Below the pieces are notes generated by a model. The model saw nothing but the letters and a program-made list of their open reading frames with translations. It did not search any database and had not been told where the DNA came from. DNA of 34,348 nt, taken from the NCBI GenBank assembly GCA_964517155.1, contig CAZFAZ010000041.1:1-34348 (forward strand). Reading direction: 5' to 3'. How positions within the stretch are numbered: position 1 is the stretch's first letter; the number at the start of each line of letters is the position of its first letter. Of this stretch, positions 1 to 34,348 are shown piece after piece. The stretch is from an uncultured Thermoplasmatales archaeon. GTDB lineage: Archaea > Thermoplasmatota > E2 > DHVEG-1. The position numbers and the translations under genes are program-made.

Positions 1-1607
1 CCACGTTTCGAGGTTGTTAGTTTTTCTACTTCAAGTGCGTAGTCAAGAGTTTCTGTTTTTGGGAAGTGTTTCTGTGCATATCCCTTAAGAACTGTTACGC
101 GAACATCAGGGTTTGTAACAGATTTTATTCTATGTCCTATTCCTTGGATGTTTACGTTTTTCTTCTTCATGTCTTTTATCATAAATGTTGGGTCTTCACC
201 TGCATACAAGTATTTTGTAAAATGATCTGCACTGCCTTGTACTGCTCCACCAAAACGAGGTCCAATTGTCAAAAGGCCACTTGCAAGACTGCTTACTAAG
301 TCTTTACCTGCACGAGCACAGACAATTGCGTTGTGCGCACCTGATACTGCTGGTCCATGATCTGCAGTGACAAGCACGACCATTTCTATAAAGTCGGTTG
401 CCCATTTTGGAAGTTCTTTTTTGAACCATAAAAGACCTATTACTCCGCCAAGGCCGATGTCGTCTTTGAATACCTTTGATATAGGTACTCCGCAGTACAT
501 AAGTTCTTCACCGCGGTCATCAGAAATGGTGCTGATAAACTCGGTTGGTTTTCGAATTATTCCTTCTTTAAGTGCTACTTTATAATCAATTGGTATTTTT
601 GGTGGTTCTACTTCTTCTTTTGGTTTTATTGTTCCTGCTTTTACAAGTTTTTCATATGTTTGTTTGATTTTTTTGTCAAAATCTTCAAAGCTGTTTGGAA
701 CAATTGCACCTGCATCTTTTAGTGCTTTGTTTTTTGCATCAGCGGTTTCTCTATCTGCACCAGCACGTGCTCCTGCATGGCCGAATTGAACTTCAGCGGG
801 GAACACTTTTGAGCATGTTCCTATACACCAGGCAATTAGTGGTTTTTTGATTTTACCTTTTTTGAGAAGATCGACTATTTCATATTCATCTGCACCACCT
901 ACTTCACCAAGTAGTACTATCATTTTTACTTCCGGGTTTTTCTCGTAGCGCAGGATATGGTCTATAAACACTGAGCCAGGATATCTGTCTCCACCGATTG
1001 CAACACCTTCGTATACTCCATCTGAGTTAAGGGCGATAATATTGTTTAGCTCGTTACTAAGTCCACCTGATTTTGATACATATGCAACAGATCCTGGTCT
1101 GTGAAGTTTACATGCAACAATATTGTCTAGTGTTCCTGCGGTGTTTCCAATCTTAAATGCACCACCAGCAATACCACCAACTGTTGCAGGTCCTATTATC
1201 CATTTGTTTTTATCCTTTGCAAGTTTTGCAAGATGTCTTGCACGTTTCTCAGGAACACCTTCTGCGATAACAGCTACGGTTCGAATGGTTTTTGTTTCAA
1301 GTGCTTCTTTTGTAGTATCATATGCTGATCTGAAACTTGCGAAGTTTACCATTACATCTGCATCTTTGTGTTTTGTTGTTGCTTCTGCAAGGGTTTTATA
1401 CATTGGTATCATAATTTCTTTTGTGCCCCAGAAGCATTTGTGAAGTCCTTCGCGTGTTGGGTTTACAATACATGCAACAGAAGGTTTTTCACGACGGCAT
1501 GCATAGTCAAAATCAAGCATACGTTGTATTGCATTTTGCTGAAATCCAAACACTATTGAGCGTGTATCTTTATCAAAAAGTTTATACTCGGGTTTATTTG
1601 CAGCCAT
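1..1607 (-). CDS. aclA: ATP-citrate lyase alpha (large) subunit with CoA-binding, phospho-His and citryl-CoA lyase domains; 3' end runs off the window
   Basis: Absent from the ORF track because no stop lies in the window. Manual translation from ATG at 1607 gives MAANKPEYKLFDKDTRSIVFGFQQNAIQRMLDFDYACRR. It contains EVQFGHAGA (phospho-His) and ADHGPAVSGAHN...LVSSLASGLLTIGPRFGGA (citryl-CoA lyase module). It starts 2 nt after the aclB stop. Confidence 0.93.
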   Translation of the reverse strand, partial: MAANKPEYKLFDKDTRSIVFGFQQNAIQRMLDFDYACRREKPSVACIVNPTREGLHKCFWGTKEIMIPMYKTLAEATTKHKDADVMVNFASFRSAYDTTKEALETKTIRTVAVIAEGVPEKRARHLAKLAKDKNKWIIGPATVGGIAGGAFKIGNTAGTLDNIVACKLHRPGSVAYVSKSGGLSNELNNIIALNSDGVYEGVAIGGDRYPGSVFIDHILRYEKNPEVKMIVLLGEVGGADEYEIVDLLKKGKIKKPLIAWCIGTCSKVFPAEVQFGHAGARAGADRETADAKNKALKDAGAIVPNSFEDFDKKIKQTYEKLVKAGTIKPKEEVEPPKIPIDYKVALKEGIIRKPTEFISTISDDRGEELMYCGVPISKVFKDDIGLGGVIGLLWFKKELPKWATDFIEMVVLVTADHGPAVSGAHNAIVCARAGKDLVSSLASGLLTIGPRFGGAVQGSADHFTKYLYAGEDPTFMIKDMKKKNVNIQGIGHRIKSVTNPDVRVTVLKGYAQKHFPKTETLDYALEVEKLTTSKR

Positions 1608-1608
1608 T

Positions 1609-2889
1609 TTATTTTTTCCCTCCTTCAAGTGCCATAGGAACCACACGAGTCATATGTGTCTCAGGTCCATAGACTTCTATTGGAACACCTAGTTCTTCGC
1701 CAAGTTTTTTCATGATTTTAAGCCCTTCTTGATAGTTTGGTCCACCACGGCGGACATAGATTTTTACAGGTGTATCAATTAGTTTTTTCTTGTATTCACG
1801 AAGTGCCATAGTAATACCTTTAAATGTTTTTGCAACATCTGTAAAGTTTGCTATTCCTCCACCAATTATGAGGATTTTTGGTTTTGCTTTTGAAGCTTTT
1901 TCTTTTGTCATCAAGTCAAGTATTGTCTTTGCATACTGATATGTCGATTCTGTATCAGGGTTTCCACTGTATTCTCCATAGTTTGCAAGCTCATCTTTAA
2001 ATCCAAGGTCAACAATGGTGTCTGCATAAATGACACTTGCACCGCCTCCTGCAACCATTGTCCAAACGCGTCCTTTTGGATTTAGAACTGTAAGTTTTAA
2101 GCTTGCACCTGTTTTTGCATCTAGTTCTTTTACAAAAAGCTCTCCACCTGAGAGTTTTCGGCCGAATGGTGCTGGGAATTTTAAATCACCCCATTGTGCT
2201 TTATGTTCAAACTCAGATGTATCATCTATTCTTGCGACCAAATCCAGTGGGATGATTTCTTTGTTTTCAATTGCAAAAGGATTGATTTCAAGATATGTAT
2301 AGCCAAGGTTGTCATAGAATTTGTAAAGACCTTTGATAAAATCGGATATGATTTTTTTGTTTTCCTTTGGTGTATCTTTTGGTAGTTGTTTTTCGATATC
2401 AATTTTATCAACATCTGCGTCTACATCTACATGAATTTCAGATACGGTATCCCAAACACTTTCAATATCTACCCCACCATGATTTGAGAAATATACAATA
2501 TCGCCTTCACGGTTTCCCTTAATTGCGATATAATACTCGTTTTTATGTGGAGTAAATGGTTCAATTAAAAAATGAGTGAGTTCTCCTTCGACTTTTCCAA
2601 CTTTTGTCTCTTTGTTCATTCGCTCTTTAATCCATTTTTTAGCTTGATTGTAATCTGCGTTTAGTAAAATCAGACCATGTTTTCCACGTTTTCCAAAAAG
2701 CTGATCTGGTTTTACTACAAGTTTTTCTTTTTTAAGCCAAGCATTTTTACTTGCAAGCGTGTCCATATTTGTATCTGGGTCAACAAGTGCTACTTTTCCA
2801 CTATATTTAAAATCCTTGCTGATGTAATCTTTCCAGTATTTTGCAAGCATGCTTTTAGCATCATATTCTCTAATTCCTCTTTGTGCCAT
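1609..2889 (-). CDS. aclB: ATP-citrate lyase beta (small) subunit, ATP-grasp plus citrate-binding domain
   Basis: Motifs IREYDAK, LVVKPDQLFGKRGK, VWTMVAGGGASVIYADT, LANYGEYSGNP, IGGGIANFTDVAKTF and VRRGGPNYQEGL. The likely start is ATG 2889 (MAQRG), after a GGGGAG SD; the ORF track starts at TTG 2901. Confidence 0.93.
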   Translation of the reverse strand: MAQRGIREYDAKSMLAKYWKDYISKDFKYSGKVALVDPDTNMDTLASKNAWLKKEKLVVKPDQLFGKRGKHGLILLNADYNQAKKWIKERMNKETKVGKVEGELTHFLIEPFTPHKNEYYIAIKGNREGDIVYFSNHGGVDIESVWDTVSEIHVDVDADVDKIDIEKQLPKDTPKENKKIISDFIKGLYKFYDNLGYTYLEINPFAIENKEIIPLDLVARIDDTSEFEHKAQWGDLKFPAPFGRKLSGGELFVKELDAKTGASLKLTVLNPKGRVWTMVAGGGASVIYADTIVDLGFKDELANYGEYSGNPDTESTYQYAKTILDLMTKEKASKAKPKILIIGGGIANFTDVAKTFKGITMALREYKKKLIDTPVKIYVRRGGPNYQEGLKIMKKLGEELGVPIEVYGPETHMTRVVPMALEGGKK

Positions 2890-2911
2890 ATTTTTTTTCA
2901 ACTCCCCTTTT

Positions 2912-4849
2912 TTATTTTCCTTTCATCTGATTAAGTGTTCCTCCTGCAAGCAAAACACTTTTTTGCCTGTCAGAAAGAGCATATACTACTTCAAACTCAG
3001 TTTTTTTAGTCTTATTCTTTACAACTAAGTTTTTACCTTCTTTCAAAAGCTTTTTGATATCTGGTATTTCTATATCATCACCCTGATCGATTTTATCATA
3101 GTCTTTTTCGTCTTTGAAGTTAAGCGGCAATATTCCAAAGTTTATCAGGTTTGCATTATGTATTCTTTCAATTGATTTAGCAATGACTGCTTTAACACCC
3201 ATATACATAGGACAAAGTGCTGCATGTTCACGGCTGCTACCTTGACCATAGGATAGACCTGCAACTATAATGTTGTCTTTACCACCTTCTTTTATTTTTT
3301 TTGCCCTGTCATGAAAAGTTGGGTCTACTACTTCAAATAAAAACTCAGAGTATTTTGGAACATTAGATCGATATTTCATCTTAGCACCTGCTGGAATTAT
3401 GTGATCTGTTGTGATTTTATCTTCTACTTTAATTGTTGCTTTTCCAGAGATTGTTTCTTTAAGTGGTTCTGCTGAGGGCGGGTTTCCTATGTTTGGTCCA
3501 CGATATATATCTGTTTTTTTAGCATTTTTTGGAAAGATAAACATTGAGTCATCAATATAAAATTTTTTAGGCATATCTATTTTTGGATATTTTATTCCCA
3601 TTTTCTCAAGTTTACGAGGATCTGTAACTTCTCCAGTGATTACTGCCGCAGCTGCTGTCTCTGGACTAACTAAGTATACATTTGCGCTCTTGGTTCCTGA
3701 TCTTCCTAAGAAATTACGGTTACTAGTTCTAAGTGATACTGCATCTGTTTTTGGTGACTGGCTGTTGCCGATACAAAAGCCACATGCATTTTCTGCAAAA
3801 CGAGCACCAGCTGCAAGTAGGTTTTTAAAACCACCATCTTTTGTAATGTTTTCAAGTACTTGTTTGCTTCCTGGTGCCACAACAAAGCTGACATTAGGAT
3901 GAGCGACATGACCATCGACTATTTTTGCAACAGTCATGAGATCCTTATATGATGAGTTTGTACAAGATCCTAAACATACTTGATCGACTGGCATTTTTAG
4001 ATCTTTTACTTTTGAAATATTTCCGGGGCTGTGCGGTGTTGCTGCAAGTGGCTCAAGCTCAGATAGATTAATTTCTACGATTTTATCATAATTTGCATCT
4101 TCATCTGCGACAAGTTCAACCCACTCTTTTTCTCTTCCTTGTGCTTTTAAAAATTCTTTTGTGATGTCATCACTAGGAAAAACGCTTGTTGTAACCCCAC
4201 ATTCTGCACCCATGTTTGTAATTGTTGCACGCTCTGGAACAGAAAGTGTTTTTACACCGGGTCCGCCGTATTCAAAAACACAACCAACGTTTCCTTTGGT
4301 TGTAAATATTTCAAGAACCTTTAAAATTACATCTTTTGCAGAAACCCATGGATTTAGTTTTCCTGTTAAATGAATTTTAATTACTTTTGGATAAGTTAGA
4401 TAAAAAGCTCCTCCTGCCATTGCAACTGCGACATCAAGACCACCTGCACCTATTGCAATCATTCCGATTCCTCCACCTGTTGGTGTGTGTGAATCGGAGC
4501 CGAGTAGTGTTTTTCCGGGTTTTCCAAAACGCTCAAGATGTACCTGATGACATATTCCATTGCCGGCACGGGAATATACTATTCCATATTTTGCTGCGAC
4601 ACTTTGCAGGTATTTATGGTCATCTGCGTTTTCAAAACCGATTTGAACTGTGTTGTGATCGACATAGCTAACTGATAGTTCAGTTTTTACTTTTGGTACT
4701 TTCATTGCTTCAAACTGTAAATAAGCCATAGTGCCTGTTGCATCTTGTGTGAGGGTTTGGTCTATTTTTATCCCTGTTTCTTCACCTTTTTTAGGTTTGC
4801 CTTCTAAAATATGTTTGTTTAAAATTTTTTCAGTTATTGTAAGCCCCAT
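2912..4849 (-). CDS. acn: Aconitate hydratase (short ~645-aa Aquifex/archaeal-type aconitase)
   Basis: TQDATGT, VDHN, GNGICHQV, GSDSHT, 4Fe-4S ligands GSCTNS and CGFCIG, TSNRNF, swivel domain TTDHI and YGQGSSREHAA. First gene of the acn-aclB-aclA unit. Confidence 0.9.
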   Translation of the reverse strand: MGLTITEKILNKHILEGKPKKGEETGIKIDQTLTQDATGTMAYLQFEAMKVPKVKTELSVSYVDHNTVQIGFENADDHKYLQSVAAKYGIVYSRAGNGICHQVHLERFGKPGKTLLGSDSHTPTGGGIGMIAIGAGGLDVAVAMAGGAFYLTYPKVIKIHLTGKLNPWVSAKDVILKVLEIFTTKGNVGCVFEYGGPGVKTLSVPERATITNMGAECGVTTSVFPSDDITKEFLKAQGREKEWVELVADEDANYDKIVEINLSELEPLAATPHSPGNISKVKDLKMPVDQVCLGSCTNSSYKDLMTVAKIVDGHVAHPNVSFVVAPGSKQVLENITKDGGFKNLLAAGARFAENACGFCIGNSQSPKTDAVSLRTSNRNFLGRSGTKSANVYLVSPETAAAAVITGEVTDPRKLEKMGIKYPKIDMPKKFYIDDSMFIFPKNAKKTDIYRGPNIGNPPSAEPLKETISGKATIKVEDKITTDHIIPAGAKMKYRSNVPKYSEFLFEVVDPTFHDRAKKIKEGGKDNIIVAGLSYGQGSSREHAALCPMYMGVKAVIAKSIERIHNANLINFGILPLNFKDEKDYDKIDQGDDIEIPDIKKLLKEGKNLVVKNKTKKTEFEVVYALSDRQKSVLLAGGTLNQMKGK

Positions 4850-5054
4850 ATCTTATCAACTCATTTTTTCTTCGAGTAATAACAAAATGTTTAATAAATC
4901 TTTTGTATTGTATTGTACAAATTATGAAATATGGTAATGCATTAACATAAAAATGTAATTTTTTGGTGTTTATTTTGCTCTTTTTAACATTTTTTTGTTT
5001 TAATTTTGCGAATTTGAGAAAAATATATATTTACTTTTTATATTTCACCTTGCT
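4850..5054. promoter_or_regulatory. Divergent promoter region between the acn-acl operon and the regulator, with candidate operator palindromes
   Basis: TATA-like AATATATAT at about 5022-5030 lies ~25-30 nt before the GTG at 5055 (leaderless). ACA-N6-TGT occurs at 4945-4956 and 4987-4998, TAATGCATTA at 4935-4944 and TTGTACAA at 4913-4920. Confidence 0.45.
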
Positions 5055-6113
5055 GTGAAAAAAGATATTTTAACAAAAAAAGAACAAAAAGTTCTGTATG
5101 GAATAACAAAATATCCAAATATAAATGATAGCGAATTATCAGATATTATAAATATAAAATTATCAACACTAACATCTATTAAAAAAAGACTTTATGCTCA
5201 AGGATACTATAGAACACTAGATGTGCCGCTACTAAACAGATTAGGTGCTGAACTATTAGCAGTTATATATACTACATTTAATCCTGTAATACCACTTGAT
5301 GAGCGTGTTAAAACAACAAAAGCTACAATTGAGGTTTTTGAAGAAATATTTTTTTCAGTAGGTGAACAAGAAAAAGGATTCTCAATAAGTCTTTCAAAAA
5401 ATTACACAAACATTGGACGAATCAATGAGATTCGTACAGAAACGTTTGGAAAAGTAGGGCTTTTAGAAAATGAATACCCAAATGAGAGTATATTCCCATT
5501 TGAAATAAGTCACATAAATAGATTTTTTGATTTTGCTCGTGTTTTAAAAAATCTTTTTAATATTGAAGATGACGATAGCAAAAATAATACAGATACATGG
5601 TTTAAAGATATAAACAAAAATTATTTATCTGAAAAAGAAAAAAAGGTTTATGTTGAACTTATTAAAAATCCAGATGCTACTACCCAGCAAATTGGTAAAA
5701 ATATTGGTCTTTCGCGTCATACTGTTTCAAGAATGAAAAAAAATTTTTATGATGAAAATCTTCTAAAAAAAATTACTCTTCCAAGTTTAAATCACTTGGG
5801 TTTTGAAATCCTTGCATTTTATCCGATTAAATTTAACCCAAATAAATCACCAAAAAAACAAGATATTGATGTTCTTGACACTTATTCAACGATATTTTTG
5901 GCACGTAGACAATTTGAAACGGTAATTATCTCTGCATATTCTACTTATCAAGATTATAAAGAAGATAAAATGAATAAAATAAGGTACTTAAAAGAAAATA
6001 ATTTTATTTCATATTCGCCAATTGTTGGAAAATACGTGCTTGAAAAAATGACTGTAATTAAAGACTTTGATTTTGCGCCTATTGCACAAAAAGTCATTTC
6101 AAATATTATATAA
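5055..6113 (+). CDS. Transcriptional regulator with two tandem Lrp/AsnC-like wHTH modules
   Basis: Internal duplication: LTKKEQKVLYGITKYPNINDSELSDIINIKLSTLTSIKKRL...PLLNRLGAELLA versus LSEKEKKVYVELIKNPDATTQQIGKNIGLSRHTVSRMKKNF...PSLNHLGFEILA. Confidence 0.75.
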   Translation: MKKDILTKKEQKVLYGITKYPNINDSELSDIINIKLSTLTSIKKRLYAQGYYRTLDVPLLNRLGAELLAVIYTTFNPVIPLDERVKTTKATIEVFEEIFFSVGEQEKGFSISLSKNYTNIGRINEIRTETFGKVGLLENEYPNESIFPFEISHINRFFDFARVLKNLFNIEDDDSKNNTDTWFKDINKNYLSEKEKKVYVELIKNPDATTQQIGKNIGLSRHTVSRMKKNFYDENLLKKITLPSLNHLGFEILAFYPIKFNPNKSPKKQDIDVLDTYSTIFLARRQFETVIISAYSTYQDYKEDKMNKIRYLKENNFISYSPIVGKYVLEKMTVIKDFDFAPIAQKVISNII

Positions 6114-6170
6114 AATATGGAGGAAATATACAAAAAATACTTATACTTAAATAGTATTTGCGCACCCCGT

Positions 6171-6220
6171 TTAAGGTTTAGATTTAACCTTAATTTAAGC
6201 CTTTATAAATAATTAAGGCT
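6171..6220 (+). promoter_or_regulatory. Two adjacent inverted repeats upstream of acs (operator or leader hairpins)
   Basis: TTAAGGTT(6171-6178)/AACCTTAA(6186-6193) and AGCCTT(6198-6203)/AAGGCT(6215-6220). Confidence 0.5.
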
Positions 6221-6265
6221 AATTAGAAAAAATAGATAAATAAAAACAAAGTAGGAGTGAAAAAT

Positions 6266-8212
6266 ATGGCTGAACAAGAAACAATGCCGGTCTTTAAACC
6301 GAGCAATGATTTTAGCTCAAAAGCATACATAAAAAGCATGGATGAATACAAAAAAATGTATGAAGAATCCATAAAAAACCCTGATAAATTCTGGGGCAAA
6401 CTTGCTGAAGAGCATGTAAGCTGGTACAAAAAATGGGACAAAGTACAAGAATATGATTTCAAGAAAGGTAAAATTCGATGGTTTGACGGTGCAAAACTAA
6501 ATGTTTCATATAACTGTCTTGACCGCCATGTAGAAAATGGTCATGGTGATGATATTGCAATTATCTGGGAAGGAAATGAACCAACTCAAGACAAGACTTT
6601 TACATATAAAGAGCTTTTAGATGAAGTACAAAAATTTGCAAACGTTTTAAAATCAAAAGGTGTCAAAAAAGGAGATCGTGTCTGTATTTATCTTCAGATG
6701 GTGCCTGAACTTGCAATTTCAATGCTTGCTTGTGCAAGAATAGGTGCAATACATAGTATTGTCTTTGGAGGTTTTTCAGCAGATTCCTTAAGAGATAGAA
6801 TTAATGATTCTGAATGTAAAATGCTTATCACTCAGGATGAAGGCGTTCGTGGTGCAAAACCACTTCCAATGAAAGTAACTGCAGATAAAGCACTCAAAGA
6901 AACGCCAAGTATTGAATCGACAATTGTTGTAAAAAGAGTTGGTGCAAATGTTGAGATGACTGATAAAGACTACTGGTGGCATGAAGAAATGAAAAATGCA
7001 GAACCAAACTGTCCACCAGAGCAAATGGATGCAGAAGATCCATTGTTTATTTTATATACATCTGGCTCTACTGGGAAACCAAAAGGAGTACTTCATACAA
7101 CTGCAGGATATCTTGTTTTTGTATCTGTTTCTCATAAATATATATTTGATTATCACCCCGGGGATATCTACTGGTGCACAGCAGATATTGGTTGGGTCAC
7201 AGGTCACTCATATATTATATATGGTCCACTATGCAACAAAGCAATAACTCTGGTGTATGAGGGTGTTCCAAACTATCCTGATTGGGGTCGTTTCTGGGCT
7301 GTAGTTGAAAAACACAAAGTAAACACATTTTATACAGCACCTACTGCACTTAGAGCTTTGATGAAAGAAGGAGACAACTGGGTAAAACAACACGATTTAT
7401 CTAGTTTAAAACTTCTTGGAACCGTCGGGGAGCCAATTAAATCAAAAGAGTGGAACTGGTATCACAAACTTGTTGGAGGAAATCGCTGTCCAATAGTTGA
7501 CACATGGTGGCAGACAGAAACCGGTGGAATTTTAATTACTCCTCTTCCTGGTGCAACACCATTAAAGCCTGGTAGCGCAACATATCCATTCTTTGGAGTA
7601 GAGCCAGCACTTTTGGATGATGCTGGAAATGAGCTGAAGGGAAATGGAGTTTCAGGAAACCTTGTTATAAAAACTGCATGGCCGGGTCTTATGAGAACGG
7701 TATACGGTGATCACGAAAGATTCAGAAAAACTTATTTTTCAATGTATCCCGGATACTTTTTCACAGGTGACGGATGTTTAAGAGATGAGGATGGATACTA
7801 TTGGATTACAGGTAGAGTTGACGATGTGATGAATGTATCAGGTCATAGAATAGGTACAGCAGAGGTGGAAGGAGCTCTTGGAAAACACCCAAAAGTTGCA
7901 GAAGCAGCAGTAGTGGGATTTCCTCATGAAATTAAGGGACAAGGAATTTATGCTTATGTAACTTTGAAGACTGGTGAAATAGTTGATACAAATCTTACAA
8001 AAGAGCTTGTTAATACGGTTAGACAAGAAATCGGAGCAATCGCAACACCAGATAAGATACAATATGCTGAGGGTCTTCCAAAGACACGTTCTGGTAAAAT
8101 TATGAGACGTATCCTACGTAAAATTGCAGATGGAAACGTTGACCAGATTGGTGATACAAGTACACTTGCTGATCCAAGTATTGTAGACTCTCTTGTAAAA
8201 AATAGGCAGTAA
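6266..8212 (+). CDS. acs: Acetyl-CoA synthetase (AMP-forming)
   Basis: [44 protein letters not shown] and [21 protein letters not shown] at 6254-6260 favours ATG 6266 over GTG 6257. Confidence 0.96.
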
Positions 8213-8229
8213 ATTAGTCTGCCTAAAAA

Positions 8230-8249
8230 CTCTTTTTTTTATTTTTTTT
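8230..8249 (+). terminator. Archaeal oligo-T terminator after acs
   Basis: CTCTTTTTTTTATTTTTTTT just after the stop codon. Confidence 0.55.
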
Positions 8250-8296
8250 AACACAAAATATTTTGAATGATAGTTGATACCCTATTTGTCTATAAA

Positions 8297-9157
8297 ATGA
8301 ATTATGATAATGTTGTGGGAGGCGTAGTAGAGCTTATCAGAAAAGCCGTAGTTGTGCTTCCAGATGATGTTGTAAATGCTTTAAAGCAAGCTTGTAAGAT
8401 AGAAGAAGGTATTGCAAAAATTCAACTTGAAAACATCTTAAAAAATGTTGAACTTGCAAAAAAGACAGGCAGACCTCTTTGTCAGGATACAGGTGTTCAA
8501 ACTTTTTTTGTAAAGGTTGGTAAAGATTTTTCTTACACTGGTAGTCTTAAAGAAATAATTTATCAAGGAGTTAAGAAAGCAACTATAGAGGTTCCTCTTA
8601 GACCTAATACTTTTGATGCTTTTACTCATGCGAATCATAAAGATAATGTTGGTGATTTTATTCCAGCAATAACCTGGGATTTTGTAGAAGGAGATTCTGT
8701 TGAGATTACTGCTATTCCAAAGGGGGGTGGCAGTGAAAATATGAGTAAACTAGTGATGCTTAAACCTGGGCAAGGAATTGAAGGTGTAAAAGATTTTGTT
8801 GTAAAAGAAATGATTAATGCGGGTGGTAATCCTTGCCCACCTACAGTTGTTGGTATTGGTATTGGAGGTGGTGCTGACTTGGCTATGAAACTTGGTAAAA
8901 CAGCATTACTTCGCCCCGTGGGTGTAAGTCATCCTGATAAAAATATTGCTAAAATTGAAAAATATATAAAAGACGAGGTAAACAAAAGTGGGATTGGTCC
9001 TATGGGTCTAGGTGGAAAAACAACAATTCTTGATGTTCATATTGAAAAAGCACCAAGGCATCCTGCAAGTCTTCCAGTGGGCCTTGTTGTTCAGTGTTGG
9101 GCTGATAGACGTGCAACAATGATTATTAAATCTGATGGTTCTTGGGAGGTGAAATAA
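8297..9157 (+). CDS. fumA: Class I Fe-S fumarate hydratase (fumarase/tartrate dehydratase family), alpha subunit
   Basis: RPLCQDTG, LRPN, PKGGGSEN, GGNPCPP, GIGPMGLGG, RHPASLPV and QCWA. The start is uncertain (8267 or 8297). Confidence 0.88.
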   Translation: MNYDNVVGGVVELIRKAVVVLPDDVVNALKQACKIEEGIAKIQLENILKNVELAKKTGRPLCQDTGVQTFFVKVGKDFSYTGSLKEIIYQGVKKATIEVPLRPNTFDAFTHANHKDNVGDFIPAITWDFVEGDSVEITAIPKGGGSENMSKLVMLKPGQGIEGVKDFVVKEMINAGGNPCPPTVVGIGIGGGADLAMKLGKTALLRPVGVSHPDKNIAKIEKYIKDEVNKSGIGPMGLGGKTTILDVHIEKAPRHPASLPVGLVVQCWADRRATMIIKSDGSWEVK

Positions 9158-9723
9158 TTTCCAAGTATAATCTTAAGATTCCTATTGCGTCTAAGGATGT
9201 TAAAAAACTTAGAGTTGGTGATATCCTTTATGTTTCTGGCACTATTTTTACAGCGCGTGATGCGGCACATGAAATCTTGCTTGATGAAAAAATAGACAAT
9301 ATTCCTTTTGACCCAAGTATTATGGGGCTTTATCATTGCGGTCCGTTAATGCAAAAAAAGGATGATATGTGGCATGTTGTTTCTGCGGGTCCTACGACTA
9401 GTAGTCGTATGGAGCTTTTTGAGGACAGTTTTATTAAAAAGTTTGGTATTAATCTGATAATCGGAAAAGGAGATATGGGAAAAAATACACAAAAAGCCTT
9501 ACAAAAATATATATGTGTATATGCTTCATATACTGGTGGTGCCGGTGCTCTTGCAGCAGATAGCATTAAAAAAGTAAAAGACGTATTTTATCTTGAAAAG
9601 CTTGGAATGGCAGAAGCAGTCTGGATATTTGAAGTAAAAAACTTTGGACCTTTAATTGTTGCAATGGACTCTCACGGGGGTTCAATTTATAAAGATTCCA
9701 CCAGATTTGATTATACGAGGTGA
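9142..9723 (+). CDS. fumB: Class I fumarate hydratase beta subunit
   Basis: LRVGD..Y.SG.IFTARDAAH, YHCGP, SAGPTTSSRM, IGKG, LGMAEAVW and FGPLIVAMDSHG. The start may be a non-canonical ATT at 9157 (see findings). Confidence 0.88.
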   Translation: MGGEIISKYNLKIPIASKDVKKLRVGDILYVSGTIFTARDAAHEILLDEKIDNIPFDPSIMGLYHCGPLMQKKDDMWHVVSAGPTTSSRMELFEDSFIKKFGINLIIGKGDMGKNTQKALQKYICVYASYTGGAGALAADSIKKVKDVFYLEKLGMAEAVWIFEVKNFGPLIVAMDSHGGSIYKDSTRFDYTR

Positions 9724-10541
9724 TAAAAATCGCACTAGATTATAACGAGGTTTCAATCATAATTAAGGATTTTATCAAAACATACGTTGAACGCTCAGGT
9801 TGCAAAGGAGTAGTAATTGGTCTTTCAGGAGGTGTTGATTCAGCAGTAGCTGCAATTCTTTGTAAACAAGCGCTTGGTAAAAAAAAGACACGTTGCCTTT
9901 TTATGCCAGATGATATAACACCTGAATCTGATATAAAACATCAGAAAAGTATTGCTCAAAAATTTGATTTATTATGTGAAACAAAAGATATCTCAAAACT
10001 AGTGAAAAATATGGCAAATACTTGCTTTGTTAAACCTGATAAACTGGCACTTGCAAATATGAAAGCTCGCATTCGTATGACTCTTTTATTTGAATATGCA
10101 AATATGGTCGGTTCACTTGTTTGTGGTACTAGTAATAAATCTGAACTGCTTCTTGGTTATTTTACAAAATACGGCGATGGCGGTGCAGATATAATGCCAT
10201 TGGGAGATTTATATAAAACCCAGATTTATGAGCTTGCAAAATTTTTAAAAATTCCAAAAGAAATTATTTGTAAGGCGCCAACTGCAGGTTTAATTAAAGG
10301 TCAAACAGATGAAAAAGAACTAGGCTTTACATATGAAACTCTTGATAAAATTCTTATGGGCTTAGAACGCAAACAAGAAATTTCTGATATTGCAAAAAAT
10401 ACTGGTCTTAAAAATTTTGATCTTGAAAAAATCAAAAATATGCGAGTTAAAAGTGAGCATAAAAGACACAATCCTTTAATTCCAAAGATTGGTCTGAGGA
10501 CGCCTGGATTTGATTGGCGCTCAAGTGTTCAAATAGATTAA
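9720..10541 (+). CDS. nadE: NH3-dependent NAD+ synthetase
   Basis: GLSGGVDS, NMKARIRM, GTSNKSE, GYFTKYGDG, PLGDLYKTQ and PTAGL..GQTDE. GTGA overlap with fumB. Confidence 0.95.
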   Translation: MIKIALDYNEVSIIIKDFIKTYVERSGCKGVVIGLSGGVDSAVAAILCKQALGKKKTRCLFMPDDITPESDIKHQKSIAQKFDLLCETKDISKLVKNMANTCFVKPDKLALANMKARIRMTLLFEYANMVGSLVCGTSNKSELLLGYFTKYGDGGADIMPLGDLYKTQIYELAKFLKIPKEIICKAPTAGLIKGQTDEKELGFTYETLDKILMGLERKQEISDIAKNTGLKNFDLEKIKNMRVKSEHKRHNPLIPKIGLRTPGFDWRSSVQID

Positions 10542-10597
10542 GATTAATTTTATCCTTTTAGGAAATATTTTATATAATGCATTTTTTATTATAAACT

Positions 10598-11341
10598 GTG
10601 AATAGAAAAATAAGTATTATATTTATCTTGATTTTATTTGTAACTCCCACGTTATCCTTAAATTCGATAAATGTATCTTCTGTTTCTTGTGATAAAAAAG
10701 TTACTGTAACTGTGAATAAATTTGATTTTTTTGAAAAAAAATATTTTGATAATGTTATACAGGAAATTGATATTGACAAAGCAGAAACTATCAAAAAACA
10801 ATTTTTAGAAATTGAAAACAATTTTTCAGGTTTTGAAAAAATTCAAAAACAAATTAATTTGTTGAATAGTTTTGATGTTTTCATTGATAATTTTTTCATG
10901 GATCATCTCTCTACTTTGATAGATAGAATTAAGAATTTTGATTCAGGAAATTTTATTTTTAAAAGACTGAATAATATATTTTCGGGTCCAATGATTATTT
11001 CTCATTTTAAAATTGGCGGTCGTATACAGGGTATATCCCCTTTAAAACCGTTTTTTTACAAAAATTTTAATTTTTCTGGTTTTTTAAGTAACAACTATTT
11101 TGATGGAGTTATTGGTTTTTTACCAGTTTTTATTGGTTATAGTTTTTCTCCTGTGTATATCTCTATTTTTAGTGGAGATGTAGCAAATAGTTACAAAAAT
11201 ATTTATTCACCTTTTTTTGAGTTTTTGTTTTTATGTGCTGGTACAAGTATTGCTTTTGTTTTAAATTCAAATAATTTTGTTTTGTTTGAGTTTAATCTAG
11301 ATATATGTTTCAAAGGTTTTATCACTGGTTTTTCTTACTAA
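10598..11341 (+). CDS. Hypothetical exported, Phe-rich protein
   Basis: 247-aa ORF with an N-terminal signal-peptide-like segment (MNRKISIIFILILFVTPTLS). No family recognised. Confidence 0.55.
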   Translation: MNRKISIIFILILFVTPTLSLNSINVSSVSCDKKVTVTVNKFDFFEKKYFDNVIQEIDIDKAETIKKQFLEIENNFSGFEKIQKQINLLNSFDVFIDNFFMDHLSTLIDRIKNFDSGNFIFKRLNNIFSGPMIISHFKIGGRIQGISPLKPFFYKNFNFSGFLSNNYFDGVIGFLPVFIGYSFSPVYISIFSGDVANSYKNIYSPFFEFLFLCAGTSIAFVLNSNNFVLFEFNLDICFKGFITGFSY

Positions 11342-11411
11342 TATATATTTATATAGCTCTTTTTAGAATTATTAAAATATATCCTAATCTACAAAATCTA
11401 AAAAAAGAAGA

Positions 11412-12299
11412 TTAGAAATCAAATTTCTTTCCAGTAATCTTTTCATATGCTTCCTGATATTTACGTTGAGTCTCAGCAATTACTTCATCAGGTAAATGCG
11501 GTGGATTACTATTTTTATCCCAATCAGTACTGCTCAAATAATCACGAACATATTGTTTATCAAAACTAGGCTGATTCTTACCAGGCTTGTATAAATCTGC
11601 AGGCCAAAAACGAGAACTATCTGGAGTAAGAACCTCGTCGACAACAATTATTTTATCACCAATTTTACCAAACTCAAACTTGGTATCTGCAATAATTATA
11701 CCTTTTTTACGAGCAAACTCTGCACCTTTATTGTACATTTTAAGAGACAATTCTTTAAGTTTTTCAGCATCTTTTTCACCAATAAGTTTTTTCATTTCAT
11801 CAAAAGAAATATTTATATCATGACCAGAATCAGCTTTTGTACTAGGAGTAAAAAGTGGCTCATCAAATTTATCTGATTCTTTTAAACCTGAACGTAACTT
11901 AATGCCACAAACAGTTCCGTCTTTCTGATAACTCGTCCAAGCAGAACCAGAAATATAACCACGAACAATACATTCAACAGGGAAAACATTTGCTTTTTTA
12001 ACAATCATACTTCTACCTTTAAGTTCATCAGCGTGGTGTTTGAGCTCTTCAGGAAAATCAGAAACATCTGTACTAATCATGTGACTTTCAACAGTATCTT
12101 TAAAAAAATCAAACCAAAATTTAGAAATCTGCGTAAGACAAATACCTTTTTTTGGAATAGCTTCATGAAGCACAAAATCAAAGGCACTAATTCTATCTGT
12201 AACAATTAAAAGTAGCTTATCATTTAAATCATAAGCATCACGAACTTTTCCTTTTTTAAAAGCCTTTAAAGGTAAATCAGTTTCAGTTACAACAACCAT
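11412..12299 (-). CDS. purC: SAICAR synthase (phosphoribosylaminoimidazolesuccinocarboxamide synthase)
   Basis: GKVRD, TDRISAFD, PVECIVRGY, FTPSTKA, IADTKFEFG, DEVLTPDSSRFW and SFDKQYVRD. Confidence 0.96.
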   Translation of the reverse strand: MVVVTETDLPLKAFKKGKVRDAYDLNDKLLLIVTDRISAFDFVLHEAIPKKGICLTQISKFWFDFFKDTVESHMISTDVSDFPEELKHHADELKGRSMIVKKANVFPVECIVRGYISGSAWTSYQKDGTVCGIKLRSGLKESDKFDEPLFTPSTKADSGHDINISFDEMKKLIGEKDAEKLKELSLKMYNKGAEFARKKGIIIADTKFEFGKIGDKIIVVDEVLTPDSSRFWPADLYKPGKNQPSFDKQYVRDYLSSTDWDKNSNPPHLPDEVIAETQRKYQEAYEKITGKKFDF

Positions 12300-12319
12300 A
12301 TTTTTTCCTCCCTTTTAAA

Positions 12320-14458
12320 CTATAATATTTTTGCACCTTTCTCAACAGTTTTATCAGATGTTAACTCTGTTTTTTCAGCACGCAATACTTTATTATTATA
12401 AGTAACTTTTCCATGGCCATCAATTATGAGGTTAATTTTTTTGAAATCATCAAACTCTAAAACACTTGCAGGTTTTTTGACAATTCCTTCAATTAATACT
12501 TCTGAACCAGGTTGTGAATCACCGGGGTTAAGCAATGCTACAACGCCTTTATTGTCTTCTGCGGCAAGAAGCATGCCACTGGATGTAACACCACGAATAT
12601 TTGCAGGCTTTAGATTTGCAACAATGACAATATACTTGCCCGTGATTTCCTCAGGCGTGTAATACGGTTTCATACCTGCAACAATTACTCTTTTACCCAT
12701 TTTACCCATGTCAAGATGCAACATATAAAGTTTATCGGCTTGAGGATGATCTTTCACACCGATTACTTTAGCGACACGCAAATCAACTTTTGAGAAAGGG
12801 TCATCCTCTTCAACGATTATATCTTTTAAATCAAGTTTTTTAAACAAAGGCTGAGGTCTTTCAAGTTTAAAACCAGTTTTTAAATCATCAAATGCAACTT
12901 CCCAAGATTTATCATGAATAGACTCTTTTTCACCTAATAAATTCCATATTTTATCAGATGAAAAAGGCAAATAAGCTGCCGTAAAAACAGATAAAGCTTT
13001 TACGATTTTAAGACAAATATGCAAAACACTGCCACAGGCTTCTTTATCAGTTTTAACTAATGCCCATGGTTGTTTTTTATCAAAATAAAAATTACCAAAC
13101 TGTGCAAGAGTCATTGCTGCACGAAGGCCTTTTTTAAACTCACATTTATCAAGAGATTCAGATACTTCTTTTGATGTTTCTTTTATTTTTTCTAAAGCTT
13201 CTTTATCAAGTTTATCAAGAGTGCCAAGTTTAGGAATATGGCCAAAGTTTTTCTCTGTAAATGTTACAACTCTATGAACAAAATTGCCATATGCTCCAAC
13301 AAGCTCATCATTGTTTTTTGCAACAAAATCATCCCAGAGCCAATCAGTGTCTTTGTTTTCCGGCATGTTAATAGACAGATAATATCTAACCGCGTCAACA
13401 TCAAAATTTTTGATAATATCAGGAACCCATATAGCAATACCACGGCTTTTAGAAAACTGCTCGCCTTTAAGTCTTAAATATTCATTTGCAGGAATATCAT
13501 ATGCAAGATTTAATTTTTCATCATATCCCATAATAATAGACGGCCAGATAAGAGTGTGAAAAGGAATATTATCTTTTGCTAAAAAATAATAATGTAAAGC
13601 TTTAGAATCTCTCCACCATTCTTCCCATTTATCAGGTTTGCCTTTCTTTTGTGCCCATTCTTTACTTGCTGATAGATACCCGATTACTGCATCAAACCAG
13701 ACGTAAATACGTTTATCTTCAAAACCTTTTATAGGGACTTTTATTCCCCATTGCATATCACGAGTGATTGCTCTGTCCAGAAGACCGCTTTTAAGCCAGT
13801 TCTTTGTAAATTTTAAAACACTGGATTTCCAATATTTTTTATCTTTCATCCAGGCAATAAGTCTATCTTCAAATTTAGAAAGAGCAAAAAATAAATGATC
13901 ACTAGTTTTAATCTCAGGAGTTCCACCGCAGATTTTACATTTAACGTTTACTAAATCCTGTGGGTCAAGAAGTCTTCCGCATTCATCACACTGATCTCCG
14001 CGAGCGTTTTGACTGCCGCAGTTTGGACAACTGCCTTCGATATATCTATCTGGTAAAAATTTGTTACAATTATTACAATAAAAAGCTTCAACGCTCTTTT
14101 TATAAATATATCCTTTTTTGTATAAAGTTAAGAATATATCTTGAACGACTTTTTCATGATTTTTTGTAGTAGTTCTTGTAAAAAGGTCAAAAGAAATACC
14201 CATTTGTTTCATGTTATCGGTATGTTCTTTGTTGTACCTGTCAACTATCGCCTGCGGCGTTGTTTTTTCTTTATCTGCAGTAATAGTAATTGGTGTTCCA
14301 TGCTCATCACTTCCAGATACCATTAAAACATCTTTTCCTTTCATTCGACAGTATCTTGCAAATATATCTGCGGGTAAATAGCAACCTGCAATATGTCCTA
14401 GATGAAGTGAGCCGTTGGCATAAGGCCATGCAACACCGATATAGATTTTTTCCTTCAT
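12320..14458 (-). CDS. metG: Methionyl-tRNA synthetase with C-terminal tRNA-binding domain
   Basis: PYANGSLHLGH, SGSDEHGTPI, four CxxC knuckles, YVWFDA, KDNIPFH, QFSKSRG, and C-terminal DLRV..HPQADKLY..NLKPA.IRG..S.GMLLA. Confidence 0.97.
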   Translation of the reverse strand: MKEKIYIGVAWPYANGSLHLGHIAGCYLPADIFARYCRMKGKDVLMVSGSDEHGTPITITADKEKTTPQAIVDRYNKEHTDNMKQMGISFDLFTRTTTKNHEKVVQDIFLTLYKKGYIYKKSVEAFYCNNCNKFLPDRYIEGSCPNCGSQNARGDQCDECGRLLDPQDLVNVKCKICGGTPEIKTSDHLFFALSKFEDRLIAWMKDKKYWKSSVLKFTKNWLKSGLLDRAITRDMQWGIKVPIKGFEDKRIYVWFDAVIGYLSASKEWAQKKGKPDKWEEWWRDSKALHYYFLAKDNIPFHTLIWPSIIMGYDEKLNLAYDIPANEYLRLKGEQFSKSRGIAIWVPDIIKNFDVDAVRYYLSINMPENKDTDWLWDDFVAKNNDELVGAYGNFVHRVVTFTEKNFGHIPKLGTLDKLDKEALEKIKETSKEVSESLDKCEFKKGLRAAMTLAQFGNFYFDKKQPWALVKTDKEACGSVLHICLKIVKALSVFTAAYLPFSSDKIWNLLGEKESIHDKSWEVAFDDLKTGFKLERPQPLFKKLDLKDIIVEEDDPFSKVDLRVAKVIGVKDHPQADKLYMLHLDMGKMGKRVIVAGMKPYYTPEEITGKYIVIVANLKPANIRGVTSSGMLLAAEDNKGVVALLNPGDSQPGSEVLIEGIVKKPASVLEFDDFKKINLIIDGHGKVTYNNKVLRAEKTELTSDKTVEKGAKIL

Positions 14459-14543
14459 ATGAAACTCTCAATGCAGTATACAAGCACAACATTTAAATAT
14501 GGCGCACGACTAATAAATAAGTAATAGTAAAGTAAATATAATA

Positions 14544-14709
14544 GAAAAATAGCACCTTTAGTGGTGCATTAATCAATTGAGATTAATTCGTATTTAACCG
14601 CTTAACTAATAATTTCATAATCGAGATGATGCATAAGTAATAAATAATTAGGACGGGTAAAAGAATCCACCTATTATTTGCTAAAGAGCGGATAATGGTG
14701 CTATTTTTC
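14544..14709 (+). ncRNA. Candidate structured RNA or 5' leader upstream of dnaG
   Basis: A 13-bp perfect closing stem GAAAAATAGCACC(14544-14556)/GGTGCTATTTTTC(14697-14709) encloses several nested stems. TATA-like TAATAAAT at 14511-14518 would put the TSS near 14541-14544. Confidence 0.5.
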
Positions 14710-14739
14710 AGAAAGATAAAATAAAAAAGGTGATAATTA

Positions 14740-16077
14740 ATGGTAATTGATCCAGCAACAACGAAATATTTAATTAAGGCTCATATAAAGGCTGATGGAA
14801 TAATTGAAAAATCTGACGTGGTCGGAGCGATATTTGGTCAAACTGAAGGACTTCTTGGAGATGAATTAGATCTTAGAGAGCTTCAGCGTTCTGCTCGTGT
14901 TGGAAGAATTGAAGTAGAACTTGAATCAAAAAATGGTAAAAGCGAAGGAGAAATCACACTTCCAACTTCTCTTGATAAGGTTGAAACCGTAATTCTTGCA
15001 GCAGCTTTTGAAAGCATTGACCGTGTTGGTCCTTGTAAAGCAGCTATTAAAACAGAACGTGTGGAAGATGTAAGAGTCGTACGAAGAAAACAAGTAATAG
15101 ATCGTGCAAAACAATTATTAAACCAGGTAATTGAAGAAGGTAAAACTGAAGGAGAAAGCATTACCGATAATGTTCGCCAATCGGTTCAAATAGAAGAAAT
15201 TACACATTTTGGCCCTGATCATTGCCCAGCGGGTCCAAATATTGATAAAAGTGATGCAATAATAATTGTTGAAGGTCGCCGTGATGTTTTAAATCTTTTA
15301 AAATATGGTATCAAAAACGTAATTGCGGTTGGTGGAACAAACATTCCAAAAACTGTACTGGAGCTTACCAAAGAGCGAATCACTACTGCGTTTGTAGATG
15401 GAGATCGTGGCGGAGAATTAATTCTAAAAGAGCTTTTGCAGACTGCAGATATTGATTTTGTATCTCGTGCGCCACAAACACGTGAAGTAGAAGAAATTCC
15501 TCAAAAACTTATTATGAAGGCTTTGAAAAATAAGATACCTGCTGAGCAGTATGCTGAGATGTATGATATAAAAATTGAGAAAAAAGATAAAAGCGGTTTG
15601 GGTAATAGACCAGTGCAGCAATCAGCTCCTTCCAAAAAGGAAAAACAGCATGAAAAACATTCTAAAAATGAATCAAAAATAGAGAGTAACAGTCGCCAGG
15701 ATAAATCAGAAGAACAAGAAGAATTTGAAATTCAAGAAAAAGATGGAGAAAAATCTTTGGAATTAGAAACAGAGAAGATAGTTACAGATAAGCAAAAAAA
15801 TTATGGAAAAATTCTTGTTGAGATATCTGGCAGTTTAAAAGCAGTACTTTTTGATAAAAATGATAAAGAAATCAAGAAGATACCTGTACGTGAGCTTACT
15901 GATTCTTTAAAGAAAAGCAATAATATTTCAACTGTTGTTTTTGATGGTATTATAACTCAAAGGCTTTTAGATATTGCCAATAGTAAAAACGTAAAAGAAA
16001 TAGTCGGCATTAAACTTGGCAATGTTATTAAAATACCTAGTTCGGTCAAGGTTTTTACAAAAAAAGATCTTGATTAA
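14740..16077 (+). CDS. dnaG: Archaeal DnaG-type primase (exosome-associated)
   Basis: DVVGAIFGQTEGLLG.ELDLRELQ, TOPRIM IIVEGRRDV and AFVDGDRGGELI, C-terminal VVFDGIITQRLLD. SD AGGTGA at 14728-14733. Confidence 0.95.
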   Translation: MVIDPATTKYLIKAHIKADGIIEKSDVVGAIFGQTEGLLGDELDLRELQRSARVGRIEVELESKNGKSEGEITLPTSLDKVETVILAAAFESIDRVGPCKAAIKTERVEDVRVVRRKQVIDRAKQLLNQVIEEGKTEGESITDNVRQSVQIEEITHFGPDHCPAGPNIDKSDAIIIVEGRRDVLNLLKYGIKNVIAVGGTNIPKTVLELTKERITTAFVDGDRGGELILKELLQTADIDFVSRAPQTREVEEIPQKLIMKALKNKIPAEQYAEMYDIKIEKKDKSGLGNRPVQQSAPSKKEKQHEKHSKNESKIESNSRQDKSEEQEEFEIQEKDGEKSLELETEKIVTDKQKNYGKILVEISGSLKAVLFDKNDKEIKKIPVRELTDSLKKSNNISTVVFDGIITQRLLDIANSKNVKEIVGIKLGNVIKIPSSVKVFTKKDLD

Positions 16078-16080
16078 AAC

Positions 16081-16100
16081 TCTTTTATTTTTTTTATTTT
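16081..16100 (+). terminator. Oligo-T terminator after dnaG
   Basis: TCTTTTATTTTTTTTATTTT immediately after the stop. Confidence 0.5.
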
Positions 16101-16217
16101 ATATTATTTTGAGAACCCGTATCATTTCATTATATTTAAATTTTTGATGAAAAAACATAAAAAGCCTTACAGCTATTTAGTTGTCTAATTGTTTTGGGAA
16201 TTGAGGGACGATATAAC

Positions 16218-16538
16218 ATGCAGAAAGATGAATTAATACAGCTACATACCTTTTTATTACAATTAAAGACACATTTGGAGGATATGGTCGAAAATAACGG
16301 TGGTGCAGATTTCATACCTTACAAAAAACTTGATGTAACTCCTTATCAGGTCTATAAGTCAAAACGTGAGCATAAACTTGCAGTATTTACTTTAAGTCGA
16401 GGTATTGCGACTTTAATGTCTAATAATAATTGTCCAGGTCTTGAAAAAGTTTCAAATAGACTTGATCAAATGGCTGAGCGTTTCATGACTGATAAAGAAA
16501 AGGAACTTCTTCGTGCTGTTGAGTCGTTAAAGATTTAG
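16218..16538 (+). CDS. UPF0058 family protein
   Basis: MQKDELIQLH...Y..L.VTP.QVYKSKREHKLAVF fits the archaeal UPF0058 pattern. SD GAGGG precedes ATG 16218. Confidence 0.75.
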   Translation: MQKDELIQLHTFLLQLKTHLEDMVENNGGADFIPYKKLDVTPYQVYKSKREHKLAVFTLSRGIATLMSNNNCPGLEKVSNRLDQMAERFMTDKEKELLRAVESLKI

Positions 16539-16964
16539 TTGCATTGTGTATGCGCTTTTGCCGTCTTGATAAAATTCTTTTATTTTTATTATTTTTTTAA
16601 ATCCATGTTTCTCATAAAAATTTATTGCTTTTTTGTTGTCTGCTCTTACTTCTAATTCTATTGTATCTATATTTTCTTTTTGGGTTCTTTTTATGAATTC
16701 TTCTAATATTTTTGTTCCAATTTTTTGTTTTTGATGTGTTGGTGAGACTGATAGCATTAGTATTTTTGTTTTTTGATTGTTTATTTTTATTCCTGTCAAA
16801 AATCCTATTATTTTGTGATTTAAGGTTGCAACTATAAAACCTTCAGGGTTTGTTTCATAAAAGTATGTAAATAAATTTGGGCTGTATCTTTCTGTTAGAG
16901 TTTGGCTTGCAAGTTTTATTACGCTGAATGTATCTTTTGGCTCAAAGGTTCTTATTTCTATCAA
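16527..16964 (-). CDS. RimI/Ard1-like GNAT N-acetyltransferase
   Basis: ILMLSVSPTHQKQKIGT (acetyl-CoA loop), LEVRADNKKAINFYEKHGF and FYQDGKSAYTM. TTG start; 3' end overlaps the UPF0058 gene by 12 nt. Confidence 0.88.
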   Translation of the reverse strand: MIEIRTFEPKDTFSVIKLASQTLTERYSPNLFTYFYETNPEGFIVATLNHKIIGFLTGIKINNQKTKILMLSVSPTHQKQKIGTKILEEFIKRTQKENIDTIELEVRADNKKAINFYEKHGFKKIIKIKEFYQDGKSAYTMQLNL

Positions 16965-17028
16965 TACTTTTTGTTATATTTTTCTGGTTTTTTAATTGTA
17001 TTGTTTATTTTTTCCGATAGTTTTATAA

Positions 17029-17850
17029 ATGATTGATATTTTTCCATTAATGATTAATATGACTATTGAAGTATTTCTTATAGGGGGAGAAAAAACAATA
17101 AATCTCAAAAAAGCAATAGCAAGAATACTTTACAGCAAAAAAATAGAACAATCAAAGATATCAGAAATCCTTAATCTTTCGCAACCAATGGTTAGCAACT
17201 ACTGCAGCACAAATGAGAAAGTACCACAAAATACAATGAAAATTGCACAAGAGATAACAGAAAAAATAATTAAAGGAAATAAAATAAATTTTCAAACCTG
17301 CATAACATTTTCAGAGAAAGACATACAAGGTAATTTTTTTATTGCAGATAAAAATGAAATTCTTACTGATGAAAACAGCAAAATAATTGATAATCTAAAA
17401 CAAGCATTTTACAACTTAAAAGAAAAAGACATTAAAAAATTCATACCCGCAGTTAAAATAAATATTGCAATGAGTAAAAAAAATGCTAAAAAATCGGATG
17501 ATGTCGCAAGTTTTCTAAATGGTCTTATAATTTCTGAAGATAAAATCACAGGATATAATAGCATCAGATTTGGTAAAAGCAAACATTTGTCTTCCATTAT
17601 TATAAAACTTGGTAAAAAATTAGATTCAAATGCAATTATGAATATTGCATACACAGAAGAAATAGAAAAAACAAAATTTAAAACAGGATTTCTAACAAAA
17701 GATTTTAAATTAAAAGAATCTGGTAAAAATTTTGATATACTTATTCACAAAGGAGATTTTGGAATAGAGCCATGTGCATATATTTTAGGTAAAGATGCAG
17801 TGGATGTAACAGATAAACTTTTAAAAATCGTTAAAGAGGCAAAAATATGA
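17029..17850 (+). CDS. thiR: ThiR-like regulator: N-terminal HTH plus ThiN (thiamine-phosphate synthase-like) sensor domain
   Basis: HTH QSKISEILNLSQPMVSNY; ThiN-like IPAVKINIA, DDVA, FGKSKHLS, AIMNIAY and DILIHKGDFGIEPCAYILG. The true start is probably downstream (17050, 17059 or 17098). Confidence 0.75.
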   Translation: MIDIFPLMINMTIEVFLIGGEKTINLKKAIARILYSKKIEQSKISEILNLSQPMVSNYCSTNEKVPQNTMKIAQEITEKIIKGNKINFQTCITFSEKDIQGNFFIADKNEILTDENSKIIDNLKQAFYNLKEKDIKKFIPAVKINIAMSKKNAKKSDDVASFLNGLIISEDKITGYNSIRFGKSKHLSSIIIKLGKKLDSNAIMNIAYTEEIEKTKFKTGFLTKDFKLKESGKNFDILIHKGDFGIEPCAYILGKDAVDVTDKLLKIVKEAKI

Positions 17851-18479
17851 AAAATAAAATTGCAATTATTGCAAACGGAACAATAAAAAATTATAATTTT
17901 CATAAAAAAATCCTTAAAGATTTTGATATAATAATATGTGCTGATGGTGGAGCAAATATTGCCAAAGAACTGGATATTACTCCTAATTATATAATAGGTG
18001 ATTTTGACTCTATAAAAATATCAGTTTTTAATCATTTTAAAAAAATCAATAAAACAAAATTTATCAAAGACACAGATGAAGAAAAAACAGATTTAGAGCT
18101 TGCAATAAGTCTTGCAGAAACATTTAATCCATCAGAGCTGAAAATCTTTGGAGCAATAGGTGATAGAATTGATCATACTCTTGCAAATATCTACTGCTTA
18201 GATAAGATTTCAAAAGATATTTCTGCAGAGATAATTGATGATAAAAACACGATTCAACTTATAAAGAAAGCAACCGCGATTAAAGGTGAAAAAAATGATA
18301 TAGTCTCAGTCTTACCATTATCTGATGTTTCTAATCTAAACTATCTAGGTTTTAAATGGAATATTAAAAATCTTGATACAAAAGCTGGCTGGTTTGGTAT
18401 ATCAAACAAAATGCTTGGAGATAACGCAAGCATTAATCTTTCAGATGGAAAAATACTTATTGTGAAAGTAAGGAGATAA
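17847..18479 (+). CDS. Thiamine pyrophosphokinase (thiamine diphosphokinase)
   Basis: IICADGGAN, IIGDFDS, KTDLELA, GAIGDRIDHTLAN and GISN. ATGA overlap with thiR. Confidence 0.93.
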   Translation: MKNKIAIIANGTIKNYNFHKKILKDFDIIICADGGANIAKELDITPNYIIGDFDSIKISVFNHFKKINKTKFIKDTDEEKTDLELAISLAETFNPSELKIFGAIGDRIDHTLANIYCLDKISKDISAEIIDDKNTIQLIKKATAIKGEKNDIVSVLPLSDVSNLNYLGFKWNIKNLDTKAGWFGISNKMLGDNASINLSDGKILIVKVRR

Positions 18480-18481
18480 AA

Positions 18482-19903
18482 ATGTTAGAACTTGCAATTG
18501 TAGACTACGCAATAATTATTTCATATTTTGTAATGCTTTTTGCACTAGGTTTTTTTATAAAAAGAAAGGTTCATAATTTAAATGATTATTTTTTAGCAGG
18601 TAGAAGACTAACACTTCCAATATTTGTTGCAACACTTGTATCAACATGGTACGGAGGTCTTTTAGGTGTAGGAGAACTATCTTTTAATTATGGTTTTGTA
18701 AACTGGCTTACCCAAGGATTCTTTTGGTATTTAGTTTATTTATTCTTTGCGTTTTTTCTTGCAAATAGAATTAGAAAATCAAATCTTTATACGATACCTG
18801 ATCAACTAGAACGTTTCTATGATAAAAAATCACGATTTTTGGGTGCAATTTTTAATTTTATAATGGTAACACCAGCACCATATGTGTTTTCAATGGGTCT
18901 AATCTTTAGTATAATTTTTGGATGGGATTTATGGATTGGAATACTACTTGGAACAATAGTAATTGTATTTTATACAATGCGAGGTGGTTTTTTTGCAGAT
19001 GTCTATACTGATTTTGTTCAATTCTTTTTAATGATGATAGGAGTTGCAATGATAATACCCCTTGCTGTTCAAACATATGGTGGCTTTGATTTTTTAACAT
19101 TAAATCTTCCTGAGACACATTTAACACTTACAGGTGGATGGACTACTCAAATGATACTTGTATGGGGTTTTCTTGCATTCTGGACACTTGCAGATCCAGG
19201 TTTTTACCAGCGTTGTTATGCTGCAAAAAACGATAAAATACCAAAGAAAGGAATACTTATTTCAATTGGATTTTGGCTCTTGTTTGATATCTGCACTACT
19301 TTTACTGGAATGTATGCTGCGGCTGCATCAAACGCTGGGCTTTTAGTTGTAGAATCTGCAACAACATCATACATCTCAATTGCTAGTGCTCTTTTGCCAC
19401 CAGCACTATTAGGTTTGTTTTTAACAGGGCTAATTGCAACTGTTATGAGCACTGTTGATTCTTTCACATTTCTTGGTGCTATGAATATCTCCCATGATCT
19501 TTACAAAAACATATTCAAAAAACAGGCAACAGAAAAACAAGTAATTAATATGACAAAAATTGGAATTATAATAACTATTGGTTTTGCAGTGATTTTATCA
19601 CTATTTTTCAATTCGATCGTTACTATGTGGTATACAATTGGAACATTAGGCATCTCTGCACTCATTGTTCCAATTATGATAGGATTTTTTTATAAAGGAA
19701 AAAAATCACCTTTGGCATCAATTTTCTCTATGATTGCAGGCTCTGTAACTTCTCTTTTTTGGATGATTAATGGTTACATGAATCTTGATTCTTGGGGATG
19801 GCCTCAATATATCGGAGGTTTTGAACCGCTTTATCCAGGTCTTTTGGCATCACTTTTGGTTTTTGTAATTGTAAATTTAATTCATACAAGGAGGATGAAA
19901 TAA
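18482..19903 (+). CDS. Sodium:solute symporter (SSS family), probable thiamine or precursor uptake
   Basis: DYFLAGR, YTIPD.LERFY, YT..GGF.ADVYTDFVQ, FYQRCYAAK and ATVMSTVDS, with about 13 hydrophobic segments. Substrate is inferred from operon context. Confidence 0.88.
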   Translation: MLELAIVDYAIIISYFVMLFALGFFIKRKVHNLNDYFLAGRRLTLPIFVATLVSTWYGGLLGVGELSFNYGFVNWLTQGFFWYLVYLFFAFFLANRIRKSNLYTIPDQLERFYDKKSRFLGAIFNFIMVTPAPYVFSMGLIFSIIFGWDLWIGILLGTIVIVFYTMRGGFFADVYTDFVQFFLMMIGVAMIIPLAVQTYGGFDFLTLNLPETHLTLTGGWTTQMILVWGFLAFWTLADPGFYQRCYAAKNDKIPKKGILISIGFWLLFDICTTFTGMYAAAASNAGLLVVESATTSYISIASALLPPALLGLFLTGLIATVMSTVDSFTFLGAMNISHDLYKNIFKKQATEKQVINMTKIGIIITIGFAVILSLFFNSIVTMWYTIGTLGISALIVPIMIGFFYKGKKSPLASIFSMIAGSVTSLFWMINGYMNLDSWGWPQYIGGFEPLYPGLLASLLVFVIVNLIHTRRMK

Positions 19904-19904
19904 A

Positions 19905-20015
19905 ATGGATCTTGCCTATCTTTTAATTGCAGATGCAATAGGACTTATGGTTGCAACATTTGTTTTAACATATTTTTTTATAAAGGATTTTTTAAAGGAT
20001 AAAAATAAAAAATAG
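19905..20015 (+). CDS. 36-aa single-TM small membrane protein, last gene of the thiamine operon
   Basis: Manual translation MDLAYLLIADAIGLMVATFVLTYFFIKDFLKDKNKK*. Preceded by SD GGAGG(19890-19894) and starts 2 nt after the SSS stop. Confidence 0.65.
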   Translation: MDLAYLLIADAIGLMVATFVLTYFFIKDFLKDKNKK

Positions 20016-20029
20016 CGGTAAAAAACCAC

Positions 20030-20689
20030 TTATTTTTTTTGATTATTTTTAGCTTTTGCAAAAGATAATATTGCGCCTAATGCAATTGATAAAAATGCAG
20101 CCACCAGCACTCTATACTCTGATGGTAATAAGAAAGTTATTGTATGTGCGGGTATCCAAAATAGTGGAATTGTTTTCAATACAACAAAAGATACAAAATT
20201 GCCCCAGTCTATTTTATTTGATATTTGATCTAGTTTTATATTAGTTTTCCCTTCAATGAATCTTAGATCTGCGTAAGTATCAGTAATTCTATGGAACGCC
20301 ATCATTGTTGGTGCAAAAGTTAAATTCATTATAGCACTGGTTAAAAATGCAAATGCTATAGTGTATCCAGCTCCGGGCAATAATCCCTTTTCCATTGCAT
20401 CTGTTATACCTGCAGGGAAAATAGTAAATATTAAAGTAATTACAACTCCTAAAAACCCCCATATAAATGCTCTGAATAAAAATCCTTTTCGTATTTTCCA
20501 TTCGCTTGTAACTAGCCTATAGGCTAAAAGATCCCCCATCGTTGCCAATATGGCAAATTTTATAAATCCTGCTACATAAGAATAATTTGTGGTAAAACCA
20601 ATAAACATTTCGTGGGTAGTTGGATATACTAAAAATGCTACAATTCCAATTAAAGCCGCAGCCCAAATAAAATCTCCTTTTTTTAACAT
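20030..20689 (-). CDS. Integral membrane protein, Mpv17/PMP22-like C-terminal half
   Basis: Multiple TMs; KFAILATMGD and FWIPAHTITF.LP.EYRVL.AA.LS resemble Mpv17/PMP22 family motifs. Confidence 0.65.
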   Translation of the reverse strand: MLKKGDFIWAAALIGIVAFLVYPTTHEMFIGFTTNYSYVAGFIKFAILATMGDLLAYRLVTSEWKIRKGFLFRAFIWGFLGVVITLIFTIFPAGITDAMEKGLLPGAGYTIAFAFLTSAIMNLTFAPTMMAFHRITDTYADLRFIEGKTNIKLDQISNKIDWGNFVSFVVLKTIPLFWIPAHTITFLLPSEYRVLVAAFLSIALGAILSFAKAKNNQKK

Positions 20690-20797
20690 AATGCTTCGCT
20701 AACTGGCATAAAATTGTGATTAATACATTTTGCTATATTTTTTTCAATGTATTTTTGTTTGCATTTTTATTATGGCCAGTATATCCTTTCATCTAGT

Positions 20798-22090
20798 TTA
20801 TCGTTCAATGACTCTTTTTGCTTTTCCTGTGCTTCGTTCAATTGTCTTTGGTTGAATTGCCTTTACAGGAACATGTAGATTTAAAATGCTGTATATTTCG
20901 TCTTCTGCTTTTTGCTCAAGATCGTCAAGATGTCCTTGCCTCCAACGTGCTTCAGTTGGTTCTACTTCAACTGAAAGTTCAGTGATATCTCCTTTCTTGG
21001 ATTTAATTATTTGATAAAACTCACTTATTCCTTCTACTTGCATAAGTCCTGCTTCTATTTGACTAGGAAATACTATTACTCCTTTGACTTTCATCATGTC
21101 ATCAGAGCGACCTTTTATTCTTGATTGAATTGGAAGTGTTCTTCCACAGTCGCATGGATCTTCATATAGTGTTGCAAGGTCTTTTGTTCTAAAACGAATG
21201 GCAGGGAATGCTTTTTTTGTAAGAGTTGTAAATACAAGTTCTCCTTCTTGACCTGGTTCTAGTGTTTCTCCGGTTTGTGGGTCTATTATTTCTGCAAGGA
21301 AATGATCTGCGTTTATATGCAGTTTTTTATGTTTGCACTCTGATACAACACCGGGTCCAATAATCTCGGTGAGACCGTAATGTTCTGCGGCATGAATTCC
21401 CCATCTTTTTTCTACATTGCTTCTCATTTCTTCAGACCAAGCTTCGGCACCAAACGTTCCAAGTTTTAAATTAAAATCTTTTTTCGGCTCAAACCCCATT
21501 TCCTCTGCAACTTCTGCAATGTATAGTGAATAAGATGGCGTACAAGCAAGAACTGTGCTTTCAAAATCTTTCATGACATTAATTTGGCGTTGTGTATTTC
21601 CAGAGCCAATTGTTATTACCATTGCACCTATTTTTTGTGCTCCTTTTTCAAAGCCATGTGCACCTGTAAAAAAACCATATCCATATGCGTTTTGCATTCG
21701 ATCAGATTTTCGCATGCCATTTGCATAAAGTGCTCTAGCCATGACTTCTCCCCAGAGATCTACATCGTTTCTTGTATATGGTCCTACGACGGGTTTACCC
21801 GTTGTTCCTGAGGATGCATGGACTTCTACGATTTCATCTAGTTCTGTACAGACGAGGCCAAAAGGATAGTATTTTCGCAAATCATGTTTTGTCAAAAACG
21901 GTAGTTTTTCAAGGTCTTTGAGTTCTTTGATGTCTGAGGGTTTTACTTTTGCTTCGTCAAACTTTAGTTTATAATATTTATTTTTTGAATAAACACGGTT
22001 TATAAGTTCTTTTAATCTTTTAAGTTGTAGTTCTTTAAGTTTTTTTATAGGCATTGCTTCTATTTTATTGTCCCACAAATCAGCTGGCAT
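20798..22090 (-). CDS. paaK: Phenylacetate-CoA ligase family protein
   Basis: LPFLTK.DLR..YPFG, HASSGTTGKP, NAYGYG.FTG, CTPSY, FGAEAWSE, YGLTEIIGPGV, RFRT.D, GRSDDM and GKAKRV. Confidence 0.92.
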   Translation of the reverse strand: MPADLWDNKIEAMPIKKLKELQLKRLKELINRVYSKNKYYKLKFDEAKVKPSDIKELKDLEKLPFLTKHDLRKYYPFGLVCTELDEIVEVHASSGTTGKPVVGPYTRNDVDLWGEVMARALYANGMRKSDRMQNAYGYGFFTGAHGFEKGAQKIGAMVITIGSGNTQRQINVMKDFESTVLACTPSYSLYIAEVAEEMGFEPKKDFNLKLGTFGAEAWSEEMRSNVEKRWGIHAAEHYGLTEIIGPGVVSECKHKKLHINADHFLAEIIDPQTGETLEPGQEGELVFTTLTKKAFPAIRFRTKDLATLYEDPCDCGRTLPIQSRIKGRSDDMMKVKGVIVFPSQIEAGLMQVEGISEFYQIIKSKKGDITELSVEVEPTEARWRQGHLDDLEQKAEDEIYSILNLHVPVKAIQPKTIERSTGKAKRVIER

Positions 22091-22221
22091 AAAGTTATAT
22101 CCTCCCTTATTTCTTGGTGCGGAAAATAAAGAGTTTATTTATAATGATTGTGAAAATTTTTCAATAATAGATGATAATTAATAAAAAACAACGCAGTATT
22201 CACAAACAAAATAGGGATAAT

Positions 22222-23370
22222 ATGAATGTTTTAGTACTTGGCTCAGGAATGATGGGTCGTGCAATTGCATTTGACCTTTCAAGTTTTTCTAATTTTGATT
22301 CTGTTACAATATTGGATAATGATAAAAAAACACTTGAAGCTGCGAAAGAATTCTTAAAAAATAAAAAAATAAATTTTGGAAAAATTGATGTAAAAAGTTT
22401 AACTCAAGTAAAAAAAAGATTTGGACAAGCAGATGTTGTTGTTTCTGCGATACCATATAATTTTAATTATGATTTGACAAAAATTGCAATTCAAACAAAA
22501 ACTCATTTTATAGATCTTGGTGGAAACAATAAAGTTGTTGAAAAGCAAAGATCTTTACATAAAAAAGCAAAAGATGTAAAAGTTACAGTTATTCCTGATT
22601 GCGGTCTTGCACCGGGCCTTGTATCCGTGATTACACGCGATATTGTTGATTTTTATGATAGTGTTGATTATGTTAAATTAAGAGTTGGTGGTCTTCCAAA
22701 AAATCCTGTTTTGCCTTTTAATTATCAGTTTGTCTTTTCACCTAATGGTCTTATAAATGAATATGTTCAAGATGCAATTGTTCTTGATAATAAAAAAATA
22801 GTTTTTAAAAAATCACTAACTGAAATTGAAAAGATTGCTTTTCCGGAGCCTTTTGGGGAGATGGAAGCATTTGTTACTTCAGGAGGATGTTCAACACTTC
22901 CATATACATTTAGATATATAATTAAATATCTTGATTATAAAACTATAAGATATCCTGGGCACTGCGAAAAATTCAAATTGCTAATTGACTTAGGACTCGG
23001 TTCTGACAAGTCCTTCAATATAAATGGATACAAAATAATCCCAAGGGAAATACTAATAAAACTTCTTAAAAAATTAATTCCTTTTGAAGGTGAAGATATA
23101 GTATTGCTCAAAGTCTTTGCACAAGGTACAAAAAACAATAAAAAAACAAAACTTGAGTATACAATGATTGATTGCTATGATTCCAAGAATAATATTTCTG
23201 CTATGATGCGAACCACAGGTTATCCCGTATCAATTATTGCGCAGATGATACAACAAAAAATAATTGATAAATACGGTGTTTTTACATCAGAAGAAATAAT
23301 AAATCCTAAATATCTTTTCAAAGAACTCAAAAAAAGAAATATAGAAATCAAAAAGGAAAACAAGTTATGA
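22222..23370 (+). CDS. Saccharopine dehydrogenase family oxidoreductase (lysine 6-dehydrogenase-like)
   Basis: MNVLVLGSGMMG (Rossmann fold), IPDCGLAPGL, VGGLP, YKTIRYPGH and SAMMRTTGYP. SD AGGGA before ATG 22222; the ORF track starts at 22171. Confidence 0.85.
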   Translation: MNVLVLGSGMMGRAIAFDLSSFSNFDSVTILDNDKKTLEAAKEFLKNKKINFGKIDVKSLTQVKKRFGQADVVVSAIPYNFNYDLTKIAIQTKTHFIDLGGNNKVVEKQRSLHKKAKDVKVTVIPDCGLAPGLVSVITRDIVDFYDSVDYVKLRVGGLPKNPVLPFNYQFVFSPNGLINEYVQDAIVLDNKKIVFKKSLTEIEKIAFPEPFGEMEAFVTSGGCSTLPYTFRYIIKYLDYKTIRYPGHCEKFKLLIDLGLGSDKSFNINGYKIIPREILIKLLKKLIPFEGEDIVLLKVFAQGTKNNKKTKLEYTMIDCYDSKNNISAMMRTTGYPVSIIAQMIQQKIIDKYGVFTSEEIINPKYLFKELKKRNIEIKKENKL

Positions 23371-23954
23371 TAAAAGAAAGAGATTTCATTCAAAACAAAA
23401 AACTTACAATGCAAAAGCTAGAAAATGCAAAAAAAGAAAAACTAGTCGATGAAGGAATAATTCCTATAATTGATATTATTAATTCAAATGAAAACTACTA
23501 TACCAGTAGCAGTTGTTATGGCCGGATAGTCTTACTTGAGCTGCCTGATCTTGGTGATAAAAAAAATGCAGAGTTTCTTGGCAAATGGCATAGAAAAATA
23601 AATGCCAAAGACGTTTTTTTATCTTTGGAAAAAAGCTCAGGAGCCGGACAACTCTGGTTTCTTGCACAATCACCAATTATTCATGTTTACGCAAAAGATA
23701 TATATTGTGCAGATAAACTTGTAAAAACTACTGTTAACTGTGGTTTTAAACATAGTGGTTTTAAAACAAGTGAAAAAAATATAATTGTTGAGATTACAAG
23801 CACTGAGCGTATCGATGCGCCAGTGGGTATAAATGGTAAACTGTATTGTGATAAAGAATATGTTTTTTTGCTTGTAGATATTGCAAATAAGGTTTTTGAA
23901 AAATCTTTGTTAAAGCTTGAAAAACTTAAAAATGCACTTTCTCAAGAATTTTAA
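23367..23954 (+). CDS. taw3: tRNA(Phe) wyosine-derivative methyltransferase Taw3/Tyw3
   Basis: VDEGI, YYTSSSCYGRI, KWH, PIIHV, GFKHSG and VEI.STER..AP. ATGA overlap with the upstream gene. Confidence 0.9.
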   Translation: MIKERDFIQNKKLTMQKLENAKKEKLVDEGIIPIIDIINSNENYYTSSSCYGRIVLLELPDLGDKKNAEFLGKWHRKINAKDVFLSLEKSSGAGQLWFLAQSPIIHVYAKDIYCADKLVKTTVNCGFKHSGFKTSEKNIIVEITSTERIDAPVGINGKLYCDKEYVFLLVDIANKVFEKSLLKLEKLKNALSQEF

Positions 23955-24027
23955 ATAGTTTTTATTATATTTTTTAAGAAATATTTAAGTACTTGTAAAA
24001 CAACAGATTAGTCTAAGGAATAAAAAA

Positions 24028-24324
24028 ATGAAAAAAATAAAAGCGCTTACCATGACTATGACATTTTGGGTCTTGTTAATTATATTATCAATATCATGGT
24101 TAATATTTTTAATTCTAAACAATTTAATACTAGTACAAACAAATATCTTCTTACTCTTAGTTTTACTTGTTGCGGCTTTAAGCTTTACACTATCTATATA
24201 TTTTATCTATCAAATTATTTTTGATGTACGAGTTGAACTTAAAAAAGCACGTGAAAAAGAAAAAAATGTAAGAGATATTCTTCAGTATGAACAACTCTTA
24301 GACCCGCCATCTATATATAATTAA
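24028..24324 (+). CDS. Small hypothetical membrane protein (2 TM plus charged tail)
   Basis: 98-aa ORF with two long hydrophobic stretches; SD-like AAGGA upstream. Confidence 0.6.
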   Translation: MKKIKALTMTMTFWVLLIILSISWLIFLILNNLILVQTNIFLLLVLLVAALSFTLSIYFIYQIIFDVRVELKKAREKEKNVRDILQYEQLLDPPSIYN

Positions 24325-24338
24325 AAAAATTACTTTTT

Positions 24339-24689
24339 TTAGTTACAATAATTATGAATTTTCCATGCGTCTTTAGGAATTTTTTTATAAATCTTATAAG
24401 GATCTTCAACTTTTTCTTCATGAGCTGCTTGACGTATCATCTCATCATTAAAAGACCAATAAAATTTTCTTGTAATTCTTCCTTGTTCTTTGAATTCTTC
24501 ACGCCTCTGCTTTAACAGATTTTGTCTTTGAAGTTCATATAAAAGTGCTCTTGAATATTTATCTATACTCATGTCCTCTATTTCATCTTGACCGTCAAAA
24601 ATATTTTCAACAGTTTTAGCAAGTGCAACAGCATCTTCTTTTGCCATTTCAAAACGATTTTTTAATGCCATCATTAATAAGTGCTTCAT
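24339..24689 (-). CDS. DUF6015-like small wHTH protein (TFE-alpha-like fold)
   Basis: Pattern AL...A..LA.....F....I.D......R...Y.L....LL...REE....GR..R..YW...IY..IP..AW, recalled from Thermoplasmatota DUF6015 proteins. SD GAGG upstream. Confidence 0.6.
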   Translation of the reverse strand: MKHLLMMALKNRFEMAKEDAVALAKTVENIFDGQDEIEDMSIDKYSRALLYELQRQNLLKQRREEFKEQGRITRKFYWSFNDEMIRQAAHEEKVEDPYKIYKKIPKDAWKIHNYCN

Positions 24690-24842
24690 ATTTTAAAACC
24701 TCACACAATTTTTATTTTGTAGTTTTTATTTAAAAAGACTTGTTGTACAACTCTTACCCTGCTTCTTTACAACAGTTATCCGAATGCTTTAAATCTCAAT
24801 TGTTTATACACCCCACCAGCAAGATTTAATGGGGTAGATTTT

Positions 24843-25928
24843 ATGACAAAAAGAATCTATAATTTCTATGCAGGACCAGCAACACTTCCGCTTCCTGCAC
24901 TAAAAAAAGCACAAGAAGAATTTTTAAACTTTAGCGGAACAGGCATGTCAATACTAGAGATTTCACACAGGTCAAAAGAATATGATGCAGTCCACAAACA
25001 AGCAACAGACCTAGTAAAAGAACTTATGAAACTACCTGATGATTACAAAGTATTATGGCTGCAGGGCGGAGCATCTACACAGTTTTATATGGTTCCAGTA
25101 AACCTTCAAGTAAAAGGAAAACCAATGGAATATGTAAATACGGGCGTATGGGCAAAAAAAGCAATAAAAGAAGCAAAATTTTATGGGGATGTAAATGTTG
25201 TTGCAAGTTCAGAGGCTGAAAACTTTTCATATATACCAAAAAACATAAAATTTAGCGACAAAGCAGCATATGCACACATTACAGGAAACAACACAATATA
25301 TGGTACAGAATACCATGAATGGCCAAAAACACCTAGTGATGTACCACTTGTCTGTGACATGAGCTCAAATATGATGGACAAAGTCGTAGATGCAAAAAAG
25401 TTTGGTGTAATATATGCTGGTGCACAAAAAAACATAGGGCCTGCTGGTGTTACAATGCTAATTGTAAGAGAAGACTTGCTCAAAAGAGTTTCTGAAAACA
25501 CGCCAACAATGCAAAAATGGGTGACACACTCAGATAAAGACTCACTTTTTAACACATGTCCGACCTTTTCAATATATATGTGCAAGCTATGCTTGGAGCA
25601 TCTGAAAAGTATCGGTGGAATACCTGCAATTGAAAAACTAAACCGCAAAAAAGCAAAAATAATATACGACGTAATCGACAAATCAAAAGGATTTTACAAA
25701 GGACACGCAAAACCAGATTCCCGATCACTTATGAATATAACATTTAGGCTTCCAAATGAAGAGTTGGAACAAAAATGTGTAAGTGAAGCAAAACAAAAAG
25801 AGCTTATTGGATTAAAAGGACACCGCTCAGTAGGTGGAATGAGAGCATCAATTTATAATGCAATGCCAATTGAGGGTGCTGAAAAACTAGCAGAATTCTT
25901 AAAAGAATTCCAAGATAAAAACCAATAA
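24843..25928 (+). CDS. serC: Phosphoserine aminotransferase (bacterial/eukaryotic-type SerC)
   Basis: YNFYAGPATLP, EISHRS, GGASTQF, DMSS, YAGAQKNIGPAG (PLP Lys), RSLMNITF and GHRSVGGMRASIYNA. Confidence 0.95.
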   Translation: MTKRIYNFYAGPATLPLPALKKAQEEFLNFSGTGMSILEISHRSKEYDAVHKQATDLVKELMKLPDDYKVLWLQGGASTQFYMVPVNLQVKGKPMEYVNTGVWAKKAIKEAKFYGDVNVVASSEAENFSYIPKNIKFSDKAAYAHITGNNTIYGTEYHEWPKTPSDVPLVCDMSSNMMDKVVDAKKFGVIYAGAQKNIGPAGVTMLIVREDLLKRVSENTPTMQKWVTHSDKDSLFNTCPTFSIYMCKLCLEHLKSIGGIPAIEKLNRKKAKIIYDVIDKSKGFYKGHAKPDSRSLMNITFRLPNEELEQKCVSEAKQKELIGLKGHRSVGGMRASIYNAMPIEGAEKLAEFLKEFQDKNQ

Positions 25929-25936
25929 AAAAGTTA

Positions 25937-25954
25937 TTTTTTTTCTTTTTTTTT
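25937..25954 (+). terminator. Oligo-T terminator after serC
   Basis: TTTTTTTTCTTTTTTTTT shortly after the stop. Confidence 0.6.
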
Positions 25955-25973
25955 GTTTACAATTTTTTCAATA

Positions 25974-26023
25974 TGACATTTTTGCAGGTTAACTTTAAAT
26001 ACCATATTTGACAAAAATTGTCA
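25974..26023 (+). promoter_or_regulatory. Response-regulator promoter with TGACA box, TATA and TGACA-N5-TGTCA palindrome
   Basis: TGACA at 25974, TTTAAATA at 25994-26001, and TGACAAAAATTGTCA at 26009-26023 next to the predicted TSS. Confidence 0.65.
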
Positions 26024-26060
26024 TGGTAAAGATGTTTCTTAGGAAGGTGAAAAAATAAAG

Positions 26061-26450
26061 ATGAATAAAAGAGTAATGATTGTTGATGACGAGCCTGACG
26101 TCTTAATATCACTAAAAACTGTTCTTGAAAGACAAAACTATGATGTTATAACAGTTACAAACGGCTCAGAATGCTTAAAAGAAATCGAAAAAGGGTTCAC
26201 AGGCGTAATACTTATGGATATAATGATGCCAGTAATGGACGGCTGGGAAACAATAAATCAAATAGTAAAAAAAGGTTATACAAAAGATGTTGCAATAGAA
26301 ATAATTACAGGTAAAGGAACAAAAGACTATCAAAAACTAAGCATACTAGGCTCATACATATATGATTACCTTGCAAAACCACTAAATGTAGAGCAACTTG
26401 TAGCAAGTGTAGAGGCATGTAACAGATACTTTCACTCAAAAAACGCATAA
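26061..26450 (+). CDS. Stand-alone response regulator receiver (CheY-like) protein
   Basis: VMIVDDE, phospho-acceptor ILMDIMMPVMDG, ITGK and YLAKP; no output domain. SD GGAAGGTGA. Confidence 0.93.
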   Translation: MNKRVMIVDDEPDVLISLKTVLERQNYDVITVTNGSECLKEIEKGFTGVILMDIMMPVMDGWETINQIVKKGYTKDVAIEIITGKGTKDYQKLSILGSYIYDYLAKPLNVEQLVASVEACNRYFHSKNA

Positions 26451-26464
26451 AATCTTATTTTTTT

Positions 26465-26510
26465 TGACATTTTGTCATTTTGACATTTTACCAGATTAGC
26501 CTTAAATATA
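26465..26510 (+). promoter_or_regulatory. Second copy of the TGACA-TATA promoter, with no ORF downstream
   Basis: TGACA-TTT-TGTCA-TTT-TGACA at 26465-26485 and CTTAAATATA at 26501-26510. Matches 25974-26001 at 23 of 28 positions. Confidence 0.65.
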
Positions 26511-26530
26511 ATTACAGTTCTACCAATTTT

Positions 26531-26651
26531 TACACATCCCATCCTAACAAAAATTTTTGTTGGGTCTGGATCAAAAAAAATTCCAAACACCAAATTCACG
26601 TTTATTAATTTCCTGCTTTAAAGGATCCAGGCCCTACTACCCCTCATTTTT
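26531..26651 (+). ncRNA. Candidate small RNA (~120 nt)
   Basis: Has its own promoter, an 11-bp stem 26562-26572/26624-26634, a hairpin at 26543-26564, C-rich ends and a 3' oligo-T at 26647-26653. Confidence 0.5.
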
Positions 26652-27317
26652 TTAAAAATCACTAAGTTTTTTGATACTTTTTTGTTTTAAAAGATTACTT
26701 GTAGTTTTCCAAGAACGTCTAACCTGCGGAGGCAGATTTTTGTATTTATCAAGCCATTTGCTTAAAAAATTCTGAGTGATTGGATCGGCAGGATAACCAC
26801 TGCCCATTGGAATATTTAGTTTTTTTTCAAGTTGCTCTGCAATCTTTACAATTTCTTCATCTCTTCTTGTTTTTGCAATAATTGATGCGGCACTAACAAC
26901 AGGATAAATATCGTCTGCTTTATGTTTTGAAATAATCTCTGGTTTAAACGAAAGATTTGCAAGAATATCATTTGCAAAACGTTTTTCATTTACATCTGCG
27001 GAATCAACATAACAAATATCTGGTTTTAGTTTTTTAATAACACGTGCAAAAGCATTTACTTCGATTTCATTTAAAGTCATTACCTTTCGCATATCATCAA
27101 TATCTTTTGCAGGGATTACTAAAACTTCATAATCAACTGCTATTTGTTTTATTTTTTCTGCTAAATATTCTCTTCTTTTAGGAGCAATTTTTTTAGAATC
27201 TTTTACTTTTAATTTTATTAAATCTTGATCGTTTTTGAATAATGCGCCTGCTATAATAAGCGGACCAATTACAGGACCTCTGCCGGCCTCATCTGCACCA
27301 CAAATCATTTTATGCAT
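26652..27317 (-). CDS. rnhB: Ribonuclease HII
   Basis: GADEAGRGPVIGP, VKDSK, YVDSAD, HKADD.YPVVSAASIIAK..RD, GSGYP.DP.T and VRRSWKT. Confidence 0.97.
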   Translation of the reverse strand: MHKMICGADEAGRGPVIGPLIIAGALFKNDQDLIKLKVKDSKKIAPKRREYLAEKIKQIAVDYEVLVIPAKDIDDMRKVMTLNEIEVNAFARVIKKLKPDICYVDSADVNEKRFANDILANLSFKPEIISKHKADDIYPVVSAASIIAKTRRDEEIVKIAEQLEKKLNIPMGSGYPADPITQNFLSKWLDKYKNLPPQVRRSWKTTSNLLKQKSIKKLSDF

Positions 27318-27406
27318 AGTAACATCTGTTGGTAAAAAGATGTTGCGATAAAAAACAAAGATATAGGCAGTTTTTTATTACAATATTTTATTCACAGCCT
27401 TTGTTT

Positions 27407-27480
27407 GCCGATGTAGCTTAGCCCGGTTGAGCGGCTGATTCGTAATCAGCAGGTCGAGGGTTCAATTCCCTCCATCGGCT
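27407..27480 (+). tRNA. tRNA-Thr(CGT), intron-less, CCA not encoded
   Basis: Acceptor stem GCCGATG/CATCGGC with discriminator T; anticodon arm GCTGA-TTCGTAA-TCAGC (CGT at 27441-27443); T arm GAGGG-TTCAATT-CCCTC; upstream TTTATTA TATA box. Confidence 0.97.
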
Positions 27481-27485
27481 TAATA

Positions 27486-28682
27486 TCATGATATTTTTAT
27501 TTCTAAAAACCATATATTACTTTCTGCAGATTCTTCTTTTTGCATATATCCTGCTATAACAAAATCATCATCTGTTTTTTTATCTATCCATACGCCTGCT
27601 CCATAATGTTTTGCATCTATTACTTCTTGCCATACTTTTTTTCCGTTGTTGTCAACTTTTACTACTAATAAATTATCCTCCCCATAAACGCCTATGTATC
27701 CTGCAGCAAGAAATCCTTGAGAAGTTTTTACAATTGAGCTTATTCCAGCAACCAAATTATTATCAATTATCAATTCCCATTCTTTTTTACCATCAAAATC
27801 GGTTTTTACAATATATCCACACCAATCCCCAATTCCGTTCTTTTCAGTATGTCCTGCAAAAACAAAACCATCATCAAATATGATAACCTGATTAAAACGA
27901 TCATTATATTCAAACCCATAAGTGTAATTCCATAATTCATGTCCTGTACTATTCACCTTTATTGCCCATGCGTCGCTATTTTCTTTTGCATATGATTTTG
28001 TAAAACCACAGATAATATAACTTTCATCATTTGCTTTTACAATTGATCTGGCTTCATCAAAATCTTCTCCTCCAAAAGTTTTATTCCAAAGTTCATGTCC
28101 GGTTTTATTTACCTTTACTAACCAAGCATCAGATATAAATTCTTTTTTTGAGTATGAAGCAGTGGAACCTACTAATAAAAAATTTCCACTACCATCTTCT
28201 GTTAGAGAATTTCCTTCATCCCATCTTACTCCACCGTATGTTTTATTCCAAATTTCATTTCCTTTTTGATCGACTTTGATAAACCACATATTTGCACCAT
28301 AAATATTTGTTACGTATGTGTTTGTTGTGCCTAGTATAAAATAAGAATTATTATCTTTTTGAAAGACTATTTTACCATAATCTTTACCGTTACCACCATA
28401 TGTTTTGTTCCATTCTTCTGTTCCTTTTTCGCTTATTTTTATTAACCATATATTTCCATTTTTATCGCTGTATGATTGTGTGTAACCAGTTAGTATGCAT
28501 CCTTTATCTTTTGTTGGTAAAATAAATGAGCCTGAGGAATTTGCATTTAATCCAAATGATTTATTTACAGATATTTCAAATGTTTTATCTTTATTATCAA
28601 ATCTAACAAATATAGTAACCGCAAGTAATATAATTGTTAGAATAAGAATAGTAGATATTGTAATTTTATTTTTTAATTTCAT
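27486..28682 (-). CDS. Secreted or membrane-anchored beta-propeller-type repeat protein
   Basis: N-terminal TM/signal (MKLKNKITISTILILTIILLAV) and about seven repeats of W(L/F)(I/V)K....G.E.WNKT(Y/F)GG...D. SD AGGCGG favours ATG 28682; the ORF track starts at 28724. Confidence 0.8.
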   Translation of the reverse strand: MKLKNKITISTILILTIILLAVTIFVRFDNKDKTFEISVNKSFGLNANSSGSFILPTKDKGCILTGYTQSYSDKNGNIWLIKISEKGTEEWNKTYGGNGKDYGKIVFQKDNNSYFILGTTNTYVTNIYGANMWFIKVDQKGNEIWNKTYGGVRWDEGNSLTEDGSGNFLLVGSTASYSKKEFISDAWLVKVNKTGHELWNKTFGGEDFDEARSIVKANDESYIICGFTKSYAKENSDAWAIKVNSTGHELWNYTYGFEYNDRFNQVIIFDDGFVFAGHTEKNGIGDWCGYIVKTDFDGKKEWELIIDNNLVAGISSIVKTSQGFLAAGYIGVYGEDNLLVVKVDNNGKKVWQEVIDAKHYGAGVWIDKKTDDDFVIAGYMQKEESAESNIWFLEIKIS

Positions 28683-28875
28683 TTTTTGCCGCCTTTGCAA
28701 TAAATTTAGCTTTAACAAAATCAATATTTTGAGTTAATATAATACTTTTGTTATTCTTAGTTTAAGAATGGATTTTGATAATGATTATACCATAAAGCTT
28801 TTATATATAAAAAATTATATATAATCTATATATTTGGATTAAAATAATAAAATAAAATTGCGGAGGAACAATTAA

Positions 28876-31800
28876 ATGAAAAAAAATTCAAAAATAATTA
28901 AAGCTGTTTTTATAAACTGTCTATTACTGTTATCAGTATTTTCAGTTGTGTCAGCAGAGGACTATGATGTTGATGTATATGATGGTATAGAATATGAAAT
29001 CGAAATACCTGAAATACATGAACTGCCTCAAATTATCTGCCCAGATAATGAATTTAGTAAAAAGGTATGGGACGATAATACTCAAAGTTGGGATGAAACA
29101 ACTTCACATAATATTGGGGATATTATTAAATTCAGATTGATTTTTACAGCCGAAAAAACAACAAGCGATGTAAAAATTATAGATTATCTACCTAACACTG
29201 TTGCGTTCATCAATTCATCTAGCGCACCATCACTAGTATCTTATAACCAATATTTTGATTTAGGTAATGGTATATTAGGTCCTTGTACAAAAATAGAATG
29301 GAACATTGGAGATATGGGGGTGGGTCAATCCATAGAAATTATTATTCATGGTGAAATTATAGACCACTATAATAAGTATTATGAATCTGAGTACAATCTG
29401 TATGAACCTCGTGGTATAACTAATCCTGAGGCAGTATCTTCTACAAGAAATGTTGCTGTTTTAACAGGTACAAGATATCAATCAGGGTGTGGAAATCCAT
29501 ATCCTTTTACCAAAACCAACGATGCTTTTTTTACTATAATTCTGCCATCTGCAGATATTGAAGTCAACAAATATGTAAGAGATTTATCCTGTAGTTCATA
29601 TCAATCTTACTCCCGCGATTGTTGTTTATATTACGATAGTGTAATTGTTGATAAAGGCGATTCTGTCAGGTTTAAGATAGAAGTTAAAAATACGGGGGAT
29701 GTACCTCTTAATATAACTGTTTTTGATAGTTTGCCTCAAGGTCTTATTTATAACAATAATGCTACACCTTTTGAGCCTGAAACTATTGTTTTGTCTTATG
29801 TTAATGATGGTCATATTATGTATGTTTGGCATATTGGCATTGTTAATCCTAATGATACCGCAGTTATCACTTTTGATGCAATTGTAGATGGTTTTGGAGT
29901 TTACGAAAATTCAGCATCAGCTGTAGGTGCAGCACAAAGTGAAATTGTGGGTGATGAAGACATTGCTACAGTTATTGTCCCATGTGCACCTGGTGTAGAA
30001 ATCGAAAAATGGGTTTGGAATGGAACTGCTTGGTCAGATTATGCTGATGTTAATCTTGGTGATAATGTTAGATTCAAAGCAGTTATTTATAATCCATCTG
30101 AGTGTTATTTAATGCATTTCTGTGGTAATGTTTTTGATCAACTGCCAAGTAATCTTAGGTATGTTAATGGTAGCTCTACTATTTATGAAAGCATGGGTTG
30201 GCCAAATATGGAAGTAGTTGATTGGGAAAATAATACTGTTACTTGGTATAAACCTCCTACTATTATGCCTGGTGAAAATCTTACTTTTTATTATAATGCA
30301 ACAGCTGTAGATTGTGGTTTGGGGATAAATAATCTTACTGCGCATCCTGAGGGTTTTGATCCTGTTGATTATCCTGGAGGAGAATCTGTTTCCAATATCG
30401 ACGGTTCGTATGATGTTTCTGCTAATGCAACTGTAAATGTGATTTGTGAGTTAGAGCGTGGTATTGACCTTGTAAAAACAAATGATATCTGTGAATGTGT
30501 AGATCTTGGTGGTATTATAACTTATACTTATAGGGTTACTAATATTGGTGATGTAACTCTTTATAATGTTAGTGTTGTGGATGATGTTCTTGGTGTTATT
30601 GGGTTGAATAGTACGGTGCTTGCTCCTGGTGAGTGGGCTGTTGGAATAGTGCAACATCAGGTAACTGAAAGTGATTTACCTGGGCCGATTGAGAATGTTG
30701 CTAATGCTTCAGGGGAGGATCAATTTGGTATTGTTGTGTATGATGATGATACTAATAGTATTGTGATTTGTGAACCGTGTCCAGTTATTGATATAGATGT
30801 TAAAAAAATTGTTAAATGGAATTGCCAAGATCCAACATATAATGATACTACCTATGCTCATGTAAACGAATGGGTTACGTTTAAAATAACTGTTAATAAC
30901 ACTGGTGACGTTCCAATTAATATAACGATTTGTGATATTTTACCGCCGGGGCTTGTTTATAATGGATATCCTAGAGTTAATGGTGCTGAAGTTCATCCAG
31001 ATGGTATGTGTTGGACCATAAATAACGTTCAAACTGGTGGTACAGTAATAGTTACCTTTAGAGCTATGGTAATGGTCTGTGGAGAGCATATAAACACAGC
31101 AGTTGTTACCGCAGTTTACGATGGATATGAACCTGTTGTCAAACAAGATAATGCTACTGTTATTGCGTTATGTCCAGATATAGAGATTGTAAAAAGCGCT
31201 GATTCAAACCTTGTATGTAATGGCAGTGAAGTAACTTATACTTATACTGTTACAAACACTGGTAATCATCATCTTATAAATGTAACTGTTACCGATGATA
31301 AGATAACAGGTGTTTCTTATGTTTCTGGTGATACTAATATAGATGGTTGGCTTGATCTTGATGAAACTTGGATTTACAATGCAACTAGTATTTTATGTGA
31401 AAATACAACAAATACTGCTACTGTTTCTGCAAAAGATGAACTTGGAAGAATAGTTACTGATTATGATACCGAGTTTGTTGAAGTAATAGAGTGTCAAGAA
31501 CCTCCAGAACTTGGAATAGAAGTTAATAAAACTGTTAAGAGAAACTGTTGTGGTGATTTTGGAGAAATCGCATATGTTCATCAAAATGATTGGGTGACAT
31601 TTAACATAACTGTTACTAACACTGGTGATGCACCTCTTAATGTAACGGTTACTGATATTCTTCCATGGGGTCTTGATTATGATAATCATGCTACACCAAA
31701 TGGACCTGATTTAGTTATAGTTAGTGTGGGTGTTCCATATCCTGATACAATTTATGTTTGGAATCTGGGTTTTGTTGATCCTGGTGAAACATTTATAATT

Positions 31801-34348
31801 ACTTTTAGAGCAACAGTTAACGGCCAAGTTTGCGGTGGCCTTATAAATAATGTTTATGTGAGTGGAACTTATGAGGATTATCCTGAAGTAACAGATGAAG
31901 ATTCTGCTGAAGTATTTGTTTTATGTCCTGGTATAAGTATTGTTAAGTCTGCTGATAAAACCTTTATTAGTCCTGGTGAGTTGGTTACTTATACTTATGA
32001 GGTTAATAATACAGGTAATGCTGCTTTGAGAAATGTTGTTGTAGTTGATGATAAGCTTGGTGTTGTTTCTTATGTTTCTGGTGATCTTGATGTTGATGGG
32101 TGGCTTGATCTTGATGAAACTTGGATTTTTACTGCTACTGCAAATCCAATGCAAGATGTTTGTAATGTTGGTACTGTTACTGCAGAGGATGAACTTGGAA
32201 AACAAGTTTCTGATAATGATACAGTGTGTGTTGTTGTAATCAATCCAGGAATTAGTGTTATTAAGAATGTTACTCCTTGTTGTGTTTTACCTGGAGAGTA
32301 TGCTACTTGGAATATTACTGTTCAAAACATTGGTAATGTTATTCTTACAGGTGTTTGTGTCATTGATGATAATATAGGTATTTTGGATAGTATGATTTCT
32401 CTTGCCCCTGGTGAGAAGAAATATTATGAATATACCACCAGTCCAACAGTTGAAACAACAAATACTGTACAGGTTAATGGTACCGATCCTCTTGGTTTAG
32501 AGGTTTCAGATTCTGATAGTGCAACTATTGAAATCTGTGAAGTAAATATTGATATAAATGTTGAAAAAACTGTTAAACTTAATTGTTGTGGTGATTATCT
32601 TGAGAATGTTACTTTGCATGTTGGTGATTGGGTGACTTTCAAAATTGAGGTTACTAATACTGGTGATGTTCCTCTTGATATAGAGGTATGTGATGTTTTG
32701 CCTTTTGGTTTACAATATGCAAATAATGCAAAGGTTGATGGTGTTTCTCAGGAGCCTGTTGATAGCTGTTGGTTCATAGAAAATGTTGTCGCAGGTAGGA
32801 CTGTTGTTATTACATTTGAAGCTGATGTTGTAGAGTGTGGTAAGTTTGTTAATACTGTTAATGTTGTAGGTTATTATGAGCAGTTTGAGCCTGTTATAGA
32901 TAGTGATAATGCAACTGTTGAGGTTTTATGTCCTGGTATAAGTATTGTTAAGTCTGCTGATAAAACTCTTATTAGTCCTGGTGAGTTGGTTACTTATACT
33001 TATGAGGTGAGTAATACGGGTAATGCTGCTTTGAGAAATGTTGTTGTAGTTGATGATAAGCTTGGTGTTGTTTCTTATGTTTCTGGTGATACTAATGTTG
33101 ATGGGTGGCTTGATCTTGATGAAACTTGGATTTTTACTGCAAGTACTCAGTTGGATAAGAGTACTACAAATGTTGGTACTGTTACTGCAGAGGATGAACT
33201 TGGAAAACAAGTTTCTGATAATGATACAGTGTGTGTTGTTGTACAAGAATGCCCACCAATAATTAATTTAGAAGTTGAAAAACAAGCTAAGAGGAATTGT
33301 AGTGGAATTTATGGTGACTATATATATGTTGAAAAAGGTTATTGGGCAACATTTAAAATTATTGTTAAAAACACAGGTGAGGTTCCTCTTGATATACAAG
33401 TTTGTGATATACTTCCTGAAAATTTGACTTATGCAGGTTATCCACAGGTAAATGGCGTACCGATTAATCCAATTGATATGTGCTGGGTAATAAATGGTGT
33501 AGAACCAGGTGAAAAAGTTATAATTACTTTTAGAGTAACAGTTGATGAATGCGGTGAACATGTAAATACAGTAATTGTTACTGGTTATTACGAGCAATAT
33601 GAACCAGTTGTTGTTGAGGATACAGCAACTATTTTTACAATATGTCCTGATATAAGTATTGTTAAAACTGCTGATTCAAACCTAGTAAATTTAGGAGACC
33701 TTGTAGCATATACTTATACTGTTAAAAATACTGGTAATCATCACCTTAAAGACATTGTTGTAACTGATGATAAGCTTGGTGTTGTTTCTTATGTTTCTGG
33801 TGATCTTGATGTTGATGGGTGGCTTGATCTTGATGAAACTTGGATTTTTACTGCAAGTACTCAGTTGTATGAAAATACTACAAATGTTGGTACTGTTACT
33901 GCAGAGGATGAACTTGGAAAACAAGTTTCTGATAATGATGATGCATATGTAGAAGTTTTTGAGTGCGGTTGTACACCAAGTATTTCTATTGATAAAAAAG
34001 TATTTGACGGTGAAGTATGGGTTGATGATTTAGTAGTAGAAAAGTTTACTGCATATGTTGAATTCAAAATAATAATTAAAAACACCGGAACATGTGATTT
34101 AACAAATATTGTTGTAATTGATACAATGAATTGTGGTCTTGATTCTGCAACTGATTTTTCAGTTACACCTAATACTATAAATGGTGAACAAATTACTTGG
34201 TTAATACAAGGTGATCTTTTACCATCTCAGACAATTAATATTACATTTAATGCAACAGCGCATATGAATACTTCAAATGAGGTTTTGGTAACTGCTAATT
34301 CAACATATGATCAAACATCTGTTAGTGCAGATGATGAAGTAACAATTA
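28876..34348 (+). CDS. Giant (>1824 aa) Cys-rich surface protein with ~14 DUF11/DUF7507-like Ig-fold repeats; runs off the window
   Basis: SD GGAGG, then ATG 28876 and signal peptide MKKNSKIIKAVFINCLLLLSVFSVVSA. The frame stays open to the window end, which is why it is missing from the ORF track. Repeated K....V.(F/Y).(I/Y).V.NTG....V.V.D.LP.GL.Y motifs. Confidence 0.88.
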   Translation, partial: MKKNSKIIKAVFINCLLLLSVFSVVSAEDYDVDVYDGIEYEIEIPEIHELPQIICPDNEFSKKVWDDNTQSWDETTSHNIGDIIKFRLIFTAEKTTSDVKIIDYLPNTVAFINSSSAPSLVSYNQYFDLGNGILGPCTKIEWNIGDMGVGQSIEIIIHGEIIDHYNKYYESEYNLYEPRGITNPEAVSSTRNVAVLTGTRYQSGCGNPYPFTKTNDAFFTIILPSADIEVNKYVRDLSCSSYQSYSRDCCLYYDSVIVDKGDSVRFKIEVKNTGDVPLNITVFDSLPQGLIYNNNATPFEPETIVLSYVNDGHIMYVWHIGIVNPNDTAVITFDAIVDGFGVYENSASAVGAAQSEIVGDEDIATVIVPCAPGVEIEKWVWNGTAWSDYADVNLGDNVRFKAVIYNPSECYLMHFCGNVFDQLPSNLRYVNGSSTIYESMGWPNMEVVDWENNTVTWYKPPTIMPGENLTFYYNATAVDCGLGINNLTAHPEGFDPVDYPGGESVSNIDGSYDVSANATVNVICELERGIDLVKTNDICECVDLGGIITYTYRVTNIGDVTLYNVSVVDDVLGVIGLNSTVLAPGEWAVGIVQHQVTESDLPGPIENVANASGEDQFGIVVYDDDTNSIVICEPCPVIDIDVKKIVKWNCQDPTYNDTTYAHVNEWVTFKITVNNTGDVPINITICDILPPGLVYNGYPRVNGAEVHPDGMCWTINNVQTGGTVIVTFRAMVMVCGEHINTAVVTAVYDGYEPVVKQDNATVIALCPDIEIVKSADSNLVCNGSEVTYTYTVTNTGNHHLINVTVTDDKITGVSYVSGDTNIDGWLDLDETWIYNATSILCENTTNTATVSAKDELGRIVTDYDTEFVEVIECQEPPELGIEVNKTVKRNCCGDFGEIAYVHQNDWVTFNITVTNTGDAPLNVTVTDILPWGLDYDNHATPNGPDLVIVSVGVPYPDTIYVWNLGFVDPGETFIITFRATVNGQVCGGLINNVYVSGTYEDYPEVTDEDSAEVFVLCPGISIVKSADKTFISPGELVTYTYEVNNTGNAALRNVVVVDDKLGVVSYVSGDLDVDGWLDLDETWIFTATANPMQDVCNVGTVTAEDELGKQVSDNDTVCVVVINPGISVIKNVTPCCVLPGEYATWNITVQNIGNVILTGVCVIDDNIGILDSMISLAPGEKKYYEYTTSPTVETTNTVQVNGTDPLGLEVSDSDSATIEICEVNIDINVEKTVKLNCCGDYLENVTLHVGDWVTFKIEVTNTGDVPLDIEVCDVLPFGLQYANNAKVDGVSQEPVDSCWFIENVVAGRTVVITFEADVVECGKFVNTVNVVGYYEQFEPVIDSDNATVEVLCPGISIVKSADKTLISPGELVTYTYEVSNTGNAALRNVVVVDDKLGVVSYVSGDTNVDGWLDLDETWIFTASTQLDKSTTNVGTVTAEDELGKQVSDNDTVCVVVQECPPIINLEVEKQAKRNCSGIYGDYIYVEKGYWATFKIIVKNTGEVPLDIQVCDILPENLTYAGYPQVNGVPINPIDMCWVINGVEPGEKVIITFRVTVDECGEHVNTVIVTGYYEQYEPVVVEDTATIFTICPDISIVKTADSNLVNLGDLVAYTYTVKNTGNHHLKDIVVTDDKLGVVSYVSGDLDVDGWLDLDETWIFTASTQLYENTTNVGTVTAEDELGKQVSDNDDAYVEVFECGCTPSISIDKKVFDGEVWVDDLVVEKFTAYVEFKIIIKNTGTCDLTNIVVIDTMNCGLDSATDFSVTPNTINGEQITWLIQGDLLPSQTINITFNATAHMNTSNEVLVTANSTYDQTSVSADDEVTI
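31168..33957 (+). repeat. Four ~318-bp intragenic domain repeats: A1 31168-31485, A2 31921-32238, A3 32926-33243, A4 33640-33957
   Basis: A2 and A3 are near-identical at DNA level (e.g. TTATGTCCTGGTATAAGTATTGTTAAGTCTGCTGATAAAAC). All four share GTTTCTTATGTTTCTGGTGAT and TGGCTTGATCTTGATGAAACTTGGATTT. Confidence 0.92.

Follow-up and report, generated by a model that had tools for sequence, protein, structure and literature searches.

Two copies of a TGACA-box promoter in an uncultured Thermoplasmatales archaeon precede a stand-alone receiver gene and a predicted conserved small RNA gene

Which transcription factor reads two nearly identical promoters that lie on either side of a response regulator gene, and what does the second of them transcribe? 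This question is raised by a window of 34,348 nucleotides (the whole stretch of DNA analysed here) from an uncultured Thermoplasmatales archaeon. A sequence-only reading had described two 28-nt promoter copies flanking a receiver gene, together with additional half-sites. Both sequences are present, TGACATTTTTGCAGGTTAACTTTAAATA at 25974-26001 and TGACATTTTACCAGATTAGCCTTAAATA at 26481-26508; a direct sequence check and recount gave identity at 23 of 28 positions, and the half-site arrangements TGACA-N5-TGTCA (26009-26023) and TGACA-N3-TGTCA-N3-TGACA (26465-26485) were likewise verified. The motif TGACA-N14-16-YTTAAATA has two matches in the window compared with 0.07 expected, and two or more matches were obtained in none of 100 shuffles. 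The features of the locus are listed in Table 1.

Table 1 Features of the receiver-small RNA-rnhB locus (positions in the window)
Feature	Position	Strand	Basis or remark
Promoter 1 upstream box	25974..25993	+	TGACA 25974-25978, strong; TTGCA 25982-25986, degenerate second unit; GGTTAAC 25987-25993, BRE-like
Promoter 1 TATA box TTTAAATA	25994..26001	+	Sequence; predicted transcription start ~26023
Palindrome TGACAAAAATTGTCA (TGACA-N5-TGTCA)	26009..26023	+	Overlaps predicted start of the receiver transcript
Stand-alone response regulator receiver gene, 129 aa	26061..26450	+	Pfam PF00072, E 1.7e-23; without output domain
Promoter 2 upstream box array	26465..26500	+	TGACA 26465-69, TGTCA 26473-77, TGACA 26481-85, TACCA 26489-93, in 8-bp register; then BRE-like stretch
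Promoter 2 TATA box CTTAAATA	26501..26508	+	Sequence
Small non-coding RNA gene, ~120 nt	26532..26650	+	Predicted ends, +/- a few nt; covariance model match
5' motif CAUCCCAUCC, candidate seed	26535..26544	+	Predicted single-stranded
Long-range stem, 5' half GGGTCTGGATC	26562..26572	+	RNAalifold
Internal single-stranded element TTTCCTGCTTT	26609..26619	+	Nearly invariant columns; CACCAATTCCCTGCTTTT in most relatives
Long-range stem, 3' half GATCCAGGCCC	26624..26634	+	RNAalifold
C-rich tail (CCCCTCA) and oligo-T run	26640..26653	+	Likely terminator; overlaps rnhB stop codon
rnhB (RNase HII)	26652..27317	-	PF01351, E 3.8e-46; convergent with the small RNA

Both 28-nt copies are promoters belonging to one regulon, and their occurrence is far from chance. 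In the 1.59-Mb genome, TGACA-N15-YTTAAATA occurs in 8 copies, compared with 0-2 copies at each of 25 other spacings (N5 to N30), and six control pentamers put in place of TGACA gave 0-3 genomic matches at any spacing. A promoter matrix, for the training of which only 37 promoters from other genomes were used, gave 16 sites above a cut-off of 14 bits in this genome; in the reversed genome it gave none, the maximum there being 11.3 bits; the array of promoter 2 has the top score of the genome (39.2 bits) and the box of promoter 1 ranks second (34.5 bits). Five relatives contain 33 copies at N15 (backwards control, 4) and 4 copies at N17. That the motif should recur at other promoters, a check which the sequence-only reading had proposed, is borne out by these counts. 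The genes located behind the TGACA sites comprise receivers on contigs C41 and C32, both confirmed by Pfam, and a receiver-like 102-aa ORF on C27, which lay outside the Pfam scan; Arch_flagellin proteins on C46 and C35; Pilin_N, DUF7289 and pilus-operon genes on C90 and C74; genes for secreted proteins; and short non-coding units on C52 and C77. Further copies of palindromes of the TGACA-N3-TGTCA type are present on C46, C55, C63, and C65, and on C55 a TGACA palindrome is followed by a receiver gene and then by a histidine kinase gene with HisKA and HATPase domains.

The promoters are also conserved among relatives. The box stretch of promoter 1 is kept in all 11 orthologous receiver promoters compared, 10 of which have an exact TGACA; among 28 sRNA promoters of relatives, 22 have an exact TG[A/T]CA at unit 1, 20 have it at unit 2, and 17 at unit 3. 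At the position of the promoter 2 TATA box, TTAA[A/G]TA is present in 28 of 29 loci of relatives, the remaining one being cut by a contig end, and the stretch between TGACA and TATA box is likewise conserved among the promoters compared. The transcription start of promoter 1 was predicted from the usual archaeal distance between TATA box and start and from a TAACATG-like initiator, which is common to the sister promoters and located 22-23 nt past their TATA boxes. The palindrome overlapping this start is exact in 3 of 12 orthologous receiver promoters (L001, L006, L008), and it may serve as a second operator or as initiator context. Each of the two combines an ordinary archaeal BRE/TATA promoter with an array of TG[A/T]CA pentamers, located upstream at a fixed distance and in an 8-bp register, the strongest unit of which ends 15 nt before the TATA box and about 9 nt before the BRE, a figure that assumes a BRE of 6 nt. 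Promoter 1, with two units, would drive a phosphorylatable stand-alone receiver; promoter 2, with four units that can be read as two adjacent 13-bp palindromes, would drive a non-coding RNA which is structured, about 120 nt long, and terminated by an oligo-T run.

The receiver gene behind promoter 1 encodes a typical receiver domain, matched by PF00072 with 83.3 bits (cut-off 30.2) over residues 5-117 of 129. By comparison of the translation with the known pattern by eye, the acidic pocket (DD at residues 9-10), the phospho-acceptor aspartate (in LMDIMMP, approximately residue 53), the conserved threonine/serine (T in IITG), and the conserved lysine (K in LAKP) were assigned. Orthologues show 92% and 85% identity within the genus and 59-73% in nine other genera. 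The designation CheY-like given to this protein earlier holds insofar as it is a canonical stand-alone receiver without output domain; nothing marks it as a chemotaxis CheY, and the 26 window ORFs scanned include no che gene, so that "CheY-like" here means only "stand-alone receiver" (che linkage having been looked at in the window). HisKA and HATPase_c domains are absent from the same 26 ORFs, in agreement with the earlier statement that the window lacks a kinase, yet kinases are present in the genome, as on C55. The receiver would supply a phosphorylation input or output to the TGACA regulon.

The unit behind promoter 2 is, as predicted from sequence, a real gene for a conserved structured RNA, with its own promoter, an oligo-T end, a covarying stem, and no conserved ORF. 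A covariance model built from 12 homologues matches 26528-26654 (E 3e-18). Among 108 family genomes it identified 35 with one copy each of the RNA, representing 21 of 40 genera, and it identified none among 10 genomes of two sister families; blastn-short revealed no paralogue in the own genome. No match to Rfam 15 was obtained in gathering mode, four homologous loci had none up to E = 5, and the related RNAs were likewise without Rfam match. A scan for two conserved words of the RNA returned 119 stretches, mostly chance bacterial matches; four of 80 loci tested from it match the RNA model, all of them labelled Thermoplasmata or Thermoplasmatales archaeon and duplicates of loci already counted. 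The long-range stem of 10 bp is paired in 96.3% of 297 cells of the alignment, 6 of its 10 pairs are changed on both sides, none of 500 shuffles equalled it, and its U-G pairs fit the + strand only. The 5' motif CAUCCCAUCC, which is exact in 21 of 30 homologues, holds the sole run of consecutive invariant alignment columns (C14-C17) and has a predicted unpaired probability of 0.87, compared with 0.54 for the remaining RNA; the internal element is conserved about as strongly. C-rich tails (ACCTC, CCCTCC) are found in most homologues, and an oligo-T run terminates archaeal transcripts.

The neighbourhood of the RNA gene is conserved, too. The receiver is located upstream in 28 of 30 loci, the other two being cut by contig ends, and a convergent rnhB gene is located downstream in 27 (two cut, one without rnhB), so that the gene order whose conservation had been proposed as a check is kept in relatives. 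rnhB is a conserved neighbour of the sRNA, not necessarily a functional partner: the distance between the two varies from near zero to about 440 nt, and a role of the sRNA as antisense RNA to rnhB was therefore rejected. The idea that the UCACC and CCUC stretches of the RNA mimic the anti-Shine-Dalgarno sequence was dropped because no 16S 3' end, from which that sequence could be read, was located in the assembly. Together, promoters and RNA gene form the core of the present analysis (motif, spacing, gene content, and conservation, structure and neighbours of the RNA), which we hold with high confidence.

A possible target of the sRNA is suggested by its 5' motif. Both genes of the genome for EarA-like proteins (C5:2339-2668 and C51:16982-17314; PF07381, E 2.7e-26 and 5.8e-27, 91.7 and 93.8 bits, cut-off 22) start inside GGAUGGGAUG, the exact complement of CAUCCCAUCC, with a match of 10/10. 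This position of both starts suggests feedback. The complement of CAUCCCAUCC is at least 10-fold over-represented in the genome: GGATGGGATG occurs 18 times compared with 1.0-1.9 expected under Markov orders 1-5, and 300 10-mers of the same composition had a mean of 0.9 and a peak of 6 occurrences. Of 30 earA loci, 21 carry the start motif in exact form and 29 contain ATGGGATG. The sRNA would act in trans, its unpaired CAUCCCAUCC pairing across the start codon with mRNA 5' ends that carry GGAUGGGAUG; with both earA mRNAs among the putative targets, the regulon would thereby feed back on its own activator. That CAUCCCAUCC acts in this manner on start-codon GGAUGGGAUG sites, including those of both earA mRNAs, is a tentative proposal. 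Genes of IS transposases also start in the GGAUGGGAUG motif, and earA is therefore not a unique target. Prediction of whole-RNA duplexes with 1,493 crudely defined gene starts gave best energies no better than those of five shuffled RNAs and was therefore dropped as uninformative.

A competing view, which we regard as an equally tentative possibility, accepts the sRNA as real but not as acting on earA: the start motif of earA would be served by another RNA, and the 5' motif and the internal CACCAAUUCCCUGCUUUU of the sRNA would serve IS transposases, other mRNAs, or the binding or titration of a protein. A family-wide RNA of 75 nt, present in 107 of 108 genomes, carries GUGCAUCCCAUCC in a loop and matches the earA start over 12 nt. 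The earA motif is exact in three genomes in which the sRNA model matches nothing (G024, G100, G016), which fits better with this second RNA as carrier of the motif, and compensatory change between sRNA seed and earA start was not found, three genomes (G004, G099, G079) having an altered seed and the earA motif kept. The motif at transposase starts and the strong conservation of the internal element speak for the same view. Against it stand the perfect match to both earA paralogues and the 5' and predicted unpaired location of the motif; moreover, bacteria are known to have sibling sRNAs with a common seed and a common target set, each under a promoter of its own kind.

As to the factor that binds the boxes, an EarA-family winged-helix activator is the candidate we favour, though we would stop a little short of calling it probable; it would recruit TFB/TBP in the manner of EarA at archaellin promoters. 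The published layout, in excerpts available from the sources, is as follows: EarA binds TACATA in Methanococcus, and in Thermococcales an 8-nt TACA-containing motif is located 9 nt upstream of the BRE in up to three adjacent repeats (PMC10665913); earA is found near arl and/or che clusters in many archaea and is "always" adjoined by a predicted methyltransferase (PMC10117864). The layout is matched here by the 8-bp period, the fixed 15 nt to the TATA box, and the location about 9 nt upstream of the BRE; the recognition motif is unmatched, as the boxes read TGACA, TGTCA, and TAACA, and the ACA core alone is common. Of 108 genomes, 106 yielded EarA homologues, and one genome (G043) has two EarA matches and only one TGACA-N15 site. 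The earA gene on C5 (earA1) is located 2.2 kb upstream of four Arch_flagellin (archaellin) genes, which are accompanied by T2SSF/T2SSE and arlJ/I/H-like genes, and no archaellin or arl-type genes are near the paralogue on C51. The upstream neighbour of earA1 was identified by scanning as an HhH-GPD glycosylase, and no methyltransferase is found among the neighbours, the others having been read by eye.

The regulon and the sRNA could also be as described and the factor another dimeric winged-helix regulator, for example of Lrp/AsnC type, which would read the 13-bp palindrome TGACA-N3-TGTCA as upstream activator or repressor; we consider this alternative somewhat unlikely. Archaeal Lrp-type sites, including the tandem upstream Ptr2 sites, consist of five bases, three A/T, and five bases. 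The two distal units of the sRNA promoter, which together make a perfect 13-bp palindrome whose 3-nt centre is rich in A/T, agree with this form, as do the palindrome copies on the four other contigs; in addition, a 322-aa protein with two HTH_AsnC/MarR-type domains is encoded convergently to the C36 site, and the canonical archaellin cluster beside earA1, with its TACATA-type arl promoter at C5:4640-4845, contains TACATA and TGCATAT-type repeats but no TGACA box. On the other hand, the 8-bp register and the distance to the BRE agree with the EarA layout (PMC10665913, in excerpt). No Lrp-type gene is consistently linked to TGACA sites, and the archaellin-like and pilin genes of the regulon suit an EarA-type regulator.

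The remaining alternatives are far weaker. An alternative TFB, an option offered by the sequence-only reading, for which the shared element would be a variant BRE, is improbable: archaea with several TFBs exist and the conservation extends from TGACA to the TATA box, but TGACA is located 15 nt upstream of the TATA box and thus outside the 6-7 nt of BRE read by TFB, and the units with an 8-bp period extend as far as 36 nt upstream, which would be expected of a regulator that binds as a multimer. We give almost no credence to the idea that the receiver promoter was duplicated locally and that the second copy is what neutrally remains of this event, without functional product. Adjacent and similar as the two copies are, promoter 2 and the 120 nt that follow it have been kept in 21 genera amid diverging flanks, compensatory changes are seen in the stem, the RNA is present once per genome and has conserved neighbours, and about 16 other units are driven by the same motif. 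Just as little can be said for a small protein in place of the RNA: the gap had been described as free of + strand ORFs, and 3' of promoter 2 there is indeed no ATG ORF, the TTG-started frames of 42 and 32 aa being the only ones and the first of them beginning upstream of the predicted transcription start, while an ATG ORF is missing altogether from 12 of 30 homologous stretches, ORF lengths vary between 0 and 33 aa, no peptide is common to the homologues, indels are not multiples of three, and conservation tracks the stem, not codons. The non-coding RNA proposed for this gap on first reading is borne out, with a covarying stem and no Rfam match.

The statement as a whole, comprising one regulon, the sRNA, and, as two proposed steps, an EarA-family activator and sRNA feedback, we consider probable. 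A closed circuit would join the EarA-family activator, the TGACA regulon, and sibling sRNAs sharing CAUCCCAUCC: the activator would switch on the sRNA, the sRNA would pair with the nearly leaderless GGAUGGGAUG 5' ends of earA and IS transposase mRNAs and block their translation, and the always-adjacent receiver would tie this loop to phosphorylation signalling. With all its steps taken jointly, this circuit is doubtful.

Several known systems resemble parts of this arrangement. In the Ptr2-type sites of Methanocaldococcus, two adjacent palindromes directly upstream of BRE/TATA aid the recruitment of basal factors; adjacent palindromic sites are found in the same position here, but Ptr2 belongs to the Lrp family, its sites differ in sequence, and no sRNA is involved. 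The csRNAs of the CiaRH system are reported to carry C-rich stretches complementary to ribosome-binding and start regions. As described in the available part of the source on Streptococcus (PMC3091779), their promoters carry the repeat of a signalling-linked regulator, and the regulon is composed of proteins and sRNAs, as here; unlike the present case, they are bacterial, driven by a DNA-binding response regulator, and unrelated in sequence, whereas the receiver described here lacks a DNA-binding domain and is itself a member of the regulon. In Haloferax volcanii, the small winged-helix protein CsmR, which regulates archaellum genes, likewise shares a circuit with an sRNA, hvo_1211s, but the lineage differs, and the available part of that report describes CsmR as unrelated to EarA and proposes 3'-end protection as sRNA mechanism (PMC13286277). 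The EarA-controlled archaellin promoters of Methanococcus maripaludis and Thermococcales share ACA-core motifs, adjacent repeats, and the location about 9 nt upstream of the BRE (PMC10665913, in excerpt), and EarA systems share a small winged-helix activator and targets of the archaellin family (PMC10665913, PMC10117864, PMC13286277, each in excerpt), EarA-family genes being present here, one of them near an arl cluster. In the available portions of two of these reports, EarA is tied to promoters of archaellum (arl) genes only (PMC10665913, PMC10117864). In contrast, the box here reads TG[A/T]CA and differs from both TACATA and the motif of Thermococcales, the canonical arl cluster is without box, the regulon comprises about 16 promoters including those of receivers, pilins, and small RNAs, and binding by EarA is putative. 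No sRNA linked to EarA or belonging to an EarA regulon was found in the literature searched.

To our knowledge, the regulation of motility and surface filaments in archaea is known only from a few cultured models. The locus described here yields a defined promoter code for an uncultured family of Thermoplasmata, with a regulon of about 16 units in which receivers are combined with archaellin-like and pilin genes and which includes two conserved sRNA families without Rfam match. A third RNA, the one present in 107 of 108 genomes, has the common seed motif and another promoter type. The sRNA seed is predicted to pair specifically with the mRNAs of the candidate regulator itself, in their start region; if true, this would constitute a feedback loop of transcription factor and sRNA, and for archaeal surface filaments or motility under EarA control no such loop was reported in the literature searched. 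For annotating these genomes and for reading metatranscriptomes, the RNA model and the promoter matrix are directly usable, and the gene content of the regulon points to a joint control of cell-surface filament genes by protein and RNA.

The two 28-mers at 25974-26001 (promoter 1, ahead of the receiver gene) and 26481-26508 (promoter 2, ahead of the presumptive small RNA) are identical at 23 of 28 positions when the window sequence is read directly, and in both of them TGACA lies exactly 15 nt 5' of an 8-nt TATA box. The additional half-sites proposed by the sequence-only reading are likewise in place, TGACA-N5-TGTCA at 26009-26023 and TGACA-N3-TGTCA-N3-TGACA at 26465-26485. The window contains two matches to the pattern as opposed to 0.07 expected, a number reached in 0 of 100 shuffles. 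In aligned promoters, TG[A/T]CA-like pentamers stand in an 8-bp register; the sRNA promoter is composed of TGACAtttTGTCAtttTGACAtttTAACAg, a BRE-like stretch and TTAAATA, and the receiver promoter retains the two proximal units of the pentamer array. Among the sRNA promoters of 28 relatives, exact TG[A/T]CA is found in 22 for unit 1, 20 for unit 2 and 17 for unit 3, with all three units exact in 9. The array may also be viewed as a pair of abutting 13-bp palindromes, of which the distal is perfect. A TAACATG-like initiator, which is common to many sister promoters, is located about 22-23 nt 3' of the TATA box, and this spacing predicts transcription starts near 26023 (receiver) and 26530-26534 (sRNA).

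The motif had been expected to define a regulon, and it does recur in the genome to which the window belongs as contig C41 (G000; 1,585,476 bp, 91 contigs, 31.8% G+C). TGACA-N15-YTTAAATA is present in eight places, as against 0-2 matches when the spacing is set to any other value between N5 and N30 and 0-3 for six control pentamers at any spacing; YTTAAATA sites total 541. A weight matrix was trained solely on promoters outside this genome, 37 in number (26 of sRNAs and 11 of receivers; the full collection of 39 included two that were out of register and were left out). In G000, sites scoring above 14 bits number 16, of which 11 exceed 18 bits and 8 exceed 22 bits; promoter 2 of the window scores highest (39.2 bits) and promoter 1 next (34.5 bits), whereas no site in the reversed genome exceeds 11.3 bits. 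One match, situated inside an ORF on C76, is probably a false positive. Five relatives contain the N15 pattern 5, 7, 8, 12 and 1 times (33 in total versus 4 in the backwards control) and the N17 pattern 4 times (versus 3). Further TGACA-N3-TGTCA palindromes occur in G000 on C46, C55, C63 and C65.

From the second TATA box to the convergent rnhB gene, no ATG-started ORF is present on the + strand, as the sequence-only reading had stated, and a tRNA-Thr (27407-27480) is the sole Rfam or ARAGORN match in the window. A covariance model of the sRNA finds exactly one copy in each of 35 of the 108 family genomes, representing 21 of 40 genera, and none in the 10 genomes of the order's two sister families; an Rfam search gave no match even at E = 5. 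For the RNA, RNAalifold predicts a 10-bp long-range stem of GGGUCUGGAU with AUCCAGACCC, which shows compensatory changes at 4 pairs in 12 aligned sequences. When 30 distinct homologues are considered, pairing holds in 96.3% of 297 cells and 6 of the 10 pairs have changed on both sides (reached in 0 of 500 shuffles; slid registers pair at most 55.4%), the alignment having been fitted to the covariance model, a procedure that somewhat favours the structure. U-G pairs are compatible with the + strand only. Conserved unpaired parts are ACAUCCCAUCCUA at the 5' end, the internal CACCAAUUCCCUGCUUUU and a C-rich tail ahead of an oligo-T run; an inner hairpin of variable sequence is present in most relatives and absent from the G000 sRNA. 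No ATG ORF exists in 12 of 30 homologues, and the longest one comprises 33 aa.

The gene order, too, is conserved. The receiver lies upstream of the sRNA in 28 of 30 loci, the other two being cut by contig ends, and rnhB is convergent downstream in 27 (two cut, one without rnhB). Receiver orthologues share 92% and 85% identity within the genus and 59-73% in nine other genera, and all 11 fetched receiver loci possess the box array, the TATA box and the conserved stretch 3' of the receiver. The tRNA-Thr (CGT, +) follows rnhB in the window. Loci L005 and L008 of two relatives have this tRNA in the same place, which extends the conserved order to receiver, sRNA, rnhB and tRNA. Further downstream, a gene with DUF11 and DUF7507 repeats (28876-34347, +; surface adhesin type) exceeds 1,824 aa and is cut off by the contig end.

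The common theme of the units behind the sites (see table) is cell-surface filaments and signalling. On C46, a 209-aa archaellin-like gene (Arch_flagellin) is divergent from the 295-aa gene, with TGACA boxes between both; the 295-aa protein is extended by about 80 aa at the N terminus, ahead of a class-III-signal-like hydrophobic segment. The TGACA promoter on C74 is internal to the operon (C74:2861-12648, -; locus L163), ahead of its last gene, and the pilin-like DUF7289 and DUF7266 proteins encoded there bear PKD and Hint/intein-like domains. Many TGACA-driven mRNAs have 5' leader hairpins of unrelated sequence (e.g. C46:5990-6060, C65:2570-2635 (-), C68:5100-5170 and C35:25660-25750), with a G-rich ribosome-binding stretch (GGTGA or GGTGG) after the hairpin.

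Predicted transcription units behind TGACA sites and associated genes and RNAs in G000 (C, contig; L, fetched locus)
Feature	Location	Strand	Remarks
Stand-alone receivers	C41, C32		PF00072; downstream of TGACA sites
Receiver-like 102-aa ORF	C27		by likeness, outside the profile scan; downstream of TGACA site
Receiver, then HAMP-HisKA-HATPase kinase	C55		behind TGACA palindrome
295-aa archaellin-family protein	C46:6064-6951 (L162)	+	Arch_flagellin; downstream of TGACA site
206-aa Arch_flagellin protein	C35		downstream of TGACA site
Pilin_N protein and DUF7289 protein	C90		downstream of TGACA site
PKD-Hint protein	C74		pilus-type operon with T2SSF; downstream of TGACA site
Secreted proteins without Pfam matches	C65, C63, C68		downstream of TGACA sites
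Tiny membrane ORFs	C36, C27		downstream of TGACA sites
ORF-less units	C41, C52, C77		downstream of TGACA sites
Second TGACA-driven small RNA	C52:19880-19984 (= L169:2881-2985)	-	GUCUGGA/UCCAGA stem, C/U-rich loop
TGACA-driven short unit	C77:18184-18330 (= L170:2185-2331)	+	no ORF of at least 25 aa
RNA of about 75 nt	C32:25300-25384 (= L167:2301-2385); second copy C56:20146-20223	+	two-part closing stem, oligo-T end
EarA-like genes (earA)	C5:2339-2668; C51:16982-17314		PF07381

As the factor binding the TGACA boxes, EarA is a plausible though tentative candidate. EarA is described as a winged-helix activator often encoded beside arl or che genes (available part of PMC10117864), which binds TACATA in Methanococcus; in Thermococcales arl promoters, an 8-nt TACA-containing motif lies 9 nt 5' of the BRE in up to three adjacent repeats (both from the available part of PMC10665913). 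Like the EarA promoters in these excerpts, the TGACA boxes keep an 8-bp register and their strongest unit stands about 9 nt from the BRE, if that is taken as 6 nt long, but their letters differ from the motif given there. G000 encodes two EarA-like proteins of 109 and 110 aa (E 2.7e-26 and 5.8e-27), and homologues occur in 106 of 108 family genomes (1-9 matches each). The C5 gene is separated by 2.2 kb from a downstream tandem of four archaellin genes (region C5:4845-11889; loci L173, L235), beyond which lie convergent T2SSF, T2SSE and short T2SSE-like genes (arlJ/I/H-like). The main rival is an Lrp-type regulator reading the boxes instead. The canonical C5 archaellin promoter has TACATA and TGCATAT-type repeats without TGACA boxes, and no methyltransferase adjoining earA was seen among the inspected neighbours, both of which count against EarA. 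A paralogue-specific EarA motif would, by conjecture, reconcile these two points and the differing letters with EarA. Two proteins with two winged-helix domains each (MarR, HTH_24 or AsnC type) are encoded at window 5055-6110 (+; 352 aa) and C36:14564-15532 (-; 322 aa), the latter convergent with a TGACA-driven unit encoding only a 32-37-aa membrane peptide.

The C52 RNA has a stem similar to that of the window's sRNA and is found in 41 of 108 genomes and 22 of 40 genera, most of them genera that also have the window's sRNA; in two relatives it lies 24 nt (G023) and 51 nt (G018) downstream of a TGACA-N15 site. Its conserved loop is complementary at 24 of 25 positions to the leader of the C77 unit and at 12 of 12 to the receiver mRNA at its predicted 5' end (window 26023-26034). 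This may be an sRNA-target or sRNA-sponge pair within the regulon.

The 5' motif (candidate seed) of the window's sRNA has as its complement GGATGGGATG, which occurs 18 times versus 1.0-1.9 expected (Markov orders 1-5; 4.4 at order 6) and a mean of 0.9 (maximum 6) for 10-mers of the same composition. Six copies have the sense orientation and occupy intergenic, sRNA-like settings (C41, C32, C56 (two), C72, C88); in both earA genes, in several IS transposase genes and in a gene for a 419-aa protein, the start codon is covered by a complementary copy. The earA and transposase genes read through the motif in different frames, a point in favour of an RNA-level signal. In the earA promoters, a TATA box lies about 28 nt 5' of the motif, suggesting nearly leaderless mRNAs. 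Of 30 earA loci, 21 preserve the motif exactly at the gene start and 29 contain ATGGGATG, and the seed is predicted to be unpaired with a probability of 0.87 versus 0.54 for the rest of the sRNA (27 of 30 sequences, those with the seed located). Putative pairing of the seed with earA mRNA is nevertheless somewhat doubtful: compensation in earA was not found for the seed variants of G004, G099 and G079, and the earA motif persists in G024, G100 and G016, where the sRNA model has no match. Also counting against it, the 75-nt RNA, whose loop carries GUGCAUCCCAUCC / GUGCAUCCCAUCCCCUCCUA, pairs over 12 nt with the earA start. This RNA was detected by blastn in 107 of the 108 genomes of the family (1-4 copies each, 75-99% identity), has no Rfam match and has a conserved pair of TACATA-like words 5' of its TATA box; one copy lies directly 3' of the second TGACA-driven receiver gene. 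Whole-RNA duplex prediction of sRNA targets was uninformative. Together, these observations suggest that the window's sRNA may be one of several siblings sharing one seed, the one wired to TGACA boxes. At C10:29650-29720, C86:5368, C10:31027 and C76:148, the start of an IS transposase gene (DDE_5, DDE_Tnp_1) falls within GGATGGGATG or ATGGGATG; the GGATGG at the start in the C10 element could base-pair with a CCATCC lying upstream, an arrangement reminiscent of translational masking in cis.

Literature searches, exclusive of supplements, turned up no account of the RNA or the box, nor any sRNA belonging to an EarA regulon; the nearest known case, as far as the available part of the source goes, is CsmR with an sRNA in Haloferax (PMC13286277). 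The proposal that a shared regulator couples the receiver to a non-coding RNA in an undescribed module is supported by this analysis, and the predicted regulon promoter class, together with the conserved sRNA gene, is very probably genuine.

Follow-up and report, generated by a model that had tools for sequence, protein, structure and literature searches.

The Locus

The window, a stretch of 34,348 nt from an uncultured archaeon (genome G000), contains on its + strand an intergenic segment between a gene for a CheY-like receiver and the convergent gene rnhB. The first-pass annotation had placed here a candidate structured + strand small RNA with C-rich, seed-like ends. The segment and its neighbors comprise the following features, where RNA A denotes the predicted RNA and P0 and P1 its two helices.

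26061..26450, + strand: gene for a CheY-like stand-alone receiver of 129 aa (Pfam Response_reg, E 1.7e-23)
26458..26465, + strand: T8 run read from the sequence, 8 nt past the receiver stop codon and upstream of the RNA A promoter
26465..26485: upstream promoter element of alternating half-sites, TGACA (26465-69), TGTCA (26473-77) and TGACA (26481-85), conserved in alignment A1
26486..26509, + strand: core promoter, TTTTACCAGATTAGCC followed by the TATA box TTAAATAT (26502-09), with CTTAAATA invariant in alignment A1
26534..26653, + strand: RNA A, a predicted small RNA of ~120 nt (covariance-model matches span 26530-26656)
26535..26544, + strand: 5' seed CAUCCCAUCC, single-stranded (unpaired probability 0.91) and nearly invariant in 30 homologues
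26543..26564, + strand: P0, a weak 5' hairpin of CCUAAC (26543-48) with GUUGGG (26559-64)
26562..26572, + strand: 5' strand of P1, GGGTCTGGATC in DNA and GGGUCUGGAUC in RNA
26573..26623, + strand: region enclosed by P1, a loop of at least 51 nt that is A/U-rich and unstructured here, with the remnants CACCAAAUUCAC (26588-99) and CCUGCUUU (26612-19)
26624..26634, + strand: 3' strand of P1, GATCCAGGCCC in DNA and GAUCCAGGCCC in RNA
26635..26646, + strand: 3' tail UACUACCCCUCA, C-rich and loosely like the 16S anti-Shine-Dalgarno sequence (unpaired probability 0.97)
26647..26653, + strand: T7 run, overlapping the rnhB stop codon (26652-54) by 2 nt
26652..27317, - strand: rnhB (RNase HII), the convergent and conserved right neighbor (Pfam RNase_HII, E 3.8e-46)

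The receiver reading frame lies upstream of RNA A in 28 of 30 loci, the remaining two being broken by contig ends, and rnhB stands convergent beside it in 27, with two loci broken by contig ends and one (G014) having another neighbor. Oligo-T runs end archaeal transcription, and the T8 run is likely the terminator of the receiver transcript, just as the T7 run, in which the first-pass annotation had already seen an oligo-T ending, is likely that of RNA A. Conservation in the alignments sets in at ACATCCC, and spacing from the TATA box would place the start of RNA A at about 26532-26536, with its end within the T7 run. Close relatives differ by insertions and deletions of 1-2 nt, which speaks against coding.

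The TATA box begins 30-33 nt ahead of the seed in all 20 loci that carry the exact seed, and 15 of these 20 also have an inverted TGACA/TGTCA pair; TGACA itself is found upstream of RNA A in 26 of 30 loci. The half-sites probably form a binding array for a transcription factor. Promoters of this class occur at 10 sites in the genome, while the reversed pattern has none and each of 20 shuffled patterns has 0-2, and they precede two receiver genes (one of them the adjacent CheY-like gene), two Arch_flagellin genes and RNA A. The sharing of so rare a promoter type with receivers and archaellin-family genes suggests that RNA A is probably co-expressed with the motility regulon. The idea that the class marks a purely motility-related regulon is weakened by genome G009, in which the same type precedes an unrelated membrane protein gene.

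Structure and Conservation of RNA A

Folding of the + strand yields exactly P0 and P1, the two helices proposed in the first-pass annotation (minimum free energy -20.5 kcal/mol, z = -2.24, with 6 of 200 shuffled sequences folding as well), whereas the - strand adopts a different structure with z = +0.16. The z-score of the single sequence is only moderate, and the case for a structure beyond chance comes from the homologues, which share the stem and are found in 37 of the order's 118 genomes. P1 comprises 11 bp with one U-G pair (T26565/G26631). Among 30 aligned homologues, 93.8% of its cells are paired and 6 of its 11 pairs show double changes, a level reached by none of 500 shuffles, while slid controls fall to at most 57%. 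The GC-rich stem read from one sequence is thereby recovered as a covarying helix. At the position of the U-G pair, the 30 sequences have U-A in 19 cases, U-G in 9 and C-G in 1. As a U-G pair on the + strand would read C-A on the opposite strand, the + strand is favored across the family, which extends the strand argument originally made from the window. The sequence of P1 is itself nearly invariant, as 3 of the 11 pairs lack any variation in alignment A4 and most others seldom vary.

P0 overlaps the last 2 nt of the seed and the first 3 nt of P1, so that the competition for the GGG at 26562-64 described previously (CCTAAC/GTTGGG in DNA) is real in the window. The sequence of this hairpin is not conserved outside the genus, although short hairpins in a shifting register recur at the same place in other genera. 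In genera other than that of the window, the region enclosed by P1 contains a further covarying hairpin, P2, with the conserved CAUUCACCAAUUCCCUGCUUUU after it. P2 shows double changes in 6 of 10 pairs, yet only 59% of its cells are paired in the MAFFT alignment, a weak signal attributable to misalignment. The 5' end of RNA A, ACAUCCCAUCC, is nearly invariant and unpaired.

A first covariance model (R1) finds one match per genome in 34 of 108 family genomes, and a second (R2), applied to 118 genomes of the order, detects a single copy of RNA A in 37, all within one family of uncultured Thermoplasmata; R2 has no match in two sister families (0/8 and 0/2 genomes). Four matches to bacterial metagenome-assembled genomes in the collection-wide covariance scan are taken as chance matches. 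In G071-G073, the model matches lie on contigs other than those carrying rnhB. Diverged homologues in genera g42, g7 and g49 retain P1 and CACCAAUCC and lack the seed, showing that the seed is not the most widely conserved part.

A search of the whole window against Rfam 15 at gathering thresholds gives a tRNA at 27407-27480 as its sole match, and hence no known family for RNA A. At E<=10, the segment 26400-26750 yields only sub-threshold chance matches (best 19.9 bits against a threshold of 60), and homologous and diverged loci from nine other genomes yield nothing at E<=0.1. Based on synteny, covariation and the signals that flank it, RNA A is very probably a real, previously uncatalogued and independently transcribed small non-coding RNA gene, as had been proposed from the window, and the founder of a new RNA family, for which a working covariance model is now available.

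The Start-Codon Box

The seed CAUCCCAUCC is the exact complement of a box, GGAUGGGAUG (DNA form GGATGGGATG), that is strongly over-represented in this genome. There are 18 copies as compared to a mean of 1.05 for 300 shuffled 10-mers, a 17-fold excess, and the box ranks 7th among 51,171 10-mers by observed/expected ratio. Nine of the 17 copies outside the RNA gene lie in sense orientation on a start codon or 2-16 nt before one, where about 0.2 such placements would be expected by chance according to our own estimate made by hand. By Pfam, the genes so marked include two EarA-like genes, on contigs C5 and C51, an Arch_flagellin gene on contig C4, a wHTH regulator and three DDE transposases. Across the family, EarA-like genes carry the exact box at their start in 28 of 40 sampled cases and the box with one mismatch in 10 more. 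Seed and box are predicted to form duplexes of -19.4 to -24.6 kcal/mol; 1000 random windows give a mean of -8.6 +/- 2.8 kcal/mol with a minimum of -19.7. Part of the excess is coding, since GGA-TGG-GAT-G reads Gly-Trp-Asp; this holds for 9 of 18 copies in G018 and only 1 of 17 in G000.

A second RNA family, Y, displays this anti-box too and is present in 63 of 108 genomes in 1-3 copies and at loci other than that of RNA A (in G000 on contig C88, 5045-5136, + strand). Like RNA A, Y has a 7-bp P1 core (GUCUGGA/UCCAGAC), the anti-box CAUCCCAUCC followed by AUUCC..CUUU, and a CUCU-type tail. It carries GCAUCCCAUCC in its loop and a TATA box ~26 nt upstream, and the covariance models of the two families weakly cross-match each other's genes. 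Unlike RNA A, Y holds its anti-box inside the P1-enclosed loop, ~40 nt into the transcript and not at the 5' end, and it is both shorter (~90 nt) and more widespread (63 versus 37 genomes). The box consensus extends with a C (GGAUGGGAUGC), which fits Y, pairing over 11 nt, and not RNA A. The box in sense orientation is also located within structured RNAs, here called X elements; Rfam has no family for these box-bearing elements or for a further element, B. The idea that B substitutes for RNA A at the locus is ruled out, as B co-occurs with RNA A and stands in tandem with it in G023, G083, G097 and G070.

The box is equally common throughout the family: each of the 108 genomes has it, in 4-40 copies, whether or not RNA A or Y is present. 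EarA-like starts keep it even where both RNAs are missing, as in G005, G003, G006, G103 and G106; the genomes of g4, g5 and g18 are among those with neither RNA. Where the seed of RNA A has diverged, in G004 (CACCACAUCU), G101, G007, G014 and G079, the box of the EarA-like genes is canonical. Variant seeds thus face an unchanged box with no compensatory change between seed and target, and co-variation of the two across genomes was looked for and is absent. The start box appears to be an unexplained translation-start signal in its own right, unlike the canonical Shine-Dalgarno sequence of the same genomes. A derivation of the box as the complement of an rRNA segment is rejected, as no 16S rRNA site matches it with <=2 mismatches. 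The nearest matches in the rRNA region are AAUCCCAUCC, in a sequence flanking the 16S gene that was read by eye as a tRNA-like T-arm/acceptor, and two further 2-mismatch sites downstream of the 16S gene. For a possible second seed in the loop of RNA A, the complements are no more than mildly frequent, with 4-17 copies of GGAATTGGTG in five genomes, a sequence that also encodes Gly-Ile-Gly, and 2-6 copies of AAGCAGGGAA.

Proposed Mechanism and Alternatives

These properties suggest that RNA A may be a trans-acting antisense RNA that masks the start sites of box genes, a reading to which, the existence of the gene included, we assign a probability of roughly 0.4. Its 5' end would pair with boxes that overlap or adjoin start codons, the candidate targets being EarA-like archaellum regulators, an archaellin, a wHTH regulator and DDE transposases. 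As the CAU of the seed covers the AUG, such a duplex would prevent translation initiation or affect it in some other way. A scaffold or protein-binding site may be provided by P1 and the conserved loop, and the U run would act as the terminator. One property expected of an antisense regulator is found, a conserved region predicted to be accessible (unpaired probability 0.91) and complementary to translation starts (nine start codons in G000). An independent transcript with a promoter and terminator of its own is predicted from the sequence signals (a TATA box at fixed distance in 20/20 loci, the T8 run before and the T7 run after).

RNA A would then come with a concrete set of targets, recognizable by the conserved box at their start codons, and possibly an RNA layer in the control of the archaellum. 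To our knowledge, archaellum control has so far been described at the level of transcription only. EarA is described as activating the fla operon in Methanococcus and Pyrococcus. Our literature search found no paper on small RNAs of this lineage and none on a small RNA acting on EarA or archaellum genes; we know of very few archaeal regulatory RNAs with a known target or mechanism, and of none described for this uncultured sediment lineage. A broader version, in which the 10-nt start box (GGAUGGG-AUG) defines a family-wide post-transcriptional circuit, with A and Y jointly shutting box genes off and X elements acting as decoys, is unlikely as a whole. If correct, the box would mark archaellum master regulators (EarA-like), some archaellins, other regulators and several transposase families, and the circuit would constitute an archaeal switch for motility and transposition in which small RNAs cover the start codon like a false anticodon.

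A different role, somewhat unlikely in our judgment, is that RNA A depends mainly on a protein that it binds, serving as scaffold, sponge or RNP component, with P1 and the loop CACCAAUUCCCUGCUUUU as the binding site and the complementarity to the box secondary or coincidental. The conservation of P1 in sequence as well as pairing, the same 7-bp P1 core in Y, the survival of loop motif and P1 in seedless diverged homologues, and the lack of co-variation between seed and box are all consistent with this notion. The chance is small, however, that the best-conserved unpaired 10-mer should exactly complement one of the most over-represented 10-mers, and the recurrence of the anti-box at another position in the paralogous Y RNA likewise points to the antisense reading. 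Furthermore, no candidate partner is encoded beside the gene other than the receiver and RNase HII.

The C-rich ends had originally been likened to anti-Shine-Dalgarno seeds. As such, they would titrate ribosome-binding sites (GGAGG/GGUGA), for example that of serC, or bind 30S subunits, which is improbable. The 16S rRNA gene is absent from G000, G004, G101 and G018 (as is the 23S from G000), and its 3' end was therefore read in eight other family genomes. All eight have the identical end GGAUCACCUCCU, which the conserved 5' end CAUCCCAUCC does not resemble. The 5' end is conserved and, as proposed, unpaired, but it complements the start-codon box instead. At the other end, CCUC/CUCC is present in the tail of 17 of 30 homologues, yet the sequence of the tail is variable, and in several genera a T4-T6 run precedes the motif, which may consequently lie outside the RNA. 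Set against the 16S 3' end GAUCACCUCCU, the single-stranded match amounts to the 4 nt of CCUC/CUCC. The specific link to serC, proposed because CTACCCC (26637-43) complements GGGGTAG (24831-37) 5 nt ahead of the serC ATG, does not survive comparison. GGGGUA(G/A) is the ordinary conserved Shine-Dalgarno site of serC, and GGGGTAG occurs 57 times in the genome. For the tails of G000, G018 and G010, pairing with the serC site of the respective genome reaches -13.7, -10.5 and -11.0 kcal/mol, but in 5 of 8 genomes it is weak (-2.1 to -8.0 kcal/mol).

It is highly improbable that, instead of being a separate gene, the segment belongs to the receiver gene as an element of its 3' UTR or as its terminator, or is a terminator working in both directions with rnhB. 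Its constant place, 80-110 nt past the receiver stop codon on the same strand and adjoining the 3' end of rnhB, and the succession of a GC-rich stem and a U run are what such a reading would predict. Against this, the T8 run, the conserved TGACA/TGTCA array and the TATA box with its constant spacing of 30-33 nt separate the receiver stop codon from the start of the RNA, and a terminator has no need of a conserved unpaired seed and loop motif. The right neighbor in G014 is not rnhB, and the matches in G071-G073 lie apart from it. Intrinsic or bidirectional terminators have a hairpin loop of 3-8 nt before the U run and no conserved unpaired sequence; the loop here is at least 51 nt long, and a terminator scan of 26000-27500 returned 0 sites. 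Finally, it is barely plausible that CATCCCATCC at the transcription start acts in the DNA and not as an RNA seed, as an operator or initiator bound by a factor which recognizes GGATGGGATG near other gene starts as well, since, although the motif does lie near the predicted transcription start in RNA A and several box genes (judged by eye from distances to TATA-like sequences), the box in protein genes is strand-specific and tied to the start codon, its distance from TATA-like sequences varies from ~25 to 45 nt, the Y anti-box lies ~40 nt inside the transcript, and X elements hold the box within structured RNA.

Comparison with Known Small RNAs

Archaeal C/D-box and H/ACA guide RNAs are abundant and, like RNA A, are small, structured and work through short antisense elements. 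Their diagnostic motifs are missing from RNA A, which has no Rfam match. Box C (TGATGA) and box D (CTGA) are absent from 26534-26653 and neither is a conserved column in the 30-sequence alignment, placing RNA A outside the C/D-box class, whose members form a K-turn from a 5'-proximal box C (RUGAUGA) and a 3'-proximal box D (CUGA). H/ACA RNAs have a hairpin with a pseudouridylation pocket and, immediately past the lower stem, an ACA triplet; there is likewise no conserved ACA after P1, the bases that follow being UAC, UAA, AGA, UUU and others.

A closer parallel is found in sRNA162 of Methanosarcina mazei. According to Jager et al. 2012 (PMC3510493), a single-stranded region of sRNA162 pairs with a trans-encoded transcription-factor mRNA and masks its ribosome-binding site, while its 5' end forms a second targeting domain. 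Both are archaeal intergenic small RNAs; they have no similarity in sequence or structure. RNA A is proposed to pair with a conserved box that several genes share and that contains the start codon, whereas the site of sRNA162 is a single Shine-Dalgarno sequence. sRNA162 is reported to act also in cis on a neighboring gene, while no cis target is seen for RNA A, and its action was tested by gel shifts and genetics, that of RNA A being a prediction from sequence.

In overall design, RNA A also resembles certain regulators from another domain of life, with which it shares no homology. The bacterial trans-acting small RNAs RybB and OmrA/B use a conserved 5'-terminal seed on many mRNAs. Their seed is single-stranded and sits right at the 5' terminus, ahead of a folded body and a terminator-like 3' end, and they act on multiple targets at translation start regions, a layout and, as predicted, a mode of targeting that RNA A shares; the likeness does not imply an Hfq-type chaperone for RNA A. 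What sets RNA A apart from these examples is its proposed target, a conserved motif common to unrelated genes, which is unusual.

Predicted fold of RNA A in the window

RNA A, a predicted small RNA of about 120 nt encoded between a CheY-like receiver gene and the convergent rnhB, is well supported by sequence comparison as a real, conserved small RNA gene. Its features in the window are as follows.

26450 (+): stop of the receiver gene
26458-65: T8 run after the receiver stop
26465-85: TGACA, TGTCA, TGACA array, read from the sequence
26502-09: TATA box TTAAATAT, read from the sequence
26543-48 / 26559-64: 5' hairpin (P0), CCTAAC / GTTGGG
26562-72 / 26624-34: closing stem (P1), GGGTCTGGATC / GATCCAGGCCC, 11 bp with a single U-G
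26647-53: T7 run, putative end of RNA A, sharing 2 nt with the rnhB stop codon

The first-pass annotation had proposed a + strand RNA with these two helices, and both are present in the sequence where it placed them, the GGG being common to hairpin and stem. The predicted + strand fold consists of precisely these two helices (-20.5 kcal/mol, z = -2.24, equalled by 6 of 200 shuffles), whereas the - strand folds without them (z = +0.16), and the U-G wobbles fit the + strand alone, in agreement with that proposal. The CTACCCC at 26637-43 and the GGGGTAG at 24831-37, which it had tentatively linked to serC, are likewise correctly located. Rfam at gathering thresholds finds a single match in the whole window, a tRNA at 27407-27480, and at E<=10 the RNA A region gives chance matches only; RNA A thus matches no family in Rfam, and it fits neither the C/D-box nor the H/ACA nor the terminator definition.

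Elsewhere in this genome, a weak match to the SNORD41 model (22.8 bits, E 0.53; contig C86, about 6840-6886, or 291-337 of fetched locus L102, - strand) has UGAUGA and a terminal stem and may be an archaeal C/D sRNA. Further along the window, a repeat protein in which a W.K.YGG motif recurs (27486-28724, -) adjoins a very large ORF (28876-34347, +; more than 1824 aa, open at the window end). This ORF, built from a repeating module of some 120-130 aa (..VTNTGN..L.NV.V.DD..), looks like a surface protein.

Conservation across the family

By BLAST, the RNA A stretch is present within the genus and partly in other genera. In a first alignment, the upstream sequence is invariant up to and including CTTAAATA; next comes a spacer of fixed length and unconserved sequence, conservation resuming at ACATCCCATCC; the P1 strands are conserved, with a compensatory change in genome G018 (GGGTCTGAATC / GGTTCAGACCC). 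A covariance model (R1) gave exactly one match in each of 34 of 108 family genomes (21 of 40 genera). Rebuilt from 30 matches, the model (R2) detected RNA A in 37 of 118 genomes of the order, every one in this family, and in 0/8 and 0/2 genomes of two sister families; as Infernal's stricter filters were used and many genomes are incomplete, absences are not proven. In a collection scan, 10 of 14 hits came from MAGs titled "Thermoplasmatales archaeon" or "Thermoplasmata archaeon"; the remaining four, bacterial, are probably chance matches.

In a 30-sequence alignment, which is fitted to the model and therefore favours structure, 93.8% of P1 cells are paired and 6 of 11 pairs show changes on both sides, supporting the annotated stem with homologues and covariation. 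The observed values were reached by 0/500 shuffles, sliding the partner strand by 1-3 columns lowered pairing to 57% at most, and a MAFFT alignment of 12 sequences still gave 96.2% for P1. At the position of the window's U-G pair, 9/30 sequences have U-G, wobbles compatible with the + strand only. Conservation of P1 extends beyond pairing to the sequence itself.

The 5' end, ACAUCCCAUCC, is near-invariant across the family and unpaired in the predicted fold; we refer to 26535-26544 as the seed. Between seed and P1, P0 is a short, weak hairpin whose register shifts among genera (AUCC/GGAU, CCU/AGG, CAUC/GAUG); the annotated 5' hairpin therefore holds as a position but not as a sequence, CCUAAC/GUUGGG being the local version. 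Most genera have a further hairpin, P2, inside P1, with sequences unrelated among them (UUCAAGAU..AUCUUGA, CCAGAUU..AAUCUGG, UUAGGAU..AUCCUAA); after it comes CAUUCACCAAUUCCCUGCUUUU, conserved and single-stranded. P2 shows double changes in 6/10 pairs on the MAFFT alignment, yet only 59% pairing, because of misalignment. P2 is lost in the window's genus, where three sequences fold to 0.0 kcal/mol and P1 encloses only the remnants CACCAAAUUCAC and CCUGCUUU.

Diverged homologues in three genera (g42, g7, g49) occupy the same slot and retain CACCAAUCC as well as the promoter and a compensated P1; read by eye, they do not contain the seed, and R2 with filters off scores them weakly (26.1, 23.7 and 13.8 bits). 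In genus g44, weak RNA A-like matches (E 0.004-0.008; G072 C135 8088-8524, G073 C23 21316-21779) come immediately after an EarA-like gene that is convergent to them, in place of rnhB.

Predicted transcription unit and promoter type

The TATA box starts 30-33 nt 5' of the seed in 20/20 exact-seed loci, 15/20 of which have an inverted TGACA/TGTCA pair upstream. At the usual archaeal TATA-to-start spacing, RNA A is predicted to start at about 26532-26536, making the seed nt 2-13 of the RNA, and we infer that it is transcribed as an independent unit from its own promoter. Of 30 loci, 28 have the receiver gene upstream, 27 have rnhB downstream in convergent orientation, and 23 have serC beyond the receiver gene; Pfam confirms the identity of all three. 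With no + strand gene downstream, a leader or riboswitch role is unlikely. Small ORFs within the stretch are ruled out by 1-2 nt indels between close relatives.

The promoter pattern TGACATTTTnnCAGrTTArCyTTAAATA, defined from 2 of its own sites, occurs at 10 genome sites at <=5 substitutions (reversed pattern, 0; 20 shuffled patterns, 0-2). Eight of them precede RNA A itself, the receiver gene beside it, another stand-alone receiver gene, two Arch_flagellin family genes, one PKD/Hint protein and two proteins unmatched in Pfam; no clear ORF follows the remaining two. The promoter type thus points to motility, a reading given moderate weight because in G009 the same type lies upstream of an unrelated membrane protein gene. 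The receiver gene promoter is of the RNA A type (TGACATTTTTGCAGGTTAACTTTAAATA; 25974-26023), and its leader has a palindrome, TGACAAAAATTGTCA (26009-23), with GGTAAAGATG after it; similar leaders, a hairpin plus GGUAAAGAUG / GGUAAUGAAAUG, follow other promoters of the class (contigs C77, C46 and C65).

A start box complementary to the seed

The reverse complement of the seed, GGATGGGATG (the start box), has 18 copies in the 1.59-Mb genome; shuffled 10-mers (n=300) average 1.05 (95th percentile, 3). When 51,171 10-mers are ordered by observed/expected with a second-order model, it comes 7th, most words above it being overlapping words of one other repeat.

Classes of the 17 start-box copies outside the RNA A gene
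Translation start, sense orientation: 9
Coding (Gly-Trp-Asp): 1
Structured non-coding elements: 4
Unclear: 3

In 5/9 start-site copies the start codon is the second AUG within the box; in the others, the start codon lies 2-16 nt from the box start. By Pfam, the box genes encode two EarA-like regulators, an archaellin, a winged-helix regulator, three DDE transposases (not counting a fourth copy that duplicates one at a contig end) and one protein without match. Pairing of the first 32 nt of RNA A with eight box sites is predicted at -19.4 to -24.6 kcal/mol, against -8.6 +/- 2.8 (minimum -19.7) in 1000 random windows. Ordinary Shine-Dalgarno sites in this genome read GGUGA/GGGGU, and the 16S 3' end is GGAUCACCUCCU in 8/8 family genomes read; the box is therefore not the canonical ribosome-binding site.

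All 108 family genomes have 4-40 box copies (reversed control, 0-2). In G018, 9/18 copies encode Gly-Trp-Asp (four in one peptidase-like motif), with 3 of the others near a start, 5 within structured elements and 1 unclear; in G107, where RNA A was not found, at least 6 are start-proximal. EarA-like genes occur in 106/108 genomes, several in each. Among 40 of their starts, from 39 genomes, 28 have the exact box with its AUG as start codon (GGAUGGG-AUG-CA(G/A)-GA; examples of EarA-like genes in the window's genome are C5:2332 and C51:16975), 10 have one mismatch and 2 lack the box. The 7 nt 5' of this AUG are non-coding, yet conserved, and unlike the canonical Shine-Dalgarno; the EarA-like box appears to be a start signal of another sort. 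In G041, G042 and G020, many copies lie 15-70 nt from contig ends, which suggests that the box stands at the head of insertion sequences whose many copies break the assemblies, in agreement with its place on three DDE transposase starts.

Related elements

RNA Y is the other strand of a structured box copy (contig C88 5045-5136, +; also loci L134-L145). It starts with (U)GGGGGAGUCUGGAU, carries the anti-box, complementary to the start box, in its loop (GCAUCCCAUCC(C/G)AUUCC..CUUU), and closes with UCCAGACUUCUCU; the stem core GUCUGGA/UCCAGAC is common to RNA Y and RNA A. The 12 examples retrieved with an exact pattern have a TATA box, TTTATAAA, some 26 nt upstream. Its model (R3) places RNA Y in 63/108 genomes and 31/40 genera, RNA A-free genera included, at 1-3 copies per genome; some of the matches listed are reverse-strand shadows of the near-palindromic stem. 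R2 matches RNA Y weakly on the reverse strand (20.8, 15.7 and 11.7 bits), and R3 matches RNA A in G007 and G093. The same 10-11 nt are unpaired in both RNAs, at different positions, and this recurrence in two related RNAs makes a functional anti-box likelier than coincidence.

A short element, RNA B (..CGGGGGAYAUGCCAGC, variable loop, GCUGGCAUUUCUGCCACA, oligo-T), has promoter-like sequence upstream (AATA(C/G)TTTC..TATATAAA), an invariant stem and a loop of variable length, often C-rich, with CCUCC in many copies. Without match in Rfam, it occurs in 62/108 genomes at up to 3 copies each, sometimes in tandem with RNA A, and in other genera lies in the slot beside rnhB (L064, L065, L067-L069, L071, L076-L079).

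Element X, conserved, structured and of about 75 nt (GGAAGG..GGCUGG..CCUC..GGAGGGGAUGGGAUGCAC..ACUACCAGCCCGAUUCCUUCC), contains a sense start box and has no match in Rfam at E<=1. It could be a decoy for anti-box RNAs or a riboswitch-like RNA. Copies lie at:

C32:25349, C56:20191, C56:4963 (all -): window's genome
L121, L122, L126: G018
L150, L159, L162: G107

Possible function

The preferred reading, at a probability of roughly 0.4, is that RNA A acts in trans as an antisense RNA: together with CheY-like and archaellin genes it would be expressed, and by pairing it would cover the box at the start codons of mRNAs for EarA-like proteins, archaellin and others. Conservation, structure, promoter, complementarity and box location are shown by the sequence comparison, whereas transcription, the pairing in vivo and the direction of the effect are inferred. 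The box on EarA-like starts is independent of RNA A or RNA Y detection and is unchanged in G004, G101, G007, G014 and G079, where the RNA A seed differs, so the box is older and wider than RNA A. Natural co-variation thus gives the pairing no support, which is the chief weakness of the antisense model. A less probable alternative is a protein-bound scaffold RNA, and an improbable one a DNA operator at the conserved seed sequence. A mimic of the anti-Shine-Dalgarno, also improbable, would draw on the C-rich ends noted in the first-pass annotation: the 3' tail is C-rich before an oligo-T, with CCUC/CUCC in 17/30 sequences, but is otherwise variable, and in several genera a T4-T6 run precedes the motif, which may therefore lie outside the RNA. 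A 3' UTR or terminator element is opposed by the T8 run, the TGACA/TGTCA array and the TATA box between receiver stop and RNA A.

Searches of open-access text found nothing relevant on small RNAs of this lineage, or on EarA or the archaellum combined with small RNA. The start box and the set of RNA A, RNA Y and element X are the parts that could prove to be new in kind. The closest published parallel in its way of acting, without homology, is sRNA162 of M. mazei, in which a single-stranded region masks a ribosome-binding site (Jager et al. 2012, PMC3510493).
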